Program-made: the position numbers and the translations under genes
The notes under the pieces: model-generated
The model's input: only the letters and a program-made list of their open reading frames with translations
What the model was told of the DNA's origin: nothing
Databases searched by the model: none
Source of the DNA: Candidatus Bathyarchaeota archaeon
GTDB taxonomy: Archaea > Thermoproteota > Bathyarchaeia > Bathyarchaeales > Bathycorpusculaceae
Direction of reading: 5' to 3'
Length of the DNA stretch: 64,000 nt
Assembly: GCA_963826715.1 (NCBI GenBank)
Contig: CAWGYA010000002.1
Location: 64,001 to 128,000, forward strand
Shown: piece after piece, positions 1 to 64,000 of the stretch
How positions within the stretch are numbered: the stretch's first letter is position 1
Layout: every line of letters starts with the position of its first letter

Positions 1-520
1 AAACGGTTTCGTTGCTACCCTCTGACGCCTGCAAAATAGGCACAACCGCAGCCACACCAGCAACGCTAGTATTAATATCTGCATAGAGGGTTTCATTCAT
101 TGGGTTTGCTTCTCCCCCGCCGAATTCTCCACCGCCAAAGCGTCCGGGGGTGTTTCCTATTCCACCGCCGAATTGGTTGGGATCAAAAACAAAATTATTG
201 TCATCCTCTCTTTGAAAGAAGCCTCCGTTCTGTGGTGGACTGAAGTTTTGGGAAGCATTAGATGCCCTAAACCCGAAACCTGCGAAATCTGACGCTAATG
301 TGCAGTCTATCTGGGTTAAGGTTTGATTAATTGACAGGCCCGTTTCAGTTATAGTGCTACTGAGGTTATCAGCGAGGTTGTTGGCTTCGTTTTGGTTTGC
401 AATTACTCCAGCTGGAATGGATATCATAATAGCCATGGAAAACCCTAAAGCGATAATAACAAGTAGAGCTCGAATTTTTCTTCTCGATATATTTCGAATT
501 GCACGATTAATTATTCCCAC
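1..520 (-). CDS. ABC transporter permease, MacB/FtsX family (5' part; runs off the window)
   Basis: Not in the ORF track. Manual translation from GTG at 520: MGIINRAIRNISRRKIRALLVIIALGFSMAIMISIPAG..., the typical MacB/FtsX N-terminus, open to the window edge. Confidence 0.75.
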   Translation of the reverse strand, partial: MGIINRAIRNISRRKIRALLVIIALGFSMAIMISIPAGVIANQNEANNLADNLSSTITETGLSINQTLTQIDCTLASDFAGFGFRASNASQNFSPPQNGGFFQREDDNNFVFDPNQFGGGIGNTPGRFGGGEFGGGEANPMNETLYADINTSVAGVAAVVPILQASEGSNETV

Positions 521-894
521 ATGTGACACCGTTAAGTCTAAATTTTATGAAAACCAAGAAGGGACCTGCAGGAATTTTGGGCAGTTACTGGGGTGAAGGG
601 AAATTTGTTGTGTCAGACCCCTTCTTGGTTATCTGGGTTCTTTTAGCCTGAGGTTTTATTAAACAATTTTTCATAATATTACCCAAATCAGACCCGAATT
701 GTCACAGCGACAAGGCTTAAGGAATTAAATCTTCACACTAAGATCCAGCAAAGAGTTTGAAAAAGCGAAGACATTTTTAGTAAAGGATTACGGATATGTT
801 TGCGGAATCCTTTTTCTGGGTATAAAAGCACACATTTATTACTAAAACTAACCAAACACTGATCAAGAATCCTTACGCACGGAGTGGTGAGAAA

Positions 895-1197
895 ATGTCT
901 TCAAACGCACGTTCATTGAAGTACCTGCTTGGATGGCTAATCGCAGGCACTCGAGGGGGACCAACCCGTGCAAAAATAATTGAATCTCTAAAAGAGATGC
1001 CCCAAAACGCTAATCAATTGGCTACCTCATTGCAGATGGATTATAAAACCATGAGGCATCATCTTGAGGTGCTTGAGAAAAACCGAATTATAACCACCGT
1101 AGGGGACAGATATGGAGCTACCTATTTTCTCTCTCAAGCCCTTGAAGAGAATTATGGTTTATTTGAGGATATTATGAAGAAAATCGGGAAAAAGTAG
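895..1197 (+). CDS. winged helix-turn-helix transcriptional regulator (ArsR-like)
   Basis: GTRGGPTRAKII...NANQLATSLQMDYKTMRHHLEVL, a conserved archaeal wHTH family. Confidence 0.85.
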   Translation: MSSNARSLKYLLGWLIAGTRGGPTRAKIIESLKEMPQNANQLATSLQMDYKTMRHHLEVLEKNRIITTVGDRYGATYFLSQALEENYGLFEDIMKKIGKK

Positions 1198-1208
1198 AAA
1201 AGGGAGAA

Positions 1209-1664
1209 ATGGAATTGGACAATCAAATGCAAAATAGCAAATTAAAAGCCGTATTAATTTTAACTGTTTTAGTAACAGTTACGTTATTAACGGTTTTCTG
1301 GGTTACAACAACCCTAAACGAGAAACCTTTTGATATAAGACGCGCACCTCCGCCGGGAGGCTTTATACCAGGTGACCTTGAATTCTTCTATCTTGTACTC
1401 GCAGTCATATCAACCATAAACATAGCCTTGCTTGTTATGGTTCTCTTTACATACGTGAACATTTACATTAAAACTCACTCACCATTCACCATAGGACTAA
1501 TAATTTTTGCTGTCGCCTTCCTACTAAAGGACATTGCAGCAAGCCCATTTATTTCTGGGCTTTTTAGCTTTCGTGCTTATGGCCTTGGACCCTTCGCGTT
1601 TCTGCCGGGACTCTTTGAATGTGCTGCACTTTCTGTTCTATTGTATTTGAGCGTAAAATACTAA
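1209..1664 (+). CDS. integral membrane protein (about 4 TM), likely co-transcribed with the wHTH gene
   Basis: Hydrophobic segments; 11 bp after the regulator. Confidence 0.7.
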   Translation: MELDNQMQNSKLKAVLILTVLVTVTLLTVFWVTTTLNEKPFDIRRAPPPGGFIPGDLEFFYLVLAVISTINIALLVMVLFTYVNIYIKTHSPFTIGLIIFAVAFLLKDIAASPFISGLFSFRAYGLGPFAFLPGLFECAALSVLLYLSVKY

Positions 1665-1710
1665 CAGCTGCCCTACAAATTCGAGTTGGTTGACAAGTAA
1701 ATAAGAGTCA

Positions 1711-3834
1711 ATGTCTACAATAAAAGTGGAGACTTTAATGGAAAAACCTGCGTATAAAAAGCCCAATCGATTAATCAAAGAGAAGAGTCCCTATCTTCTT
1801 CAGCACGCCTACAATCCTGTTGATTGGTATCCCTGGAATGCAGAGGCATTCCATAGGGCTGAGGCAGAGGATAAACCGCTTTTTGTCTCCATTGGTTATT
1901 CTACTTGCCACTGGTGCCATGTTATGGAGAAAGAATCATTTGAAGACGAACAGGTAGCCGCACTGATGAATAAATCGTTCATATGCATCAAAGTGGATCG
2001 TGAAGAACGCCCCGACCTAGACGCTGCCTACATGGCAGTTTGTCAAGCGATGGGACGTAACTGTGGATGGCCCCTCAACGTGATCATGACCCCCAAAAAA
2101 AACCCGTTCTTCGTAGCTAGTTACATTCCTAAAGAAAATCGATATGGTGCGGTTGGTATGCTGAGTCTTGTGCCGCAGATTGAACAAATCTACAAGACCC
2201 GTCGTTCAGAAATGGAAAAAATTGGAATTGAACTTAAAAAGCAAATAACAATAAAACCTCGCGTAGAGAATGAAAAAGCATTGGGTGTACAGGAGCTCAA
2301 TGAAGCTTTCGACCAGATGTTCCTGGCTTTTGACCACGAGAATGCAGGTTTTGGTCACGCCCCTAAATTTCCATCGCCTCATTATTTGCTGTTTTTGATG
2401 CGTTATTTCAACCGCACAAAAGAAAAGACAGCCTGGAATATGGTAGAGCAAACCTTACGAGCAATGAGACTCGGAGGCATTTTTGACCAGGTCGGCTTAG
2501 GGTTCCATCGTTACTCAACTGACGCACGGTGGCTGGTACCCCATTTTGAGAAGATGCTTTATGACCAAGCTATGCTTGCTTTAGCATACACAGAAGGTTA
2601 TCAACTATCTGGTCAGCTTAAATTTAGAGTCACCGCGAAAGAAACTTTAGATTACGTACTAAGGGACTTACTGGCTATAGAAGGTGGTTTTTACTCAGCG
2701 GAAGATGCAGATAGCGAAGGTGAAGAAGGCAAATTCTACCTCTGGACGCAACAAGAAATCAAGCAAGTACTGCCATCTGAACTCTTGGATTTCGCAATTA
2801 AAATCTTTGGTGTACAAGCCCAAGGCAACTATGTTGAACCAAATATGCAAAAAAGCGGTAAAAATATTTTGCATCTATCAGTTCCTTTAGAACAAATCGC
2901 TTCAGAAACCAATTTGACAGTGGATCAAGTCATAGGTAAATTAGGCAAAATCGTGAATTTTCTGTTTGAGGCACGTGAAAAACGGGTACATCCCGCTAAA
3001 GACGATAAAATATTGGTGGATTGGAACGGCTTAACTATCGCGGCAATGGCTAGAGCCAGTCAGGTGTTTGGGGAAAAAAGATATCTAATTGCTGCTGAGA
3101 AAGCAGCAGATTTTATTTTGAGCCAGATGCAAACTGAAGGGGGAAAACTTTTTCACCGCTACGCTAAAGGTGAGAAAGCTATTTGCGGTTTTCTGGATGA
3201 CTACGCGTTCTTTGTATGGGGCTTAATTGAGCTCTTTGAGGCAGATTTTAAGAAAAAGTATTTGGAAGCCGCAATATTATTAACTAAAACCATGATTGCT
3301 GAGTTTTGGGACATCGATGCCGGTGGCTTTGGATTCACAGGTAGAGATGGCGATAAGGCGGTGCCTAACATAAAACAGATTTACGATGGTGCTATCCCCT
3401 CGGGGAACTCTTTAGCGCTACTTGATTTGTTAAGGATAGCGCGTTTAAGCGGCGATGTCTCCTTTGAGCAGACTGCGCAGAAGCTTCTTGATTCATTTGC
3501 AGAGGACATTAAAGGCTATCCCATGGGTCACACATACATGTTAGTTGGGCTGGACTTCGCAATTGGACCCACCTTCAGCATAGTTTTAGTAGGCAACAAA
3601 GAGTCAGAGGACATGAAAGAGATGCTTTCGGAAATCAGGAAAAACTATCTCCCCAATCTTACAGTTAAAATTTGGGAAGATCAAGATAATCAAACAACAA
3701 TCCCCGGAGTAAACTACGAAAAAATCAATGGTAAAGCAACCGCATATGTTTGCCAAAACCAGACCTGCATGCCCCCAACGACTGAAAAACACGAAATGCT
3801 AAAATATTTAGGCATTAGTGCGACACCTGAATGA
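1711..3834 (+). CDS. thioredoxin-domain protein YyaL/SSP411 (SPATA20) family
   Basis: [47 protein letters not shown] motifs. Confidence 0.92.
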
Positions 3835-3875
3835 TCGATAGCTAAGAGAGGTACATTAAATCAGGATCTTGTAAC

Positions 3876-4736
3876 ATGAATTACTCAATCAGCAATAAAG
3901 AAAAATTAACCATCGAACATATGACTCCACAAGAAATATCCCTTGCCATCGAATGGGCGCAGATGGAAGGGTGGAATCCTGGAATTCATGACAGCGAATG
4001 TTTCTACAACGCTGATCCAAACGGTTTCTATGTAGTAAAACTTTCAGGCGAAATCGTCGGTACAATATCGCTTGTGAATTATGCACCCGATTTCTGTTTT
4101 GAAGGGCTCTTTATTGTAAAACCCGAATTTAGGGGGAGAGGAATTGGGCGACAAGTTCAAAAATTTGCGTTAAATATTTGTAGAAACGGCAATCTTGGGC
4201 TTGACGGGGTGTTATCAATGCAACATCAATACGAGCAATACGGATTGAATGTTGCTTATGGAAACACACGCTATTCTGGAACTGTCGACACAGAATCTAA
4301 AGGCGGTTGCTCCCCCATTAAACCGCAAGATTTTAATGAAATCGCCTCTTACGACAGGAGTATCTTCGTTTTTGACAGAGAACGGTTTTTGAGGTGTTGG
4401 TTGTTCCAGAAAGAAACCTCCAGTTTAAAGGCTGAAGATACGACAGGCAAAATAGTAGGCTACGGTGTCGTCCGCAAGTGCATTCATGGGTACAAAATTG
4501 GTCCGCTCTTTGCCGATGACGCTACAATCGCGGAACGGTTGTTTGATAACCTATCTTCAACAGTGAACGGTGAAACGATTTATTTGGATACACCGCAACC
4601 CAATTCTTCGGCGGTAGCACTCGCTGAAAGGAAGGGTATGACTGCAGTTTTTAGTACTGTGCGAATGTACACTAAGAAGGAGCCAATGGTGCCGTTGAAC
4701 AGGGTCTTTGGAGTAACATCTTTTGAGTTGGGCTGA
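3876..4736 (+). CDS. GNAT family N-acetyltransferase (YitH-like)
   Basis: EGWNPG, FRGRGIG acetyl-CoA motif, KIGPLFAD, C-terminal SFELG. Confidence 0.85.
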   Translation: MNYSISNKEKLTIEHMTPQEISLAIEWAQMEGWNPGIHDSECFYNADPNGFYVVKLSGEIVGTISLVNYAPDFCFEGLFIVKPEFRGRGIGRQVQKFALNICRNGNLGLDGVLSMQHQYEQYGLNVAYGNTRYSGTVDTESKGGCSPIKPQDFNEIASYDRSIFVFDRERFLRCWLFQKETSSLKAEDTTGKIVGYGVVRKCIHGYKIGPLFADDATIAERLFDNLSSTVNGETIYLDTPQPNSSAVALAERKGMTAVFSTVRMYTKKEPMVPLNRVFGVTSFELG

Positions 4737-4782
4737 TAACGATTAAATTTTTAATTGTTTTAAGGACAAAATAAAACAAATT

Positions 4783-4870
4783 TGGCGCCGAGAATGGGAT
4801 TCGAACCCATGCGGACCGGAAGGTCCACGGGCTCTCAAGGCCCGCGCGTTAACCACTCTGCCATCTCGGC
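4783..4870 (-). tRNA. tRNA-Ser(UGA)
   Basis: GCCGAGA...TCTCGGCG-CCA cloverleaf, anticodon arm CGGGC-ctTGAga-GCCCG, long variable arm, GTTCGAATC T-loop, encoded CCA. Confidence 0.95.
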
Positions 4871-4993
4871 ACCATGAATCAACAGTTTAATCCATTGTGT
4901 CTTAAATGTTTACCGAATCCTATACGACCATACTACATCTTCATAATGTCTTTTGAGCAAAGTTCTTAACCCACAAGATTAACCGTTAACGAT

Positions 4994-5413
4994 ATGACAC
5001 CCGCCATTACAATTCAGATACCCAGCAATTTACTCGAAGCCATCTACGCTGGCGCTAAACAACTTTATCCGCGGGAAAGCTTTTTGTTACTTAGGGGCAA
5101 GAAACGTAAAGAAATTATTCAAATCAATGATTTAGTTTTGGCGCCGTTTGCTATTCATGGTGAAGGCGAAGTCCATTTCAATCCATATATGTTCGCGGGA
5201 GACTTTTCACTAGTTGGTACTGTACATTCACATCCCTCAGGCAATATATCTCCAAGTCATGTTGACCTCAACTACTTCTTTGGACGGGTACTGCTAATTG
5301 TAGGTCCCCCCTTTCATGGCAAAGGGTGTATCGCTGCTTATGGATCCAGCGGCAACCTATTAACAATAGAAATTACTGATCCAATCGAAGATAACTGCGA
5401 AGAATTTTACTAA
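4994..5413 (+). CDS. JAB1/MPN/Mov34 (JAMM) metalloprotease
   Basis: E...HSHPSGNISPSHVDL JAMM motif. Confidence 0.88.
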   Translation: MTPAITIQIPSNLLEAIYAGAKQLYPRESFLLLRGKKRKEIIQINDLVLAPFAIHGEGEVHFNPYMFAGDFSLVGTVHSHPSGNISPSHVDLNYFFGRVLLIVGPPFHGKGCIAAYGSSGNLLTIEITDPIEDNCEEFY

Positions 5414-5772
5414 CTCTCCTGGTTCCCACTTAAACTTACAATTTGGTAAGCTAAAAGGTAATCCAACGCAAATTTGTCAGCATTCCCCTCTGTGCCACGG
5501 TGCACCCGATCCACCGCTTTACTGCGCATATGGTGATAGAATTCGTGCAGAATTACAAATGGGTTCAAAAGCGCGTCGCTGTCTAGAACAGCTATGGTTT
5601 GAGTTTTAGCAGTATAGCAGCCGTAAGCTGAGCGCTTGTGCTTCTTGGGTAATCCAACCTTCAATGCAGGAACCTTAACATGATAGTTTTTTGCGAGAAT
5701 TTCGACGGCTTCTTCTGGTTTTCCTTTCAGAATCAGCGCCACTAAATTTGCTTTAAAATTTTGTTCAACCAT
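5410..5772 (-). CDS. small zincin-like protein (HExxH)
   Basis: ILHEFYHH...E..ADKFA motif. Confidence 0.65.
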   Translation of the reverse strand: MVEQNFKANLVALILKGKPEEAVEILAKNYHVKVPALKVGLPKKHKRSAYGCYTAKTQTIAVLDSDALLNPFVILHEFYHHMRSKAVDRVHRGTEGNADKFALDYLLAYQIVSLSGNQES

Positions 5773-5796
5773 ATAATTTACGACCAGTAAATAACA

Positions 5797-7044
5797 TTAT
5801 TGTCCATAAGTACCTCGCCTAATCTTTTCTGCGAGTAAATGAATGAATTCAATCGGCCACACATCATCACAAACATCATCAGTTAATATTTTGCGTTGAT
5901 GGTACATTGGAATCAAGTCATTCTTTAAAACCAAAATCAACAGGAACTGATGTCCATATGTACGTTTAAAAAGTGCATACTTTCGGGCTTGTCGCTTAGT
6001 CATTTCAAAGTGAGGTTCAAGAATGATTTTTCGCCCATGTACTTTTTTCTCTAGAATAAAATCGGGAGTGTAGACTTCGTTTGGCAATGGAAAACTGATA
6101 GTTTCATATCCATAAGGAATATGCATATTGAGGAGGGTCAGCGCAGTTTTTTTTTCCCAACCGCTTTTGTATCGACTCATCTTCTGATAATATGCTTGAG
6201 ATTGTCCCGTAACTTTCTGCATCCGCTCCAAAAAATCCAGCGCCATCTTTAGGGTATACCGATTGAGCGTCTTTCGCTTGAGCCATCGACCCAATAAAAA
6301 GAAAGGATAATCAACCTTTGCAGGATCCATTGGAAACAATCGTTTAGCATAATCGGTTAATTTTCGACGAGCGTCACCCTCAGTTTTTTCGTCTCGCCAA
6401 AGGGAGGGCGAAGCAAAAGGTATAATTCCTAAGCTAGCAGCCACGTTGGCATTTTCTTTAGTCAGGGGAACGTAGAGACCTTCGGGAAGCAGATGGTCGT
6501 AGATTTGAAGGTCAGGTGCAGGGCGTACCATCCAACGCATGTATATCCATGCGCGGTCGCGGTGTGGACCAGCGAACGCAGGAATATTTTGAGCTATGTC
6601 TTTGATAAAATCGACGGGTTTAGTAAATTTTTGGGCGTACTTTAGCAGGTTACGCTCTGCGTTAGTTCTTATGAAAAGGTTAACTGAGGCTAAAATCTCC
6701 GAGGCCGCTTTCTTATTAGGACCCAAGTCCGAATAAAAGTCAGCTTTGATGATCTCCTCTTCAAAAAGGTGCCCCTTCTTTATTTCAAAGAGGGTGCTGC
6801 CAAAGGCAGTGTGCAGGTAACTTAGTAGCATACGAGCGTTTTCGGGGTAACCGACTATAGTGTCGTCAAGGATAGATGCAGCTAGCAAAAAGTAGTGGGC
6901 AGAGATTCGGCGTTCCTCATATTTTTCTGAGTAGGGGTTAAAAAGTAGCCGTGGGCTCATACGTCGATCCCATTGGATATCAGCAACGTTAGAGTTTTTG
7001 TTAATAAAATCGATGAGCAGCGCGGTTATTTCGTCGGTTCCCAT
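5797..7044 (-). CDS. DUF2400/HhH-GPD-like domain fused to a T7 endonuclease I-like PD-(D/E)xK domain
   Basis: RAWIYMRWMVR...YVPLT...DPAKVDYPFF (DUF2400-like); C-terminal YKSGWE..YGYE..YTPDFIL..ILEPH (endonuclease I-like). Confidence 0.6.
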   Translation of the reverse strand: MGTDEITALLIDFINKNSNVADIQWDRRMSPRLLFNPYSEKYEERRISAHYFLLAASILDDTIVGYPENARMLLSYLHTAFGSTLFEIKKGHLFEEEIIKADFYSDLGPNKKAASEILASVNLFIRTNAERNLLKYAQKFTKPVDFIKDIAQNIPAFAGPHRDRAWIYMRWMVRPAPDLQIYDHLLPEGLYVPLTKENANVAASLGIIPFASPSLWRDEKTEGDARRKLTDYAKRLFPMDPAKVDYPFFLLGRWLKRKTLNRYTLKMALDFLERMQKVTGQSQAYYQKMSRYKSGWEKKTALTLLNMHIPYGYETISFPLPNEVYTPDFILEKKVHGRKIILEPHFEMTKRQARKYALFKRTYGHQFLLILVLKNDLIPMYHQRKILTDDVCDDVWPIEFIHLLAEKIRRGTYGQ

Positions 7045-7226
7045 TGCCCTTACCTATTTTTGTATGTTATATGTGAGGATGCTTAAAACAGCTATCGTTC
7101 CCCTGCTTCAAAAATTAAAAATATTTGTAGATTTAGAAAAATCAAGAATGGTTTGTGAAACTTAAACACATCTTTATATCAGTCTCTTTAAAAGTCTAAG
7201 TTACAATATTACATAGAGGTAACATT

Positions 7227-7946
7227 ATGGCTACATTTGCACAACCAGGAGCATATGATTATAATCCAACTGTTTTCTCGCCCGATGGAAGACTTTACCA
7301 AGTCGAATATGCAAGAGAATTAGTTAATCGGGGAGGCACCATTTTAGGTATCAGATGTGCAGAAGGCGTGGTTTTCGGTTCAGAAGAAAACACCGAAATC
7401 CTTGAAGAAAAAGGGTGCTCTTGGAAAATCTTTCAAATTGACGAGCACATCGGAGCAGCCATTATCGGTTTAGCATCCGATGCACGAGTCTTAATCAACC
7501 AAGCACGGATATTGGCACAAAGTAACAAACTAACATACGATGAACCTATTGATGTAGAAATCGTTACCGAAAAAATATGCGACATCCAACAAACGTATAC
7601 ACAACACGGCGGAGGAAGACCCTTTGGAGTTGCCATGATCATAGGCGGAGTCGACAAAACAGGTCCACATGTTTTCGGAACTCATCCAAGCGGAAACCGA
7701 ATGGGATACAAAGCTACAGCCATAGGAGCAGGATGCGAACAAGTTCTATCTATGCTTAAAAACGAATACAGCGAAGATTTAACTCTCGAACAAAGCAAAA
7801 AGCTTGCAGTAAAATGTTTAGTAAAAACATTACAAACTAGGGAGCTATCACTTAGAATAAAAATTGCCGTTACACCTGTAGACACAAAGAAATTCGTTAT
7901 ACTCTCTGACGAAGAAATAGAAGGTTACATCAAAGAGGTAACTTAA
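7227..7946 (+). CDS. psmA: 20S proteasome alpha subunit (divergent paralog)
   Basis: YD..TVFSPDGRLYQVEYA signature, YTQHGGGRPFGV, KATAIGAG. Confidence 0.88.
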   Translation: MATFAQPGAYDYNPTVFSPDGRLYQVEYARELVNRGGTILGIRCAEGVVFGSEENTEILEEKGCSWKIFQIDEHIGAAIIGLASDARVLINQARILAQSNKLTYDEPIDVEIVTEKICDIQQTYTQHGGGRPFGVAMIIGGVDKTGPHVFGTHPSGNRMGYKATAIGAGCEQVLSMLKNEYSEDLTLEQSKKLAVKCLVKTLQTRELSLRIKIAVTPVDTKKFVILSDEEIEGYIKEVT

Positions 7947-8100
7947 ATTATAAAATTTTTGAGCTCTTTGGCAAATTAGAGTCTTTGCTTGCGACGAGGC
8001 ACTATTTAATAATACCTTGATTCTTTTTCCATGCTTTCTTGAATCAGAAATAATGGATTCAAGTCATGAAATAAAATACACAACACAACGGAGGTAAATA

Positions 8101-8462
8101 ATGCCGACTTACCGTAAGCTTAATCGAAGAGATTGGTCAAATCACTTCTCGTCATAGCTATATATGTTGTAGTCATTTCAATCACTGCATTATTTTTACT
8201 TATTGAATATTGGTATTTTTGGCTATCACTTGTAGCAGGCGGATTGTTTGTCATTATATTAGGGCATAAAAAATCAACTGCTTATCGTTACCCAAAAGGT
8301 GCCAACGAATTTGAAATATCTTTCTTAAGCGATTTTTTCAGTCCTCATGGAGTAACTAAAGACGGCGGCTGGATGTACTTAAAATGCCCCAGGTGTCAAA
8401 ACAGAAGAAGAATGAAAATAATTGTTAAGGAAAACTCCAACGATCAGAAATCAACTATATAG
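8101..8462 (+). pseudogene. frameshifted membrane protein with a degenerate Zn-ribbon
   Basis: GGAGGT RBS precedes ATG at 8101, but that frame stops at once; coding continues in the 8133 frame. The first CxxC appears degenerate (YPKG) and the second is intact (CPRC). Confidence 0.5.
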
Positions 8463-8631
8463 GAATTCATACCCAAATAAATCTACCGATACTAAACTCT
8501 GTCATGAATATCATGGTGAATCTGCTGTGTAAGCTAGCTATAGGAAGCGTAAGTTATGATGAACAAAGCGCGTGCTTCAGGATCAAAGCGCATATATAGG
8601 AAAACAACGTAGAAGACAGGTGCAAATGTGT

Positions 8632-8706
8632 GGGCCGGTCGTCTAGCCTGGTTAGGACATCTGCTTGACGTGCAGAAGGTCGCCGGTCCGAATCCGGCTC
8701 GGCCCA
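8632..8706 (+). tRNA. tRNA-Val(GAC)
   Basis: GGGCCGG...TCGGCCC-A acceptor stem, anticodon arm TCTGC-ttGACgt-GCAGA, upstream TATA-like CATATATAG. Confidence 0.92.
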
Positions 8707-8766
8707 CTCCATCTTCGGTCTGAGTCCGCACAACCTTTTTATGGTAAAAACATCAAATAATCATTT

Positions 8767-8957
8767 ATGCTGCCCGCCGCAAGTCTTCTACTTCAAAACG
8801 CATATACCAGTTTTTGTTAGATGACATGGACGTGAAGCGTTGGCATGATAACGTTTCTCGGAGCTCATCTATAACAACTGACGTGCACTTGAGGCGACTT
8901 GGGTCTTTTTGCAAGAGCACTCCGGAGAAAAATAATCATGCACTTGCAGTTCAATAG
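8767..8957 (+). pseudogene. N-terminal relic of an archaeal site-specific integrase
   Basis: Manual translation ...YQFLLDDMDVKRWHDNVSRSSSITTDVHLRRLGSFCK resembles the DVxRWYxNxxRGSxxTADVYLRRLGxFC N-terminus of archaeal tRNA-associated integrases; truncated. Confidence 0.6.
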
Positions 8958-9204
8958 TCTCAAAATCAGCTTCCATAAACAAAAACATAGTAGAAAATAG
9001 AAGAATTGGACTAAATAGATAGTTAATGGTAGCTATTTTTCAAGCCAAGGCGTCATTCGAGGTACCTTCATTTTATTCACACTTCTCTCTTGAATGAACT
9101 TACCTTATCCTTATCAAAGGATCTCGTAAGCATTCATGTTCGCTTTAAGGCATGAACTGAATCCTTCTATCGAAAATGAGCCAGTTGGTTCATGTTGGTT
9201 CGAT

Positions 9205-11601
9205 TTATTTTTTCTCCTTTTCGGTTTCAGCTACTTTACGTTTAACCTCTATTACACTGTCAGGATTAACTGAAATTGAATCTATTCCTAATCGAACCAG
9301 AAAAGCAGCAAATTCAGGATAATCACTAGGTGCCTGCCCACAGATACCAACTTTACGGCTAGGATGATGAGCATGAGCAGCCTTGATAAGGTCTTGAATA
9401 GAATCTTTCACTGCCTCATTACGTTCGTCGAAAAGATAAGCAAGCTCAGAAGAATCCCTATCAATACCCAGTACAAGCTGAGTTAAATCATTAGAGCCAA
9501 CTGAGAAACCGTCAAAGTGTTCAGCGAATTTGTCCGCTAAAATAATGTTAGAGGGTATCTCTGCCATAACATACACTTCAAACCCGTTCTTTCCTCTTTC
9601 AATGCCATTTCCAGCCATAACCTTAATGACTTTTTCAGCTTCGTCCACAGTTCTGCAAAACGGAATCATCACCACTATATTAGTCAATCCAATTTCTTCC
9701 CTAGCCCGCTTAATCGCTCGGCATTCAAGACCAAAACCTTCCCTATACCTGTCACTGTAGTATCGGCTGGCACCTCTAAACCCTAACATAGGATTGTCTT
9801 CTTTAGGTTCAAAGTATTTTCCGCCTATAAGATTAGCGTACTCATTAGTCTTAAAATCGCTCATCCGTACAATTACCTGATAAGGAAATTGAGCCGCAGC
9901 AATCCGAGCAATCCCCTTAGCCAAATTATCAACAAAATACTCAGTCTTGTCAGTGTAACCTTTTGTAAGCTCATTAATCCTGGAAATTACATCATCATCT
10001 TTTATGATGTCAAACTTTACCAAAGCCATTGGATGAATTTTAATGATGTTGGTGATTATGAACTCCATTCTTGCTAAACCGATACCTTCGCAGGGCAGTC
10101 TCCACCATCTGAAGGCCGCGTCAGGGCTTGCCATATTCATCATTATCTGCGTTTTTGTTTTAGGAATCCCTTCAATATCTACTTTAGATTTTTCAAATTT
10201 AAGAATGCCTTCATAGATGTGCCCTGTTTCGCCCTCTGCACATGACATTGTAATCTCCTTATCCGATTCTAGAACCTTAGTTGCTTTTTCTGTTCCCACG
10301 ATTGCAGGGATCCCTAATTCTCTACTTACAATGGCTGCATGGGAAGTTCGCCCCCCAAAATCAGTTATTATACCTGCAGCATCTTTCATGATGGTAACCC
10401 AATCAGGGTCTGTCATTTCAGTAACCAAGATATCGCCTTTTCTAAATTGATCTATGTTTTTGACATCTAGTATTTTGCATACTTTACCTGCAGCTATTGC
10501 TTCACCAATGCTTATACCAGTTATCAGTTCTTTTCCTTTCTCTTTAAGGGTATAAGACATTAGGAAACTGGATTCTTTCCGGCTTTGGACAGTTTCAGGT
10601 CTTGCCTGTACAATAAACAAGTCGCCGCTTTCTCCATCTTTAGCCCATTCAATGTCCATAGGTCTACTGTAATGTTCCTCAATTCGGCATCCCCAACGCG
10701 CTAATTGGAGTATTTCTTTATCAGTCAAAACAAACGCTTCTCGTTCTTTCTGTGATGTTTCAATGTTTTTTGTGGTATTTCCCAGTTCTTCAGAGTACAC
10801 TAGTTTTTTGCCCTTGCCCCCTACCGCTTTTTCTATTATTGGATTAATTTTTTCGTTGTTGAGCGGGGGTTTGAAGACAACGTAACGGTCAGGATTTATC
10901 GCTCCTTTTACGATGTATTCTCCTAATCCCCATCCAGCGTTAATGATGATTGTTTTTGGAAATCCTGTTTCGGTATCTATGGTAAACATTACTCCGGACC
11001 CAGCTTTGTCAGATCGAACCATTTTCATCACTCCGATAGAAAGCGCTACATCCATGTGTTTGAATCCTTTTTCAGTTCGATATGTTATTGCTCTATCAGT
11101 GAAAAGAGAAGCAAAACATTTTTTGCACGCTTCAAGAAGCTGTTCTTTTCCTTTAATGTTCAAGTATGATTCTTGTTGGCCTGCAAAGCTTGCATCCGGA
11201 AGGTCTTCGGCAGTAGCGCTACTTCTAACAGCAACATCAACATCTTTTTTTCCGTAACGTTCACATAATTTATCGTAGGCTTTTGTGATTGCATCAGCCA
11301 TCTCGTTTGGGAAAGATGCATTAAGAAACAGTTCACGAATGGAGGATCCAACTTTTTCTAGGGGTTTTCCGCCTTTGGCGAGTTCTTGCAGTTGCGATTC
11401 GATTCTGTTTCTTAAATTATTTTTCTCCACAAAATCCCAGTAAAGTTTAGCTGTAGTGGCGAATCCATCTGGAATGCGGATGCCTTCTTTTCTTAATGTA
11501 CGAATCATTTCTCCTAGCGAAGCGTTTTTTCCACCAACTTTTGGGACATCATGTATGGTAGATTCTTCAAACCACATTATGTAAGATTCTTGATTATTCA
11601 T
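9205..11601 (-). CDS. ppsA: phosphoenolpyruvate synthase
   Basis: VGGKNASLGEM, AVRSSATAEDLP, GGRTSHAAIVSRE phospho-His motif, SVGSNDLTQ. Confidence 0.95.
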   Translation of the reverse strand: MNNQESYIMWFEESTIHDVPKVGGKNASLGEMIRTLRKEGIRIPDGFATTAKLYWDFVEKNNLRNRIESQLQELAKGGKPLEKVGSSIRELFLNASFPNEMADAITKAYDKLCERYGKKDVDVAVRSSATAEDLPDASFAGQQESYLNIKGKEQLLEACKKCFASLFTDRAITYRTEKGFKHMDVALSIGVMKMVRSDKAGSGVMFTIDTETGFPKTIIINAGWGLGEYIVKGAINPDRYVVFKPPLNNEKINPIIEKAVGGKGKKLVYSEELGNTTKNIETSQKEREAFVLTDKEILQLARWGCRIEEHYSRPMDIEWAKDGESGDLFIVQARPETVQSRKESSFLMSYTLKEKGKELITGISIGEAIAAGKVCKILDVKNIDQFRKGDILVTEMTDPDWVTIMKDAAGIITDFGGRTSHAAIVSRELGIPAIVGTEKATKVLESDKEITMSCAEGETGHIYEGILKFEKSKVDIEGIPKTKTQIMMNMASPDAAFRWWRLPCEGIGLARMEFIITNIIKIHPMALVKFDIIKDDDVISRINELTKGYTDKTEYFVDNLAKGIARIAAAQFPYQVIVRMSDFKTNEYANLIGGKYFEPKEDNPMLGFRGASRYYSDRYREGFGLECRAIKRAREEIGLTNIVVMIPFCRTVDEAEKVIKVMAGNGIERGKNGFEVYVMAEIPSNIILADKFAEHFDGFSVGSNDLTQLVLGIDRDSSELAYLFDERNEAVKDSIQDLIKAAHAHHPSRKVGICGQAPSDYPEFAAFLVRLGIDSISVNPDSVIEVKRKVAETEKEKK

Positions 11602-11837
11602 GTCTACTCCTCCAAAATCCTTTATTTGAAAAAAACAATTGCTTTACGTCGCACAGACAAAAGAACTGACTCCGCAAAAAGGTTAAGTGATTCAACCTTA
11701 AAAATGAATGGGGAATTTTCTGAAATTACGAAGCCAAAGAAGGCGATGCTCGGCTAAACTACATTCTGTGGGTTGCCTGAAGCGAAGGATTCCTGGAGTA
11801 TATATCCTATTTTTCTGAATAAATGTTCGCTCTCACT

Positions 11838-14282
11838 CTATTCACGAAATTTAATTCCAGTATGGTCAAGTAGTTTGTACAAGCGTACTTTTGCAAAGTC
11901 AGTTAAGACAAAGAGAAGCAACGCATAACCCCACACCAGAGCGGCCAGTTCCCAGCCCATTGCGGGGAGCAGAATCCCGTAAACAGTGATTATCGTGGCG
12001 GTAAGTTGAGTAGCTATAACTGCAAATAGTAGCGGTTTTGCGGGTTTAACTGACCAAAAGTGACCCTTAGTCCTCGCAACAAACACAGTCAAATGCCCTG
12101 CAACAGAAAGTTTGAGGTATATAAATGACTGCAGAATAAGGGGGTTTAACTTAAGAACAACCAATCCGATGTAGAAAATTCCGAAAGTTGAGAATACCCC
12201 GATTATTCCAAGAAACGTGGCTATTCCCAGCAGTGTTCTCATGTCCCATTTCTCAGGTTTATCCGAGTACTTCACATTATCATAAGCTATTGTCATGATC
12301 GGCAGGTCATTTAGAAGAGCAAGCAAAACAAGCATCAGGGCAGTAACAGGGTAAAACTGGAAAATGACGATTGCTGAAGTCATGAAAAGCAGAATCCGTA
12401 TCGTTTCTGCGATTCGGTAGGTGCAATAATTCGTCATGCGCTGGAAAATCTTGCGACTCTCTTTTATCGCGTCGATAATAACAGAAAGCCCCGGCTTAGT
12501 CAGAACTATGTCCGCAGCCGATTTTGCAGCGTCAGTGGCGCCCTCGACAGCAATACCCGCATTAGCTTTCTTCAAAGCAGGAGCGTCATTAACTCCATCT
12601 CCAGTCATACCAACAACATGGTCTTTTTCTTGGAGAAGCTCCACAATGCGGTACTTGTGCTCAGGGAAGACCTCGGCAAAACCTTCAGCTTCTTCAACTA
12701 CGCGTTGCGCCTCGCTGTCAGACTTATTCAAAAAAGCCTCAGGCAAAACAATATCGTTTCCAAGGTTTACTTGGCCAGAAATTTCTTTGGCAATAGCTAT
12801 GTGGTCGCCCGTGACCATTTTCACATTGACACCCATCGATTGAGCGGTTTTTATTGTTTGAGCCGAATCTTCCCTGGGTGGATCGAATAAAGCAATTAGA
12901 CCTGCAAATTGCCACTTGTTTTCATTGCTTGTTCGAGCCACACCTAGCGCACGGTACCCTTTCTTGGCAAATTCATTAACATCTTCTGTTAATTTTTTGT
13001 TGATTGATTTCTTGTCGTCGATCAAAGCCAGAATTGCTTGAGGTGCTCCCTTAGTTACTTTAAACTGGCTTTCATTTTCTTGCACTGTGGCCTCAGCTCT
13101 TTTAATGACAGGATCAAACGGCTTGAAACTGGCAACTATGATATGACCAATTCTTTCAGAAATGGCGGGTGTGCTCTTGGTTTTGGTTAAGATTGCTTCG
13201 TCGATAGGGTCTTTATCTTCTTCTCTGGAAGCGAGTGCACTGAAAAGTAGTAAATCATTTTCTGTGAATTTATCATAAGGTTTGGTTCCTCCCAGGGTAA
13301 GCTCGTTTTTGGTTATCGTGCCTGTTTTGTCTGAGCATAGCACATCCATGCTTGCCATTTCTTCGATTGCAACCAATTTGCTAACGATTGCCTCTTTTTT
13401 GGCGAGGGCTATGGCGCCTATGGCCATTGTAACTGAGAGAACCGCGGGAAGCGCTGCAGGTATTCCTGCAACAGTTAAGATCAATGCAAATTGGATGATG
13501 TCTAAGATGTTTTGGCCTCGAAAGATCGAAACTAAAACGATAACTATTACGAGTCCTATCGCCAAGAAAATCAGGTAATCGCCTATTTTGCTGATGGCTT
13601 TTTGAAAGTGGCTTGGAGTTTGGGCTTGTTCTACTAATTTAGCGGTTTTGCCGAAGAAAGTTTTGGCGGCAGTGTTTACTACAAGCGCGTTCATTTCGCC
13701 TTGTTTGACAATTGAGCTTGCGTATCCTATGTCAGAGAGATGTTTTTCAACAGGAAGCGACTCTCCCGTAAGTGCAGATTCGTCGGTTAAAAGATAATCT
13801 CCATCTATCAGTTTTACGTCAGCGGGAATGATATCTCCTAAACGAAGGCGAACAATATCTCCCGGCACCAGTTTTTCAGCCGGCATTCCCTGCCATTTCC
13901 CATCTCGCAGGACACGCGTTTTTAAGGCTAGTCTTTTCTTTAGCAGTTCTATAGCATTACCTGCTTTACGCTCCTGCCACGACCCTACTATGGCATTTAC
14001 CATTAGCAATGTCAAGATTATTGCAAAATCAGGCCATCGTTGGATAAATGCAGACATTATTACTGCGGCTTCAATCATCCATGGTATTGGACCCCAAAAA
14101 TAGTGAAGAAACTTTAGTAGTGGGTTAACTTTTTTCTCCTGAATTTCATTAGGACCGTATTGCACAATTCGTTTTTCTGCTTCGGAGGAAGAAAGACCGT
14201 CTTTGCCCGCCGAAAGGGTGCTTAATAGTTCATCAATATTGGCTTTCTTTGCCTCCTCTGTCGTTAAGAGACCTTCACTCAT
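11838..14282 (-). CDS. plasma-membrane proton-efflux P-type ATPase (P3A)
   Basis: LCSDKTGTIT, TGES, KGAPQ, GDGVNDAPALK, ALLNDLPIMTIAYD. Confidence 0.92.
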   Translation of the reverse strand: MSEGLLTTEEAKKANIDELLSTLSAGKDGLSSSEAEKRIVQYGPNEIQEKKVNPLLKFLHYFWGPIPWMIEAAVIMSAFIQRWPDFAIILTLLMVNAIVGSWQERKAGNAIELLKKRLALKTRVLRDGKWQGMPAEKLVPGDIVRLRLGDIIPADVKLIDGDYLLTDESALTGESLPVEKHLSDIGYASSIVKQGEMNALVVNTAAKTFFGKTAKLVEQAQTPSHFQKAISKIGDYLIFLAIGLVIVIVLVSIFRGQNILDIIQFALILTVAGIPAALPAVLSVTMAIGAIALAKKEAIVSKLVAIEEMASMDVLCSDKTGTITKNELTLGGTKPYDKFTENDLLLFSALASREEDKDPIDEAILTKTKSTPAISERIGHIIVASFKPFDPVIKRAEATVQENESQFKVTKGAPQAILALIDDKKSINKKLTEDVNEFAKKGYRALGVARTSNENKWQFAGLIALFDPPREDSAQTIKTAQSMGVNVKMVTGDHIAIAKEISGQVNLGNDIVLPEAFLNKSDSEAQRVVEEAEGFAEVFPEHKYRIVELLQEKDHVVGMTGDGVNDAPALKKANAGIAVEGATDAAKSAADIVLTKPGLSVIIDAIKESRKIFQRMTNYCTYRIAETIRILLFMTSAIVIFQFYPVTALMLVLLALLNDLPIMTIAYDNVKYSDKPEKWDMRTLLGIATFLGIIGVFSTFGIFYIGLVVLKLNPLILQSFIYLKLSVAGHLTVFVARTKGHFWSVKPAKPLLFAVIATQLTATIITVYGILLPAMGWELAALVWGYALLLFVLTDFAKVRLYKLLDHTGIKFRE

Positions 14283-15601
14283 AAATTGACACTCTCTATC
14301 AGGTTGGTCATTTCAGCCTTGAGTTCATCAAGTCTTTTTTGCTCTCTTGCCTCTATTGATAAGCGGAGTATAGGTGATGTGTTTGACGCTCTGATAAGAG
14401 CCCACGAATCTGGAAAAACAATTTTGACGCCATCAATTGTGTCTATGTTTTGATATATCTCAATTGCTTTTGTTTTTATCTTTTTGACAACTTGAAACTT
14501 TGTTTCGTCTGAGCATTTTATTTCGATTCTTTCAAAAAGCCTCGATGGTAATTCTTTCACTGCTTCTGACAGTTTCTGCCCCATTTTTGAGACTATTTCT
14601 ATCATGTACATACTGTTTATTATAGCATCGTCAAACCAGAAGAACTTTGGAACACATATGTGACCGGATTCTTCAACGCCAATAACAGCTTTATGTTTCT
14701 TGGTTTCCTGCACCAAAAACGTGTGGCCAACTGGTACTCTAAAAACTTTTTCCCCGTATTTCTTAACTTCATCCTCTATGATGTCTGAGCATTCTATGTT
14801 GGCAACGACAGGACCCCTCTGAGTTTTCATAATTTCCCTGATGAAGAGGATGGCGCTTTGCTCGGTCATGATAACTTTGCCCGTATCGTCAACAAAAATG
14901 GCTCTGTCGCCATCGCCATCAAACGCTATTCCGAGGTTTGCCTTCTCAGCCACAACCTTTTTGCAGAGAGCAGTCAAGGCTTCTGGTTTCGGTTCAGGGT
15001 CTCTATTCGAGAATGTTGGGTCGGGCCAATCAAATAGGAAAGTGGCTTTGATACCGATTTTCTTCAGTATATTAGGCACCAACAGGCACGCGGCACCGTT
15101 TCCGAAATCGACAACCACGCGGATTCGCTCTGGTTTTATTTTTTCAGCCACGAAATTAGCGTATTCTGTATTCATTCCCTCAATCTTCTTCGCTGACCCG
15201 GCGCCTGTTTTAAAATTTTCTGAGGAGCTTATCTCGCCCAGTTCTTTGTTTTCATCTTCGAAGAAGCCGACTCCGTCTTGATGGAAGAATTTGACGCCAT
15301 TCCACTCCGCTGGCAGATGAGACGCGGTTATATATGCGGTTACATCGTTTTTCATTTTCCAGTTGGCAAAGACGCACAAGCTCGCAGGGCAGGTTCCAAT
15401 GAGATTTGCATTTGACCCTGTTTTTTTTAATCCTGAAACGAAGGCCGCCTCAAGTTGGACTCCATGCTCCCTGAAGTCTCTTCCAATCGTAAAAGTGCCA
15501 GGACACAAGGTTCCAGCGGCTTGACCTATTCGGGTCATAATCTCTTCTGTCAAATCTTTACCGTAAATTCCTCTTATGTCGTAAGCTCTAAAGATACCCA
15601 T
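14279..15601 (-). CDS. phosphomannomutase/phosphoglucomutase
   Basis: IFRAYDIRG, ITASHLP, FDGDGDR, GVEESGH, RASNTSP. Confidence 0.92.
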   Translation of the reverse strand: MGIFRAYDIRGIYGKDLTEEIMTRIGQAAGTLCPGTFTIGRDFREHGVQLEAAFVSGLKKTGSNANLIGTCPASLCVFANWKMKNDVTAYITASHLPAEWNGVKFFHQDGVGFFEDENKELGEISSSENFKTGAGSAKKIEGMNTEYANFVAEKIKPERIRVVVDFGNGAACLLVPNILKKIGIKATFLFDWPDPTFSNRDPEPKPEALTALCKKVVAEKANLGIAFDGDGDRAIFVDDTGKVIMTEQSAILFIREIMKTQRGPVVANIECSDIIEDEVKKYGEKVFRVPVGHTFLVQETKKHKAVIGVEESGHICVPKFFWFDDAIINSMYMIEIVSKMGQKLSEAVKELPSRLFERIEIKCSDETKFQVVKKIKTKAIEIYQNIDTIDGVKIVFPDSWALIRASNTSPILRLSIEAREQKRLDELKAEMTNLIESVNL

Positions 15602-15607
15602 TTTCTA

Positions 15608-16005
15608 TCACTTCACAGTTTTGGATTCAAAATGTTCATAGACCCAAACGCCGATTTTGACATCTCGCCCAGAAATTTTTATGCTTGAAGTCTCGGGTAA
15701 TAGTTTTATGAATTTTGATGGAGCCCATTCTTCAGGATACTCCATTTGCCAGCCGTCAGGCGTTAATTTCTGTTTAAGATAGCCTTTTTTGCTGACTAAG
15801 GTTAATACAACTAACGGAATTCTCAAATCTGCACTTGACCTAATCACGTCACCCGCCAAAACACCTAATCCCCCGCTATACGATGGCATGGTAGAGTCAT
15901 GCAATACTCGCTGTCAAAATAATATTGCTTAGTCAAAAAATTCGCGGCGAACTGAGTTGTGGATGGGTCTAAAGGCATTCCACAAACAGGATCCTTGACA
16001 AGCAT
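15608..16005 (-). pseudogene. truncated YHS-domain/alpha-glucan phosphorylase
   Basis: ATG at 16005 encodes MLVKDPVCGMPLDP...QYYFDSEYC (YHS). After a frameshift, PSYSGGLGVLAGD (phosphorylase N-terminus) follows, truncated after about 95 aa. Confidence 0.75.
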
Positions 16006-16441
16006 ATAAACAAAAACCTCACTTAAGAAAGAGTGCTACTTTCAGCAATAATTAGTTTTCGTTCAGTCAAAAATGCGTTTTCGAACGTTTATTATTTGAG
16101 GCAGCCGAGACTCTGATACGTCTTTGGCTGAAGAGCATTCGTATAGTATTTTTAAAACCGTTGAGTATTTAAAAGAAACTATTCTTCACTCCCCGACGAG
16201 TTCAAATCGAAATAAACAACAATTTTCTAAAATTAAAAGTATTTTCATCTAATCTTAACTATGCTTGAAGAAACTTGCACAGAATTAACTTAATTGGTAA
16301 TACTCTCATATCCTATTATTAACTTGCTCAAATGCAAAAACGAAAATTGCCTCAATCTTGACGACACTACAGGTAGGCTAAAAAATTGGTGCACACTTAA
16401 ATGTAATTCAGAGCTAAACTTTTAGAGAATGGTGATTTTAA

Positions 16442-16872
<431 letters not shown>

Positions 16873-17143
16873 CACAATATCTGGGTCCACCTTAGGATTG
16901 GCAGCATCAACCCCTTTGAAACCGAAAACTTTTTTCCATTATTTTCTAAGCATTTGTTGTACTGAGGCGCGTAGAGACTTTTTCAAAATAGTTTAATATT
17001 GCTCTAGGCATGAATTTAATTACTTACAGTTGAATGCTTATGGATGAATTGCTACAGAATAGAGATTTGCATACATGGAAGAAACAACGTTCACGCTTTT
17101 CCTGTTTAGAGACCCATAAATAGGCTTTTGGTGGTTTAGAAAA

Positions 17144-17647
17144 ATGGAGAAAAATGTTAGTTCAAACAAAGGACAACTGGCTTTAGCAGAGGTTGTTGAT
17201 TGCGTTAAGAACCATTTGGAAATCGCAGGATACAATGTTACAACGCTCGCCGATAAATTTGGGATTGGCGTGAACATAAATGCTACAAAAAATAAAGAAA
17301 ATTTCGCAATTGTGGCAGTGGGGAAAAATAAAGAAAGCTCTATTACCATACAATCAAAAGAGATTTTGTTCGCTATTGGTGAAATAGTAAGGAAAATGAA
17401 AAAACTTGACATATGGAGTTTTTATGGAATTGCCATCCCCAAAAGCTATTTCAAACTTTTGACGGACTTTGAGATTTACGGGGTTCAGCGGTTAGATTTT
17501 CATCTTTTCATTGTCGAGAATGTTTGGTCTCTATATCATCTTGATTCAAGAGCAACAATTGAGCTCATTCAAAATCTCAAGGCAGACAAACCTGAACTCC
17601 TAAGAGATTTAGATGTTGATTTCAAGAACTATGATTATGATATTTAA
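17144..17647 (+). CDS. hypothetical protein, possible degenerate restriction-endonuclease fold
   Basis: GYNV...GVNINATK..ENFAIVAVG aligns with the GxDIxAxK..IEAKG pattern, with catalytic residues replaced. Confidence 0.5.
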   Translation: MEKNVSSNKGQLALAEVVDCVKNHLEIAGYNVTTLADKFGIGVNINATKNKENFAIVAVGKNKESSITIQSKEILFAIGEIVRKMKKLDIWSFYGIAIPKSYFKLLTDFEIYGVQRLDFHLFIVENVWSLYHLDSRATIELIQNLKADKPELLRDLDVDFKNYDYDI

Positions 17648-17708
17648 TTTTGAACTCTAACTAAATATAGACTAAAAGAATAGAATAAAATTTCCGGAGG
17701 AAGTAATA

Positions 17709-18005
17709 TTGTCTGAGCCAGTTTCAACAAAATTGAGACTTCTCGAAGGGGTTATGTTTAAGGTTGAATTTGACGTAGATGGTGTTTCAAACCTTGTTGT
17801 CGATGAAATGAAGCCTATTGGGGACGGTTTGGGACCTAATCCTACGCGGTTATTGTCAGCTGCAGTTGGTCAATGTCTGGGCTCTAGTCTTTTGTACTGT
17901 CTGGGCAAATCCAAAATAAAAGTCAAGAAGTTTGACACATTAGTCAAGGCTGATGTCGAAAGGAATGAAGACGGTTATCTTAGAGTTGCAGGCTTAGATG
18001 TCTAA
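17709..18005 (+). pseudogene. OsmC/Ohr family protein, C-terminally truncated
   Basis: DE..P.G...GPNPTRLLSAAVGQCL motif; lacks the C-terminal second-Cys region. Confidence 0.65.
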
Positions 18006-18853
18006 TTTTGGGTATCGTCCTCTTTTTTGCAAAAGGCATCCAAGATATGCTCGTATTACCCGTCTTTGGAGTGATATTTTGCTTATTGCCGGAATTCTTT
18101 ACAAGCCCCACAAGAAAAAGACTTAAAAAAAGTACAAGCGACGCACCGTAGAGCCCAAAATAATTCATGTGACAGTTTTTTTACTGGTAAATTGGGGTTA
18201 TGATCCCCCAATACTGTTGAATATCCAGTAACACATTGAAAATAAAACCGGTTGAACTGCGGTTAATTCTTTTCTTTAACGGTATTGAACCCAACTGGTT
18301 TAGAGGCGGGAGTCTACTAACATTGGTCCAAATTTATGAAAATAGCATTATTAAATGGGTTTGAGCATAGGGACTCATACCGTTACAAGGGATAAGTCCG
18401 GTTCGGCCCACCACAAAAATTCTAAAATACCATAGCCTTTAAGGATTAACTATTTTCGTCTTCACAAATAATTCAAAAAAAAGAAAAAGAAGAAGGGGTG
18501 GTGCACCATCATCTTTCTTCTATTGGAAGAAAAATCTTGTTGTGCAATATTTTTTATTCGGCAGATTAATTTTTACTAAGGGGAAAAAGCGGCAATAAAA
18601 TGAAAAGGACAAATAAACTGTCCAGAATAAGTAAACAGATTTGAGGAAAGGAGCTTTCACTGGCGCTTGTCCACACCACCACCTTTTTGTCAAATTTGGG
18701 GCTCCCAAGATATATGGGAAACATGAAAGGGGCTTTACGCGTGCATAGCAAGCGACACTTAGTGAAAGCCATAATATGTTTTGGCGTAATTACTTTTGTA
18801 TTTTACGGATGAAAAAGATGAATTGTTAATAAACAAAAAAACCCGTGCGGGTT

Positions 18854-19120
18854 TTATTTTTTTCGAGATTCGATGATTCCGCGACATTTATCTGCGAATT
18901 GACAATATTGAAGACATGCAGCGTTGCTATCGGGACGTTTCCATTCCGCTCCACAGCTTTGGCAAGTAGTTTTATCTTCGTCAGTCCAAATTTCCATTTC
19001 TCCTCCGCAAACATGACAGTTTATGTAGGCAGGTTTTGGCTGCAGTAAATCACGCAGACCTGGACATGTTTCTGGGTTTTTGGCTATAGGTTTATCAGAG
19101 CTCAACAATGTCACCTCCAA
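18854..19120 (-). CDS. small Cys-rich Zn-ribbon protein (start uncertain)
   Basis: CPG...CHVCGGEMEIWTDE...CQSCG...CLQYCQFADKC. Confidence 0.75.
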   Translation of the reverse strand: MEVTLLSSDKPIAKNPETCPGLRDLLQPKPAYINCHVCGGEMEIWTDEDKTTCQSCGAEWKRPDSNAACLQYCQFADKCRGIIESRKK

Positions 19121-19733
19121 CTTTTACTTCCAACTCTTTAACAGGAATATTTTTGCCTGAGGCTTCCAACGCCTTGGTCACTGCCCATTTAAGCCCTGTA
19201 CAACAAGGGACTTCCATATGCATAACTGTAACTGATGATATGTTATTGTTCTGGAATATTTCAGATAACTTCTGTGCATATTCACGGGCATCATTGAATT
19301 TTGGACAGCCGATGATCACGTATTTTGATTTCATATATTCTTGAAAGGTTTTCAGAGCCACGGGTGCGCAGTCGGCAGCAAGGAGAATATGTGCATTCTC
19401 GTAAAATGGCGCCTTAGGCGGTACGAGGTTTATTTTGACAGGCCATTGGGGTTTTTTCCCTACCTCGTTGGTTGGTTTAGACGTTTGTGAGGTCTTTGCT
19501 TTCTGGAATTCGTGCACCTCTGCCTCGTTAAAGGCTTCAGCTTCGCGTTCGGTAATGGTTATAGCGCCCTTTGGGCACTGTCCAAGACAAGCACCTAATC
19601 CATCACAATACGTTTCCTTGATAATTCGCGCTTTTCCATCTACAATTTGCAAGGCGCCTTCGACACATTTGGGTATGCATTCACCGCAACCGTTGCATAG
19701 TGATTCATCAATATTTACGATTTTTCTTTTCAT
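19095..19733 (-). CDS. 4Fe-4S ferredoxin-domain protein
   Basis: CNGCGECIPKC, CDGLGACLGQCP, QWPVKI, GCPK, MEVPCC; ATG at 19733 overlaps the ArsR stop. Confidence 0.88.
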   Translation of the reverse strand: MKRKIVNIDESLCNGCGECIPKCVEGALQIVDGKARIIKETYCDGLGACLGQCPKGAITITEREAEAFNEAEVHEFQKAKTSQTSKPTNEVGKKPQWPVKINLVPPKAPFYENAHILLAADCAPVALKTFQEYMKSKYVIIGCPKFNDAREYAQKLSEIFQNNNISSVTVMHMEVPCCTGLKWAVTKALEASGKNIPVKELEVKVGGDIVEL

Positions 19734-20062
19734 GGTTTTTCCTCCCGTAGGCATTTTCCGCCCGAGGGACAATATTTTTGGGCATGGTTTTCTATGGCGG
19801 CGAAGATGGGTTTGATTGTTTCTCGGTTGACACTCAGAATGTGTTGTTTACCCTGATGATTGATTGTTATTATGTTGCAGCGCAGTAAGGGTTTTAGGTT
19901 GTGTGAGATCATGCTTTGTTCTTGCCCTAAAGCTGTGGCAAGTTCGGTGACGCTCATAGGTTTTGTCATGAGTTGCTCAATGGCGGCTAGGCGAGTAGGG
20001 TTGGATAAGTTGGTAAAGAATTGGTGACAGATCGTTGTTAGGCTTTTTTTCGTTTCCCACAT
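19730..20062 (-). CDS. ArsR/SmtB family regulator
   Basis: LSNPTRL...MSVTELA...QSMISHNLKPL. Confidence 0.88.
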   Translation of the reverse strand: MWETKKSLTTICHQFFTNLSNPTRLAAIEQLMTKPMSVTELATALGQEQSMISHNLKPLLRCNIITINHQGKQHILSVNRETIKPIFAAIENHAQKYCPSGGKCLREEKP

Positions 20063-20135
20063 CTCCAGACCTTAAATGAATTATATTTCATATGAATAAA
20101 ACGTCATATAAATTTGTCGGTGGAAAACAATCAAA

Positions 20136-20291
20136 TTACAGAGTGTACCGATCAAAATTCATACCTGAACCTGTATCAGGTGTCACAAAAAAGAAAATAA
20201 ACCCGCAATCACAGCACTTAATTTCCTGGTTTCTCTGACGCTCAACTTTTAGCGAACCACATTTTGGGCAACGCATCAACAAATCATCCAC
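20136..20291 (-). CDS. CPxCG-type Zn-finger microprotein (46-51 aa)
   Basis: Manual translation (MDDLL)MRCPKCGSLKVERQRNQEIKCCDCGFIFFFVTPDTGSGMNFDRYTL. Confidence 0.65.
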   Translation of the reverse strand: MDDLLMRCPKCGSLKVERQRNQEIKCCDCGFIFFFVTPDTGSGMNFDRYTL

Positions 20292-20392
20292 AAATTACCT
20301 TATTCGTCCATTCTTAAATATTACTCTGCCCCAAATCTAAAGGGCAACGTATTTGAGCAGCCACATATTAAATGTTTGCGAAGGATGTAAAT

Positions 20393-20524
20393 TTGTCAAA
20401 GAAAGCTAAGAAAACAGAAGGTTTAGAAAAACATAAGCAACTCCTAAGAGAGAAAGAACAAAAACGAAAAGAAAGAAAGCAGGTCTCTCTGCCAGCAAAG
20501 CATGCTGCCAAGGGCAAAAAATAG
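20393..20524 (+). CDS. basic microprotein (43 aa)
   Basis: GAAGGA RBS, TTG start; MSKKAKKTEGLEKHKQLLREKEQKRKERKQVSLPAKHAAKGKK. Confidence 0.5.
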   Translation: MSKKAKKTEGLEKHKQLLREKEQKRKERKQVSLPAKHAAKGKK

Positions 20525-20580
20525 CTCTTATCTACACCCGAATATTTTATCCATTTTTTACGTTTTGCATCTCGAGTTAT

Positions 20581-22434
20581 TCAATAACGTTTTTGTTTGT
20601 TTAAGTAGAGAATAAACCCAATCGCAAAAATAGCCCCAAACACGATTAACCAAACCAACAATTGCGTCCACAAAGAAGATACCGGTAACTGTGCTACATT
20701 ACTTATTTTTAGTTCATCGATAGTGCACTCGGCATCGTGTCCAATGTAAGTTTCCGTTTGCCGCATTATCGCACCCGACGGATTAGACACGCCAGAAACT
20801 ATTTTGACTGATTGTTCCAGGTCATTAACATAGATGTGCATACCAGTGGTTAAACTTCGAGTGAATACTACATGGATCCATTGATTTAGAGGAATAACGG
20901 ATTGAATAGTGTCAATTTCGTTTAATCCTTCATTAGTTAGAACGTAACCGCGAAGACCGCCAATGGGTATACCACTGTCATTTTTGGGCATTTCTCCATT
21001 TATAGCAATACCAAAGGAGCGAGCGGGAAGAGCATCTGTACTTCGGACGCATTCAACCAAAATGTTATTGTATGGAATTTCCTTATATGCCTGCACATTC
21101 ACCCAAACATCAACTGAAGCTTCACCGGTGAGCTCAAGACTTGATGAAGCAGGTACACTTATGTATTGTCTTCCATCGAATGCCAAGGCGAAACCGAATT
21201 TGCCTTCAACAATTTTGGGTTCATAGGAGTTATCTCCAGAAATAGACCCTAAGATTGCTGGATTCCCACATGTAGAGTCTGTGCTTATTCCATTGGAGTC
21301 TACAGTATCAAAAGACCATGATGCCACCAACCCCTTGGATGCAACAGGAGGGGTAGATTTTGCGGTTGGAGCATTTAATTTAGAGTGGTTGAAGTTTTGG
21401 GTAAGCGGATAGTGATCTTGGGCACATTCATATACCAGATATGGCGTGTCGGCTATGCCCGAATTGCCCACTTCATTTGCATTAGGATATCTTGTGTGAT
21501 AATCACTCCAGAAGTTGCCGCCGATTTGTGCTCCGCCATCCCAGAATTCGACGGGTGAGGATTCATTGACGAAGACGCAATAGACATTGTTTTGAAAATT
21601 GTTATGGTAGAAGGTATTATCATGTGGAGCAGCTAATTGTGGCGTGATGTAAATAGCCCATTTATTTTCCACTATGTCATTAGCCGCAACAATGTTATTT
21701 GAGCCTGCCAGGAAGATACCAGATTCAATATTTTGAATGATTTTATTACCATACACAACCGAGTAGGATGAACCCAGCCCTAACCCTCTATAGTTATCCA
21801 CAAAGGTGTTTTCAACTACTGAATTCGAATACCCCTGCAGAGCTAATCCTGAAACAGCGTTTCCAACAAACTTGTTGTCGGAGATGTTGTTAAATGAACC
21901 ACCGTAGAAGCGCACTCCATCCTTTAAATTCAATTTTATAGAGTTGTTGCTGATTTGTAAATTAGACTGGATAGAGCAAAAAATGCCGATATAGTTGTCC
22001 TGTATAATGTTGTTTTGGATGAAGCAACGGTCACCGTGAATAATAATACCGATTGAAGTGTAAGCGGTGTCAGTGTAGTTTCGGCTTTGGATAGTAAAGC
22101 CCGATATTTTTGTGTTTTCAGCATTCACTGCAACAACAGGACTTGAACCTCGATCAAGGCTACCTTCACCAATAATAAGGGTGGTTTCTGGATTTTCGCC
22201 AATTATGACTAACGATTTGTTGACTTGGAGGTTTTCATGATAAACTCCGCTTTCTACCTTAATTGTGTCACCGTTAGAGGCAAAACTAATAGCCTGAGAA
22301 ATAGTTTTGTATTCAGCAGGAACAAATAACGTTTTAGAAGCAACACTTATTTGGAAATTGAACAGCCAAATAGCCGAGAGCAAAACTATCCCCAAAGCAA
22401 GAACTTTTTTAGCTTTTTGATTCACCCAAGTCAC
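20581..22434 (-). CDS. cell-surface protein with NosD/parallel beta-helix and LamG-like domains
   Basis: Signal peptide, YKTISQAI..GDTIKV..GVYHE, N-rich beta-helix repeats, GGNFWSDY, LVASWSFD...GKFGFAL...WIHVVF...IDELKI, C-terminal TM. Confidence 0.85.
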   Translation of the reverse strand: MTWVNQKAKKVLALGIVLLSAIWLFNFQISVASKTLFVPAEYKTISQAISFASNGDTIKVESGVYHENLQVNKSLVIIGENPETTLIIGEGSLDRGSSPVVAVNAENTKISGFTIQSRNYTDTAYTSIGIIIHGDRCFIQNNIIQDNYIGIFCSIQSNLQISNNSIKLNLKDGVRFYGGSFNNISDNKFVGNAVSGLALQGYSNSVVENTFVDNYRGLGLGSSYSVVYGNKIIQNIESGIFLAGSNNIVAANDIVENKWAIYITPQLAAPHDNTFYHNNFQNNVYCVFVNESSPVEFWDGGAQIGGNFWSDYHTRYPNANEVGNSGIADTPYLVYECAQDHYPLTQNFNHSKLNAPTAKSTPPVASKGLVASWSFDTVDSNGISTDSTCGNPAILGSISGDNSYEPKIVEGKFGFALAFDGRQYISVPASSSLELTGEASVDVWVNVQAYKEIPYNNILVECVRSTDALPARSFGIAINGEMPKNDSGIPIGGLRGYVLTNEGLNEIDTIQSVIPLNQWIHVVFTRSLTTGMHIYVNDLEQSVKIVSGVSNPSGAIMRQTETYIGHDAECTIDELKISNVAQLPVSSLWTQLLVWLIVFGAIFAIGFILYLNKQKRY

Positions 22435-22519
22435 CTACTGCACTAATTGCTTTGCTTAGATATTACTCTCCCCACGGAACAGGCTGTTCTCAGAGAAGAA
22501 CACTTATTGTGTTTAATTT

Positions 22520-22585
22520 GGGGTCTGTCATTTTGTCGAATTCTTCATCTTTCCCGATCAGACTGGGACGGCGACATCATCCCCC
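22520..22585 (-). ncRNA. box C/D sRNA, predicted guide for 23S Gm2251 (E. coli numbering); att target of the integrated element
   Basis: GGGGG-AUGAUGU(C)-CGCCGUCCCAGU(12-nt guide)-CUGA(D')-UCGGGAAAG-AUGAAGA(C')-AUUCGACAAAAUGA-CAGA(D)-CCCC; terminal G/C stem. Confidence 0.65.
22563..22585 (+). repeat. attL core (23-bp direct repeat)
   Basis: CTGGGACGGCGACATCATCCCCC identical to 27661-27683. Confidence 0.9.
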
Positions 22586-22643
22586 AACGATTGAAACACC
22601 GTCCCAGTGCTTTAGGGTTTTGGTAAGGGAAAGATGAAAATGA

Positions 22644-23588
22644 ATGAACCAAAAAATCGTCAAAGAACTCTTAAAGCAACTCCAAGAGGAAACCCAAGAC
22701 CCCCAAGACATAGGAAAACTCAACATCACAAACATAATCCTCTGGATGAAAAAACAAGCTTATGAACCAACAACTATTCAGCGAGTAGTTAAAGAACTAA
22801 AACATTTAGAGCGAAACTGTAACACATCCAAACCCGAAGAAGTGAAGCTATACATCGCAAATAAGGCTGTATCGAATGCAAGAAAGGAGAATCTCATAGA
22901 AGCTTACAACATAGCAATTCAATCGTTAGGATTAACATGGAATAAACCATTTTATCAACGCCAAGACAAAAAGCGCAGAGCACCGAAAGAAGAATTAGTC
23001 CAGTTTATCATAAATCACGTCAAGTTTCCATTGAATCTAAAATTAAAAATGAGTAGAGATTTAGGTTCAAGACCAATAGAGCTTACATGGCTAAAAGTCC
23101 AAGACATAGACCTAACCACAGGAAGGACAGACCTCACAGGTGCCAAGCACACAATCGGCAGAGAAGGCAAAATCAAACAAGACACCTTAGAACTGCTAAA
23201 AAGATACATCAAACGAGAGAATCTAAATCCGACAAGCATTGTATTTCCAACGAGTTCAGATGTTTTAAGCACCTGTTATAGGCATGCAAGAAACAGCCTT
23301 GCAGAAAAATACAGCATGCCTGAACTTAAACAAGTACAACTCTACGACTTCCGCAGACGAAAAGGCACCAGAGAATACAAGCTATCGAGTCATAATTTTT
23401 TACACGTTAAAAGAATCTTGGGACACAAAGACGCAAGAAGCACTGAGAAATATATAACCGAAGATGAACAAATCGAATGGATGCCAATAAAATGCACAAC
23501 TGACGAGGAAATACAGCAAGCAATCAAAGAAGACTGCGTCTTAGTATGCCAAGCGAACGGAATTACGTACTTTAAGAAGCCTGCATAG
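22644..23588 (+). CDS. tyrosine recombinase/integrase
   Basis: GSRPIE (R), GAK (K), LYDFRR, ILGH, TEKY (Tyr nucleophile). Confidence 0.9.
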   Translation: MNQKIVKELLKQLQEETQDPQDIGKLNITNIILWMKKQAYEPTTIQRVVKELKHLERNCNTSKPEEVKLYIANKAVSNARKENLIEAYNIAIQSLGLTWNKPFYQRQDKKRRAPKEELVQFIINHVKFPLNLKLKMSRDLGSRPIELTWLKVQDIDLTTGRTDLTGAKHTIGREGKIKQDTLELLKRYIKRENLNPTSIVFPTSSDVLSTCYRHARNSLAEKYSMPELKQVQLYDFRRRKGTREYKLSSHNFLHVKRILGHKDARSTEKYITEDEQIEWMPIKCTTDEEIQQAIKEDCVLVCQANGITYFKKPA

Positions 23589-24658
23589 CTAACTCTTCCT
23601 TTCAAAATCCTTGGCTTTTAATACGAACGAAAGCCAGTGGGATGAAAATTTTCTATAATTGATTACTTCCTTAGCCAAATCATGGATTGAAGATAATCCA
23701 CCGACAACTGATAAGGGAATATTCGAGAATGCTCCCATAAAAGCACTTAAAATAACGCCCTTTTTGCTCGGAGCAAATTCCCAAATCTCTTTCAACAAAT
23801 CTTGAGCAAAAACATCTTTTATATCAAAATCACCAGTTTTTAATTTTTGACTTAATTCTAAAACTTTCGTTCTAAAAGAAGTCAAAGCTTTGTCCTTTCT
23901 GAGTTTAATTATCTGTTCAAGAGATAATTCGGAAAAATCTGGAAAAATAGCGGTCTCAGCTAATTTTTCAAGCACCGAAAACTGTCTTCCTATCTGACTT
24001 TTCGTTTTAAGAGCAAGTAAATTTGAATAAATAGAGTCAACACCCACTGTTATGTCAGTCTTACTGGAAATTAATAGTGAATCATTAAGATTATTTAAGA
24101 AAGCGATTGCAGGCAAAGTACCAAGAGTTCTTTTAACAGTTTCAGCAAAATCGTTATCAGCCATATCTCTTTCAGTTCTAAAGGTTACCTGCTCATAGTG
24201 GTCACTAAATCGATTAATGTCCAAATATTCAATGAAATCAGGCTTACCAAACTTCCCCGACTCAATTTCCGACATTATATCTAATGTACGAAAATCTGCA
24301 ATGAAATAATCCGCTTTCTCGACTTTGTACTTGTGGGCATCAACAAAAAAACGCCCAAGATACGGGCTCTATGAGTAATAAACATGTCTTCGTTATTAAT
24401 TTGAACCCGTTGAATTTCATTGAGCACCTGTTCTTTAGTATTAAACTCACCCCAAGGAGTAAACCCCTGAAGAACGGCATCTTTGCCTTCCAATTTATAC
24501 GTTCCAGTTTCAAACATTACTTTATCATACAGGATGAGGCTTTGCTTGATACGTTTAGAAATGTCATTGTCACCCCAACGCTGAAATGACTTAATATTGG
24601 TTGATAATGGGAAGATTATACTCGACGTAACCATAGCTTTGTATTGAGTCGTTCTCAA
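23589..24658 (-). pseudogene. hypothetical cargo gene split by a -1 frameshift at a T7 run (ORFs 24281-24658 and 23589-24275)
   Basis: Adding one T to the run at 24345-24351 gives a continuous ...ILGVFFVDAHKYKVEKADYFIADFRTLDIMSEIES... frame. Confidence 0.65.
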
Positions 24659-24784
24659 TATAAGTAATGCCTTAATTGAATTGAAATAAAATAGACTTTG
24701 GTAAAAAATATGTCATCTTGTCTTCGCTCCCGCTTCGCGGGCGCTCCGCTTGACCCTTGCCGAATGTTGCGCAAGAGCCAAACG

Positions 24785-25108
24785 CTATTCGCATGAGTCA
24801 TCTATCTCTTCACCTTCCCAAAAATCACCTTCAGGAATAACGCCAATTTGTTTATGAGAGAGCACTTTGAACTCTCCTGCAACAAAATCGCAGATACTAA
24901 CAAGCTCAATATGCCCACCATATCTATGGTTCTCAAAAACACCCACGCTACGAACCCGAAGTTGTTTATTTGAGATTTTAGTGGCTTGAAATTCGATGAC
25001 ATGAGGCAATGAAAAAAGGTTTTCTTTCTCGATGAATTTGGTACAATCTTCACCAATGTCAATTTTCGCCCATAAGCGCTCAATTCGTCTTCTCTGTTGG
25101 CGTATCAT
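24785..25108 (-). CDS. hypothetical protein, translationally adjacent to rep
   Basis: ATG directly abuts the rep stop codon. Confidence 0.55.
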   Translation of the reverse strand: MIRQQRRRIERLWAKIDIGEDCTKFIEKENLFSLPHVIEFQATKISNKQLRVRSVGVFENHRYGGHIELVSICDFVAGEFKVLSHKQIGVIPEGDFWEGEEIDDSCE

Positions 25109-26116
25109 TTACCCGCAATCTCCTTTACATTTGCCTTCATGCGCTACTTCCCAAAGCGGTGTGCCGTCATCTGTAAACATACTTAGGATTTCGCCCCGTC
25201 GAGTAAGCAACAGCTTTTTTTCGCCTAAGTACCGCAGGTGAACAAGCTCAGAGTTGCAGATTGGGCACTTGCGCTGAATTCCAACGTCTTCTTCACCGTT
25301 GATAATCTCCATTTTTCTGTAAGAGTAAGCACCAAACCATGTTGTGGCATGTGATTTTTTGGAACCTCTGCGAACAGAGCAGTGATTTAACTGGTACCAG
25401 CAAGTGCCGCCGATAGTTTTTCGTTTGTCTAAAACCTTGACAATCCAGCCGTCTTTCTTGTTCTCTCTACGTGTAACGCCTTCAAAGCCTTTGCAGGCGT
25501 AGCAGTCGCCGCCTTTGCATTTTCTGCACATACCATACCCTTCGCCGCCGACAAAGCCAAGAATGTGGAAGTGAGGACTCCAACGCCACCCTACGGGAAT
25601 TCCTTTTATTCTTGATTCTTTTCGGTTAGCATAGCGAAAACCATGAAAAATCAGGGAGCCGCCGATTATGCCACGATTAGCCAAGAGCCGAACTACTTTT
25701 TTGCGCAACGTTTCAAGGTTTAAGCCATAATCTTCACTATGGACACTCGCAACAATATGTTCAACTGGCGAGCCCAAACGGTTAGACGCTACTTTTAGGC
25801 GTGCTTCCATTCGGTAAGCTTCACGAACCGCCCAACCATACTTGTAACAAACGGGGCAAGTGGGTTTATCACATGAATGATAGATAGGTTTGACAAAAAT
25901 GGCGTTTTCTATTAGGCTCTCATCAAAAAAACGTGCTTGATTATGTAGTTTGTAGTTTAAACACCCTATGTGTTTGTTAAATGTCCCGCATTTGTAACTT
26001 GTTTGTATTCCGTGACCAACTAGTTCATATTCGCCATAACTCCAGAAGTCATTGCGGAATTTTGAGGCTAAACTATCATAGAGGATTTGTATTTGTTGTG
26101 CCATTTTTTTCGCCAA
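25109..26116 (-). CDS. rolling-circle replication initiator, HUH endonuclease with Zn-binding motifs
   Basis: Motif 1-like HIVASV, FHGFR, motif 2 WSPHFHILGF, motif 3 YQLNH; several CxxC pairs. Confidence 0.75.
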   Translation of the reverse strand: MAKKMAQQIQILYDSLASKFRNDFWSYGEYELVGHGIQTSYKCGTFNKHIGCLNYKLHNQARFFDESLIENAIFVKPIYHSCDKPTCPVCYKYGWAVREAYRMEARLKVASNRLGSPVEHIVASVHSEDYGLNLETLRKKVVRLLANRGIIGGSLIFHGFRYANRKESRIKGIPVGWRWSPHFHILGFVGGEGYGMCRKCKGGDCYACKGFEGVTRRENKKDGWIVKVLDKRKTIGGTCWYQLNHCSVRRGSKKSHATTWFGAYSYRKMEIINGEEDVGIQRKCPICNSELVHLRYLGEKKLLLTRRGEILSMFTDDGTPLWEVAHEGKCKGDCG

Positions 26117-26178
26117 TCAGGGTAACGCTAACAATCTATATATGGTGGTATATAACATACCTTAGCTTGGGAAAACAT

Positions 26179-26781
26179 ATGGCGAGCAATAAATCAAAAG
26201 AATATATAGTAAAGACTTTAACCAAAAACGATACATTACCTTCACTACAAAAAGCGATTGTCACCTATATGGCTGATAACGAGCCTAAAACAATCCGTCA
26301 ATTATCAAAAGGTCTTTCAAAAGATTACTCAGCGACATACACTTCTTTTAAGAGTCTAGAGAAGAAAAAATTAGTATCGAAAACAACTGTAAAGCGTTAT
26401 CGTGAGCAAGATTTCGATTGTTACTGGTTGACCGATGAAGGTATGATAATGGCGTTAATGGAAGGTGCTGACGCTGACAAGTTACTTGCGCAAATAAAAA
26501 CTCTAAATCCTGATGCAGAAATTACCCATTGCTTCTTACAGGTAATCCCCTTGTTCGACCCTGTTATAGTGCGAACCGCTTATTCATACGTAAAAGGAAA
26601 AGGGACACTTGGATTTAGTGAAGTTGCACAGATTATTCTTTCAGGGACAGCAGAAGCTATGGATATAGAAACGGGAAAGAGAATTGCAACTATACTTAAG
26701 CAGTATCCAGAACAATATGCTAAATTGAAGTATGTTGTCCAAGAAATGATAAAGACACTTAGCCAGTTAATCGAAGAATAG
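26179..26781 (+). CDS. winged-helix DNA-binding protein divergent from rep
   Basis: Likely start ATG 26179; TIRQLSKGLSKDYSATYTSFKSLEKKKLV...YWLTDEG wHTH. Confidence 0.7.
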   Translation: MASNKSKEYIVKTLTKNDTLPSLQKAIVTYMADNEPKTIRQLSKGLSKDYSATYTSFKSLEKKKLVSKTTVKRYREQDFDCYWLTDEGMIMALMEGADADKLLAQIKTLNPDAEITHCFLQVIPLFDPVIVRTAYSYVKGKGTLGFSEVAQIILSGTAEAMDIETGKRIATILKQYPEQYAKLKYVVQEMIKTLSQLIEE

Positions 26782-26938
26782 CCAAAAAAGTGAACGGGTT
26801 CTTAGAGAGAAATCTGGATGCGAGCAACCACAAGGGTTGCCGCCGACTATACACCTAAATCCTTCCTCTGTCTAAGAGAATCAGGTTACTATTGAGGAAA
26901 ACACCTCAATAACCTGACACGAGTTCTCTTAATCGTGC

Positions 26939-27232
26939 TTAGAGTGGTCTTAGGTAGATAGCTAATTGATCTTTTGTTACATTAAGAGTTATTCCATTTT
27001 CTGTGCAGCATAAATCGCCTTTTTGTAACGCAGAAATTGCCAATGTGTTTCTTGGAAGATTGAACATCGCTGGAGTTGCGCCAAGGATTTCTTTACTAGC
27101 TTCCTTTGTTAACTCGATTTCAAGGTGCGTTATTTTCCACTCCTCTTTATCTATAACTATTTCTTTCACTTTTCCAACCACAAAACCGTTAGCTCCAGTT
27201 ACAATTTGGTCAACTAATTGATTAAATCTCAT
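26939..27232 (-). CDS. PRC-barrel domain protein
   Basis: LVDQIVTGANGFVVGKVKEIVIDKEEWKITHLEI. Confidence 0.75.
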   Translation of the reverse strand: MRFNQLVDQIVTGANGFVVGKVKEIVIDKEEWKITHLEIELTKEASKEILGATPAMFNLPRNTLAISALQKGDLCCTENGITLNVTKDQLAIYLRPL

Positions 27233-27585
27233 TTAAAATCAAATCCAACACATATATTACGATTGTTTTCTTATAAAGAGTTTGATAGCCAAGTTAAAAC
27301 AAACGTTTGTTTTTTTAATATTCAACAAAATCCCAAATGAGACAAAAATTTATGGAGGAAATGATTACGTAGATAATTTCGTCCGCAGTAATAATAGGAC
27401 TCCCCCATATCACAGTATTTCTAAGTGTGGCGGTCATAGCTAATGTCATAATGACTCCAAAGATCGCCTCAGACGAAAAACAGAACTACCCAAAATAAGC
27501 CTAGAGCCCCAAAAAACATCCTTATTATGTTAAGTAACGTAGAACAATTAAAATTTTGTAGCTCCCTCAGCAATACAACAAACAG

Positions 27586-27603
27586 CTAAAGGCTTATAAA
27601 TAG
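27586..27603 (+). promoter_or_regulatory. BRE-TATA promoter near the element right end, pointing at att
   Basis: CTAAAGGCTTATAAATAG about 60 bp before the att core. Confidence 0.5.
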
Positions 27604-27660
27604 AAACACACAATAAGACAAACCAGTAATTTAGTCTCAGAAAATTACTTTGCCCTAAGG

Positions 27661-27683
27661 CTGGGACGGCGACATCATCCCCC
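27661..27683 (+). repeat. right att core (23-bp direct repeat)
   Basis: Identical to 22563-22585; similarity extends imperfectly to CACCGTCCC. Confidence 0.9.
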
Positions 27684-28016
27684 GATGAATAACGCACCGT
27701 CCCCGACTAAAAAGCCTTGGGTTCAAGTCGTTAAGATCAATTATGCGATATTCATTTGACTCAATCTTTAGACAGATTTTGCTGAAAAATAGATGGTTTT
27801 GTAGATTCGACTGAAAAGAATGTGTCCCGCTCTGGGGCAATATCTCTGTTTAGTTGTTTTCACATGATCCAACCAATTTAAAAAATTCTAATTTTGGCAC
27901 TACTAAATCGTTCAAAGCAATAGCATTTTGCAAATAGTTTTGACATTTCGAAGGAAAAATTTGAAGTAATCAAGTTTAAGATTCACTTGCTTGCATGCTC
28001 GTTTCTCGAACCATTC

Positions 28017-28322
28017 CTAAGTACACTTGATGACCTTCTGTGAAAGCCAACAATGATCACACAATGGCTCATAAATTATGCAATAGTCTTCCTCTTTATT
28101 TTCGTAAAAAATTAAGCCTTTATCACCCAAAAAGACTCGTATCGTATCACTTACTCTGACGCCCCTCAAAATAATGTAAAAGCCACAGTCATCTTTGTCA
28201 ATTGAAATAAAAGATGGTTCTCCTAAACCTTTATGATCCAACGCTTTTAATATATTAACTGCTTTTAATCTATCCAAGCGTAAACCACCCAATAATCTAT
28301 CAGCTGATTCAATATATAACAT
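28017..28322 (-). CDS. hypothetical protein (likely TTG start at 28277)
   Basis: ORF with GGTGG RBS-like sequence before TTG-GAT-AGA. Confidence 0.45.
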   Translation of the reverse strand: MLYIESADRLLGGLRLDRLKAVNILKALDHKGLGEPSFISIDKDDCGFYIILRGVRVSDTIRVFLGDKGLIFYENKEEDYCIIYEPLCDHCWLSQKVIKCT

Positions 28323-28837
28323 TATGTATTAGATATCAAAACTACGTAAACCTAATTCATTTTGCTTGTGCTGATTAAGAAGAGCCAAATGATTTTCAAG
28401 ACTATACATAGAGTTTTTAATTCGCCCATAAGCCATCTTTAGAAATGAAGGTAATTTCTTTAGAACCCAAAAACCAAAACAAATATTAGTAAACGGACAA
28501 AAAGGACGGATTTTTGGTGACCTTTTTCTTTTTTGAAGTCGAAAAGATATAAATCGTAAACGCAAAACAAATCTTCTTAGTACTTTGATCCTTTGGAACG
28601 CAATAATATTGGGAAGAGCAGGTTGTTGCGTTAAGAAAGCCTAACAGTCAGCGTCCACCTTTTTTTGGTATTTGTGCTCAATCCGTCTTCTTGTTGTGGG
28701 CTCATGAGATAATAAAATTCAATTGTTCTTACCATTAGTGACTGCAAGCGAAACGTAAATGATTATGGTTAGAGCTCTAAAACCCATTAAAACCAAAAGA
28801 CGATATATAGAAAAACTTATAATCGGAACAAAAGCTT

Positions 28838-29293
28838 TTGACATCAAGTGAAAAAATGGACGTCGACCCTGGTTTAGTTATATTCGCAATATTAACAATC
28901 CTTTCTATCATTATCGCTTTAACTATCGCAAAAAAATTTAGCAAAAAACCGCACAAAACACTCACAAATTTGATAGCCGCCAATATTGTTTTAGACATTA
29001 CAGCAATAGCGATTTGGGCTCTATTTCCCGGCATTCGATGGACGGTTTATAATTTGGATTTCGTGATTGTAAGCATAGAAGCAGCTGTTGCATCAGGACT
29101 GTTTGCTATTACACTATATGGGTTAATGAAAACAAAAAGATGGGCTCCAATTTTAGCAATTATACTCACCATTAGCCAACGAGCGTTTGCTAATTATGTG
29201 TTCTTTTTATCAATCATGAACTCAATCACTATAGTTTGGAGTTTGTTAATTATCTATTTTGCTTATTTGGAGATAAAACATTCCAGCACTTAA
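28838..29293 (+). CDS. integral membrane protein
   Basis: About 5 hydrophobic segments. Confidence 0.65.
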   Translation: MTSSEKMDVDPGLVIFAILTILSIIIALTIAKKFSKKPHKTLTNLIAANIVLDITAIAIWALFPGIRWTVYNLDFVIVSIEAAVASGLFAITLYGLMKTKRWAPILAIILTISQRAFANYVFFLSIMNSITIVWSLLIIYFAYLEIKHSST

Positions 29294-29378
29294 TGTCGTT
29301 TAAATTATATTGTGTTAACCAAGGATGGGCTAAACTCTTTAGGGAGAAAAATAACTTTGAGATAGGTTAGACCCAAGA

Positions 29379-30425
29379 ATGGATATCAGAAATGATATTT
29401 ACCCAATGCCAGAAGCTGAAAAATACTTACATGCATTAACTATCAAAACACAAGAAGCTTTCCCCTCAGTCTTCTCTGAAGTTGATGATGTAATCCGATA
29501 TGTAAATAATTTCAAAAACCCAAAAATAGCCGGACTATTCTTAGAGGTAGGTAATTACTACAGCTTCACCAAGTTTTATAACTCGCTTAATTGCATCCAA
29601 CCAAAACAAATTGATACTTACCATAGTTGCAAAAACACCCCTGAAATGCAGTCTTTTAATGTGTTAATATCGTTCATTGGACTTATGGAAAAACTGGCTT
29701 CTGCAGAGTCAAGCTCCTTTGAAAAATGGGTTGACTTCTACGATTGGGTAAACAGAAAGGATGTAGATGAAGAATATTCACAAGTTCTCAAAAAAGGAAA
29801 ATTTAGAAATTTCAAAGCGCTAATGGATAGTTTGAAAGGACGCTGGAGTAAAGAGTTTGCTAGCATTACAAAAACTACAAACTTCCTAAGGACAATTATG
29901 AGCCCCGAAGATAAACAGGCACTTATAAAGTCAATTAAATATATGCAGGCTATTCCAGAGTTATCAACTCGAAAAAGCTTTGAAGAATCAAAGGTTCCGC
30001 TCCCCAGGGAGAAAGATAATAGAGTGGGTGTTAACCAAAATTGTGCCAAAACTCCTGAGATAGTTTTACCGGCATGTTTTGAAAACAAAAAATGTTGGCT
30101 TTGTGACGAAACTACATCTGACAGAAAAACTCTGGTGTATTGTTGCGATAAATTAAGTTGCCCCTTATTGATAGATCAAGAGAAATTAGACAAATGCTTT
30201 AAGGATACCTTAAAAACAATTTATGAATGGCGTAGTAAGTTTATTCATGATCTATTTTTGCCTACAATAAATGAGAACGTGATTTATGGATTGCGTTATA
30301 AAGGTAAATATGTTATTGTAGAATTGCCAACAACAAACTTTAAAATAGTTTTTGAGGGAGTGGTTAAAAAATTCTTTGATAACTATCAAGTTACCCATCC
30401 AAAGAAGAAATATAAAATGCATTAA
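29379..30425 (+). CDS. HEPN-domain protein (putative RNase)
   Basis: IYEWRSKFIH Rx4H motif plus an upstream MEKL helix; Cys-rich insert. Confidence 0.6.
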   Translation: MDIRNDIYPMPEAEKYLHALTIKTQEAFPSVFSEVDDVIRYVNNFKNPKIAGLFLEVGNYYSFTKFYNSLNCIQPKQIDTYHSCKNTPEMQSFNVLISFIGLMEKLASAESSSFEKWVDFYDWVNRKDVDEEYSQVLKKGKFRNFKALMDSLKGRWSKEFASITKTTNFLRTIMSPEDKQALIKSIKYMQAIPELSTRKSFEESKVPLPREKDNRVGVNQNCAKTPEIVLPACFENKKCWLCDETTSDRKTLVYCCDKLSCPLLIDQEKLDKCFKDTLKTIYEWRSKFIHDLFLPTINENVIYGLRYKGKYVIVELPTTNFKIVFEGVVKKFFDNYQVTHPKKKYKMH

Positions 30426-30672
30426 TATCAAGGGCTTGGAAATTCCGCATACGTAATAATGCATGCTTTAGAATCAGCATATGAACCACATATCTGATAA
30501 AAAATCACATCAAACCGAGCACAGGAAATTTTAGGAACCGAAACTTTTCCTTAGTTATCATTTAAAAGATTTTTATCAAGTTGCGAAAAGAACAAGAGAG
30601 TTATACCAAGCGCTGACTTGGAGGAAGAAAATCTTATAAAGAAATCAATCTTAATGAAGTGTAGGGATTAAA

Positions 30673-30957
30673 TTGGAAAAAGTATTAGAAATGATAGGAA
30701 AAATGGTATTTGCACAAGATTTCGTTTTAGGCAAAGTCACAAATGTTCTCTTTGACCCTGAAGACCTCAAAATATCGCATCTGGAAATCGAATTAAACAA
30801 TAAAGCTACCAGTGAATTATTCGGTGCAAAAAAAGCATTCAAAAACAATCTTGCCATTTCAGCTCTCAAAGAAGGCGCCCAAGCTTTTTCAGGAAGAGGC
30901 ATAGAGCTCAAAGTCAGCAAAGGGCAACTAAACATTTACCTACGGCCTACTACATAA
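30673..30957 (+). CDS. PRC-barrel domain protein, paralog of 26939-27232
   Basis: Shared GKV...KI.HLEIEL...A..E..GA...N.LAISAL..G...GI.L.V.K.QL.IYLRP. Confidence 0.75.
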   Translation: MEKVLEMIGKMVFAQDFVLGKVTNVLFDPEDLKISHLEIELNNKATSELFGAKKAFKNNLAISALKEGAQAFSGRGIELKVSKGQLNIYLRPTT

Positions 30958-31404
30958 CAACCTTTTTTGACCATATTAAATTTCTTTTTTGATTTTTTTA
31001 TAATTAATTATTATGAGTTAGTATAATTTTTTCCTGAAGAATAAAATCCTGAAAAACACCCTTTAAGATCCTTCCTCACATGCCTGCCTTCAAACGTGTA
31101 TTTTCTCGACTAATCCACTTTATAGAGAGTAGTTAATGGTTTAGTTTGATCTATTTCTGAAAAACATCTTACCGATGATACCAATCAATTATAGCTTCGC
31201 AGACTTTTTTTGAATACCCACAACTTGGAAGAGTAGCAAAAACAGAATCTATTTTGGCGTAGTCAATTACAGCATTCATACGTAAATTCTGATATTTTAG
31301 CATATAAATTATATGGATTCTAGTTAACAACGTATATTTGTAGAACAACAATACAGAATTAGTTATCGTTTAAGAAAGCATAGGGGAACACTTATGAATC
31401 ATTT

Positions 31405-32520
31405 TCATAGGCGGAACTTTCGACTCTTGGAAACATCTGAGCCGAACTCTTTTGCCAGTTGTTCAAGCAGAGCCTTTTGGCTTGCAGTCAGCTTCTCAGG
31501 TACATGGATACCAATACGGAGAAATAAATCGCCTTTTCCGTACCCACGAAAACGAGGCATTCCTTTTCCTCTCAAAGTAATGACATCACCCACCTGAGTT
31601 CCCGGGCGAACTTTAACTAATGTTGATCCTTCCAGCGTTGGTACCGAAATATCTGCTCCCAAAGCCGCTTGGGGATAAGTTATCATAGCTATGTGCCAGA
31701 GATCATCACCTTCGCGGACGAACTGAGGATGCTGCCGCACATGAACAAGCACATACAAATCTCCCGGTTCACTGGTGCTTGATGAATATTCTCCCTCACC
31801 CCGCAACCGAAGCTGATAACCTTCATCTATGCCTGACGGTATTTTCACAGTAATTCTTCGACGCTTTCGCATAAGACCTGACCCGTGGCAGTTGCTACAT
31901 AATGTATCTATAAGTTTCCCCCTGCCTTTGCATGTAGGACAAGCAGAAACCTGCATATACATTGCGAAACCGGCTTTACGCATATTTTGAACTTTACCTG
32001 CCCCATTGCACGTTGGACATATCCTTGCTGATGTCCCAGGGGCTGCACCTGAACCGCCGCATACATCACAGTGTTCTACTCGAGGAACCTCAATTTCACG
32101 TTCAGTTCCTTTAGCGGCTTCTTCAAGGCTAACTTCTAATTCATAAGCGAGATCCTGACCACGATTAGTCTGCTCATAACCACCAAAACCACCTGCTCCG
32201 CCGAATATTGTTCGGAACAAGTCACCAAAACCCATGTCTCGGAAAATTGAGTCAAAATCCGCGCCACGGAAAATATCTTCACTGGTGTAGCGTTGGTCAA
32301 AACCATTGTGACCCAAAGTGTCGTATTGCTGGCGTTTCTGATCGTCACTTAGAACTGCATAGGCTTCGCTGATTTCCTTGAATTTTTCTTCCGCCTCAGA
32401 GTCTTTATTACGGTCAGGGTGATACTGCATCGCCAATTTACGATACGCATCTTTAATCTGGTCTTTACTTGCGCCTCTCTGTACTCCAAGCACTTCATAG
32501 TAATCTCGTTTTTCAGCCAT
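31405..32520 (-). CDS. dnaJ: chaperone DnaJ
   Basis: J-domain HPD, G/F region, four CxxCxGxG repeats. Confidence 0.96.
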
Positions 32521-32664
32521 CTAACCTTACCATTAAAGTAATGTTTACCGAACTTTCATAGAAAGCTTATGACTTGGATTTAAGTAATTTCCTTGTTTAG
32601 GCGGTGTTTTCGGGTTCAAAAGCTATCGATCAATAAATCGAAATCGTTGGATTCACAACACAAC

Positions 32665-33171
32665 TCAAACAATATATTTACCCGATTTTTCGAAGTCCTG
32701 AACAATCTCCATACGATGTTTCGAGCGGCTTAATGGCGTCACCAAGCGCAGATTTTTTAGAAGAAACCAAGGAGACTTTCGCGCCAGCACCGCGGCTATA
32801 TGATGGTCCCCAAAACTCTTCACCGCCACCGCAACCACTTCACGTCTTACCCCAACCTCAGACATCTCGCCTAAGGCGTGCAAATATTCATGCAGCAACA
32901 AATTATAGATTAGCGCATTGACCGTGGGCTTGTCGGTTATTTGGGCTTCCACTACATCGACAAGCTTACGGTTAAGTACAATATTATTGGTTCCCACGGG
33001 GTAGTAAGCTCCCAGCTGCAATGGTAAATCATCCAGGAAAAGCATCATGCAGTTTCGCCTTTTGCCCAGCGCATAATCAGCAGTTTCTTGAACGATTTTC
33101 CAAACTTCAGCGTAACTTTTGGCTTCGTCTAGACCGCTACTGAATTTCTCAATAAGTTTAGATACGTCCAT
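32665..33171 (-). CDS. conserved archaeal zincin-like protein
   Basis: LLHEYLHALG..E motif. Confidence 0.7.
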   Translation of the reverse strand: MDVSKLIEKFSSGLDEAKSYAEVWKIVQETADYALGKRRNCMMLFLDDLPLQLGAYYPVGTNNIVLNRKLVDVVEAQITDKPTVNALIYNLLLHEYLHALGEMSEVGVRREVVAVAVKSFGDHHIAAVLARKSPWFLLKNLRLVTPLSRSKHRMEIVQDFEKSGKYIV

Positions 33172-33294
33172 ATGGAGGTCTCAAAATTAGAGGGAAAATT
33201 CAAACCTTTAAGGGTTACACTATACATAAAAGAAAATAATCGTAAAATTGATAAACAACCACTGCTTTTCAGATAGCGATAAGGTGAAAATAAT

Positions 33295-33714
33295 ATGGCA
33301 AGCAATGTCACAGTAAAAGATATCATGACAAAAGACGTTAAAACAGTAGAAAACAACACTGTAATGAAAGATGTAATTTCATTAATGAACAAATACGACA
33401 AAGATGCAATTCTCGTCGTTCAAAGTGGCAAACCCACAGGCATCATCACGGTAAAAGACGTTCTGATCCGTGCCGTTGAAGCTGAGGTACCACTAAGAAC
33501 AGTCATCGCAAGAATGGTCTACACCAATCCGCTTGTTGTCATCGATCAAAACGCAAGCCTTAAGGAAACAGCTGAACTCATGAAACACTGGAACATTAAG
33601 CACCTACCAGTCGTCGACAAAAATGGCGCATTAGTAGGCATGGTAGACGATAGGCAAATCGTCCACTCTGATCCAAAACTAATCCCCATAATGGATTACG
33701 CCCGCCGAAAGTAA
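33295..33714 (+). CDS. CBS domain pair protein
   Basis: VKDIMTK, GIIT.KD, IKHLPVVD..G.LVGMV. Confidence 0.9.
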   Translation: MASNVTVKDIMTKDVKTVENNTVMKDVISLMNKYDKDAILVVQSGKPTGIITVKDVLIRAVEAEVPLRTVIARMVYTNPLVVIDQNASLKETAELMKHWNIKHLPVVDKNGALVGMVDDRQIVHSDPKLIPIMDYARRK

Positions 33715-34326
33715 TTTCGGCTCAGTTTTTTCCATACTTTTTTACTTTCTACGGACATTTTAGACGCTCCCTTGATATTGGCTAAATCTTTTCGGCTTCT
33801 AAAACAGTGGTATTCTATATTGTTGATTTTTGCAACTAAATATTCAATCCAGGCTTAGTATAAAGGTGAGTATTTCTTTTGTACTTCTCCAAGCTAATTA
33901 ACAACTACAATAAAGTTATCCATTTTACTCAACCCCTCTCGACATTTACTACAAGGAATCAACTCACGGTTAAAATTTTTATAATATAACTGCGAGGCCA
34001 TAAGCGTTAACTGCCCTCTCTTCGCTGCGTTAGGCATTGATTTCTCAGATAGCCTAAAAGCAGTTTTTAAACAACTTTTGCTTTTCAAAATAGTGTGAAT
34101 TGATTGTTGTGGTAAAAATGTTAAGTCTTTTAGGATGACTTTAGAATAGAAATTAGTCGTTGGAACAGTTATGCTAGAACATTGTAAGCCTGATTTTAGC
34201 TGACTTCAAAAAAACACATAATTTATTTAGAAAATCTACAAAATATTCTTGATCAAGCCCTCCTAAGGAGTCAGGATAGCAAATCTTAAATTTATTCACC
34301 AACAAAAAACTAAACTGGTTGGTTAT

Positions 34327-34677
34327 ATGGTAGAAAAAACAATACAGAAAATACCCGTAATGCCATTCGCCTTAATGTTAGCATGTATTGGGGCGGTAAT
34401 TGGACTTGTTGTCGGCATCTTTTACGCAGCCGTTTTTGGAGCAATATTTTCCACAATTATAAATAATTTTCCCTCAACAGGCACTACAACTGCTATGCCT
34501 GGCGTTTTTAGCCTCATCTTTGGAGTTGCAGCCATCATAATAGTTCCAATAATGGCTTTCGTGGGCGGATTAATTCAAGGCATAATAGTCGCAGTTGTCT
34601 ACAACTTTCTTGCACCCAGAATCGGCGGAATCAAAGTACAATTCAAAGAAGATAACCAAACAACAGGCACCATTTAA
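34327..34677 (+). CDS. membrane protein (DUF3566-like)
   Basis: Two long TM segments ending YNFLAPRIGGIKV. Confidence 0.65.
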   Translation: MVEKTIQKIPVMPFALMLACIGAVIGLVVGIFYAAVFGAIFSTIINNFPSTGTTTAMPGVFSLIFGVAAIIIVPIMAFVGGLIQGIIVAVVYNFLAPRIGGIKVQFKEDNQTTGTI

Positions 34678-34726
34678 AACCCCAACTTTTTCTTTTTTTT
34701 AGGTTTACCACAAAAACAAACACAAC

Positions 34727-34769
34727 TTAGTCAAGAAACCTTGACTTAGATTAGTCAAGAAAGTTTGAC
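34727..34769. promoter_or_regulatory. tandem palindromic operator
   Basis: TTAGTCAAGaaacCTTGACT and TTAGTCAAGaaagTTTGAC, 24 bp apart, just upstream of a TATA-like TTTTAT and ORF 34818. Confidence 0.55.
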
Positions 34770-34817
34770 GAAAAATCTTTTATGACAGTTCAAGACCTAG
34801 AATTCTTTGTGTAAGTC

Positions 34818-36086
34818 ATGCATAGCATTAATGCCTTTGGAAGAACAAAATGGATGACAAAACAAAACTGTTCTGCAAAATTTTTTACGCCCTTACTTGT
34901 GTTGTTGATTGCAACGTCTTTTTTTGGGGTTTGTTTGTCTCCAGTTGAAGGTCAAACAACTGCGGACCGTACCCCAGACAGAATAGTATGTAACGAGATG
35001 GAACTTAGAAATGCTATTAATAACGTTATAGAACCTACAGTTATCGCTCTTGATAACGATATTACACTTACAGAACAACTTGTTATTGCTGTTAACAAAG
35101 ACATCACCCTAACAAGTACAAGTACTTCTAAATTTTTCAAACTGATTGGTGGGGATAGAGAGCTTGTTAGAACTAAGGATGGTTATCTTGTTACTTTTCC
35201 TGATGCGGTTATTAATGTCGAGGGGAGTGGGCTGTTTGTCAAGGGTAGTGGGGTGTTAAGGCTTGATGGTATTGTTGTGACTTGTGGAAATTATCCTCTT
35301 GCTTGGAACAAGCTTGTGCGTGTTACTGTAGGTGAAACACTTATCCTGTATAATGGCGAGATTTCGGGCAATATTTTGGGTGATGGCGTTGTTAACAATG
35401 GTGTGTTTGAAATGTATGGTGGCAAAATTTCCAATAACAATGCCAATACTGGTTATGGTGGTGCTGTGTATAACAGTGAGTATGGCACATTCAGTATGTT
35501 TGGTGGTGAAATCTCTAACAACACAGGCTTTGGCGTGTATAACCGTGGTACGTATAACCAAGGTTGGAACTATGGCACATTTAACATGTCTGGTGGTTTA
35601 ATCAGTAACAACGATGGCGGGGGAGTGCAAAACAGCGCCATCTTCATCATGTCGGGCGGTGAAATTTCTAACAACGCTGGTGGTAATTTAATGCAATCAG
35701 GTGGAGGGGTTTCTAACAGTGGTATCTTTACCATGTCGGGTGGTGTGATTTCTAATAATCAAGGTACACATGGGGGCGGGGTATACAACTATCCTGAAGG
35801 TAATTTTAGCTTATCTGAAAATGCTGTAATTTCTGACAATAAAGCTGAAGTTGGTGGAGGTGTATATAATGCTGGCACATTTAACAGACGTGGCGGCGTA
35901 ATTTCTGGCAACACCGCTACACAGTATAACGATGTATATCCTAACGACAATAGCCCCGAGTCATTCCCAACTTCAACAGTAGTATTCATTGCTCTAATTC
36001 TGTTAGCGGTTGTTATAACATCAATTATGCTTTTTAGAAGGCATCGAAAAACCGCTAACTTAAACATGGAATTAGTTGTTACTTGA
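34818..36086 (+). CDS. adhesin-like surface protein with GGxYN/GGxISxN beta-helix repeats
   Basis: Signal peptide, repeated FxMSGGxISNN and GGGVYN, C-terminal TM with basic tail. Confidence 0.75.
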   Translation: MHSINAFGRTKWMTKQNCSAKFFTPLLVLLIATSFFGVCLSPVEGQTTADRTPDRIVCNEMELRNAINNVIEPTVIALDNDITLTEQLVIAVNKDITLTSTSTSKFFKLIGGDRELVRTKDGYLVTFPDAVINVEGSGLFVKGSGVLRLDGIVVTCGNYPLAWNKLVRVTVGETLILYNGEISGNILGDGVVNNGVFEMYGGKISNNNANTGYGGAVYNSEYGTFSMFGGEISNNTGFGVYNRGTYNQGWNYGTFNMSGGLISNNDGGGVQNSAIFIMSGGEISNNAGGNLMQSGGGVSNSGIFTMSGGVISNNQGTHGGGVYNYPEGNFSLSENAVISDNKAEVGGGVYNAGTFNRRGGVISGNTATQYNDVYPNDNSPESFPTSTVVFIALILLAVVITSIMLFRRHRKTANLNMELVVT

Positions 36087-36248
36087 ATCAAATAAACAAA
36101 TGTTCTAAATTTAAAGAAAAAGGGAAATATTGCGGGGGATACAAAGGGGGGATTTGCCTAAAGTAATTTCGGCGTAACAGTTTTTTATTTTTATCTTATT
36201 TTAATAAAAAAACGTTATTGATAAGAAAAACAAGATAGAAGGGCAAAT

Positions 36249-36536
36249 CTACTTTTGCAGTTTAGCCCATTCTTCTTTGGCAAGCTTTGTGATAGCATCA
36301 ATATTTGGCTGCGCAGACAGGTCGATAATTACATTGTTGATTTCATTCTTTACCAACAAAGCAACTTCATTAGGTCTTAGCGGTTCAGGTCTTGTAGACT
36401 GGTAAATACGCAAAGCCCGCAGCACAAAATGCACCATAACTTCATTGAGGTGGTTCTGAAGATCACTTAGCTCCAACTTACCGTCCTTCATTCTCTGGGA
36501 GTAAGTGGTTGAATCCCATTTTCCTTCGCTTGACAT
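36249..36536 (-). CDS. hypothetical protein
   Basis: ATG at 36536 after GAAGGA RBS. Confidence 0.6.
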   Translation of the reverse strand: MSSEGKWDSTTYSQRMKDGKLELSDLQNHLNEVMVHFVLRALRIYQSTRPEPLRPNEVALLVKNEINNVIIDLSAQPNIDAITKLAKEEWAKLQK

Positions 36537-36829
36537 TATATATCGTTCCTTCAGGGAGTCATGTAAACGGTGCATTATAACATTTACTAAATTGTAGTTA
36601 TTTCAAAAAAAACATTTGACTGCAAAAAGCAAATTGATACTAGATTTTAGTTTGCTTTTGGCGCTATGGATTTCCCAGTTTAATTTTAAGTATCACCGCT
36701 CTTGAAGACTATGTTTTCTCTTCTTAAGCAAACAACTAATATTCTAATTAGACATCATCAATACGCAAAGAAAACAATCTTAAGAAAAAAGAAAAATCTA
36801 TTTCTAAAATTTTAGAAAGAGCGGGAAAA

Positions 36830-38470
36830 TTAGGAAATAAGATCCTTGGGTTTGCCCATTTTCTTATTCACACATGCTTGTATAAAACCGAGATATTCGG
36901 GTGATGGTCTGCCTGGGCGGCTTCGGAATTCGCCGTGAAACTGCGAGGCAAAATAAAAGTATTTGTCTGGCAACTCTAGCGTTTCCATTCTTCTGCCGTC
37001 ACTGCTTTTGCCTGTAAAGCACATGCCGTTGCGTTTGAGAGGTTCAATATAGTCAAGGTTGACTTCGAATCGATGGCGATGGCGTTCATGAATTTCTTCG
37101 GAGCCGAAAAGTTTGTAGGCTAAGCTGCCCTTCTGCAGCATAACTTTGTGTGCGCCAAGTCTCATGGTTGCACCCTTAACCTCTATGCCACGTTGTTCAG
37201 GCATGAGATCGATCACTGGGTATGGAGTATCGGGATTGATTTCTGAGCTGTTAGCATCCTTTAAACCTGCAACGTTACGTGCAAACTCTATTACTGCAAG
37301 TTGGAAACCATAGCAAATGCCCAAGAAGGGGATATCATTTTCTCGAGCGTAACGAGCAGCCGCGATTTTCCCTTCAGTTCCTCGCGGACCAAAACCATAA
37401 GGGACAAAAATACCATCAAAGTTTGAAAGTTCCGCTAGACATTCGGGGTCACGTTCGAACTTTTCCGCCTCAAGGTAGTTTATGCAGACTTTAGTTTTGC
37501 ATGCCGCACCACCGTGACGAAGAGCTTCAGTCATGCTCACATAACTATCGGATAAGCCTGCATATTTACCGACTAATGCAATTTTGACTTCGTGGTCAGG
37601 TTTAAGTATACTATCCACGAATGTTTGCCATTGGTTGAAGTCTTTGTTTTCACATTTTAGTCCAAGACGTTGACACACGAAGTCGCCCATTCCCTGCTTA
37701 TCCAGAATAAGTGGAACTTGGTAAACAGTTTCTGCATTGTAGGAGCAAAAAACTTGGTTTTCCGGAATTGTGCCAAAGAGAGCGATTTTCCTTAGAGCTT
37801 CTGCATCTATCATTTGAGGACTCCTGGCTACTATAGTGTCGGGTTGGATACCAATACGGCGTAGCTCGTTTACACTGTGCTGTAATGGTTTGGTTTTCAT
37901 TTCTCCTGTAACATCTAAGATGGGGACAAGTGCTACGTGAACATAGAGGGTATTCTCATAACCTTCTTCCACGCGCATCTGGCGGATAGCTTCCAAAAAA
38001 GGCAAGCCTTCAATGTCACCGACTGTGCCTCCCACTTCAGTAAGCACGATGTCCGCGTTTACTGCTTTGCCTGCATTTTTAATTCGATTTTTTATTTCGT
38101 TAGTCACATGGGGGACGATTTGGACGCATCTACCCAAGAAATCTCCATGGCGTTCTTTTTCTATAACACTACGATAAATGGTTCCTGTGGTTAAGTTATT
38201 GTTTTGTTTCAGGCTTAAATCAAGGAAGCGTTCATACCAACCCAGGTCTAAATCTGTTTCGCCACCATCATCTGTAACGAAAACTTCACCGTGCATATAG
38301 GGGTTCATGGTACCAGCGTCGATGTTTACATAGGGGTCGATTTTCACGACAGTGGGTTTTAGACCTCTTGCCTGAAGCATTTTACCGATGGAGGAAGTTA
38401 AAATTCCTTTACCAACGGAACTTAACACTCCGCCTGTTACAAAAATGTACTTAACCATTGTTATCCCCAC
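36830..38470 (-). CDS. pyrG: CTP synthase
   Basis: KYIFVTGGVLSSVGKG, DLDLG, GICYG, ERHRHRFEVN. Confidence 0.97.
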   Translation of the reverse strand: MGITMVKYIFVTGGVLSSVGKGILTSSIGKMLQARGLKPTVVKIDPYVNIDAGTMNPYMHGEVFVTDDGGETDLDLGWYERFLDLSLKQNNNLTTGTIYRSVIEKERHGDFLGRCVQIVPHVTNEIKNRIKNAGKAVNADIVLTEVGGTVGDIEGLPFLEAIRQMRVEEGYENTLYVHVALVPILDVTGEMKTKPLQHSVNELRRIGIQPDTIVARSPQMIDAEALRKIALFGTIPENQVFCSYNAETVYQVPLILDKQGMGDFVCQRLGLKCENKDFNQWQTFVDSILKPDHEVKIALVGKYAGLSDSYVSMTEALRHGGAACKTKVCINYLEAEKFERDPECLAELSNFDGIFVPYGFGPRGTEGKIAAARYARENDIPFLGICYGFQLAVIEFARNVAGLKDANSSEINPDTPYPVIDLMPEQRGIEVKGATMRLGAHKVMLQKGSLAYKLFGSEEIHERHRHRFEVNLDYIEPLKRNGMCFTGKSSDGRRMETLELPDKYFYFASQFHGEFRSRPGRPSPEYLGFIQACVNKKMGKPKDLIS

Positions 38471-38749
38471 AATAACCTACACCTTTCATGAAAACTTAAT
38501 ATAACTCTTTTGTGCGCGGATATATAAAAATGTGCAAAGGTCCATGGAAATTGACAGAAAACAGTGTAGTTAGAGCGCATTTGCTTGATTATATCTGCGG
38601 TTGCGTCTGAGTGCCAAAAGTTGAATAATTACTTCCAAGAGAATCGGAGAGATTTGGTAAAACCACTAAATTTCGTATGATAAATCATTAGCCGTTTGCA
38701 TAAAAACTATTAATCACAGTTGCTCTAGCATTATTGGAGACGTTGATTA

Positions 38750-38983
38750 ATGCCGCAAGCCTTTGTACTTATAAACGTTGAATCAGGTACAGAAGAAGAA
38801 GTTATTGGAGAACTTAAACAAATTCCAGGCGTCGAAGAAGCCTACTATTCCTACGGCGTCTATGACATCGTAACCAAAGTTAAAGCAGATACTATGGAGA
38901 AACTAAAAGACATGGTTACTCACAACATTCGTAGTCTAACCCGTGTTCGATCCACCTTAACGCTTATAATGATGGAAGAATAA
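38750..38983 (+). CDS. stand-alone Lrp/AsnC ligand-binding (RAM) domain protein
   Basis: AFVLINVE...YGVYDIV..V...STLTLI. Confidence 0.88.
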   Translation: MPQAFVLINVESGTEEEVIGELKQIPGVEEAYYSYGVYDIVTKVKADTMEKLKDMVTHNIRSLTRVRSTLTLIMMEE

Positions 38984-39109
38984 ACAGTCCGGCAAATAGT
39001 TTTTCGTCAGTCTCAGTCGAGTAGCTCTCCAGGACAATATATTATACTACGTAAGGTTATATGCCATCTTCACCAAGGTTTCTGCCAAGGCTTAAATGGC
39101 TAGGCATCG

Positions 39110-40195
39110 ATGGTTAACCAGAGCTTGAGATTAATGGAATCAGCTATGAAATCCCATCAACCTATCCTGATGAGGATAATTCTGGCTGCGGGACTGCTTG
39201 TTTTTATCCTCTACTTAATTTTATATATCAACCCCTCACAAGTCTCCAAAACCTTAGCTCAAACCAACCTGTTCATCTATTCAATTGCATTCATAACCTA
39301 CACACTCTACACTGTTTGCTCATCTATGGTTTGGCGAAGCTTGCTGGGTAGTCTGTCAGTGAAGATAACAAAACGCAAAGCTTTCCTTTACACATGGGTT
39401 GGCTTGTTCTTTGAAGCAACGGTTCCGCAGTTGGGCTGGTCAGGGGAAATCTCAAAAATCTACTTGCTCTGCAAAGATTCAAACCTCGAAACAGGACGTA
39501 TCGGCGCATCAGTGGTAGGGCAGAAGCTCCTTACTATGACCCTAACGATTAGTGCGTTAAGCATAGGCTTGGGTTTGTTGTTATTTCGATATTCTTTGCC
39601 GCCGAACATAGCTTTGCTTATAGGTTTTGTTTTGGGGCTTTTGATTCTAACATTAATATTCATTTACTACATAAGCCTCAAACCCCGCGTAACCAAAACA
39701 CTTCTAAGTTTAAGCGTTCGGGTTGCGAAGGTCTTCCGTAAAAAATGGAAGACCCAAAGCTTCATTGAGAAAGCTGAAAGTGTACTTGAGAAGTTTCATG
39801 CGGGCATCGAACAACTTAAAGCCAATCCGAAAGCATTGATTGCACCAATTGCATATGCAATTGCCGGGTTTTTTTTTGAGGTATCAGTTCTGTTTTTGGC
39901 TTTTGCAGCGTTAGGGCAACCTCTACGTGTAGATGTAGTGTTAATTGTTTTTGCTCTAACTGGAACTCTCCAAACGGTTGGAGCAACTTTTGTTGGTTTT
40001 CCGGAGTTAATAATGACGGTGTCGCTTCAGGCACTGAGCGTTGAACCAGCAGTAGCGTTATCCGTTGCGTTGTTAACGAGAATGGTTAACCTCTGGTTCC
40101 GACTGGGAGTTTCCTATGGTGCGCTACAATTGGCAGGTTTAAAAATGAGTAGGCTAAACCGAGGAACCTCTGATTCTTTAGCGGTTAAGAATTGA
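39110..40195 (+). CDS. UPF0104/lysylphosphatidylglycerol-synthase TM-domain flippase-like protein
   Basis: W..LL, P..G..GE..K.YLL, multi-TM, ALLTR. Confidence 0.8.
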   Translation: MVNQSLRLMESAMKSHQPILMRIILAAGLLVFILYLILYINPSQVSKTLAQTNLFIYSIAFITYTLYTVCSSMVWRSLLGSLSVKITKRKAFLYTWVGLFFEATVPQLGWSGEISKIYLLCKDSNLETGRIGASVVGQKLLTMTLTISALSIGLGLLLFRYSLPPNIALLIGFVLGLLILTLIFIYYISLKPRVTKTLLSLSVRVAKVFRKKWKTQSFIEKAESVLEKFHAGIEQLKANPKALIAPIAYAIAGFFFEVSVLFLAFAALGQPLRVDVVLIVFALTGTLQTVGATFVGFPELIMTVSLQALSVEPAVALSVALLTRMVNLWFRLGVSYGALQLAGLKMSRLNRGTSDSLAVKN

Positions 40196-40286
40196 ACAAT
40201 TATTGAAACCCTTCACAATAACTCATAGAAAGCCAATTAGAAACATTTTAATGCGAACCTAACCTAATCAATATCAGAGGATTGAT

Positions 40287-40526
40287 ATGCCCACAGCGTT
40301 TGTATTAATAAATACTGAAATAGGGTCTGAATCAGATGTTTTGAAAGAACTCAAAAAAGTTGAAGGCGTCGAAGAAGCCTCAGCAGTATATGGAGTCTAT
40401 GATATTGTAGCTCGAGTTAAAGCAGACACTATGGATAAACTCAAAGAAATTGTCACCTGGCGAATTCGGCGTCTTGACAAAGTCCGCTCGACTCTGACAA
40501 TGATTGTCGTAGAAGACAAACAATAA
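40287..40526 (+). CDS. stand-alone Lrp/AsnC RAM domain protein
   Basis: MPTAFVLINTEIG...VYGVYDIVARV...STLTMIV. Confidence 0.9.
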   Translation: MPTAFVLINTEIGSESDVLKELKKVEGVEEASAVYGVYDIVARVKADTMDKLKEIVTWRIRRLDKVRSTLTMIVVEDKQ

Positions 40527-40850
40527 TTTCCAGCTATTTCTAACCACAAAAAAACATCTAATTTTTAAAAAAGATAGCGATTGTGGTAGTGTCGGTACAG
40601 TCACATAATTTTAAATTTTTTTCTAATTGATTATTGTGATGTGTATCAGAGCTGGTAAAAATGGCAATAACTTTGCATATCAAGGGTTTGCAAAAGAATG
40701 AGCCATTACCCAGAGGATGCACTGATTTTTTTATTGGCTGGCCTAAAAGGTTTGGAAACACAATGCACCTTTTTATGTTCCATCGAACAGGAAAAAGCAC
40801 ACAAACCTTCAAGCCAACCACCCAACCTCTCAAAAAAGGAGAAAAATAAA

Positions 40851-41144
40851 GTGCCAACAGCGTTTATCCTTTTAAACACAGAAATTGGAGCTGAAAACCA
40901 AGTACTTAAAAATCTAAAAGGAATCGAAGGTGTCGAGCAAGTCTACAACCTCTGGGGTGTGTATGACATAATTGCCCATGTTAAAGCGGATAATTTAGAT
41001 AAACTTAAATCCATTATCACCGATCAAATAGAAAAAATTGGAAAAATAAACTCTAAGTTGACCATGATAATTACTGAACAGAAACCTCATATTATAACCA
41101 ACCAATTGGTTTTTGGACCAGATCAAATAGTGCAGACAGCTTAA
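40851..41144 (+). CDS. stand-alone Lrp/AsnC RAM domain protein
   Basis: GTG start after AAGGAG; PTAFILLNTEIG...LWGVYDII. Confidence 0.85.
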   Translation: MPTAFILLNTEIGAENQVLKNLKGIEGVEQVYNLWGVYDIIAHVKADNLDKLKSIITDQIEKIGKINSKLTMIITEQKPHIITNQLVFGPDQIVQTA

Positions 41145-41196
41145 TTCTTTTAGGATTAATAATATTTTTTACCTTCAACCCCTTCCTTATTTTTAA

Positions 41197-42552
41197 TTGG
41201 AGCACTATCCCTTGACATCACAGCGAACAATGCATATTGGATTGGACGACACTGACTCAACCAAGGGTGGATGCACAACTTATCTCACAGCAGTTTTACT
41301 TGAGAAGCTAAAAAGTTTTAATGTAACCTTCACAGATTTTCCGCTGCTGGTGCGGCTAAACCCTAACGTCCCATGGAAAACCCGAGGCAATGGCGCATTA
41401 TGCTTGCGATTCACCTACCCCGCCGCTTTTGAAACTCAAATTAAAGAAACTGCACTTACGCTTTGGAAAAAGCATTCCGCTATAAACGAGAGGGGTACTG
41501 ATCCCGGCATCGTTTTTTTTCATGGCGCAGAAATCCCTGCTGAATTAACAGAATTCTCAAAACGTGCAGAAACAACCATTGTTACTCTTACAGAAGCGAA
41601 GAGTATAATTAAAAAATACAGCGCCCAAGCTTTTGGCTTTAACAGTTGCCGCGGCATCATTGGCGCCTTAGCTGCAGTGGGGGAACCTCTCAATTGCGAC
41701 CACACATATGAGCTAATTACTTATCGTATGCCCCAATACTTAGGTACCAAACGATGTGTTGACGATAAGTCGATTTTTGAGATGGATCAACAGACCCAGC
41801 CATACACCTTCAACAACGTCGACACGGATAAAACGCGTGTCATTATTACGCCACGTGGACCCGACCCTATTCTCTTCGGAATTAGAGGAGAGTCTCCAGA
41901 AATCGTCAAAAAGGCATTTGATATCGTTAAAACTTTGGAACCAGTCGAGCGTTGGTTGATTTTTCGCAGCAACCAAGGTACAGACGCTCACCTACTGCCT
42001 GTATCTCAGCTAAGTCAAATCACTCCGTACCATTCAGTCATTGCCAAAGGTATGGTCTCAAAACCTCCGCGATTGGTTCCAGTTCGCCATGTTATATTCT
42101 CCATTAAGGACTCTTCGGGTGAAGTGGATTGTGCTGCTTACGAACCAACTGGAGAACTGCGTAAGGTTGCAAAAGAACTTGAGGTCGGCGATATGATAGA
42201 AGTTATTGGAGCAGTACACAATTCCACTTTAACCACCCCCTTAACGATTAACCTTGAAAAAATCCGCATTATTACTCTTATACAGAAAACTCAAAGCCAA
42301 AATCCGCCCTGCCCTAAATGCGGGAAAAGGCTGAAATCAATGGGAAAAAACCAGGGCTTGCGCTGCGAACGCTGTAGTGAAAAATATCATACTCTAAAAA
42401 AAATGGAGATCTCAGTTTCGCGTTCACTTAAACCTGGTTTGTATCTTACTTCAACTCGCTCTCAACGACACTTAACAAAACCTCTTAGGCGTTATGGACA
42501 TGAAAAAATTTGTGCTGATTTTCACCTAATCCCGCAGTGGCATGTGCCTTGA
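41197..42552 (+). CDS. tiaS: tRNA(Ile2) agmatinylcytidine synthetase
   Basis: IGLDDTDS..GGCTTY, LVRLNPNVPWKTRGN, NQGTDAH, AYEPT, CPKCG, RHLTKP. Confidence 0.95.
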   Translation: MEHYPLTSQRTMHIGLDDTDSTKGGCTTYLTAVLLEKLKSFNVTFTDFPLLVRLNPNVPWKTRGNGALCLRFTYPAAFETQIKETALTLWKKHSAINERGTDPGIVFFHGAEIPAELTEFSKRAETTIVTLTEAKSIIKKYSAQAFGFNSCRGIIGALAAVGEPLNCDHTYELITYRMPQYLGTKRCVDDKSIFEMDQQTQPYTFNNVDTDKTRVIITPRGPDPILFGIRGESPEIVKKAFDIVKTLEPVERWLIFRSNQGTDAHLLPVSQLSQITPYHSVIAKGMVSKPPRLVPVRHVIFSIKDSSGEVDCAAYEPTGELRKVAKELEVGDMIEVIGAVHNSTLTTPLTINLEKIRIITLIQKTQSQNPPCPKCGKRLKSMGKNQGLRCERCSEKYHTLKKMEISVSRSLKPGLYLTSTRSQRHLTKPLRRYGHEKICADFHLIPQWHVP

Positions 42553-42781
42553 GTTGAGTTTCGCATCTTAAATGTTCTACCAAATTTACAGATTCGAAGG
42601 AGCATTGAACTTTAACCAATAACAAAAATTTTTATAGAAAACGATTGTTAAACGAAAACAAACTGGAAAAAATACTATGCAAACCGTAATTTATTGTCAG
42701 TGCAAAGGCGCCCCAACTTCTACTTTAATATCCTTAAAGTGGCTTAACCTCGAACCCCAAAAATATTAATCGGACATCAAT

Positions 42782-43060
42782 TTACTCATCGAGACTTTTT
42801 TGCTGTACCTCATAAAATTTTGCACTACACTCTTCAGAACAACATTGCACTTTGCGCCTTTTTGTGGTATGTTTTTCTGGTGCAATTAAGGAATCGGTAA
42901 CATTAGTTTTCAAACCTCTCAGTGATTTCTTGCAAGTGGGGCAAATTAGATTTCCATCTTTATCGAATTGGGCTCTTTCTACAATGTTTTTAGCGGGAAT
43001 TTCCTTTACTGCAGTTGCCTTAACAACTATTTTACTCTTAATTTTTCCTATTTTCGGCAT
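42782..43060 (-). CDS. small Zn-finger protein
   Basis: ATG 43060; CPTC ... CSEEC. Confidence 0.55.
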   Translation of the reverse strand: MPKIGKIKSKIVVKATAVKEIPAKNIVERAQFDKDGNLICPTCKKSLRGLKTNVTDSLIAPEKHTTKRRKVQCCSEECSAKFYEVQQKSLDE

Positions 43061-43220
43061 ATGAATTACACAATGACCTATGTTAAACGCAATATAAGTG
43101 TATAACAACAGCTGCGATTAATCCCAGGGGGAATCCTTCATAAAAACGCTACTACTTATATTGAACATATCAAAAACAGCTCAAAGAAAGACTTCTGTTT
43201 AGTAACCCGATCCAACTATA

Positions 43221-43466
43221 TTAAGAACTATTTTTGGAACGTTCCCTAAAAGCAGATGGAATTATTTCTCTCTCAAGTAACGCGTATGCGCTAATGCCCC
43301 TTCTTTCAGAATTCGTCTGAGGTAATGCAACAATATTAGAGAACTTTATTACCCATCCTTCTTGAGCTAATTCGTTTATTTCCTTTTGAAACTTTGATTT
43401 AACTGATGTTCCAAAAGCAAATTCCCCTGAGTTATCTTCCCAATAAACTACTTTATATTCATTCAT
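43221..43466 (-). CDS. DUF4177-like small protein
   Basis: MNEYKVV...INELAQEGW...LLERE. Confidence 0.65.
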   Translation of the reverse strand: MNEYKVVYWEDNSGEFAFGTSVKSKFQKEINELAQEGWVIKFSNIVALPQTNSERRGISAYALLEREIIPSAFRERSKNSS

Positions 43467-43659
43467 ATTAGAAGCCACAACCGGTCTGTGTTTAATACAA
43501 TATAATACTTTGGTACTAATGAAGGTAAACCTGGCTATCAAATTAGTTTTTTTATAGAATTAGAATTATATTCATTCTCTCAGAGAACACATTGAATTAT
43601 GAAAAAAATATAACAACACAGAAATGCATGCCTGATACACTATTATTGAAGGAAAATTT

Positions 43660-43779
43660 GTGAAACAAAATAGTAGATATTTTGATTCGCCTAATTGTAG
43701 AGGCTGTATGTATAAAGGAAGTAGTTATTGTTGGGGACAATGCTCACTAAATATCTGGAAAAAAGATAGAGAGTATTGA
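43660..43779 (+). CDS. Cys-rich microprotein (39 aa)
   Basis: GAAGGA RBS, GTG; MKQNSRYFDSPNCRGCMYTruncated-free sequence MKQNSRYFDSPNCRGCMYKGSSYCWGQCSLNIWKKDREY; stop overlaps the next start (TTGA). Confidence 0.55.
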   Translation: MKQNSRYFDSPNCRGCMYKGSSYCWGQCSLNIWKKDREY

Positions 43780-44120
43780 TTATTTTGGAATTAAATACAG
43801 AATTATTAAAGTGCTACACCCTTGTAGTAAAAGTCGTAAATTTTAAAGAAAACATGCCAATCGAAAACGTCAATGTAAAAATATTCAGGTTAGAAAATTC
43901 AATAACACTTGAGCAATGGGCTGAAAATCTCAAAAATGGGACGCCATTTAAAGAATTAGTCCTTTCGATGAATACTGATAAAAAGGGTACCGTAACTGGC
44001 AAGCTTTCTGAGGGCACCTATCAAGCAAAAGTAGAAAGATACCAATTCTCTAAAGATTTAATTTTAACTAAAAATGTTGAAGTCCTCGTTATTGAACCCA
44101 AAAAGCTTTGGTGGAAGTAA
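43776..44120 (+). CDS. carboxypeptidase-regulatory/transthyretin-like beta-sandwich protein
   Basis: PIENVNVKI...TDKKG.....L.EGTY.AKVE. Confidence 0.6.
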   Translation: MIILELNTELLKCYTLVVKVVNFKENMPIENVNVKIFRLENSITLEQWAENLKNGTPFKELVLSMNTDKKGTVTGKLSEGTYQAKVERYQFSKDLILTKNVEVLVIEPKKLWWK

Positions 44121-44467
44121 TTCAATACAAGCCTATAATTCTTTTCGAAAAAATTTTTCGTTGAATCGATATTTACTAAAGTAAAAATCGGTTTAACATA
44201 AAATAAAAGTCGAGGGCAAACATCGCTCGTTTTTGGATAACATATAATTAACTGCCTTTAGACTTGAAAATCCTGTCTGGTCCGTATTTCTTCTGAGACT
44301 TAAAACTCAAAATTTGTATGTCACCGCTAAGCAATAGTGAAACATCTAAAAGAAATTAATGCGCTAGTTTGAGGGGGCTAATCAACCCTTATTTCATGCT
44401 TAGCTTTAAATCCGTGAATCCCATAAACCCTTTTTTAACAAATCAAATTTCAGCAAGATGACCTGTC

Positions 44468-47272
44468 ATGGTTGAAAAAACGTTCTCTAAAGAAGCCTAT
44501 CAGCTTCCATTCTTCAAAGAAGAAGGCTTTGTACGCAAGCATTGTCCAAGATGCGGCGAATGGTTTTGGACGCAAAATCAGAAGCAGGAAACCTGCGGTG
44601 AATCTGGAAGCGACGAATGCGGTTGCTACAGTTTCTTAGGTAACCCTGCCACCAAAAAGAAGTTCACTCTCTCCGAAATGCGCGAAGCATTCCTCAAGTT
44701 CTTTGAAGAAAACGGGCACACACGCATTAAGCCCTATCCTGTGGTGGCAAGGTGGCGCAAAGACATTTACCTCACACACGCTAGCATCATCGATTTCCAA
44801 CCATACGTAACCGAAGGCATCTCGCCACCTCCAGCAAATCCATTGGTGATTTCTCAACCATCAATCAGATTAACAGACATCTCTAATACTGGACCGACCT
44901 TTGGGAGGCATTTAACCATCTTTGAAATGGGCGGCGCTCACGCATTCAATTATCCTGATAAAGAGGTTTACTGGAAGGACGATACTGTACGTTTTCACCA
45001 GCGTTTCTGCACTGAAACCTTAGGCATCCCATCGGATGAGATCATCTATAAGGAGGGAGTTTGGGTAGGAGGCGGCAACGCGGGCCCCGATGTGGAATGT
45101 ATTGTCCGCGGACTTGAGGTGGGTACATTAGTTTTTATGCAATACAAGGTAGTAGGCAACGACTTCATCGAATTACCGATCCGCACAGTTGATACCGGCT
45201 ATGGAATTGACCGCTTCACATGGATAAGTCAAGGTGTTCCGAGCCTGTTTCAGGCAATTTATGGCAACCTACTCGACAAAGTCATGTCAATGGCAGGTAT
45301 AACAAACATAGATAATGACTTTCTGACAAGAGTAGCCAAATATTCGGGTCTTGTAAGCGTAGATAAACGTGCCAACCGCATGGTTGCTCGAAATCGCGTA
45401 AGTGAACTAACAGGCATTGATCTAGCGACACTTGAGCGGGAACTGGTTCCCATAGAGAATGCGTGGGCAGTCACTGACCACACCAAAACTCTGAGCTTCC
45501 TACTCTCTGAAGGCGTAGTACCATCCAACATACAAGAAGGCTATCTCGCCAGGTTGCTTTACCGACGCGTCTTCCGTCTCATGCGCACACTAAACATTCA
45601 ACCCGACCAACTATACAGTATCATAGAAATGCAGGCGGATTTCTGGAAAGAAGATTTTCCCCGTGTGAAAGAGATGAAAGGCGAAATCATCGAAATGCTC
45701 AAGGTCGAAGAGGAAAAATTCAAAGATACTCTTCAGCGAGGCGAAGGATTGGTGAAACGAATCGCCGCCACCCTCAAAAGCAAAGGAACAACCAAACTTT
45801 CAGAAGAGACACTAGCCGAATTGTACGATTCCCAAGGATTACCACCTGAAATCGTGAAGCAAGCCGCTGAAAATGAGGGTATAACAGTTGAGGTGCCTGA
45901 GAATTTCTACACACTAGTCGCAAACCGCCATATGGCAGCTTCCAAACCAGTTGAGGAAGAAGAATCCCAAGCTGATGAGGCCCTTGAAAAAGCGGTTGAG
46001 CATCTTCCAGCAACCGAACCGCTTTACTACGCAGACGTTTACAAGCGAGAGTTCAATGCTAAGGTTCTAAAAATCATAGACGGAGGCAAAGTTGTTTTGG
46101 ATAGTTCATGTTTCTATCCGGAAGGCGGTGGACAACCCTGCGATCACGGCTGGATAATTAGCGGCGATGACAAATTCTACGTAACTGATGTGCTGAAAAT
46201 CGGCAAAGTAATCGTGCACAAACTCAAAGAACCAGCCTCATTCATTGAAGGCAACATAGTTCACGGCAGTCTGGATTGGGAACGTCGCTACCAACTTATG
46301 AAATCCCACACTGTCACCCACCTCATCAATGGAGCTGCAAGACGTGTCCTGGGTGAACATGTCTGGCAGTCAGGCACACAGAAGGGCATTGAAACCTCAC
46401 GCCTTGACATCTCGCACTATCGACGCTTAAGTCAAGACGAAATCCACAAAATCGAAACACTAGCTAACCAAGCCATCGGCACCAACATGAAAGTTGAAAC
46501 CTCATGGCTACCCCGCAATGAGGCGGAGGCACGGTATGGATTCCGTCTTTATCAGGGTGGCGCAGTACCGGGAAAAGACATCCGAGTCGTAAAAACAGGC
46601 GACTGGGACGTTGAAGCATGCGCGGGCACACATTTGGGCACAACCGGTGAAGTTGGATTTGTTAAAATCGTCTATACCGAGAGGGTGCAAGATGGCGTGG
46701 AGCGACTCGGCTATGCAGTAGGGCTTAAAGCGCTCAGAGCAGTTCAGGATCAAGAAAGTCTACTTGCGCGGGTTTCAGAAGTTCTAAACTCACCGATAAA
46801 TAAGCTTGATAAAACTGCTGAAAAAGTTGTCAGGGAACTCAAAGAAACTCAGGTGGAGAAACGCAGGTTAATCAAAGAAATTGCTGAAAAAGAAAGCGCT
46901 GCATTGTCTCAAACTTCTCAGTCTTCAGAAGAAGTTAATGGGATAACAATTTTGAGTCGAGATTTTGGTGAAGTTATCGATGTAAACCGCATGCTTCAGA
47001 CTGCGTCGGAAGTCATCAAACGCAACCCTGCAGCTGTCACTGTGTATTTTGGCTGCGACAGCAAAACCTGCCGCATCTTAATGATGGCAGGTGAGGAGGC
47101 AGTTCAAAAGGGTGTCAATTGCGGCGCCACAATTAAGGAGGTCTCTCCCTTAATAGGCGGTGGTGGCGGTGGACGTCTTAATTTCGCTCAAGGTGGTGGA
47201 ACCGTGTGCCACAAACTATCAGGTGCGGTGCAATCAGCGCAAGAGTCAGTAAAAAGGCAACTCCAAAACTAA
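44468..47272 (+). CDS. alaS: alanyl-tRNA synthetase (archaeal type)
   Basis: N-terminal Zn motif, YPVVARWR, DTGYGIDR, editing HTVTH/CAGTH, GGGGG..FAQGG. Confidence 0.97.
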   Translation: MVEKTFSKEAYQLPFFKEEGFVRKHCPRCGEWFWTQNQKQETCGESGSDECGCYSFLGNPATKKKFTLSEMREAFLKFFEENGHTRIKPYPVVARWRKDIYLTHASIIDFQPYVTEGISPPPANPLVISQPSIRLTDISNTGPTFGRHLTIFEMGGAHAFNYPDKEVYWKDDTVRFHQRFCTETLGIPSDEIIYKEGVWVGGGNAGPDVECIVRGLEVGTLVFMQYKVVGNDFIELPIRTVDTGYGIDRFTWISQGVPSLFQAIYGNLLDKVMSMAGITNIDNDFLTRVAKYSGLVSVDKRANRMVARNRVSELTGIDLATLERELVPIENAWAVTDHTKTLSFLLSEGVVPSNIQEGYLARLLYRRVFRLMRTLNIQPDQLYSIIEMQADFWKEDFPRVKEMKGEIIEMLKVEEEKFKDTLQRGEGLVKRIAATLKSKGTTKLSEETLAELYDSQGLPPEIVKQAAENEGITVEVPENFYTLVANRHMAASKPVEEEESQADEALEKAVEHLPATEPLYYADVYKREFNAKVLKIIDGGKVVLDSSCFYPEGGGQPCDHGWIISGDDKFYVTDVLKIGKVIVHKLKEPASFIEGNIVHGSLDWERRYQLMKSHTVTHLINGAARRVLGEHVWQSGTQKGIETSRLDISHYRRLSQDEIHKIETLANQAIGTNMKVETSWLPRNEAEARYGFRLYQGGAVPGKDIRVVKTGDWDVEACAGTHLGTTGEVGFVKIVYTERVQDGVERLGYAVGLKALRAVQDQESLLARVSEVLNSPINKLDKTAEKVVRELKETQVEKRRLIKEIAEKESAALSQTSQSSEEVNGITILSRDFGEVIDVNRMLQTASEVIKRNPAAVTVYFGCDSKTCRILMMAGEEAVQKGVNCGATIKEVSPLIGGGGGGRLNFAQGGGTVCHKLSGAVQSAQESVKRQLQN

Positions 47273-47344
47273 CCCTTTTTCTTTTAAGTTAAGGATTCTT
47301 TTTATATGGTTCCACAATAAGATCTATGAAGGGGTGAGTTCTGA

Positions 47345-47680
47345 ATGGATGCATTCAAAACAATTGTTGTTATAAGCATATTAATTGCAGTAATAGCCGT
47401 TGGCTTTATAGCAATTGTTGCAAACGATGCTATCAAGGGAGCAAAAATTCCCGATGGTGAATACGGTATTATCGCTGACAAAGGGCAAACAGTAGAAAAC
47501 ATCCCAGTTAATTATTATGTAGCTCTCACTAACGGAAAAAGACTTTACATTCCTATGAACACTACATTGTACAATAGTCTACAAATTAACAAAAGCTACC
47601 TCTTCAATTGTCGCATAGACTATACAAACCAGAGGATTTTAATCGATAGTGCATACCAGCAGAACAGAACTGCCCCATAA
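47345..47680 (+). CDS. membrane-anchored hypothetical protein
   Basis: N-terminal TM helix, beta-rich remainder. Confidence 0.6.
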   Translation: MDAFKTIVVISILIAVIAVGFIAIVANDAIKGAKIPDGEYGIIADKGQTVENIPVNYYVALTNGKRLYIPMNTTLYNSLQINKSYLFNCRIDYTNQRILIDSAYQQNRTAP

Positions 47681-48536
47681 AAAAATTTTAAAATAGAAAA
47701 AGGTGTTTGTTTAGTTTAATTTGTAGTTCAGGCAATAAATTCAAAAGAAATTAGAGAAGAGATAAACTTTAAGTTTTTAACAAACAAAACTGTAGTATCC
47801 ATATTTAATTCGGCTGAAATTTAAGACATTCTGGATAATACTTATCTTACGGGAAACACCAGATTTTTATAAAAAAAGATAAAAATTATCATAAAATTAA
47901 TCATAAGAACAATATTTTATTAAAAATAATAAATTTAAAATCTAAAAAGAAGGAAATTTAATAATTAACTAATTATTAATATGAAATGAGAGATTTTTCA
48001 AAGTGAAAAAAATCAATAGTAGATGTGGGCGAAGATTTTGAAGTAATTAATTATGAATTGTGTCCCCCGCGTGTATTAGGTAGGCAGATTTTTAGTTGTT
48101 AAAAAATTGTTGATTAAGACGTAATAACTTGGATAATTTTTGACAAGCTAGTATTTGGCTTAAATTCCCAAGGAAGTGCGTTGAATAATGGGAAGTGGAA
48201 GGCAATATGAATAAGGATCAAAGATAGTTTGATTGTGAAGGAGGGCGATTAAAATAAAAAGTAAAACAAAAAATAAGCCGAAAAATGAAAAACAAACAAA
48301 CCAAACAAAAAACAAAGGAAAAAAAGAATGGAAGCAGAGGTAAGAAGGCAACTAATGACATAGCACGCCAAATTTGGCGTCTTTTGATTCCAATCATATC
48401 CGTCAAGATGGTTTCTAAGCAAGAACTGTTCTCCATTATTTCGTTCTATATGTAATAAGTACTTCAATTAACAACGAAAGGTTAAATCCCAACTCAGCCA
48501 TAAAGTAGCATAAGAAAGTTAACAGGATATGAAATT

Positions 48537-48851
48537 ATGGATTTACCCGCCGAACTTAAGAACCTTCAGGGAAAGCGTTTGACAACACTCTACCAAAACA
48601 AGCCCTTTGAAATCACACAAATTTCAAGTAATCAAATAATTCTTAAAACCTCAACAAAGACTCAACATCCTATACCACTCCAAGAAATAGAAAGGGCATG
48701 GAAGTATTTACAAAAATATAAAAAACTTTCAAGGTCTCAAGTTGGGAATTTAGGTTTTTCCGAAACTAACCCAGCCTATGTTGTTGCTATCCTTGCAAAT
48801 TTACCTGGTGTAAAGTACAGCCTAAGTCCAATTATTCTAAAACTCAATTGA
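48537..48851 (+). CDS. hypothetical protein
   Basis: Clean 104-aa ORF with upstream purine-rich RBS. Confidence 0.6.
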   Translation: MDLPAELKNLQGKRLTTLYQNKPFEITQISSNQIILKTSTKTQHPIPLQEIERAWKYLQKYKKLSRSQVGNLGFSETNPAYVVAILANLPGVKYSLSPIILKLN

Positions 48852-48962
48852 TAACGTCAAAGGCATCCTACTTTTAAGACATTTAGTCTAAAATTTTCTT
48901 GAAATTTGTTTCAGGCAACTACCACAACTAGCCACGCACATATAAGTAGATGGTGTTAAAAC

Positions 48963-49265
48963 ATGACTGACACAAAAATAATATCCGACTCGTCGCAGTT
49001 ACAGCGCTTACCATAGCCACAATAGAAATGACAATAGCCCAAATAGATCAAAACCAAACTGTCCCGGAGCAGACCACAACGCTGTTCCTGCTGAGGATTT
49101 TGGGTCTGGATAATCTACTGCTTTAGATATGTAGCAAACCAAGCCTACGCAGACCAGTATGGTGCGCTTAAAGCACCAACAGACAGCTCTAGCTCACGAG
49201 AACCCTATAAAAGCGGCTACGGCTACGCGTATGGGTACGGCTATGGACCCTGTTGGGCAAGATAA
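48963..49265 (+). pseudogene. degraded secreted Gly/Tyr-rich protein gene
   Basis: Frameshifted signal-like start, internal stops, terminal GYGYAYGYGYGPCWAR* followed by a T-run. Confidence 0.4.
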
Positions 49266-49285
49266 ACAACCAACTTTTTTTGATT

Positions 49286-49600
49286 TTAGCAACTAACTAA
49301 TAGCGGAATTACAGCTCTAAGCTCAACAAAATACTCCTTAAGAACCATTTTACCCTGTCGAGTGATTCTATATTGTTTGCAAGCCCTCTTCAAACCCACC
49401 TCCCATCTAGACTCAATAAGACCCCTCTTTTCCAAACAATTAAGCTCAGGATATAGTGAAGATGACCCAAGCCGTACCCCATACTTTCGATGAATCATTT
49501 TTAAAAGCCCATAACCATGCAATCCCCTATCAGAAGCTTCGTTTATGAAATTAAGCAAAATACTTTCAAGAACTGCTCCATGAAAAATGTTTTTATTCAA
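49286..49600 (-). CDS. PadR family regulator
   Basis: LHGYGL...SSLYPEL..LEKRGLI...Y.IT..G. Confidence 0.85.
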   Translation of the reverse strand: MNKNIFHGAVLESILLNFINEASDRGLHGYGLLKMIHRKYGVRLGSSSLYPELNCLEKRGLIESRWEVGLKRACKQYRITRQGKMVLKEYFVELRAVIPLLVSC

Positions 49601-50382
49601 TTTTTTTCAACCTCAAAGCTTTCTCCTTCTTCAATATACAAGAAGGAAGATATACGATATAAGAAAATGCTGTAGGCTCAACCCTACTACAAGCTAAACA
49701 CTTTTTTGGCGACCTATCGATTTTGAGTGCAAAAATTCAACCGCATTGTCAAAAACTGCATTTATTACGAGTCAATATTATATGATTGATTTGCCACAAT
49801 ATTCACCAACCAAGACAAAAACAGGGAAATCGAAAATTAATTTCTTCCTTGGAGATCTTATTTTGGTTAACGACGTAGGTATTATTGTAAACACCCCTTT
49901 TTTCCCACAACCCAAACAAGCAATTTTGAAAAAGTTGGCTTTGAAATAAATCACTATAAGTGCAAAAAAGGCTTGAATAAATAACGTGGGAAGTTATTCT
50001 AAGGTTAAAGAAAGTCTAATGTTTAATGACTTGAAAATTTATAGTAAAAAAAAAGGAGAATGTGAAAAAAATTCAAAAGAAAAAAGTATTTTCAAACTTT
50101 GAATACCTCTATGGAAGATATTTTACAATTTTTGAGATTTTAGAACGGTGGAATCTATAGAGGCTTGATAAAGATTTTAAAAACGTATTTTGTGTTTTTG
50201 TGTTGAACAGTTTAGTTTGGGCATATTCTTTGAGTCATAATATGGTTTTTTGCATACTATTCCATGAGTTTTTGTGTATCTATGTTCTACAAATGAAGTT
50301 TTGGTATGCATAGGGTATGTAAAAGCCTTTAACTAGTAAAATAGCAATAAATAAGACATAAGACTTAACAGGAGAAATTGAT

Positions 50383-50748
50383 ATGAACACCAAAAACCAA
50401 AAAGAAGCCCAAACAAAACTTGCAAAAGGCTTACTAGATATGATAATCCTACAACACCTAGAAAAACAAGGCATGCACGGTTACCAACTAATCACAAATA
50501 TACGCAAAGGTTTCGGCGTCTACTTCGGCCCCAGTACAATTTACCCGCTGCTTAGTTTGTTAGAAAAAAAAGGCCATATCCAAAGCGCATGGAACATGAC
50601 CTCTGAGAGACCCCGCAAAGTCTATACCCTAACAGAACAGGGAAAAAACCTCCTGAAATTTACAGAAAACTCCTTGCTCATGATCTGTCAAAAAATAAGC
50701 CCAGAACTAACTGTAAAAGCCCAAATGCCAGAACTAATTGTGGCATAA
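50383..50748 (+). CDS. PadR family regulator
   Basis: MHGYQLI...GPSTIYPLL..LEKKG...RPRKVY.LT..G. Confidence 0.9.
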   Translation: MNTKNQKEAQTKLAKGLLDMIILQHLEKQGMHGYQLITNIRKGFGVYFGPSTIYPLLSLLEKKGHIQSAWNMTSERPRKVYTLTEQGKNLLKFTENSLLMICQKISPELTVKAQMPELIVA

Positions 50749-50846
50749 TAACTATTTGTGTTTGAGGATAATTTCCTCATTTTACCTTTTTTAGAGGCAA
50801 GAGAAATAAAACTTTGAAAGAGTATGTTTTTAAAGATTAATTTAAG

Positions 50847-50972
50847 TCATCTGGACTTTTGTCTTTCAAGCCTTGCAGACTTTTTCTCTTTACGTTTTGT
50901 ATCTCTATCCTTTTTCTTCTGAGGCTGAGGTTTTGATCGATCCTGCTCGCCTGTTTCTCCTTTCTTACTCAT
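50847..50972 (-). CDS. highly basic microprotein (41 aa)
   Basis: GAAGGAG RBS; MSKKGETGEQDRSKPQPQKKKDRDTKRKEKKSARLERQKSR. Confidence 0.55.
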   Translation of the reverse strand: MSKKGETGEQDRSKPQPQKKKDRDTKRKEKKSARLERQKSR

Positions 50973-51096
50973 GCGACAATCTCCTTCAATACAAGTAACA
51001 CTACTCTTCTTTGTAAAACTGTTGGTTGCTATTAGCCAACTAAATTTATAAAAAAAATTGTTTTTGGAATTAGTTTGGGTTGATGAAAAACAAGAG

Positions 51097-52068
51097 TTAA
51101 AAATGGGCTCTTTCCGGCACTTGAAGGCGAAGTTGCTTTGTTAGCATTTTGTATCTGTTTCTAACTGTAACTTCTGTGACTCCAGCAGCTTCCGCAATGT
51201 CTTTCTGAGTAATCTTTTCATTATTCTGAAGACAAGCAATATAAAGAGACGCAGCCGCCATACCCATTGGATCCTTGCCAGCTGAAAATCGTTTTTGTTT
51301 AGCATCTCGCAGTATTGCGATTGCGACTCCTTGTGTTTTACCTGATATTTCATTTTTTTCAGCAATTTTTGAAACATATGTCAATGGATCAGATATAGGC
51401 ATGTGAAAATCAAGTTTTTGCAGCAGTAACCGGTAGCATCGTGCAACATCGTTCTTGTTAACTAGACTTGCTTGTGAAATTTCGCGAAGAGTTCGAGGGG
51501 ATCCGCTTTTGCGGCACGCAGCATACAAGGAGGCTGCAACAATGGCGGAGATGGATCTTCCTCGAACTAATCTCTTTTCCAATGCTTTGCGATAAATTAA
51601 AGCGGCTTTTTCTTTCATTGACGGTGAGATAGATACTTTGCCGGATAACCTGTCAAGTTCGCCCATTGCTTGTGCAAGATTTCGGTCGGTGGATGAGTGA
51701 ACCTGGCTGCGTATTTGCCATTTCCTAAGACGCCACATCTGAAGGCGTGTAGATATTGGAAGTTTTCTTCCTAATGCATCTCTATCAATTTGGCTGATGG
51801 TTGTGGATAATCCTTTATCATGAACCGAATAAGAAGTAGGCATACCAACACGACTACGAGAAGCCTTCTCCTGCGGAGTAAACGCACGCCACTCCGGAGC
51901 CTTATCCAACATCTGCTCATACAAAACAAGACCACAATCACCACAAATAGTTTCACCAGTATCATAATCATGAACAAGATTGTCACTTGAACATTCAGGG
52001 CACTTATCTTTTAATCGTTGATTTGTTTTAGTGAATTCTTTAGTAATTTCAATTTGGGTTATACTCAT
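51097..52068 (-). CDS. tfb: transcription initiation factor IIB
   Basis: CPEC...CGDCG Zn ribbon, PEWRAF B-reader, two cyclin repeats, VTEVTVRNRYK. Confidence 0.95.
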   Translation of the reverse strand: MSITQIEITKEFTKTNQRLKDKCPECSSDNLVHDYDTGETICGDCGLVLYEQMLDKAPEWRAFTPQEKASRSRVGMPTSYSVHDKGLSTTISQIDRDALGRKLPISTRLQMWRLRKWQIRSQVHSSTDRNLAQAMGELDRLSGKVSISPSMKEKAALIYRKALEKRLVRGRSISAIVAASLYAACRKSGSPRTLREISQASLVNKNDVARCYRLLLQKLDFHMPISDPLTYVSKIAEKNEISGKTQGVAIAILRDAKQKRFSAGKDPMGMAAASLYIACLQNNEKITQKDIAEAAGVTEVTVRNRYKMLTKQLRLQVPERAHF

Positions 52069-52366
52069 TTTTTCAACTCAATTCATTTGCACATAATCAT
52101 CCCTTTCAGGACATAAAAAATTATGATGCGACCTGCACAACCTATCTAAAAAGAGAGGTGTACCTATTATAGATGATTTATTTTTTTAATTATTTTATGA
52201 AGTAAAATATAGAATCAATGCGCTATAAAGATAAACTTCCAAAAATCAAATAACTTTTCCTAAAACCATGAAAAAAATCAAAGGCCTTGTTAATTTGTGT
52301 AATCAATATTTTCCTTAAAAGAAATCTAAGAGATAAAAAAAGGAAAAAAAGTGTTGTAGCCTATGG

Positions 52367-54280
52367 CTACTTCACTTTATAGTCTTCTGAATCGACCACT
52401 TCAGGTCCTTCTGGACCCTGACCACCGTTTGGTGGTGTCTCAGGTCCTGGACCAGCACCAGGTTGTTGACCAGCCTGTCCACCTTGAGCTTGTTGCTGCT
52501 TTGCCGCTTCTGCTGCAGCCTGTTGGTAGACTTTGGTTCCAACTTCTTGGAGCACTTTCTGTAGCTCATCGGATTTTGTTTTAACCAATGCCATATCATT
52601 GTTTGCTAGTGCGTTTTTGAGTTCAGTGACTGCTGCGTCGATTTTAGCCGTTTCTTCGGGACTAATTTTGCCTGATAGGTCCTGCTTTGTGCGTTCAGCT
52701 GTGTAAACAAGGCTATCGGCTGTATTCCGGGTTTCTGCTTCTTCTTTCTTTTTGCGGTCTTGGTCAGCGAATTGTTCTGCGTCGCGTATTAAGCGATCTT
52801 TTTCCTCTTTGGAGAGCTTGGTGGATGCTGTGATGGTAATTTTTGCCTGTTTGCCAGTGCCACGGTCTTTAGCAGTCACGTTTAGAATGCCATTTGCATC
52901 AATATCAAAGGTAACTTCAATCTGTGGTACCCCACGTGGCGCGGGGGGGAGATCTACGAGGTTGAATTCACCCAGAGATACGTTGTCGCCTGCCATTGCG
53001 CGTTCTCCTTGAAGGACGTGAATTGTAACTGCGGTTTGGAAATCTGCTGCTGTGCTGAACACTTGGCTTCGCTTTGTGGGTATGGTTGTGTTCTTTTCAA
53101 GGACGCGAGTCATTACTCCGCCCATGGTTTCAACCCCTAAACTTAGAGGGGTAACATCGAGCAAGAGTAAGTCTTTGACTTCTCCTGTAATGACTCCGGC
53201 TTGGATTGCTGCACCGATAGCGACACATTCCATGGGGTCTAGACCGCGTTCGGGGGCTTTGCCGAGTATTTGTTCAACGAAACGTTGCACGAGTGGCATT
53301 CTGGTCATGCCGCCTATGAGGATGATTTTGTCTACTTGTTGTGGATTGAGTTTGGCATCTTCCAAGGCTTTTAGGAGGGTAGGTCTTGTGCGTTCTACGA
53401 TTGGTTGGGCGAGAGATTCAAGTTTAGTTCTTGTTAGGGTGAGATGGAGGTGTTTGGGTCCTGAGGCATCTGCAGTTAGAAAAGGCAGATCAATGTCGGT
53501 GCTCATAAGCGTTGAGAGCTCGATCTTGGCTTTCTCCGCCGCATCTTTTAACCGTGACATTGCCATACGATCATTACTAACATCTACACCCGTTTGTCGC
53601 TTGAATTCGTCAAGTATGTATGTCATGATTGCTTTGTCAACATCGGTTCCACCGAGTTGAGTATCTCCACTAGTGCTGAGCACTTGGAACACACCTTTAC
53701 CGAAATCCATTAAAGTTACATCGTGGGTTCCCCCGCCGAAGCTGAAAACGAGAATCTTCATTTCCTGCTCAAGTTTATCAATACCATAAGCAAGGCATGC
53801 CGCTGTAGGTTCATTGATGATACGCATAACTTGGAATCCTGCAATTTCGCCTGCATCCTTAGTAGCTTGTCTTTGGTTGTCGTCGAAATGCGCTGGTACG
53901 GTAATGACTGCCTGGTTTATGGTTCCTCCAAGATACGTTTCGGCGTCCTTTTTGATTTTCTGCAGAATAAAAGCAGAGATTTGCTGGGGGCTGTATTCTT
54001 TGCCGTAAATGCTAGCTTTGTAGTTCGTACCCATTTTGCGTTTTATTTCAAATATTGTGCCTTCGGAATTAGTTGTCGCTTGACGTTTTGCTGGTTCACC
54101 GACCAGTAGCTGTCCATCTTTCGTGAAAGCTACAACAGATGGAAACATTTTGCCTGCCATCGTTGGTCCTTCAGCACTGGGGATAACAGATGCGTGTCCC
54201 CCCTCATAGATTGCTGCTGCTGAATTGGTTGTTCCTAAGTCTATTCCTAAGACTTTTTGATTTGTTTTTTGGTTACTCAT
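52367..54280 (-). CDS. dnaK: chaperone DnaK
   Basis: [27 protein letters not shown]. Confidence 0.98.
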
Positions 54281-54307
54281 TTATTTTTTTTCCTCCAATT
54301 ATTTTTT

Positions 54308-54808
54308 TTACTTTGATGGGTTAGCTACCTTAACGATGCTGGGACGTAGCGCCTTATCCTTTAACTTATAGCCCTTGCGAATTTCTTCTACAATAACACA
54401 ATCTTTTACGTCGTCACGAGTTTCGGCAGCAATAGCGTGGTGGCAAGCTGGGTCAAAAACCATGCCCTCGCCACACTCTATAGCAGAAACGTTTTCTTGC
54501 TCAAGAACTTTTCTGAGTTTTTTTAGGGTCATTTCGACGCCTTCAACAAGTGTTTTTTGAGATGTTTCCGAGGCATTGGCAACTTTAACTGCTAACTCGA
54601 GTTCATCAACAACATCGAGTAGCTGTAGAATTATGCGTTCGGCACAACATCTTCTGGTTTGCTCAAGGTCTCGGTCAAATCTTTTTTTGACATTTTCGAA
54701 GTCTGCCTGCAAATACTTTAGCCTAGTCAAGTAGTCTTCAGAGCGTTTCTTTTCTGATTCAAGGAGTTTTTCAAAATCAATGGGCTGTGGTTCTTTGTCT
54801 TCAACCAT
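54308..54808 (-). CDS. grpE: nucleotide exchange factor GrpE
   Basis: LQADFEN, FDP..H.A, KGY.L....LRPS.V.V. Confidence 0.93.
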   Translation of the reverse strand: MVEDKEPQPIDFEKLLESEKKRSEDYLTRLKYLQADFENVKKRFDRDLEQTRRCCAERIILQLLDVVDELELAVKVANASETSQKTLVEGVEMTLKKLRKVLEQENVSAIECGEGMVFDPACHHAIAAETRDDVKDCVIVEEIRKGYKLKDKALRPSIVKVANPSK

Positions 54809-54832
54809 GCGCTTCTTCCTCTACTTATGTGT

Positions 54833-55240
54833 CTATGCGACGTATTTCTGCATTTTTGTGCGTGAAGCTTCTGAGTCTTCAGCAGGCAACTCTTGAGGTT
54901 GTTCTTCCTGCATACATTGATTATTCGGCAGCATCTTTGCTTGCTCGACTAGTTTTCTAAAGATGATTTCGGTGACTTGGTCTCCAACGGCATCTTCTTT
55001 TAGTTCCGTATTAAAGGCGTATTTTTTGAATGCTTCAACAATTTCTTTTTTGTCAATTACCACTTTTGGGTTTGAGATATCTGTCCATCCAGCCGACATT
55101 AACTTGTGCCCGAGTTCAATGAATATGTTGACCATTGTAGTATAATCGATATCAAGAGGCGTATCTCCAGTTAAGAATCGTCCTTTTGCAAGTAGAATTT
55201 TTTTGTCGTTTTCAGGGGTTATTGTTAAGCTTCTGCGCAT
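54833..55240 (-). CDS. hypothetical protein leading the grpE-dnaK operon (possible ribbon-helix-helix)
   Basis: N-terminal MRRSLTIT strand followed by helices; 24 bp upstream of grpE. Confidence 0.6.
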   Translation of the reverse strand: MRRSLTITPENDKKILLAKGRFLTGDTPLDIDYTTMVNIFIELGHKLMSAGWTDISNPKVVIDKKEIVEAFKKYAFNTELKEDAVGDQVTEIIFRKLVEQAKMLPNNQCMQEEQPQELPAEDSEASRTKMQKYVA

Positions 55241-55436
55241 TTATTCACCAACATCAAAACGGTATTCCACCGCTTCACCTAATGCACACCTACACGCTTG
55301 CTTATATTCTTTCCCTAAAAATGAGCCAAACCTAACAATCCAAACACAGGGGAAAGCATCAAAACACTCTCTGCTGTGAGTTAGATAACAATGGTTATTG
55401 TTCGAAAGTTGAAAAAAAGAAAAGAATTGTTTAAGG

Positions 55437-56009
55437 CTAATAGTTTTCGGCATAAACTTCAAAGTATGCTTTAGGGTGATTGCAGGTTGGACATTTATCT
55501 GGGGCCATAGAGCTATCGATGACTAAGCCACAGTTTCTACATTTCCATTTAATTGGAGCATCCTTCTTGAAAACTCGGCCTGATTCTATGCTTTCAAGTA
55601 GTTTGTTGTAACGCCGTTCGTGAGAAACTTCAACTTTAGCCACCATCCGAAAAGTTGAGGCAACATCTTTGAAACCTTCTTGTTCGGCAATATTGCCGAA
55701 GTTTGGATAAAGCGTACCCCATTCAAGTTTTTCGCCTGCGGCAGCTGCTTTCAAGTTATCCGCCGTGGTCGCAATAATACCTGCTGGGTAAGCTGCAGTG
55801 AACTCTACCATTCCGCCTTTGAGGTGCTTAAAGAAAAGTTCCGCATGTTCCTTCTCGTTTCCCGCAGTTTCCTCGAAAATTGCAGCTATCTGTTCATAAC
55901 CCTCTTTTTTGGCTACGCTGGCAAAGAAGGTATACCGGTTACGTGCCTGGGATTCGCCTGCAAAAGCTGCCAAGAGGTTCTTTTCTGTTTGACTTCCAAC
56001 AAAATCCAT
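55437..56009 (-). CDS. rbr: rubrerythrin
   Basis: TEKNLLAAFAGESQARNRY, E..H diiron motifs, C-terminal CRNCG...CPTC rubredoxin domain; start 56009 after AAGGAG. Confidence 0.93.
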   Translation of the reverse strand: MDFVGSQTEKNLLAAFAGESQARNRYTFFASVAKKEGYEQIAAIFEETAGNEKEHAELFFKHLKGGMVEFTAAYPAGIIATTADNLKAAAAGEKLEWGTLYPNFGNIAEQEGFKDVASTFRMVAKVEVSHERRYNKLLESIESGRVFKKDAPIKWKCRNCGLVIDSSMAPDKCPTCNHPKAYFEVYAENY

Positions 56010-56120
56010 TAGTTTATGCTCCTTATTATGAAGTTGTTTAAACAAAAATAAAAAAGTATCCAAAAATTTATCCGTATTTTATGGTTAATGCTTTTATTTC
56101 TGCTAGACTCTTATTGTGAC

Positions 56121-56185
56121 GCCGGATGATGAGAAGGCATTAGCTTGACGTAAAACGGATGAAAATTCAGAGTTACTCAGACGGC
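56121..56185 (+). ncRNA. box C/D dual-guide sRNA (predicted 23S A1913 and A1938 2'-O-methylation)
   Basis: GCCG-g-AUGAUGA(C)-GAAGGCAUUAGC(12)-UUGA(D')-cguaaaacgg-AUGAAAA(C')-UUCAGAGUUACU(12)-CAGA(D)-CGGC terminal stem. Confidence 0.8.
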
Positions 56186-56297
56186 ATACAATTTTAGTTT
56201 TCAAAAGAATACTTTGATAAAAGTCCAGCGGCTAATCGATAGCAATTTTTAAAAGCACTACGAACAATTCATTTACCCTACTACAGGAAGCGAAAGG

Positions 56298-57938
56298 TTG
56301 GAAACAGTTACAGGGAAAAAAATCGTCCTTACAGCATCAGCTACGGAAATGAGTGATTTCCTCAACAATCCCTTCATTGCCTTTGTCGGAGGCTTCGGCA
56401 AAGGGCCCATCCCTCTCTCATACGTGCGAAAAACACTCTATCCTCATCACCCGAAAAAGTCCGATGGCCAAGCAAGTTATGCCCCATATGGACTTCGAAA
56501 AGTTGAATCCATTCTCCTCGAAGGAGGATTTTCACCAAACGACATCGTCGTTGCAAACCCAGAAGACTTAGATATATTCATTGGACCCCAAACTAGAGTC
56601 GTTGGCATCTCCTCGATGGATCCAACAGGTATGGGTTATGTTAGCAAAACCTACAGCTCAATTGTAGGCGGCGGTGAACCTATGAACCGCATAGAATTCC
56701 GCAAACTTGTAATGCATCCGGCTATCAAAAAATACAAAAATAATCTCAAAATCATTGTGGGCGGATACGGTTCATGGCAACTCGAACGCCAACATGTCTC
56801 TGAAAGCTATGGTATAGATTGTGTATTGATGGGAGGAAGACCGGGACCAATCGTTGAGCTCTTCAAGAAAGCCGTTAGCGGCGAACCGATCCCACGGATA
56901 GCAAAAGCTGATGAATCTTTAGATAATTGGAATTACAACTTAGAAATGCCCCTTACTACAAATGTGGCTATCCACGGGGCAGTAGAGATTTCAAAAGGGT
57001 GTGGTCGCAACTGCCAGTTCTGTACTCCAACGATGCAACACAAAATTGATGTGCCGATAGAAAAAATCATGGCGGAAGTGGCTCTAAGCACCGCTCAAGG
57101 AAGCGACCATATCACATTAATTACCGAAGACTTGTTTCTATACGGCGCCAAAGACAAACGTTTTATCCCTAACCGCGAAGCCGTCGTAAACTTATGCAAT
57201 AAAGTCGCTAAACATCCTGGCGTGAAAAGTATTCAAGCTGCGCATATGTCACTTGCTCCAGTTTCCCACGACCCCCAAATGATTAAAGAACTCGCAGAGG
57301 TTCTCATCGAAAAAAGCTGGTATTCCTTCGGCAAAAAACCCATCATCACCGCAGAAACCGGAATAGAAACAGGCAGCCCACGCCTAATGAAAAAATACAT
57401 GGCAGGCAAAATGTTGCCGTTCCAGCCCGAGCAATGGCAAGACGTGGTCACCAACGCATTCGGTATCCTAAACGACAACGACTGGTACCCACTAGCGACT
57501 CTCATTATTGGATTGCCAGACGAAAAAGAGGAAGACATGCTGCAGACTTTAGAATTAATGGATAAACTCAAGGGATACAATGCGTTCTATGTACCGCTCT
57601 TCTTTGTACCCTTGGAAAACTGTGTGTTGATGAACAAAAAAGGCGCAGAAATTGATTCACTTTCAAAAGCCCGCTGGGACTTCTTCATTAAATGCTGGGA
57701 ATACAACATCAAAATCTGGAAACCAACCTTCCTTGAAAATCGGCTGCCAAACCCAATGATATACAAAACATTCGACAAAATCCTCATTCCATCCTTTGGA
57801 AAAATTTTAGGCTCATATTACGGCTTCACCCGAGGCAGCACCGGAGAACAATTCAAACAAGCTGTTTTCCAACTAAGCATGCCATTACCCGAGAACGGAA
57901 GAAAAGTTAAAGGAAAAATAAAGGCAGCTTACTCTTAA
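56298..57938 (+). CDS. B12-binding-like radical SAM protein
   Basis: APYGLRKVE, KIIVGG.G.WQ, GCGRNCQFC (CxxxCxxC), GIETGS. Confidence 0.88.
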   Translation: METVTGKKIVLTASATEMSDFLNNPFIAFVGGFGKGPIPLSYVRKTLYPHHPKKSDGQASYAPYGLRKVESILLEGGFSPNDIVVANPEDLDIFIGPQTRVVGISSMDPTGMGYVSKTYSSIVGGGEPMNRIEFRKLVMHPAIKKYKNNLKIIVGGYGSWQLERQHVSESYGIDCVLMGGRPGPIVELFKKAVSGEPIPRIAKADESLDNWNYNLEMPLTTNVAIHGAVEISKGCGRNCQFCTPTMQHKIDVPIEKIMAEVALSTAQGSDHITLITEDLFLYGAKDKRFIPNREAVVNLCNKVAKHPGVKSIQAAHMSLAPVSHDPQMIKELAEVLIEKSWYSFGKKPIITAETGIETGSPRLMKKYMAGKMLPFQPEQWQDVVTNAFGILNDNDWYPLATLIIGLPDEKEEDMLQTLELMDKLKGYNAFYVPLFFVPLENCVLMNKKGAEIDSLSKARWDFFIKCWEYNIKIWKPTFLENRLPNPMIYKTFDKILIPSFGKILGSYYGFTRGSTGEQFKQAVFQLSMPLPENGRKVKGKIKAAYS

Positions 57939-58813
57939 ACTATTTCTTCTTCATCCTTTTCTATTTCTAAACTTTCAGGTTCCGACACCATGGGGGTCAT
58001 CGGTGAAATAGAAAATTCGTTTTCTGGCTTAAGGATTTTTCTTGCATGAGTTATGTATCCTGTATGACCTGTCATCATAGTATTTGGTCGTGTTTTTCCA
58101 CGTTCCACCTGCATAGTGCGCATAAGACACTCGACAGTTTCGATAAAGACAAAACCATTTTCACGGAGCGCTTCAGTTGTGCGAACGACCTGGTCTATTG
58201 TGGGGCTAAACGAAACCAAAATTCCGGATGGTTTGAGCGCTTTATAGGCATGTGGAACCACTAGCCATGGAACTGCCAAATCCAGAATTACCGCGTCCAA
58301 ATCCTTCTCTTCGATCCCCATAGTTACATCACCACTTTTCATCTCAACATTATTGATGAGTTTAGAACGTTGCAAATTTTTAGCTGCGTTTTTCTGGAAT
58401 TCTGGGCGTAACTCATAAGTATAAACTTTCCCGCTTTGACCTACATAATGTGCTAATGCGGTGGTTAATGCGGCTGTTCCTGTGCCTGACTCAAAAACGC
58501 GGCTTCCAGGACCTATACCGCTAAACATAACGATGAGTGCAGCGTCTTTAGGGTAAACAATTTGAGTATTTCGTCCTGACTTCATCATATAATCCGTTAA
58601 AGCAGGTTTTAAGGTTGCAAAAGTCACGCCTAGGCTACTTTTAATTGGTTCACCATAGGATTTACCGATTAACTCATCAAGCCGCAGATACCCCTTATGG
58701 GTATGGAAGGTCTGTCCAACCTGTACCTTTATCATGTAAGTTCGCCGTGAATCAAGGTAGATAAGCACGTAATCGCCATCAGAAATGATCTCTTCAGCCA
58801 AATTCAATCCCAT
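57935..58813 (-). CDS. trmI: tRNA (adenine57/58-N1)-methyltransferase
   Basis: TQIVYPKD, ESGTGT, YELR.EF, LDLAVPW, FSPT..Q, HTGY. Confidence 0.93.
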   Translation of the reverse strand: MGLNLAEEIISDGDYVLIYLDSRRTYMIKVQVGQTFHTHKGYLRLDELIGKSYGEPIKSSLGVTFATLKPALTDYMMKSGRNTQIVYPKDAALIVMFSGIGPGSRVFESGTGTAALTTALAHYVGQSGKVYTYELRPEFQKNAAKNLQRSKLINNVEMKSGDVTMGIEEKDLDAVILDLAVPWLVVPHAYKALKPSGILVSFSPTIDQVVRTTEALRENGFVFIETVECLMRTMQVERGKTRPNTMMTGHTGYITHARKILKPENEFSISPMTPMVSEPESLEIEKDEEEIV

Positions 58814-59062
58814 GAAAGGAGAAATGCCGATTGACCCATTTAAGCTTTGAAGATCAGTTGCGAGTTTCCAAATCCGCTATTCCATCTCCAAGACCAAACA
58901 CGCAAAAATTGGTCATAATTTTCCATTAGTTAAAAAGTTCGTATTTATACAGATCAAGTGGGGCAATCAAAGACTTCAGGCAGGTTTCTGGACAAAGCCC
59001 AAAACAAAACTTACAAAAAATTCTGAAAAAAAATATTAAGAGGAAAGAAAAAGCTTGAAGGC

Positions 59063-61024
59063 TTATTTCTTTTCAAGTTGTTTGCGCAGTTCTGCGTATG
59101 TTGCTTTGATGTCTTCGATGCTGCCTTCGTCTTCGATTGTGCTGGTGTCACCTAGGGGTGCACCGGTTAAGACTGCTTTGAGAAGTCTGCGCATGATTTT
59201 GCCACTGCGTGTTTTGGGAAGCTTAGCGACTATTATGACTGCGTCTGGAGTTGCAATTGGACCAATTGTTGTTCTGACGTGTTTTTTAAGTTCAGCGCTA
59301 AGTTCGTCTGAAGGTGTGAATCCGCTACGTAATACTACAAATGCTACTGGTACTTCGCCTTTAACTACATCTTCTTTGCCCATTACTGCTGCTTCGCTGA
59401 CTGCTGGGTGAGATACTAATGCGCTCTCGAGTTCTACTGTACCGATGCGGTGACCTGCTACTTTGAGAACTTCGTCTGCTCTGCCAAGTAACCAGAAGTA
59501 TCCATCTTGATCGCGGATTGCATAGTCGCCGACGTAATAGATTCCTGGCCATTTGCCGAAGTATGTTTGTTTGAACCGGTCGGGATCTTTCCAAATGGTT
59601 TGTAGCATGCCTGGCCAAGGTGACTTTATTACTAGGTAGCCTTTGTTTCCTTGTGAGACTGGTTGTCCCTTTTCGTCGAAGATGTCAGTGTTAACTCCTG
59701 GTAGGGGAAGCGTGGCTGAGCCTGGTTTTAGCGGAGTTAGTTCTATTCCTGTGGTTGGGGAAATCATAAATCCTCCCGTTTCTGTTTGCCACCAGGTGTC
59801 GATTATTGGTAGTTTTTCTTTGCCGATTACACGGTAATACCATTTCCATGCTTCGGGGTTTATAGCTTCACCGACTGAGCCTAGTTCACGTAGTGAACTT
59901 AGGTCGTGTTTGTTGACCCATTCTTCGCCGAATTTCATGAACATGCGGACAGCGGTTGGGGTGCCATATAGAATGGTTATACCGTGGTTTTCGATCATTG
60001 ACCACCAACGGTCTTGTGCTGGATAGTCAGGTGTGCCCTCGAAGAGGAAAGCGGTGATACCGTGGCTCAATGGTGCATACACGTTATATGTGTGTCCTGT
60101 GATCCAGCCGATGTCTGCCACACACCAGTAAATGTCTTCGTCTGTTGGGTTAAACGCCCACTTAAGAGTCCAGTAGGCCCAAACTAGGTATCCGCCTATT
60201 CCATGCTGGACACCTTTTGGTTTGCCAGTTGTGCCTGATGTGTAGAGAATGAAGAGTGGATCAGTTGATTTCATGCTTTCTGGTTCGACGTATGCGTTTG
60301 CCCCGGCTGCAGTTAATGCATCGTGATACCAGACGTCTCGACCTTCTTTCATTTGAACTGCTTGACCGGTTCGTTTAACAACGATAACTTTCTCAACGTT
60401 CGGCATAAGTGATGCTGCCCGATCGGCATTGTCTTTAATTCCTACAGGTTTACCTCTTCGGAAAGAGCCGTCTGCTGTGATTAAGATTTTTGCTTCTGAG
60501 TCGTTTACTCTGTCAGCTAATGCTTCAGCACTGAAACCTGAAAATACTACAGTGTGAACGCCCCCTATTCTTGCTGTTGCCAACAAAGCTATAGGCAATT
60601 CAGGGATGACAGGCATAAATAAAGCAACACGATCACCTTTTTTGACGCCGTAGCTCTTCAAAACTTTTGCCAGTTTGTTTACTTCTCTATAAAGTTGGTA
60701 GTAAGTATAAGTTTTAACTTCGCCCATCTCGCCTTCCCAGATGTAGGCAAGCTTGTTTTTGCGACTGCTCTTAACATGCCTATCAAGTGCATTGTAAGTT
60801 ATGTTAAGTTCGCCATCGGGAAACCACTTGAAAAACGGCGGGTTAGAATCATCCAGCACCTTGGTGAAGGGCTTTATCCAGTCTATTGCTTTGGCTTTTT
60901 CAGCCCAATATTCTTGTGGGTTCTTAATTGAATTTTCCCATTCTTGCTTACGGATTTCTCCAGAAGAAACTTTTGCGATACTGGGATAATATTTTTCATT
61001 GAAAGGTAAACTATTTTCTGACAT
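59063..61024 (-). CDS. acs: acetyl-CoA synthetase (AMP-forming)
   Basis: [32 protein letters not shown]. Confidence 0.96.
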
Positions 61025-61117
61025 TTTCTCAGTCCCAATTTGTTAGGGGACAAATGGGTCAATAGAATATAAGGATTTTCACATCAAACTTATAAAATAA
61101 AAATAATGAAAGAGAGA

Positions 61118-61711
61118 TTATTTTATTGGAAAAATCGGCAAAACTGTCTTTTGATGTGTTTCATTTAGGACTTCAGCAAGACCAAGGTAGACAGCGCTGA
61201 GACCACAGATAACCCCTTCGATACCAGTGATAGTATTGAAAGTAATATTGCCAAAGATCAAGGGATTACCTGTTGCATCCCGTATAGTCAGCATAAAAAA
61301 CAGAATAAACAACGAACCAAAAACGAATTGCAGAGTACGGTTTGTCTTCAGAGTACCGAAAAACATTGCGAAAGTGAAGAGCCCCCACATGAAGAAGTAG
61401 GCCGCCATAGCGGTATCTGTAGGCGCGGCTAACCCTTCAATAAAGGTTAACTTTGGCAGAATCAAAAGCCCAGCAAGAGACCACCAAAACAAGCCATATG
61501 AGCTGAAGGCCACGGTACCGAAAGTATTGCCTTTTTTGAATTCCATAATACCGACAATAATTTGAGCTAAACCACCATAAAATAAACCCATTGCCAAAAT
61601 CATAGTATCAAGAGGGAATACTCCAGCATTATGTAAATTAAGCAAAACTGTAGTTAATCCAAAGCCTAATAATCCAAGCGGAGCAGGGTTAGATAACTTA
61701 ATACTACTCAC
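61118..61711 (-). CDS. satP: acetate uptake transporter, GPR1/FUN34/YaaH family
   Basis: [22 protein letters not shown]. Confidence 0.92.
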
Positions 61712-62049
61712 GATTATTTTCCCCTTTCACTCTAAAAGTGGTAAAAAATTTAAATATTTTGCGTCCAAGATTTTTTAATTTTAATCCACTATTTTTCCAA
61801 AACAAAAAAAATAAAATAGGTCTGTGGAGAACCTCAGAGGATTCATTAAGAAATAGCGTTGAATAAGTTAGGCGTCGATATTTTTCAGAAAAAATTTCAA
61901 AATGGGTATACCATCAAATAATAAAACTCCAGTAAAACTAAATAAGTAATTACTAGAAGAAAAATCGTTAAAACAACTTCGTTAGCACTGAAGTATTAAG
62001 CGAAAGAGATTTAATTAAGAACTATTACAAATGTGCGCTGGGAATACAA

Positions 62050-63399
62050 TTGCCAGAGCTAAATAATTCAGGTATTGAATCTAAAGTAATGAATCGTTGG
62101 ATTATTGTTATTGGCGGCATTTTGATTCAACTTGCTTTGGGCGCGATTTATGCATGGTCTGCATTTACGGGTCCACTTCAGGGGTCAGCTGCAGCAGCCA
62201 GCGAATTCGCTTTTACTAAAACAGAAACCCAAGCCATCTTCAGCGTCGGTCTTTTGGTCTTCGCAATTTTCACAATCATTGGTGGTCGCCTGCAAATCAA
62301 ACAGGGACCTATGAAAGTTGCCTTGCTCGGAGGCGTCCTGCTTGGCTTGGGCTACATCCTTGCTTCCTTCACTGGAGCAAGTTTTATTGGAAAACTAATT
62401 TTCCTCGGCATCTTCGCAGGGGCAGGTATTGGACTTGCCTATGTGGTGCCGATCGCCACCGGTGTAAAATGGTTCCCTGACAAGAAAGGTTTAGTCAGTG
62501 GACTTGCTGTGGCAGGTTTTGGCTTTGGAGCCTTCATCTGGATTCTATTAGCCAACCCACCTAGCGTCCTAGGCTTCACCGGCTTAATCAGCCCACAAAC
62601 TGTTGCAGGAGTAGCAACATACACGGTTGCAAACGTGGATTTCGCATTCCTCGTTTACGGCATTGCGTTCTTGGCGCTGGTTTGTCTTGGTTCATTAGTT
62701 ATGAAGAATCCACCCGCGGGCTATGCACCAAAAGGTTGGAACCCACCAAAAAATAAGCAAGGTAAACTCGCAGGAATATCTCTAAAACCTAAAGCGATGC
62801 TCAAATCAAGGAACTTCTACATTCTCTGGATGATGTTTCTCATAGGCGCATTAGCTGGCTTAATGGTTATAGGGAACGTTCAAAACTTCGCAAAAAGCAC
62901 CACCGACGGATTCATCGCCTACGGCTTTAGCGTAACCGAAGCCGTGGACTTCGCAGTCATCGGCGCTGCAGTCTGCTTACCCATCTTTAACGGCGCAGGC
63001 AGAATCGTGTGGGGTCAAATCTCCGATAAAACCGGGCGTCGAAAAGCGCTGATGGCAATGTTCGCATTCCAAGCCGTCACAATGGGACTGTTTTTCTACA
63101 CCCCCGCCAACCCCTACCTATTCTACGTCATCGCAGCGTTGATTGGCTTTAACTTCGGCGGCAACTTTGCTTTGTTCCCCTCCAGTTGCGCAGACTCGTT
63201 TGGATCGGAAAACGTGGGACTCAATTATGGGTTCCTCTTTACCTCTTATGGTATAGGCGGTATTGTGGGGCCGATTCTGGCGGGCGCCGTGCAAGATGCA
63301 GGCTTTAGCTTCCTGTATGCCTTCATCCCTGCAGCCATAATGTGCGTTGTAGCTGTTGGGCTTGCGGTTGTGTACCGCGAAGAAAAGAAATGCATCTAG
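62050..63399 (+). CDS. MFS transporter, oxalate/formate antiporter (OFA) family
   Basis: LGAIYAWS, KWFPDKKGL, FNGAGRIVWG.ISD..GR, NYG. Confidence 0.9.
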   Translation: MPELNNSGIESKVMNRWIIVIGGILIQLALGAIYAWSAFTGPLQGSAAAASEFAFTKTETQAIFSVGLLVFAIFTIIGGRLQIKQGPMKVALLGGVLLGLGYILASFTGASFIGKLIFLGIFAGAGIGLAYVVPIATGVKWFPDKKGLVSGLAVAGFGFGAFIWILLANPPSVLGFTGLISPQTVAGVATYTVANVDFAFLVYGIAFLALVCLGSLVMKNPPAGYAPKGWNPPKNKQGKLAGISLKPKAMLKSRNFYILWMMFLIGALAGLMVIGNVQNFAKSTTDGFIAYGFSVTEAVDFAVIGAAVCLPIFNGAGRIVWGQISDKTGRRKALMAMFAFQAVTMGLFFYTPANPYLFYVIAALIGFNFGGNFALFPSSCADSFGSENVGLNYGFLFTSYGIGGIVGPILAGAVQDAGFSFLYAFIPAAIMCVVAVGLAVVYREEKKCI

Positions 63400-63439
63400 T
63401 GTGAAGTAATTTCACACTCCCATTGTTTTATTTTTTTAT
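63398..63439 (+). terminator. hairpin plus T-rich tract
   Basis: AGTGTGAA-gtaat-TTCACACT followed by T runs. Confidence 0.5.
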
Positions 63440-63515
63440 TTGTATTAAAGAACCAACTATTTTTTGAACCTAAAGAAGTTAAGAAGGGGCTAATATATTG
63501 TGCAAGTAGCAACGT

Positions 63516-63842
63516 TTATGGTTTTTCTTTAATGATTCTCTCAAAAAACGCCAAAGTCTGATTGGGCACCGTTACAATGCGTGTATCCACGTCGGTGAAG
63601 ATCACTTTCTCCATGTTCTCTGGCTCTTGCTCATAAGCTTCAAACGCCTCCATGTTGGGCGCCTCATAAACCGCCCAAGACTGGTGTCCCCAGCGATCAG
63701 TCCAAATTCCCACAACTTTCACGCCATGTTTGCCTGCGAGGGCATCAGTTTTTTTTAGCCAATCCATGGTTGTTAAGAGATTTTTTCTGTTCCCTATGGG
63801 GCAGCTTTCAGGGGAATGCGTATAGACTTGTAGTATATGCAT
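63516..63842 (-). CDS. hypothetical protein (DUF3303/GYD-like ferredoxin fold)
   Basis: HSPESCP...GVKVVG.W....H......EAP. Confidence 0.6.
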   Translation of the reverse strand: MHILQVYTHSPESCPIGNRKNLLTTMDWLKKTDALAGKHGVKVVGIWTDRWGHQSWAVYEAPNMEAFEAYEQEPENMEKVIFTDVDTRIVTVPNQTLAFFERIIKEKP

Positions 63843-64000
63843 ATTTTTTCCTCTATGGAGTTCACTACTTCATGGAAGTTTAAAGGGTTTTCGAAAACCC
63901 AAAAAGAGGCTAAAAATTAAATGTGGTAGGCATAGACCAGGTCCAGTAAAGTTTTATTGTTTAGTCTTTTCTCCGTCTACTGGTCAGGTATTTTCCCACT

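Follow-up and report, generated by a model that had tools for sequence, protein, structure and literature searches.

What would the leader of a recombinase gene do with mirror images of its own target? The question is raised by a 64,000-nucleotide stretch of Candidatus Bathyarchaeota DNA (the window), in which the leader of a tyrosine integrase gene, int, carries three blocks, here numbered from the element edge toward the ATG, that are complementary to the adjoining host flank or to the far element end. An earlier note on this DNA offered a recombination-state RNA switch, a guide-like RNA and symmetric protein-binding sites as possible answers. Our analysis identifies 22544-22646 as attL, the left junction of a 5.1-kb integrative element located inside the first 23 bp of a minus-strand C/D-box sRNA gene; attachment-site and promoter DNA, not a guide RNA, fits the leader blocks best. 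The host gene and the two copies of the core are:

22517-22585, minus strand: host C/D-box-type sRNA, also conserved among other genus members (22 of 24 genomes) and in other families
22563-22585: attL core, a 23-bp exact repeat, CTGGGACGGCGACATCATCCCCC, spanning the sRNA 5′ stem, the C box and most of the D′ guide
27661-27683: attR core, the second copy of the 23-bp exact direct repeat

The target had been described as a host small RNA, and its conservation bears this out. Read 5′ to 3′, the sRNA consists of GGGGG, a C box (AUGAUGU), a 12-nt D′ guide (CGCCGUCCCAGU), a D′ box (CUGA), the loop UCGGGAAAG, a C′ box (AUGAAGA), a variable spacer, a D box (CAGA) and CCCC. Boxes C, D and C′ each deviate once from the C/D-box consensus (RUGAUGA/CUGA), and the terminal stem and the internal D′ and C′ boxes are present. 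A length of 12 nt holds for the D′ spacer everywhere and for the D spacer in other families and some genus members (L028, L040); in much of the genus, the window included, the D spacer is variable, at 14-17 nt. The D′ guide is predicted to pair with the 23S P-loop: 11 of its 12 positions pair with GCUGGGGCGGCA of the LSU rRNA (10 contiguous, two of them G.U), at the same position in G003 and G014, and this is the sole match of at least 11 pairs in four rRNA loci on both strands. The target emerged only with G.U pairs permitted, since a search by exact pattern with one mismatch allowed gave matches that were not above a reversed-pattern control. The D′+5 rule predicts methylation on the second G of GGGG in the LSU rRNA, which we take to be equivalent to E. 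coli G2251 and yeast G2619. In yeast, the snR67-type C/D guide directs 2′-O-methylation of a G of the large-subunit P-loop. snR67 (RF01177) is also the best Rfam match of the host sRNA in the window, although at 20.4 bits (E 0.058) it lies far below the gathering score of 55, and the host RNA differs in being an archaeal sRNA of 66 nt with variant D and C′ boxes. Other CD-box matches on the sRNA strand are likewise sub-threshold (snoU31b, 14.1 bits against a gathering score of 37), as are sR7 matches in the homologues L030 and L029 (26.8 and 22 bits against 37); no Rfam match to the sRNA reaches gathering level.

The element boundary lies where the earlier note had drawn it. On its left side, TTCATCTTTCCC included, the core is flanked by conserved sequence in the same 22 of 24 genomes whatever stands on the right, unrelated right flanks included. 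The left arm thus belongs to the host and the right arm to the element. The core itself occurs in two copies only in the whole genome. Read from its letters, it splits 8+7+8 into CTGGGACG, GCGACAT and CATCCCCC, with arms that match at 5 of 7 positions, and would resemble a canonical integrase core in which inverted half-sites surround an overlap; core and half-site assignments alike are candidates drawn from sequence. Polymorphisms between attL and attR in relatives place strand exchange between core positions 11 and 19.

All integrase relatives that we recovered (three lineages, A, B and C, at about 45 loci) use this same site in the same orientation, often as tandem arrays; 43 stand beside the sRNA and the others within tandem arrays. 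Types A and C share an N-terminal extension of ~30 aa on the integrase together with a AAAGATGAA-type motif at the int start, both of which are missing from type B, and type B elements occupy hosts whose sRNA loop lacks GGGAAAG (L060, L065, L066, L068, L072). L054 is the only type A element here in a host with a different sRNA loop. The sequence to the right of the attR core is not native host DNA:

27684-27726, plus strand: leader remnant of a second (type C) element, a 43-nt run identical to the type C leader of L023, followed by divergence

This remnant is evidence of a decayed tandem array. The right flank of the window attR and that of L006 were both considered as native attB, and both proved to be type C integrase leaders. 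Short low-depth pieces from four DNA contig runs end at both cores and show no joint, with one loose end at 27681. Searches of viral contigs for a free circular form gave no relative by integrase and no match by a far-end-plus-core pattern.

The inverted blocks and their host counterpart are arranged around the attL core as follows:

22544-22555, plus strand: left arm of a 12-bp inverted repeat; host DNA, antisense of the sRNA loop and the first 5 nt of the C′ box
22597-22608, plus strand: block i (CACCGTCCCAGT), in which the element carries the guide region inverted, 12-14 nt away from the core; proposed as a further half-site for the integrase
22610-22623, minus strand: putative replacement sRNA promoter, with a TATA (reverse complement CCCTAAAG) and CCAAAA as a BRE-like sequence, located 25-38 nt upstream of the 5′ G-run
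22627-22638, plus strand: block iii, the pre-ATG 12-mer GGGAAAGATGAA, equal to a segment of the sRNA loop/C′ box; purine-rich and in a Shine-Dalgarno-like (SD-like) position

The three blocks are present as first reported, with a correction to block i. There, CACCGTCCCAGT faces ACTGGGACGGCG (22562-22573) with 11 of 12 Watson-Crick pairs and one C.A mismatch, and the left arm lies inside the repeat, not in the flank. Among right flanks compared with CCGTCCCAG, at least eight of nine positions match in 23 of 25 for type A, in 8 of 11 for type C and in 1 of 12 for type B, at a fixed distance of 13-14 nt in types A and C. The five flanks taken as native (L029, L030, L032 and the second cores of L012 and L068) have 4-7 of 9. 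The block is therefore element-borne, and CACCGTCCCAGT would act as an additional integrase half-site beside the core. An extra half-site is probably what block i is, and it is here that the idea of symmetric protein-binding DNA sites fits best; the stronger form of that idea, extended to the outer 12-mers, is held as a rival only and is weighed below.

In block ii, CTTTAGGG (22610-22617) and CCCTAAGG (27653-27660) can form seven Watson-Crick pairs and one G.U pair. In all 64 kb of the window there is a single CCCTAAGG; at least one match also arises in 73 of 100 shuffles, however, and the 8-mer alone is not significant. As a conserved pairing, block ii was rejected: the far-end CCCTAAGG is kept among relatives while its leader partner alternates between CTTTAGGG and CTAAAAGGG, with CTCTTAAGCG in L017, so the pairing is not maintained. 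On the minus strand, CTTTAGGG and CTAAAAGGG both resemble a TATA. A replacement TATA box for the sRNA is the better explanation of block ii, and its position is observed to be conserved. Across 71 right flanks, native or element (the core occurrences left from 72 loci after removal of duplicate flanks), positions -25 to -29 relative to the sRNA 5′ end have an A+T fraction of 0.85-1.00, and a 7-mer with at least six A/T starting at 21-31 is found in 59. CTTTAGGG and the adjacent TTTTGG, read on the minus strand, would be the TATA/BRE with which the element makes up for the sRNA promoter that integration displaces.

Block iii is a perfect inverted copy of TTCATCTTTCCC, and the host arm of this repeat adjoins all element types. 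The 12-mer has two occurrences in the 2.64-Mb genome, both at attL; perfect inverted repeats of at least 12 bp with a loop of 3-100 nt number 39 genome-wide. At least 12 nt are shared with the non-core sRNA in 3 of 1,769 ORF-start windows, one of which is that of the window int (at least 10 nt in ten), and the local alignment of sRNA and leader scores above 2,000 of 2,000 shuffles. In the window genome a chance origin of the 12-mer is unlikely, and some function or common descent is likely. The leader blocks also follow the order of the sRNA (guide, a TYTGRT resembling D′, then loop/C′), an order that would fit a deliberate inverted pseudo-copy of the sRNA.

The check that the earlier note had named for this block was co-variation of the pre-ATG 12-mer with the target flank, and none is seen across 22 distinct attL junctions. 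All 12 pairs are kept in 2 of these and a 10-bp core in 16; the six disruptions are all one-sided, and the terminal pairs are broken in 11 and 14 junctions. Paired cells make up 87.1% over the junctions versus 86.4% in shuffles. RNAalifold returns three nested helices with a covariation term of +0.05, and no conserved RNA structure beyond the repeats. Uncompensated changes occur on the host side (a G at arm position 1 in 11 of 22; L054, L055, L064) as well as in the leader (L016, L051, L052), and in one subclade (L016, L051, L054, L017) the leader motif is degenerate both with and without the host motif. Most one-sided helix changes are G.U-compatible on the plus strand. The sister integrase lineages B and C, which lack the 12-mer, use the same site. 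Block iii is not maintained by compensatory evolution.

Relatives carry GGAGGAATACAG, AGAGGGATGTA, GGGAGAGATAAA or GGAAAGAGGAA at the 12-mer position. The varying leaders remain SD-like (GGAGG, GAGGG, GGGAG) at the distance from the ATG that is most frequent for GGAGG and AGGAG across the genome; the SD-like GGGAA of the window lineage, which starts at -17, lies farther out than this genome-wide peak. G003 and G014 supplied the anti-SD sequence, the 3′ end of 16S rRNA in the genus being GGAUCACCUCCU; this end was not found in the genome of the window itself. GGGAAAGATGAA would be the purine-rich, SD-like pre-ATG segment of int that happens to equal the sRNA loop/C′ box, and the match may be a remnant of an inverted target copy or a coincidence of two constrained purine-rich motifs. 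A 43-codon out-of-frame uORF from the ATG within the 12-mer (22634) was discarded as a candidate: it measures 1-147 codons in relatives, and the ATG is absent in three.

At the other end of the element, three features precede the attR core:

27586-27603, plus strand: outward BRE/TATA (AAAGGC-TTATAAAT) at the far element end, pointing across attR/attP
27625-27649: palindrome AGTAATTT-N9-AAATTACT, directly following the far-end TATA; resembles an operator, or may form a 5′ hairpin
27645-27660, plus strand: conserved element-end motif TTACTTTGCCCTAAGG, abutting the core and containing CCCTAAGG

The BRE/TATA-like sequence that the earlier note had listed, CTAAAGGCTTATAAATAG, is indeed present, and its proposal that this promoter lies upstream of int only in the circle gains support from conservation. 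TTATAACTAG or a close variant (within a BRE/TATA-like AAAGC-TTATAACTAG), identified by motif only, faces the core from a distance of 57-108 nt in 8 of 12 other ends, of all types, in addition to the window. Different palindromes stand at the same place in other element ends, for example GGGACTTAGAGTCC in L023 and L019, and (A)TTACT(TT/AA)GCCCTAAGG or a close variant abuts the core in 11 of 12 other ends across integrase types. The far end was also tried as a diverged direct copy of the sRNA and rejected, 557 of 2,000 shuffles scoring as high. Only in the circle or within a tandem array would the outward BRE/TATA, with the palindrome beside it, lead across attP into int. From this conservation and orientation, int is probably controlled by recombination state through promoter connectivity.

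The genes of the element that bear on these readings are:

22644-23588, plus strand: tyrosine integrase of 314 aa (Pfam Phage_integrase, PHROG 216), with an in-frame TGA immediately 5′ of the ATG
25109-26116, minus strand: 335-aa protein, a possible rolling-circle Rep (Rep_1-like), with ESM Atlas feature matches of 0.95-0.96
25981-26781, plus strand: winged-helix-type putative regulator of 266 aa, with weak sub-threshold Pfam matches to HVO_A0114, PadR and TrmB

The integrase matches Pfam PF00589 over residues 128-275 with 30 bits (cut-off 27.1; E 5.4e-07) and the PHROG 216 integrase with an E value of 8.5e-11. R143, K168, Y234-D-F-R237 (Y replacing the first H), H261 and Y270 are conserved in at least 21 of 22 relatives, their catalytic roles being assigned by position and spacing, not by structural alignment; a PDB sequence search gave no match at E 0.01 or better. 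ESM Atlas clusters matched by the 335-aa protein carry PF01446 Rep_1 in 41-64% of their members, and neither Pfam nor PHROG gave a match, which makes a rolling-circle Rep a possible lead only.

Taken as a whole, the locus is best explained as the attL of an element in a C/D-box sRNA gene, with leader blocks that act at the level of DNA and with control exerted via promoter connectivity, an account that we regard as somewhat probable. The ~58-bp integrase leader would be the P′ arm of the element, and its mirror-image blocks would be DNA-level features. The RNA switch offers a different account of the same repeats: a plus-strand transcript from the host side would pair with the leader in three helices and hide the int ribosome-binding site (RBS), and in the circle the far end would pair with the middle of the leader and open it. 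Predicted folds do reproduce this difference in all five type A elements with both ends, the mean probability of being unpaired from -18 to +3 of the ATG being 0.11-0.28 in attL versus 0.50-0.80 in attP. The rarity of the 12-mer, the 10-bp outer-helix core intact in 16 of 22 junctions, the three nested helices from RNAalifold and the several G.U-compatible one-sided changes point the same way, and read-through is conceivable at 10 of 19 type A loci, where the closest ORF to the left (120 aa or longer) is directed toward attL. However, these repeats, which can be explained at the level of DNA, yield the fold contrast automatically, and the 22 junctions hold six one-sided disruptions, terminal pairs broken in 11 and 14, no compensatory change and a covariation term of about zero. 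A whole subclade is degenerate in the leader motif irrespective of the host motif, types B and C use the site without the type A leader, and the upstream gene of the window lies on the minus strand, leaving no obvious source of a plus-strand attL transcript. Occlusion of the RBS in attL, as the earlier note had proposed it, thus stands as a predicted fold and falls short as an independent argument, and we think the switch unlikely, if worth keeping in view. Its fuller form, an RNA sensor in which an inverted sRNA pseudo-copy forms a three-helix hairpin of ~26 bp in attL only, masks the int RBS and is replaced in the circle by an alternative hairpin that frees it, together with a circle-specific promoter, strikes us as unlikely and on the more doubtful side.

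The outer 12-mers, and perhaps GGG-N-AAAG-type motifs generally, might instead be sites for the N-terminal extension of the integrase or for an element or host regulator, giving a symmetric attL. The AAAGATGAA-type motif does accompany the extension in types A and C, is absent along with it from type B, lies inverted on both sides of the core and is non-random in the genome. Its spacing to the inner arms is asymmetric, however (6 nt on the host side against 18-23 nt on the leader side), and shifts by indels among relatives, which does not preserve helical phasing; the motif overlies the int start, where correlation with an N-terminal extension may be trivial; the five type B hosts lack GGGAAAG in the sRNA loop; and the resemblance of the far end to the sRNA is not significant. 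We consider such sites unlikely. Mimicry of a K-loop, whereby an int leader with GUGA, a loop and AUGAAAA (most type A) would bind L7Ae and regulate int translation, draws on a similarity that extends past the 12-mer to an upstream UGA (GGTGA-N1-5-GGAAAGATGAA in most type A leaders) and on the leader and sRNA being identical in sense, as a mimic needs, not complementary. A K-loop requires a sheared pair and two GA dinucleotides. The window lineage, with GGTAA, loses the G of the sheared pair, and L016, L051, L052 and L054 lose the GA of the C′-like part; GGTGA is also simply an SD, and an SD with an AUGA start resembles a K-loop by default, which makes the mimic very improbable. As for a leader RNA whose donor- and target-matching segments programme the recombinase, the model is the IS110 family, in which the recombinases are not tyrosine recombinases and the loops of a bridge RNA covary with target and donor. 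The likeness is that a non-coding stretch upstream of the recombinase gene matches both the core/guide region and the host flank, and that the promoter is probably joined only in the circle, as it may be in IS110-family elements. Here, though, the recombinase is a conventional tyrosine integrase with its catalytic set conserved, about 45 relatives share one invariant target, so that no reprogramming is seen, and the host-matching segment varies uncompensated (no convincing compensatory change across the 22 junctions), and two lineages with recombination at this very site lack it. With no conserved RNA structure beyond the repeats either, we give this guide-like reading hardly any credence.

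The DNA-level account that we prefer has close parallels among known integrases. As described in the main text of a review (PMC8371274), tRNA-targeting tyrosine integrases likewise insert site-specifically in a small conserved RNA gene, the element's copy of the displaced segment leaves an intact gene, int adjoins the rebuilt gene, and tandem arrays form at one hot spot; they differ in that the target is a tRNA gene there and a C/D-box sRNA gene here. The terms "sRNA" and "non-coding RNA" are absent from that main text, though its supplementary att-site inventories could list non-tRNA targets, and our literature searches found no report of a C/D-box sRNA gene as an integrase target. The nearest case in the review is that of the pTN3-like integrases of Thermococcales, for which attB is the 5′ half of a tRNA gene and expression after recombination relies on a promoter of the element (PMC8371274). 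There, as proposed here, the RNA gene loses its own promoter and receives an element-borne one beside int, but pTN3-type integration is of the SSV-type "suicidal" kind and splits int, whereas here int is intact and the supplied TATA stands back to back with its start. With regard to expression, the report on the SNJ2 provirus describes a new operon formed across attP only after excision (PMC13107129). Expression hangs on recombination state in that system too, circularization joining the ends into one unit that includes int; the SNJ2 unit starts within int and serves replication, whereas here the far-end promoter would read across attP into int.

If this reading holds, an invariant C/D-box guide RNA gene serves as a conserved integration hot spot, like tRNA genes. 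The RNA at this hot spot would guide ribose methylation of the P-loop, and the site would be common to at least three integrase lineages in Bathyarchaeia. Each element would bring a replacement promoter for the RNA that it interrupts, and the target range of archaeal integrases would be extended. The 10-12 nt that the int start region shares with the sRNA loop/C′ box pose a small, testable puzzle within what would be a compact natural example of back-to-back promoter/att architecture and of integrase control via promoter connectivity across attP.

The 5.1-kb element is bracketed by a direct repeat with an exact core of 23 bp (22563–22585 and 27661–27683). Three features at or within it are as follows.

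22585 to 22517, minus strand: archaeal C/D-box-type sRNA, with the anatomy read from sequence
22644–23588: tyrosine integrase (int), the first gene of the element (Pfam E 5.4e-07; PHROG integrase E 8.5e-11)
25109–26116, minus strand: 335-aa protein, with feature-level similarity to rolling-circle initiators (Rep_1) as its only lead

Integrase residues R143, K168, YxxR237, H261 and Y270 are kept in at least 21 of 22 relatives. Among the other element genes, a winged-helix protein gives a weak match only. Pfam and PHROG searches of the 335-aa protein returned no match; in the ESM Atlas the nearest clusters consist of Bathyarchaeota hypotheticals, and next come clusters with Rep_1 (rolling-circle initiator). 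An integrated rolling-circle plasmid is a possible identity for the element. The core can be read as CTGGGACG / GCGACAT / CATCCCCC, two imperfect inverted 8-mers flanking 7 bp, and attL versus attR differences in relatives place strand exchange between core positions 11 and 19.

On its left side the core adjoins sequence that is conserved across 22 of the genus's 24 other genomes, as well as in some other families of the order; on its right side the sequence varies from genome to genome. The element boundary proposed in the earlier note is therefore correct. From 5′ to 3′, the sRNA consists of GGGGG, a C box (AUGAUGU), the 12-nt guide CGCCGUCCCAGU, D′ (CUGA), the loop UCGGGAAAG, C′ (AUGAAGA), a variable spacer, D (CAGA) and CCCC. 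Rfam gives only sub-threshold CD-box matches on this strand, the best in the window being a weak one to snR67 (E 0.058); homologues give sub-threshold sR7 matches (E 0.02 and 0.36). The D′ guide pairs at 11 of 12 positions with GCUGGGGCGGCA in LSU rRNA, and two complete genomes from the genus have this target at one and the same site (L085/L086, near locus position 3860). By the box D′+5 rule, the nucleotide predicted to be methylated is the second G of GGGG, which we take to be the P-loop G with the universal 2′-O-methyl group; in yeast, the guide for the equivalent site is snR67. When sRNA homologues L001–L012 are compared with L028–L032, L040 and L042, other families and some members of the genus have a conserved second (D) guide of 12 nt (..CAUGACGGA), and much of the window's genus has a variable one of 14–17 nt, as if this guide had lost its function. 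In the complete genome G003 the core region recurs, exactly or nearly so, at two places far apart (C1 601625, 1100358, 1103151 and 1107334); the cluster of three looks like a tandem array, and the separate copy may be a second sRNA locus.

Relatives of the integrase were collected from related genomes, genome contigs titled Bathyarchaeia (15 loci) and metagenome contigs (30 loci); a search of a viral collection found none. The core occurs 77 times across 72 loci, or 71 times once duplicate flanks are removed, and all integrases adjoin it in the same orientation. Three integrase/leader lineages share the site.

Leader types at the sRNA site and their flank matches to CCGTCCCAG
Type A (the window's): N-terminal extension, GG(G)AAAGATGAA ahead of the ATG; 23 beside the sRNA; match of at least 8/9 in 23 of 25 flanks
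Type B: short integrase, start near MLWMKKQAYE, without such a pre-ATG motif; 11 beside the sRNA; at least 8/9 in 1 of 12
Type C: GGAGG then ATGAAGAAAC...; 9 beside the sRNA; at least 8/9 in 8 of 11
Native-type flanks: 4–7 of 9 positions

Tandem arrays are common, with the leader of another type often after the attR core. The attR flank of the window (27684–27726) is such a remnant, of a type C leader, 43 nt identical to relative locus L023 before similarity stops. A second element, now decayed, may be the source of the small unannotated minus-strand ORFs at 28017–29034; the window contains no third att core. What marks a right flank as native is a downstream host gene start that such flanks have in common (L029, L030, L032 and the second cores of L068 and L012). 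Two loci with type B leaders, L066 and L072, have an extra direct copy of the core right half (GCATCATCCCCC) and a duplicated TATA-like stretch, which suggests tandem duplication within the P′ arm. The contig L017, which has the archaeal sRNA together with a type A integrase and a second element, is filed under a bacterial (Sulfotelmatobacter) MAG, probably through a binning error.

The three complementary blocks that the earlier note described around the int leader are present. In the last of these, TTCATCTTTCCC (22544–22555), the antisense of the sRNA loop and the start of the C′ box, pairs at 12 of 12 positions with GGGAAAGATGAA (22627–22638). This match is not easily ascribed to chance. 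The 12-mer occurs twice in the 2.64-Mb genome, both times at this junction, and only 39 perfect inverted repeats of at least 12 bp (loop 3–100 nt) exist genome-wide. Among 1,769 ORF-start windows, 10 share at least 10 nt with the non-core sRNA and 3 share at least 12 nt, this int included; the sRNA-versus-leader local alignment outscores all 2,000 of 2,000 shuffles.

It had been proposed that in attL the host flank pairs with the pre-ATG 12-mer and occludes int, as a recombination-state RNA switch. Folding is consistent with this, since the mean unpaired probability of the SD-ATG region is 0.11–0.28 with the host flank versus 0.50–0.80 with the far end joined in silico (5/5 type A elements having both ends). 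A third helix, ATCAGA with TTTGGT, emerges from RNAalifold, and the leader thus holds guide-like, D′-like and loop/C′-like blocks in sRNA order. The nearest left ORF of at least 120 aa points toward attL in 10 of 19 type A loci, but in the window the nearest left gene lies on the minus strand. The note's own covariation test, however, speaks against a maintained helix. We aligned 22 distinct type A junctions, merging identical flanks beforehand and leaving out four: L021, which lacks a host flank; the second core of L024, a remnant that follows an element end; L033, whose leader is divergent and which has no int left intact; and L063, whose host flank contains an N. All 12 pairs form in 2/22 and the central 10 bp are intact in 16/22; the other six are broken one-sidedly, on the leader side in L016, L051 and L052 and on the host side in L054, L055 and L064. 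In 11 of 22, arm position 1 carries a G on the host side and the leader has not changed to match. Paired cells amount to 87.1% versus 86.4% in shuffles, the RNAalifold covariation term is +0.05, and the expected covariation of 12-mer and host flank is not seen. An attL-specific RNA hairpin is possible though unlikely, and a guide-like RNA with donor- and target-matching segments is not supported. The varying leader motif remains purine-rich and SD-like (GGAGGAATACAG, GAGGGATG, GGGAGAGAT), at the position where GGAGG, AGGAG and AGGAA peak upstream of this genome's ORF starts; the genus 16S rRNA 3′ end is GGAUCACCUCCU. The ATG inside the 12-mer was rejected as the head of a uORF, as no uORF is conserved among relatives.

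The middle block, CTTTAGGG (22610–22617), forms seven Watson-Crick pairs and one G·U with CCCTAAGG (27653–27660). A kept pairing was rejected, since many type A leaders carry CTAAAAGGG instead. Integration within the first 23 bp separates the sRNA from its own promoter. All 71 right flanks, whether native or from an element, show an A+T peak (fraction 0.85–1.00) at −25 to −29 relative to the G-run at the sRNA 5′ end, and 59/71 have a 7-mer with at least six A/T starting at 21–31. The window's peak is this same block (reverse complement CCCTAAAG); the adjacent TTTTGG, reverse complement CCAAAA, is similar to the purine-rich stretch that precedes the TATA of native flanks (CAAGGC-TTTTTAG) and of the far-end promoter (AAAAGC-TTATAAC). 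On these sequence grounds, the block is best read as a replacement promoter (TATA) supplied to the interrupted sRNA, back-to-back with int. A review of tyrosine recombinases in archaea sets out this promoter logic for pTN3-like integrases, whose target is the 5′ half of tRNA genes (PMC8371274).

The remaining block pairs ACTGGGACGGCG (22562–22573) with CACCGTCCCAGT (22597–22608) at 11 of 12 positions, and a copy of CCGTCCCAG sits 13–14 nt from the core. Judged from the flanks it is element-borne, and the type-wise flank matches, together with the inverted 8-mers of the core and the mapped exchange region, lead us to infer a putative third integrase half-site in the P′ arm. On the left it pairs with the guide region, which is invariant. 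In the right arm, type A shows C-to-T changes at two columns (G·U on the plus strand) and type B shows G-to-A changes, which would favour the minus strand instead.

The best-supported piece of the proposed switch is a promoter that would be joined to int only in the circle: the far-end BRE/TATA is shared by the window and 8 of 12 other element ends, lies 57–108 nt from the core and is followed by a palindrome. In the window this is a perfect 8-bp palindrome, AGTAATTT N9 AAATTACT (27625–27649), just downstream of the TATA; different ones lie at the equivalent place in other elements (L019, L023: GGGA(C/T)TTAGAGTCC). The window's palindrome could be an operator or an RNA 5′ hairpin. Control by recombination state would probably run through this far-end promoter. 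An archaeal precedent is the haloarchaeal virus SNJ2, in which one transcription unit is present only once excision has taken place (PMC13107129).

Taken together, the most fitting reading of the leader is a densely packed P′ arm that combines a putative integrase half-site, the probable sRNA replacement promoter and the int ribosome-binding/start context, which has a 10–12-nt identity with the sRNA loop/C′ box. More notable is what these elements target, the gene of a C/D-box guide RNA, used as a common hot spot for integration. Literature searches and the main text of PMC8371274 gave no description of such a hot spot.

Follow-up and report, generated by a model that had tools for sequence, protein, structure and literature searches.

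A dual-guide box C/D sRNA of Bathyarchaeia with a CAGA D box and predicted targets at A1913 and A1938 of 23S rRNA

A 234-nt intergenic gap in a bathyarchaeal genome holds a 65-nt element that an earlier note, made by a model from the letters alone, had described as a dual-guide box C/D RNA ending in CAGA instead of the consensus CUGA, and the locus raises the question of whether this element is a genuine guide RNA, which nucleotides of the rRNA it would serve and whether its unusual D box is a property of the lineage. The window, that is, the whole 64,000-nt stretch of DNA analysed, corresponds to C2:64001-128000 in a genome of 2.64 Mb with 41% G+C. The gap separates a rubrerythrin-like ORF (55437-56063, minus strand) from a radical-SAM-like ORF (56298-57938, plus strand) that starts 113 nt downstream of the RNA, in agreement with the placement between rbr and a radical SAM gene given earlier. 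The relatives of the neighbouring radical SAM protein belong nearly all to Bathyarchaeia or Bathyarchaeota and include 'Bathy6' isolates and 'Candidatus Bathycorpusculum'. None of the window ORFs of at least 40 aa overlaps the element.

The element (56121-56185, plus strand, as are all its parts) has the arrangement GCCG-G-AUGAUGA-GAAGGCAUUAGC-UUGA-CGUAAAACGG-AUGAAAA-UUCAGAGUUACU-CAGA-CGGC. The GCCG/CGGC terminal stem noticed earlier comprises 4 bp (56121-56124 with 56182-56185) and is set off by a 3-nt k-turn bulge (G56125, A56126 and U56127) in the region of the C box, AUGAUGA (56126-56132), which lies near the 5' end, fits RUGAUGA and had rightly been called perfect. It is followed by the D' guide GAAGGCAUUAGC (56133-56144), in which U56140 lies five nucleotides upstream of the D' box, and by the D' box itself, UUGA (56145-56148), whose GA is invariant in orthologues. 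The variable loop of the k-loop, CGUAAAACGG (56149-56158), differs in length and sequence among orthologues and leads into the C' box AUGAAAA (56159-56165), whose register is taken from pair counts and whose positions 5-7 are non-consensus. The D guide UUCAGAGUUACU (56166-56177), with U56173 as the fifth nucleotide upstream of D, precedes the D box CAGA (56178-56181), in which A56179 faces U56130 of the C box, making the 3b:3n pair U-A. By sequence geometry, the 4-bp stem, the 3-nt bulge and the GA dinucleotides of the C and D boxes stand in a k-turn arrangement.

Pattern searches were performed on the genome and on its reversed sequence. A strict dual-guide C/D pattern had a single match in the genome, the focal sRNA, versus none in the reversed genome, and a looser pattern of k-turn geometry, which left positions 5 and 7 of the C box and position 2 of the D box free and so allowed CAGA, gave six matches at five loci versus none. 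The focal sRNA combines a C box, the GA of a D box, a stem with bulge, internal D' and C' boxes, 12-nt spacers and paired N+5 positions with RNP genes in the same genome; its D box agrees with the consensus at C1, G3 and A4 and has A in place of U at position 2, so that a strict CUGA is absent here. The RNP genes encode fibrillarin (312.6 bits) and Nop5 (Nop, 242.2 bits), which are adjacent, and L7Ae (100.3 bits), all above the Pfam cut-offs. The folding energy is unremarkable (z = -1.75), as expected for the box C/D class. Judged by its sequence and that of its relatives, 56121-56185 is a real dual-guide box C/D sRNA.

Conservation was examined by BLAST with the element and its flanks against 61 relatives, 45 of which gave full-length matches at E <= 3.3e-8. 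The conserved block spans positions 12-77 of the query, i.e. 56121-56186 of the window, and its edges coincide with those of the RNA; the element is 76-100% identical among relatives while the flanks diverge and are unalignable even within the genus. A covariance model (R1) built from 57 distinct sequences (alignment A2) detected the RNA in every one of the 33 genomes sampled from the same order and, outside that order, in 48 of 117 Bathyarchaeia genomes, nearly always as one copy each, and also in 12 of the 13 genomes of one genus (g94) in another class of the phylum. The version of that genus (L325-L329, L341-L344) has an AGCC/GGCU stem, the C box AUGAGGA, the D' box AGGA and the D box CUGA, and carries the same A1938 and A1913 guides together in one RNA; the combination is therefore either older than the class or arose twice.

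Some further features of the relatives were observed near the locus. In two of them (G031 and G028), at L009:2718-2822 (plus strand) and in L036, there are fragments some 1 kb away from the sRNA in which the 3' half of the focal RNA, with D guide, D box and stem, recurs as two tandem copies and no C box is present; G028 has two full copies of the sRNA besides its fragment. Many relatives carry one of two or three recurring sequences of about 35-40 nt directly after the sRNA (e.g. in flanks L020, L026, L028, L031 and L040, and in L005, L015, L018, L037 and L038), one of which is a hairpin (ACCUUAUA...UAUAAGGU type); the present genome has none of them.

Paired positions were analysed in the alignments. 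The terminal stem is paired in 100% of the cells in 78 distinct sequences, with three of its four pairs changed on both sides (GCCG/CGGC, GGCC/GGCC, GCCC/GGGC), in an alignment that was fitted to the model structure and is biased toward it; a MAFFT alignment of the own order alone gave two stem pairs with changes on both sides. Across 57 orthologues the C box always has U, G and A at positions 2-4 and G at position 6, position 5 being variable (U 44, A 7, C 5, G 1). C-box position 5 and D-box position 2 form standard pairs in 43 of the 57 sequences versus about 38 expected from the column frequencies by a hand calculation, for which reason variability is claimed here and covariation is not taken as proven. 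Position 2 of the D' box (U 47, A 9, C 1) and the base that directly follows GAUGA of C' show covariation: A accompanies UUGA, U accompanies UAGA and G accompanies UCGA. With the C' box read as AUGAAAA, positions 1 and 2 of D' pair with positions 6 and 5 of C' in 93% of the cells, and one of these pairs is UA in 40 sequences, AU in 6, UG in 2 and CG in 1, both partners having changed in seven cells. A reading of C' three bases further upstream (cgGAUGA), which leaves 15 nt for the D spacer, was discarded, as its k-loop stem is paired in only 57.9% of the cells. The AUGAAAA register gives a D spacer of 12 nt and agrees with C' in orthologues from other orders, where it reads AUGAUGA; supported in this manner by pairing, it bears out the two guides of 12 nt each that had been read from the sequence earlier.

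The guides were then compared with the rRNA of the same genome, in which the 23S gene (C8:1119367-1122400) and the 16S gene (C8:1187509-1188999) are single copies, unlinked and about 65 kb apart. The earlier note, working from a remembered 23S sequence, had assigned the D guide to helix 69 with A1913 at the fifth position and the D' guide to A1938, and with the native 23S rRNA both guides proved complementary at these sites. Positions 1-11 of the D guide form 11 contiguous Watson-Crick pairs with LSU 2030-2040 (AGUAACUCUGA, helix 69), placing LSU A2034, the equivalent of E. coli A1913 in the helix 69 loop, at N+5 in an A-U pair. Positions 4-11 of the D' guide form 8 bp with LSU 2058-2065 (AAUGCCUU), with LSU A2059, i.e. 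E. coli A1938, at N+5, again in a Watson-Crick A-U pair. The E. coli numbers follow from a gapless alignment to the annotated E. coli 23S rRNA with an offset of 121, and the two predicted target nucleotides lie 25 nt apart.

Shuffled guides served as a control for these duplexes. An 11-bp run anywhere on 16S and 23S rRNA was reached by 214 of 200,000 shuffles of the D guide. For the D' guide, 34,389 of 200,000 shuffles reached 8 bp anywhere on both rRNAs, and 1,587 of 200,000 did so no farther than 60 nt from the D target. The pattern of conservation follows the predicted pairing. In the D guide, all 57 sequences share the segment UCAGAGUUA, on whose 5' side the bases vary; likewise, the pairing bases of the D' guide (AAGGCAUU, positions 4-11) are nearly invariant and positions 1-2 vary, so that in both guides the conserved bases are the pairing ones and the non-pairing spacer bases vary freely. 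Among five relatives whose LSU was checked at the target sites, the segment was present in one (G041, of family f6), where both target segments are identical to those of this genome; the D' guide of that family, AAAGGUAUUUGC, forms 10 bp (one G-U) from position 2 with the LSU of that same genome. An alternative D' target at LSU 931-942 (10 Watson-Crick pairs and one G-U) was rejected: it has the G-U at N+5 with an adjacent mismatch, and it needs positions 1-2 of the D' guide, which are variable among orthologues.

The two arms do not carry equal weight. In the own genus the D' duplex has 8 bp and the target nucleotide is in its second pair, which counts against the methylation reading for this arm; the length lies below the 9-bp guide criterion of Dennis et al. 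2015, which is itself relaxed for double guides (PMC4644070). It may be, therefore, that the C/D RNP methylates A1913 only and that the D' guide has the part of an anchoring or chaperone arm, or is losing strength in the genus. Besides the short duplex at positions 4-11 and the A.A mismatch that position 3 shows, this would fit the replacement of the D' guide, with the D guide kept, in several lineages of other orders (7 of 20 sequences), and double guides with one arm that pairs but does not direct methylation are described by Dennis et al. 2015 (PMC4644070). Against it, the D' N+5 pair is a Watson-Crick A-U, the eight pairing bases are the very ones conserved, and both family f6 and the genus in another class keep a 10-bp D' version for the same nucleotide. 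We consider a guide for A1913 alone rather unlikely.

The reading preferred here is that the element is probably an independently transcribed archaeal box C/D sRNA, a predicted guide for 2'-O-methylation, which would direct Am1913 most likely and Am1938 less certainly in 23S rRNA. By the established mechanism of the family, L7Ae would bind k-turn (C/D) and k-loop (C'/D'), on which two Nop5-fibrillarin units would assemble, and each guide would set the rRNA nucleotide opposite the fifth base upstream of D or D' in the active site of fibrillarin. The D guide would thereby yield Am at A1913, in the helix 69 loop at intersubunit bridge B2a, and the D' guide Am at A1938, 25 nt downstream. Pairing with two adjacent segments of nascent domain IV may also assist its folding.

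Independent transcription bears on a different explanation, in which the element would be a cis-acting k-turn that binds L7Ae within the radical SAM gene's 5' leader, acting as a translational regulator and not as a guide RNA. It does lie on the same strand, 113 nt before the ORF start at 56298, and L7Ae-binding k-turns are known from archaeal mRNA leaders (PMC6298567, PMC5539422). A TATA-box-like element, CTTTTATTT (56091-56099, plus strand), is however found upstream, its TTTTAT beginning at -29 relative to the RNA's first base. Of 64 distinct upstream flanks from orthologues, 56 have TTTTAT starting at -31 to -27, versus 3 of 64 in the -60 to -35 part, and the remainder of the upstream flank is not conserved; the box would thus be an archaeal TATA box suited to transcription from the RNA's first base. 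Downstream, T4 runs occur within 25 nt in only 17 of 63 flanks and are inconsistent. A radical-SAM-like gene lies within 1.5 kb of the sRNA at only 13 of 65 loci and a rubrerythrin-like gene at 27 of 65, all 27 in the own genus; the want of a fixed neighbour gene argues against a leader element, as do the two rRNA-complementary spacers of exactly 12 nt conserved across the class, and such a role is very unlikely. That the element is a chance look-alike or a decaying remnant without function, as its non-consensus D box, the lack of an Rfam match at the gathering score and the partial 3'-half copies near the locus in two relatives might suggest, is barely credible in view of its class-wide conservation with covariation as a single copy per genome, its high identity between diverging flanks and the absence of matches in the reversed genome under both patterns.

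The D box was compared across lineages to establish how far CAGA extends. Among 57 distinct orthologues it is CAGA in 28, CGGA in 17, CUGA in 8, UUGA in 3 and CCGA in 1. A tally by lineage, covering 85 elements, gave CAGA 23, CGGA 16, CUGA 3 and UUGA 2 in the own family (CAGA or CGGA in 39 of 44), with CAGA in 22 of 34 elements of the own genus; CUGA 9, CGGA 5, CAGA 5 and CCGA 2 in the other families of the order; and CUGA in 16 of 20 elements from other orders, 14 of them with U.U at 3b:3n. The predominance of CUGA in other orders indicates that the focal variant descends from the canonical box. CUGA appears to be ancestral and A or G at position 2 derived in this order, as read from this distribution among lineages. 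As far as sequences can tell, CAGA is a real, recurrent and lineage-restricted D-box variant and not a genome-wide replacement of CUGA. The lineage-specific CAGA proposed earlier holds to the extent that the variant is derived and restricted to the lineage, and fails as a universal rule, since A, G and U all occur at this position in orthologues and a third sRNA of the genome has CUGA.

The CAGA box converts the usual U.U at k-turn position 3b:3n to U-A. In archaeal and human box C/D k-turns this position is normally U:U (PMC5689011). A Watson-Crick 3b:3n pair blocks folding in Mg2+ alone, whereas even G-C folds once L7Ae is added (PMC4382518), from which CAGA is predicted to be compatible with function: the U-A k-turn would not be expected to fold in Mg2+ alone and would be expected to fold on binding of L7Ae. 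More variable boxes and less canonical k-turns are reported for Pyrobaculum sRNAs in PMC6009581, whose main text contains neither CAGA nor CGGA and whose supplements may list such boxes; the files of the PMC4644070 supplement, in which target rows were matched by position, may list them as well.

A second box C/D sRNA of the window lies at 22518-22587 (minus strand), with the arrangement UUGGGG-G-AUGAUGU-CGCCGUCCCAGU-CUGA-...-AUGAAGA-(14 variable nt)-CAGA-CCCCAA: a 6-bp stem UUGGGG/CCCCAA, the C box AUGAUGU, D' box CUGA, C' box AUGAAGA and D box CAGA. Both sRNAs of the window, the focal one at 56178-56181, thus end in CAGA, as had been reported. Early scans missed the second RNA because they required GA at positions 6-7 of the C box, and it was located through conserved blocks and a weak Rfam match. 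Its D' guide forms 10 bp (one G-U) with LSU 2368-2377, with LSU 2371, i.e. E. coli G2251 of the P loop, at N+5; its D spacer varies within the genus and looks like an orphan guide. The sRNA was found in 33 of 36 genomes of the genus, and the D box is CAGA in 30 of 30 loci of the genus and in five of five loci of two other families (35/35).

Two features accompany this second RNA. Its 5' leader ACUGGGACGGUG (22588-22610, minus strand) is complementary to its own D' guide over 12 bp including one G-U, a better match than that of the rRNA target, and is partly conserved in relatives. A partial copy at 27650-27704 (minus strand), 5 kb away, consists of the leader, the C box and the same D' guide, with no recognisable D box or stem. 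Leader and partial copy possibly represent a cis anti-guide hairpin or the remnant of a duplication.

A third box C/D sRNA, of about 80 nt, is situated outside the window at C2:298827-298910 (L253:528-611, plus strand) and has a UGCC/GGCA stem, the C box AUGACGA, an internal hairpin and CUGA as both D' and D box. Its guides are complementary to LSU 866-873 (8 bp) and 876-882 (7 bp), at about helix 35. The D box is CUGA in 15 and CGGA in 2 of 17 aligned sequences, and BLAST detected the RNA in 16 of 36 genomes of the genus and in none of 24 genomes of other families.

A wider census was attempted by several methods. Pattern scans gave C/D-like candidates at C8:668320-668394 (minus strand; 7-bp stem, AUGAUGC and two CUGA boxes), C4:12635-12701 (minus strand) and C8:1092120-1092194 (plus strand). 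A candidate at 5825-5873 of the window (minus strand, GUGAUGA...CAGA) was rejected, as it lies inside a 415-aa ORF and is without internal boxes. Scans for half-mers (a GA.GA box, a spacer and NNGA, with a 9-10-nt rRNA complement) were equally productive with reversed and with real rRNA (290 versus 297 and 64 versus 68 matches, and with stems 281 versus 263 and 25 versus 25); such scans are useless for a census. BLAST of non-coding segments, and also of 400-nt tiles, against one whole relative (G003) returned mostly coding conservation and only three convincing sRNAs. The well-formed box C/D sRNAs of this genome number about 3-5.

The focal RNA is thus of an ordinary kind, a box C/D sRNA, and its family is new and outside Rfam. 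Searches of one literature library found no paper that combines Bathyarchaeota with box sRNA, and none among the snoRNA, methylation-guide, fibrillarin or sRNA papers listed that names Bathyarchaeia. From this family, Am1913 and Am1938 are predicted for the ribosome of an archaeal class that is widespread and for the most part uncultured. Where annotation depends on CUGA, guides of this lineage will be overlooked, and the natural series of U, G, A and C at D position 2, with matching C-box changes, offers material for the study of the C/D k-turn 3b:3n position. CAGA is fixed in the P-loop guide, and the focal k-loop likewise has Watson-Crick pairs at 3b:3n and 4b:4n; on this reading, the L7Ae/Nop5 of the lineage would tolerate or prefer a fully paired stem II. 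The predicted targets of the small sRNA set (about 3-5; mesophiles) are A1913 of helix 69, A1938, the P-loop nucleotide G2251 and the region of helix 35. Of these four, at least three are presumably methylated in yeast as well, an equivalence that we take from a numbering offset and assume in part. A small set concentrated on functional centres may, if this is true, represent ancestral guided methylations kept without an expansion of the thermophile type, and it bears on the question of which rRNA methylations are ancestral to archaea and eukaryotes. Taken jointly, the proposal that the D box moved from CUGA to CAGA or CGGA in at least two guides, that L7Ae/Nop5 tolerates or prefers a fully paired stem II and that the sRNA set is a minimal ancestral core is a tentative one, possible but more doubtful than not. 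On the points that a sequence can test, the earlier note was essentially right.

Among known families, neither sRNA of the window has a match in Rfam at the gathering thresholds, which is in line with the expectation that standard scans would miss them. The best match of the focal sRNA is SNORD45 (RF00279; 24.9 bits versus a gathering score of 42, E 0.0065), whose boxes and stem align with it over the full length; the likeness is one of generic boxes and a chance similarity in one spacer, and the focal sRNA is not a member. It lies below the gathering score for the C/D families SNORD45, snoZ175, SNORD57 and sR41, and neither snR63 nor snR13 is among its six Rfam matches up to E = 10. The best sub-threshold match of the second sRNA is snR67 (20.4 bits versus 55). 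A structural parallel is the k-turn of human U4 snRNA, which has G-C at 3b:3n, is bound by 15.5K of the L7Ae family and shares with the focal sRNA a Watson-Crick pair after the tandem G.A and, as would be expected here, protein-dependent folding (PMC4382518); U4 is a different RNA with a different function.

Yeast offers a comparison at the level of the sites. Its methylation table lists Am2256 (snR63), Am2280/Am2281 (snR13) and Gm2619 (snR67), and the Am2256 and Am2281 named earlier are both there (PMC5699541). The yeast snR63 and snR13 are two separate, longer snoRNAs with degenerate C'/D' boxes, unlike the focal sRNA. We take yeast 2256 and 2281 to be E. coli 1913 and 1938, from the equal offset of 343 and on the assumption that psi2258 and psi2260 correspond to E. 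coli 1915 and 1917; by offset and on a like assumption, Gm2619 would be E. coli G2251, and the human counterparts of snR63 and snR13 are presumably SNORD46 and SNORD15. With the numbering in part so assumed, the focal sRNA resembles snR63 and snR13 as a box C/D guide for apparently homologous nucleotides of helix 69 and the 1938 region. Guides to invariant rRNA segments must look alike, and common descent with snR63 and snR13 cannot therefore be claimed.

The closest comparison is with other archaea, in which helices 68-71, helices 35/35a and the peptidyl-transferase region are hot spots of guided methylation (PMC7994747, PMC4644070). The first supplement file of PMC4644070 ('target pred') gives 23S A2179, in alignment numbering, as the predicted target of Ignicoccus hospitalis sR91, and the supplement gives A2204 as that of Sulfolobus acidocaldarius sR125 and I. 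hospitalis sR109, the species being assigned here from its column order. The text of the same paper equates A2178 with E. coli A1912, and over a gapless stretch A2179 becomes A1913 and A2204 becomes A1938. Compared by predicted targets, these three are, like the focal RNA, double-guide box C/D sRNAs that use the same RNP for nearby sites of domain IV; they pair each site with G2211 or G2172, whereas the focal RNA unites A1913 and A1938 in one molecule and is also set apart by its CAGA D box. Their hosts are hyperthermophiles with dozens to more than 100 sRNAs, against about 3-5 in this genome. Of the 'eukaryote-like' methylations proposed earlier, it stands that the yeast sites appear homologous, and the epithet itself is overstated, since the same sites are predicted guide targets in Crenarchaeota (PMC4644070): A1913 and A1938 would be sites common to archaea and eukaryotes.
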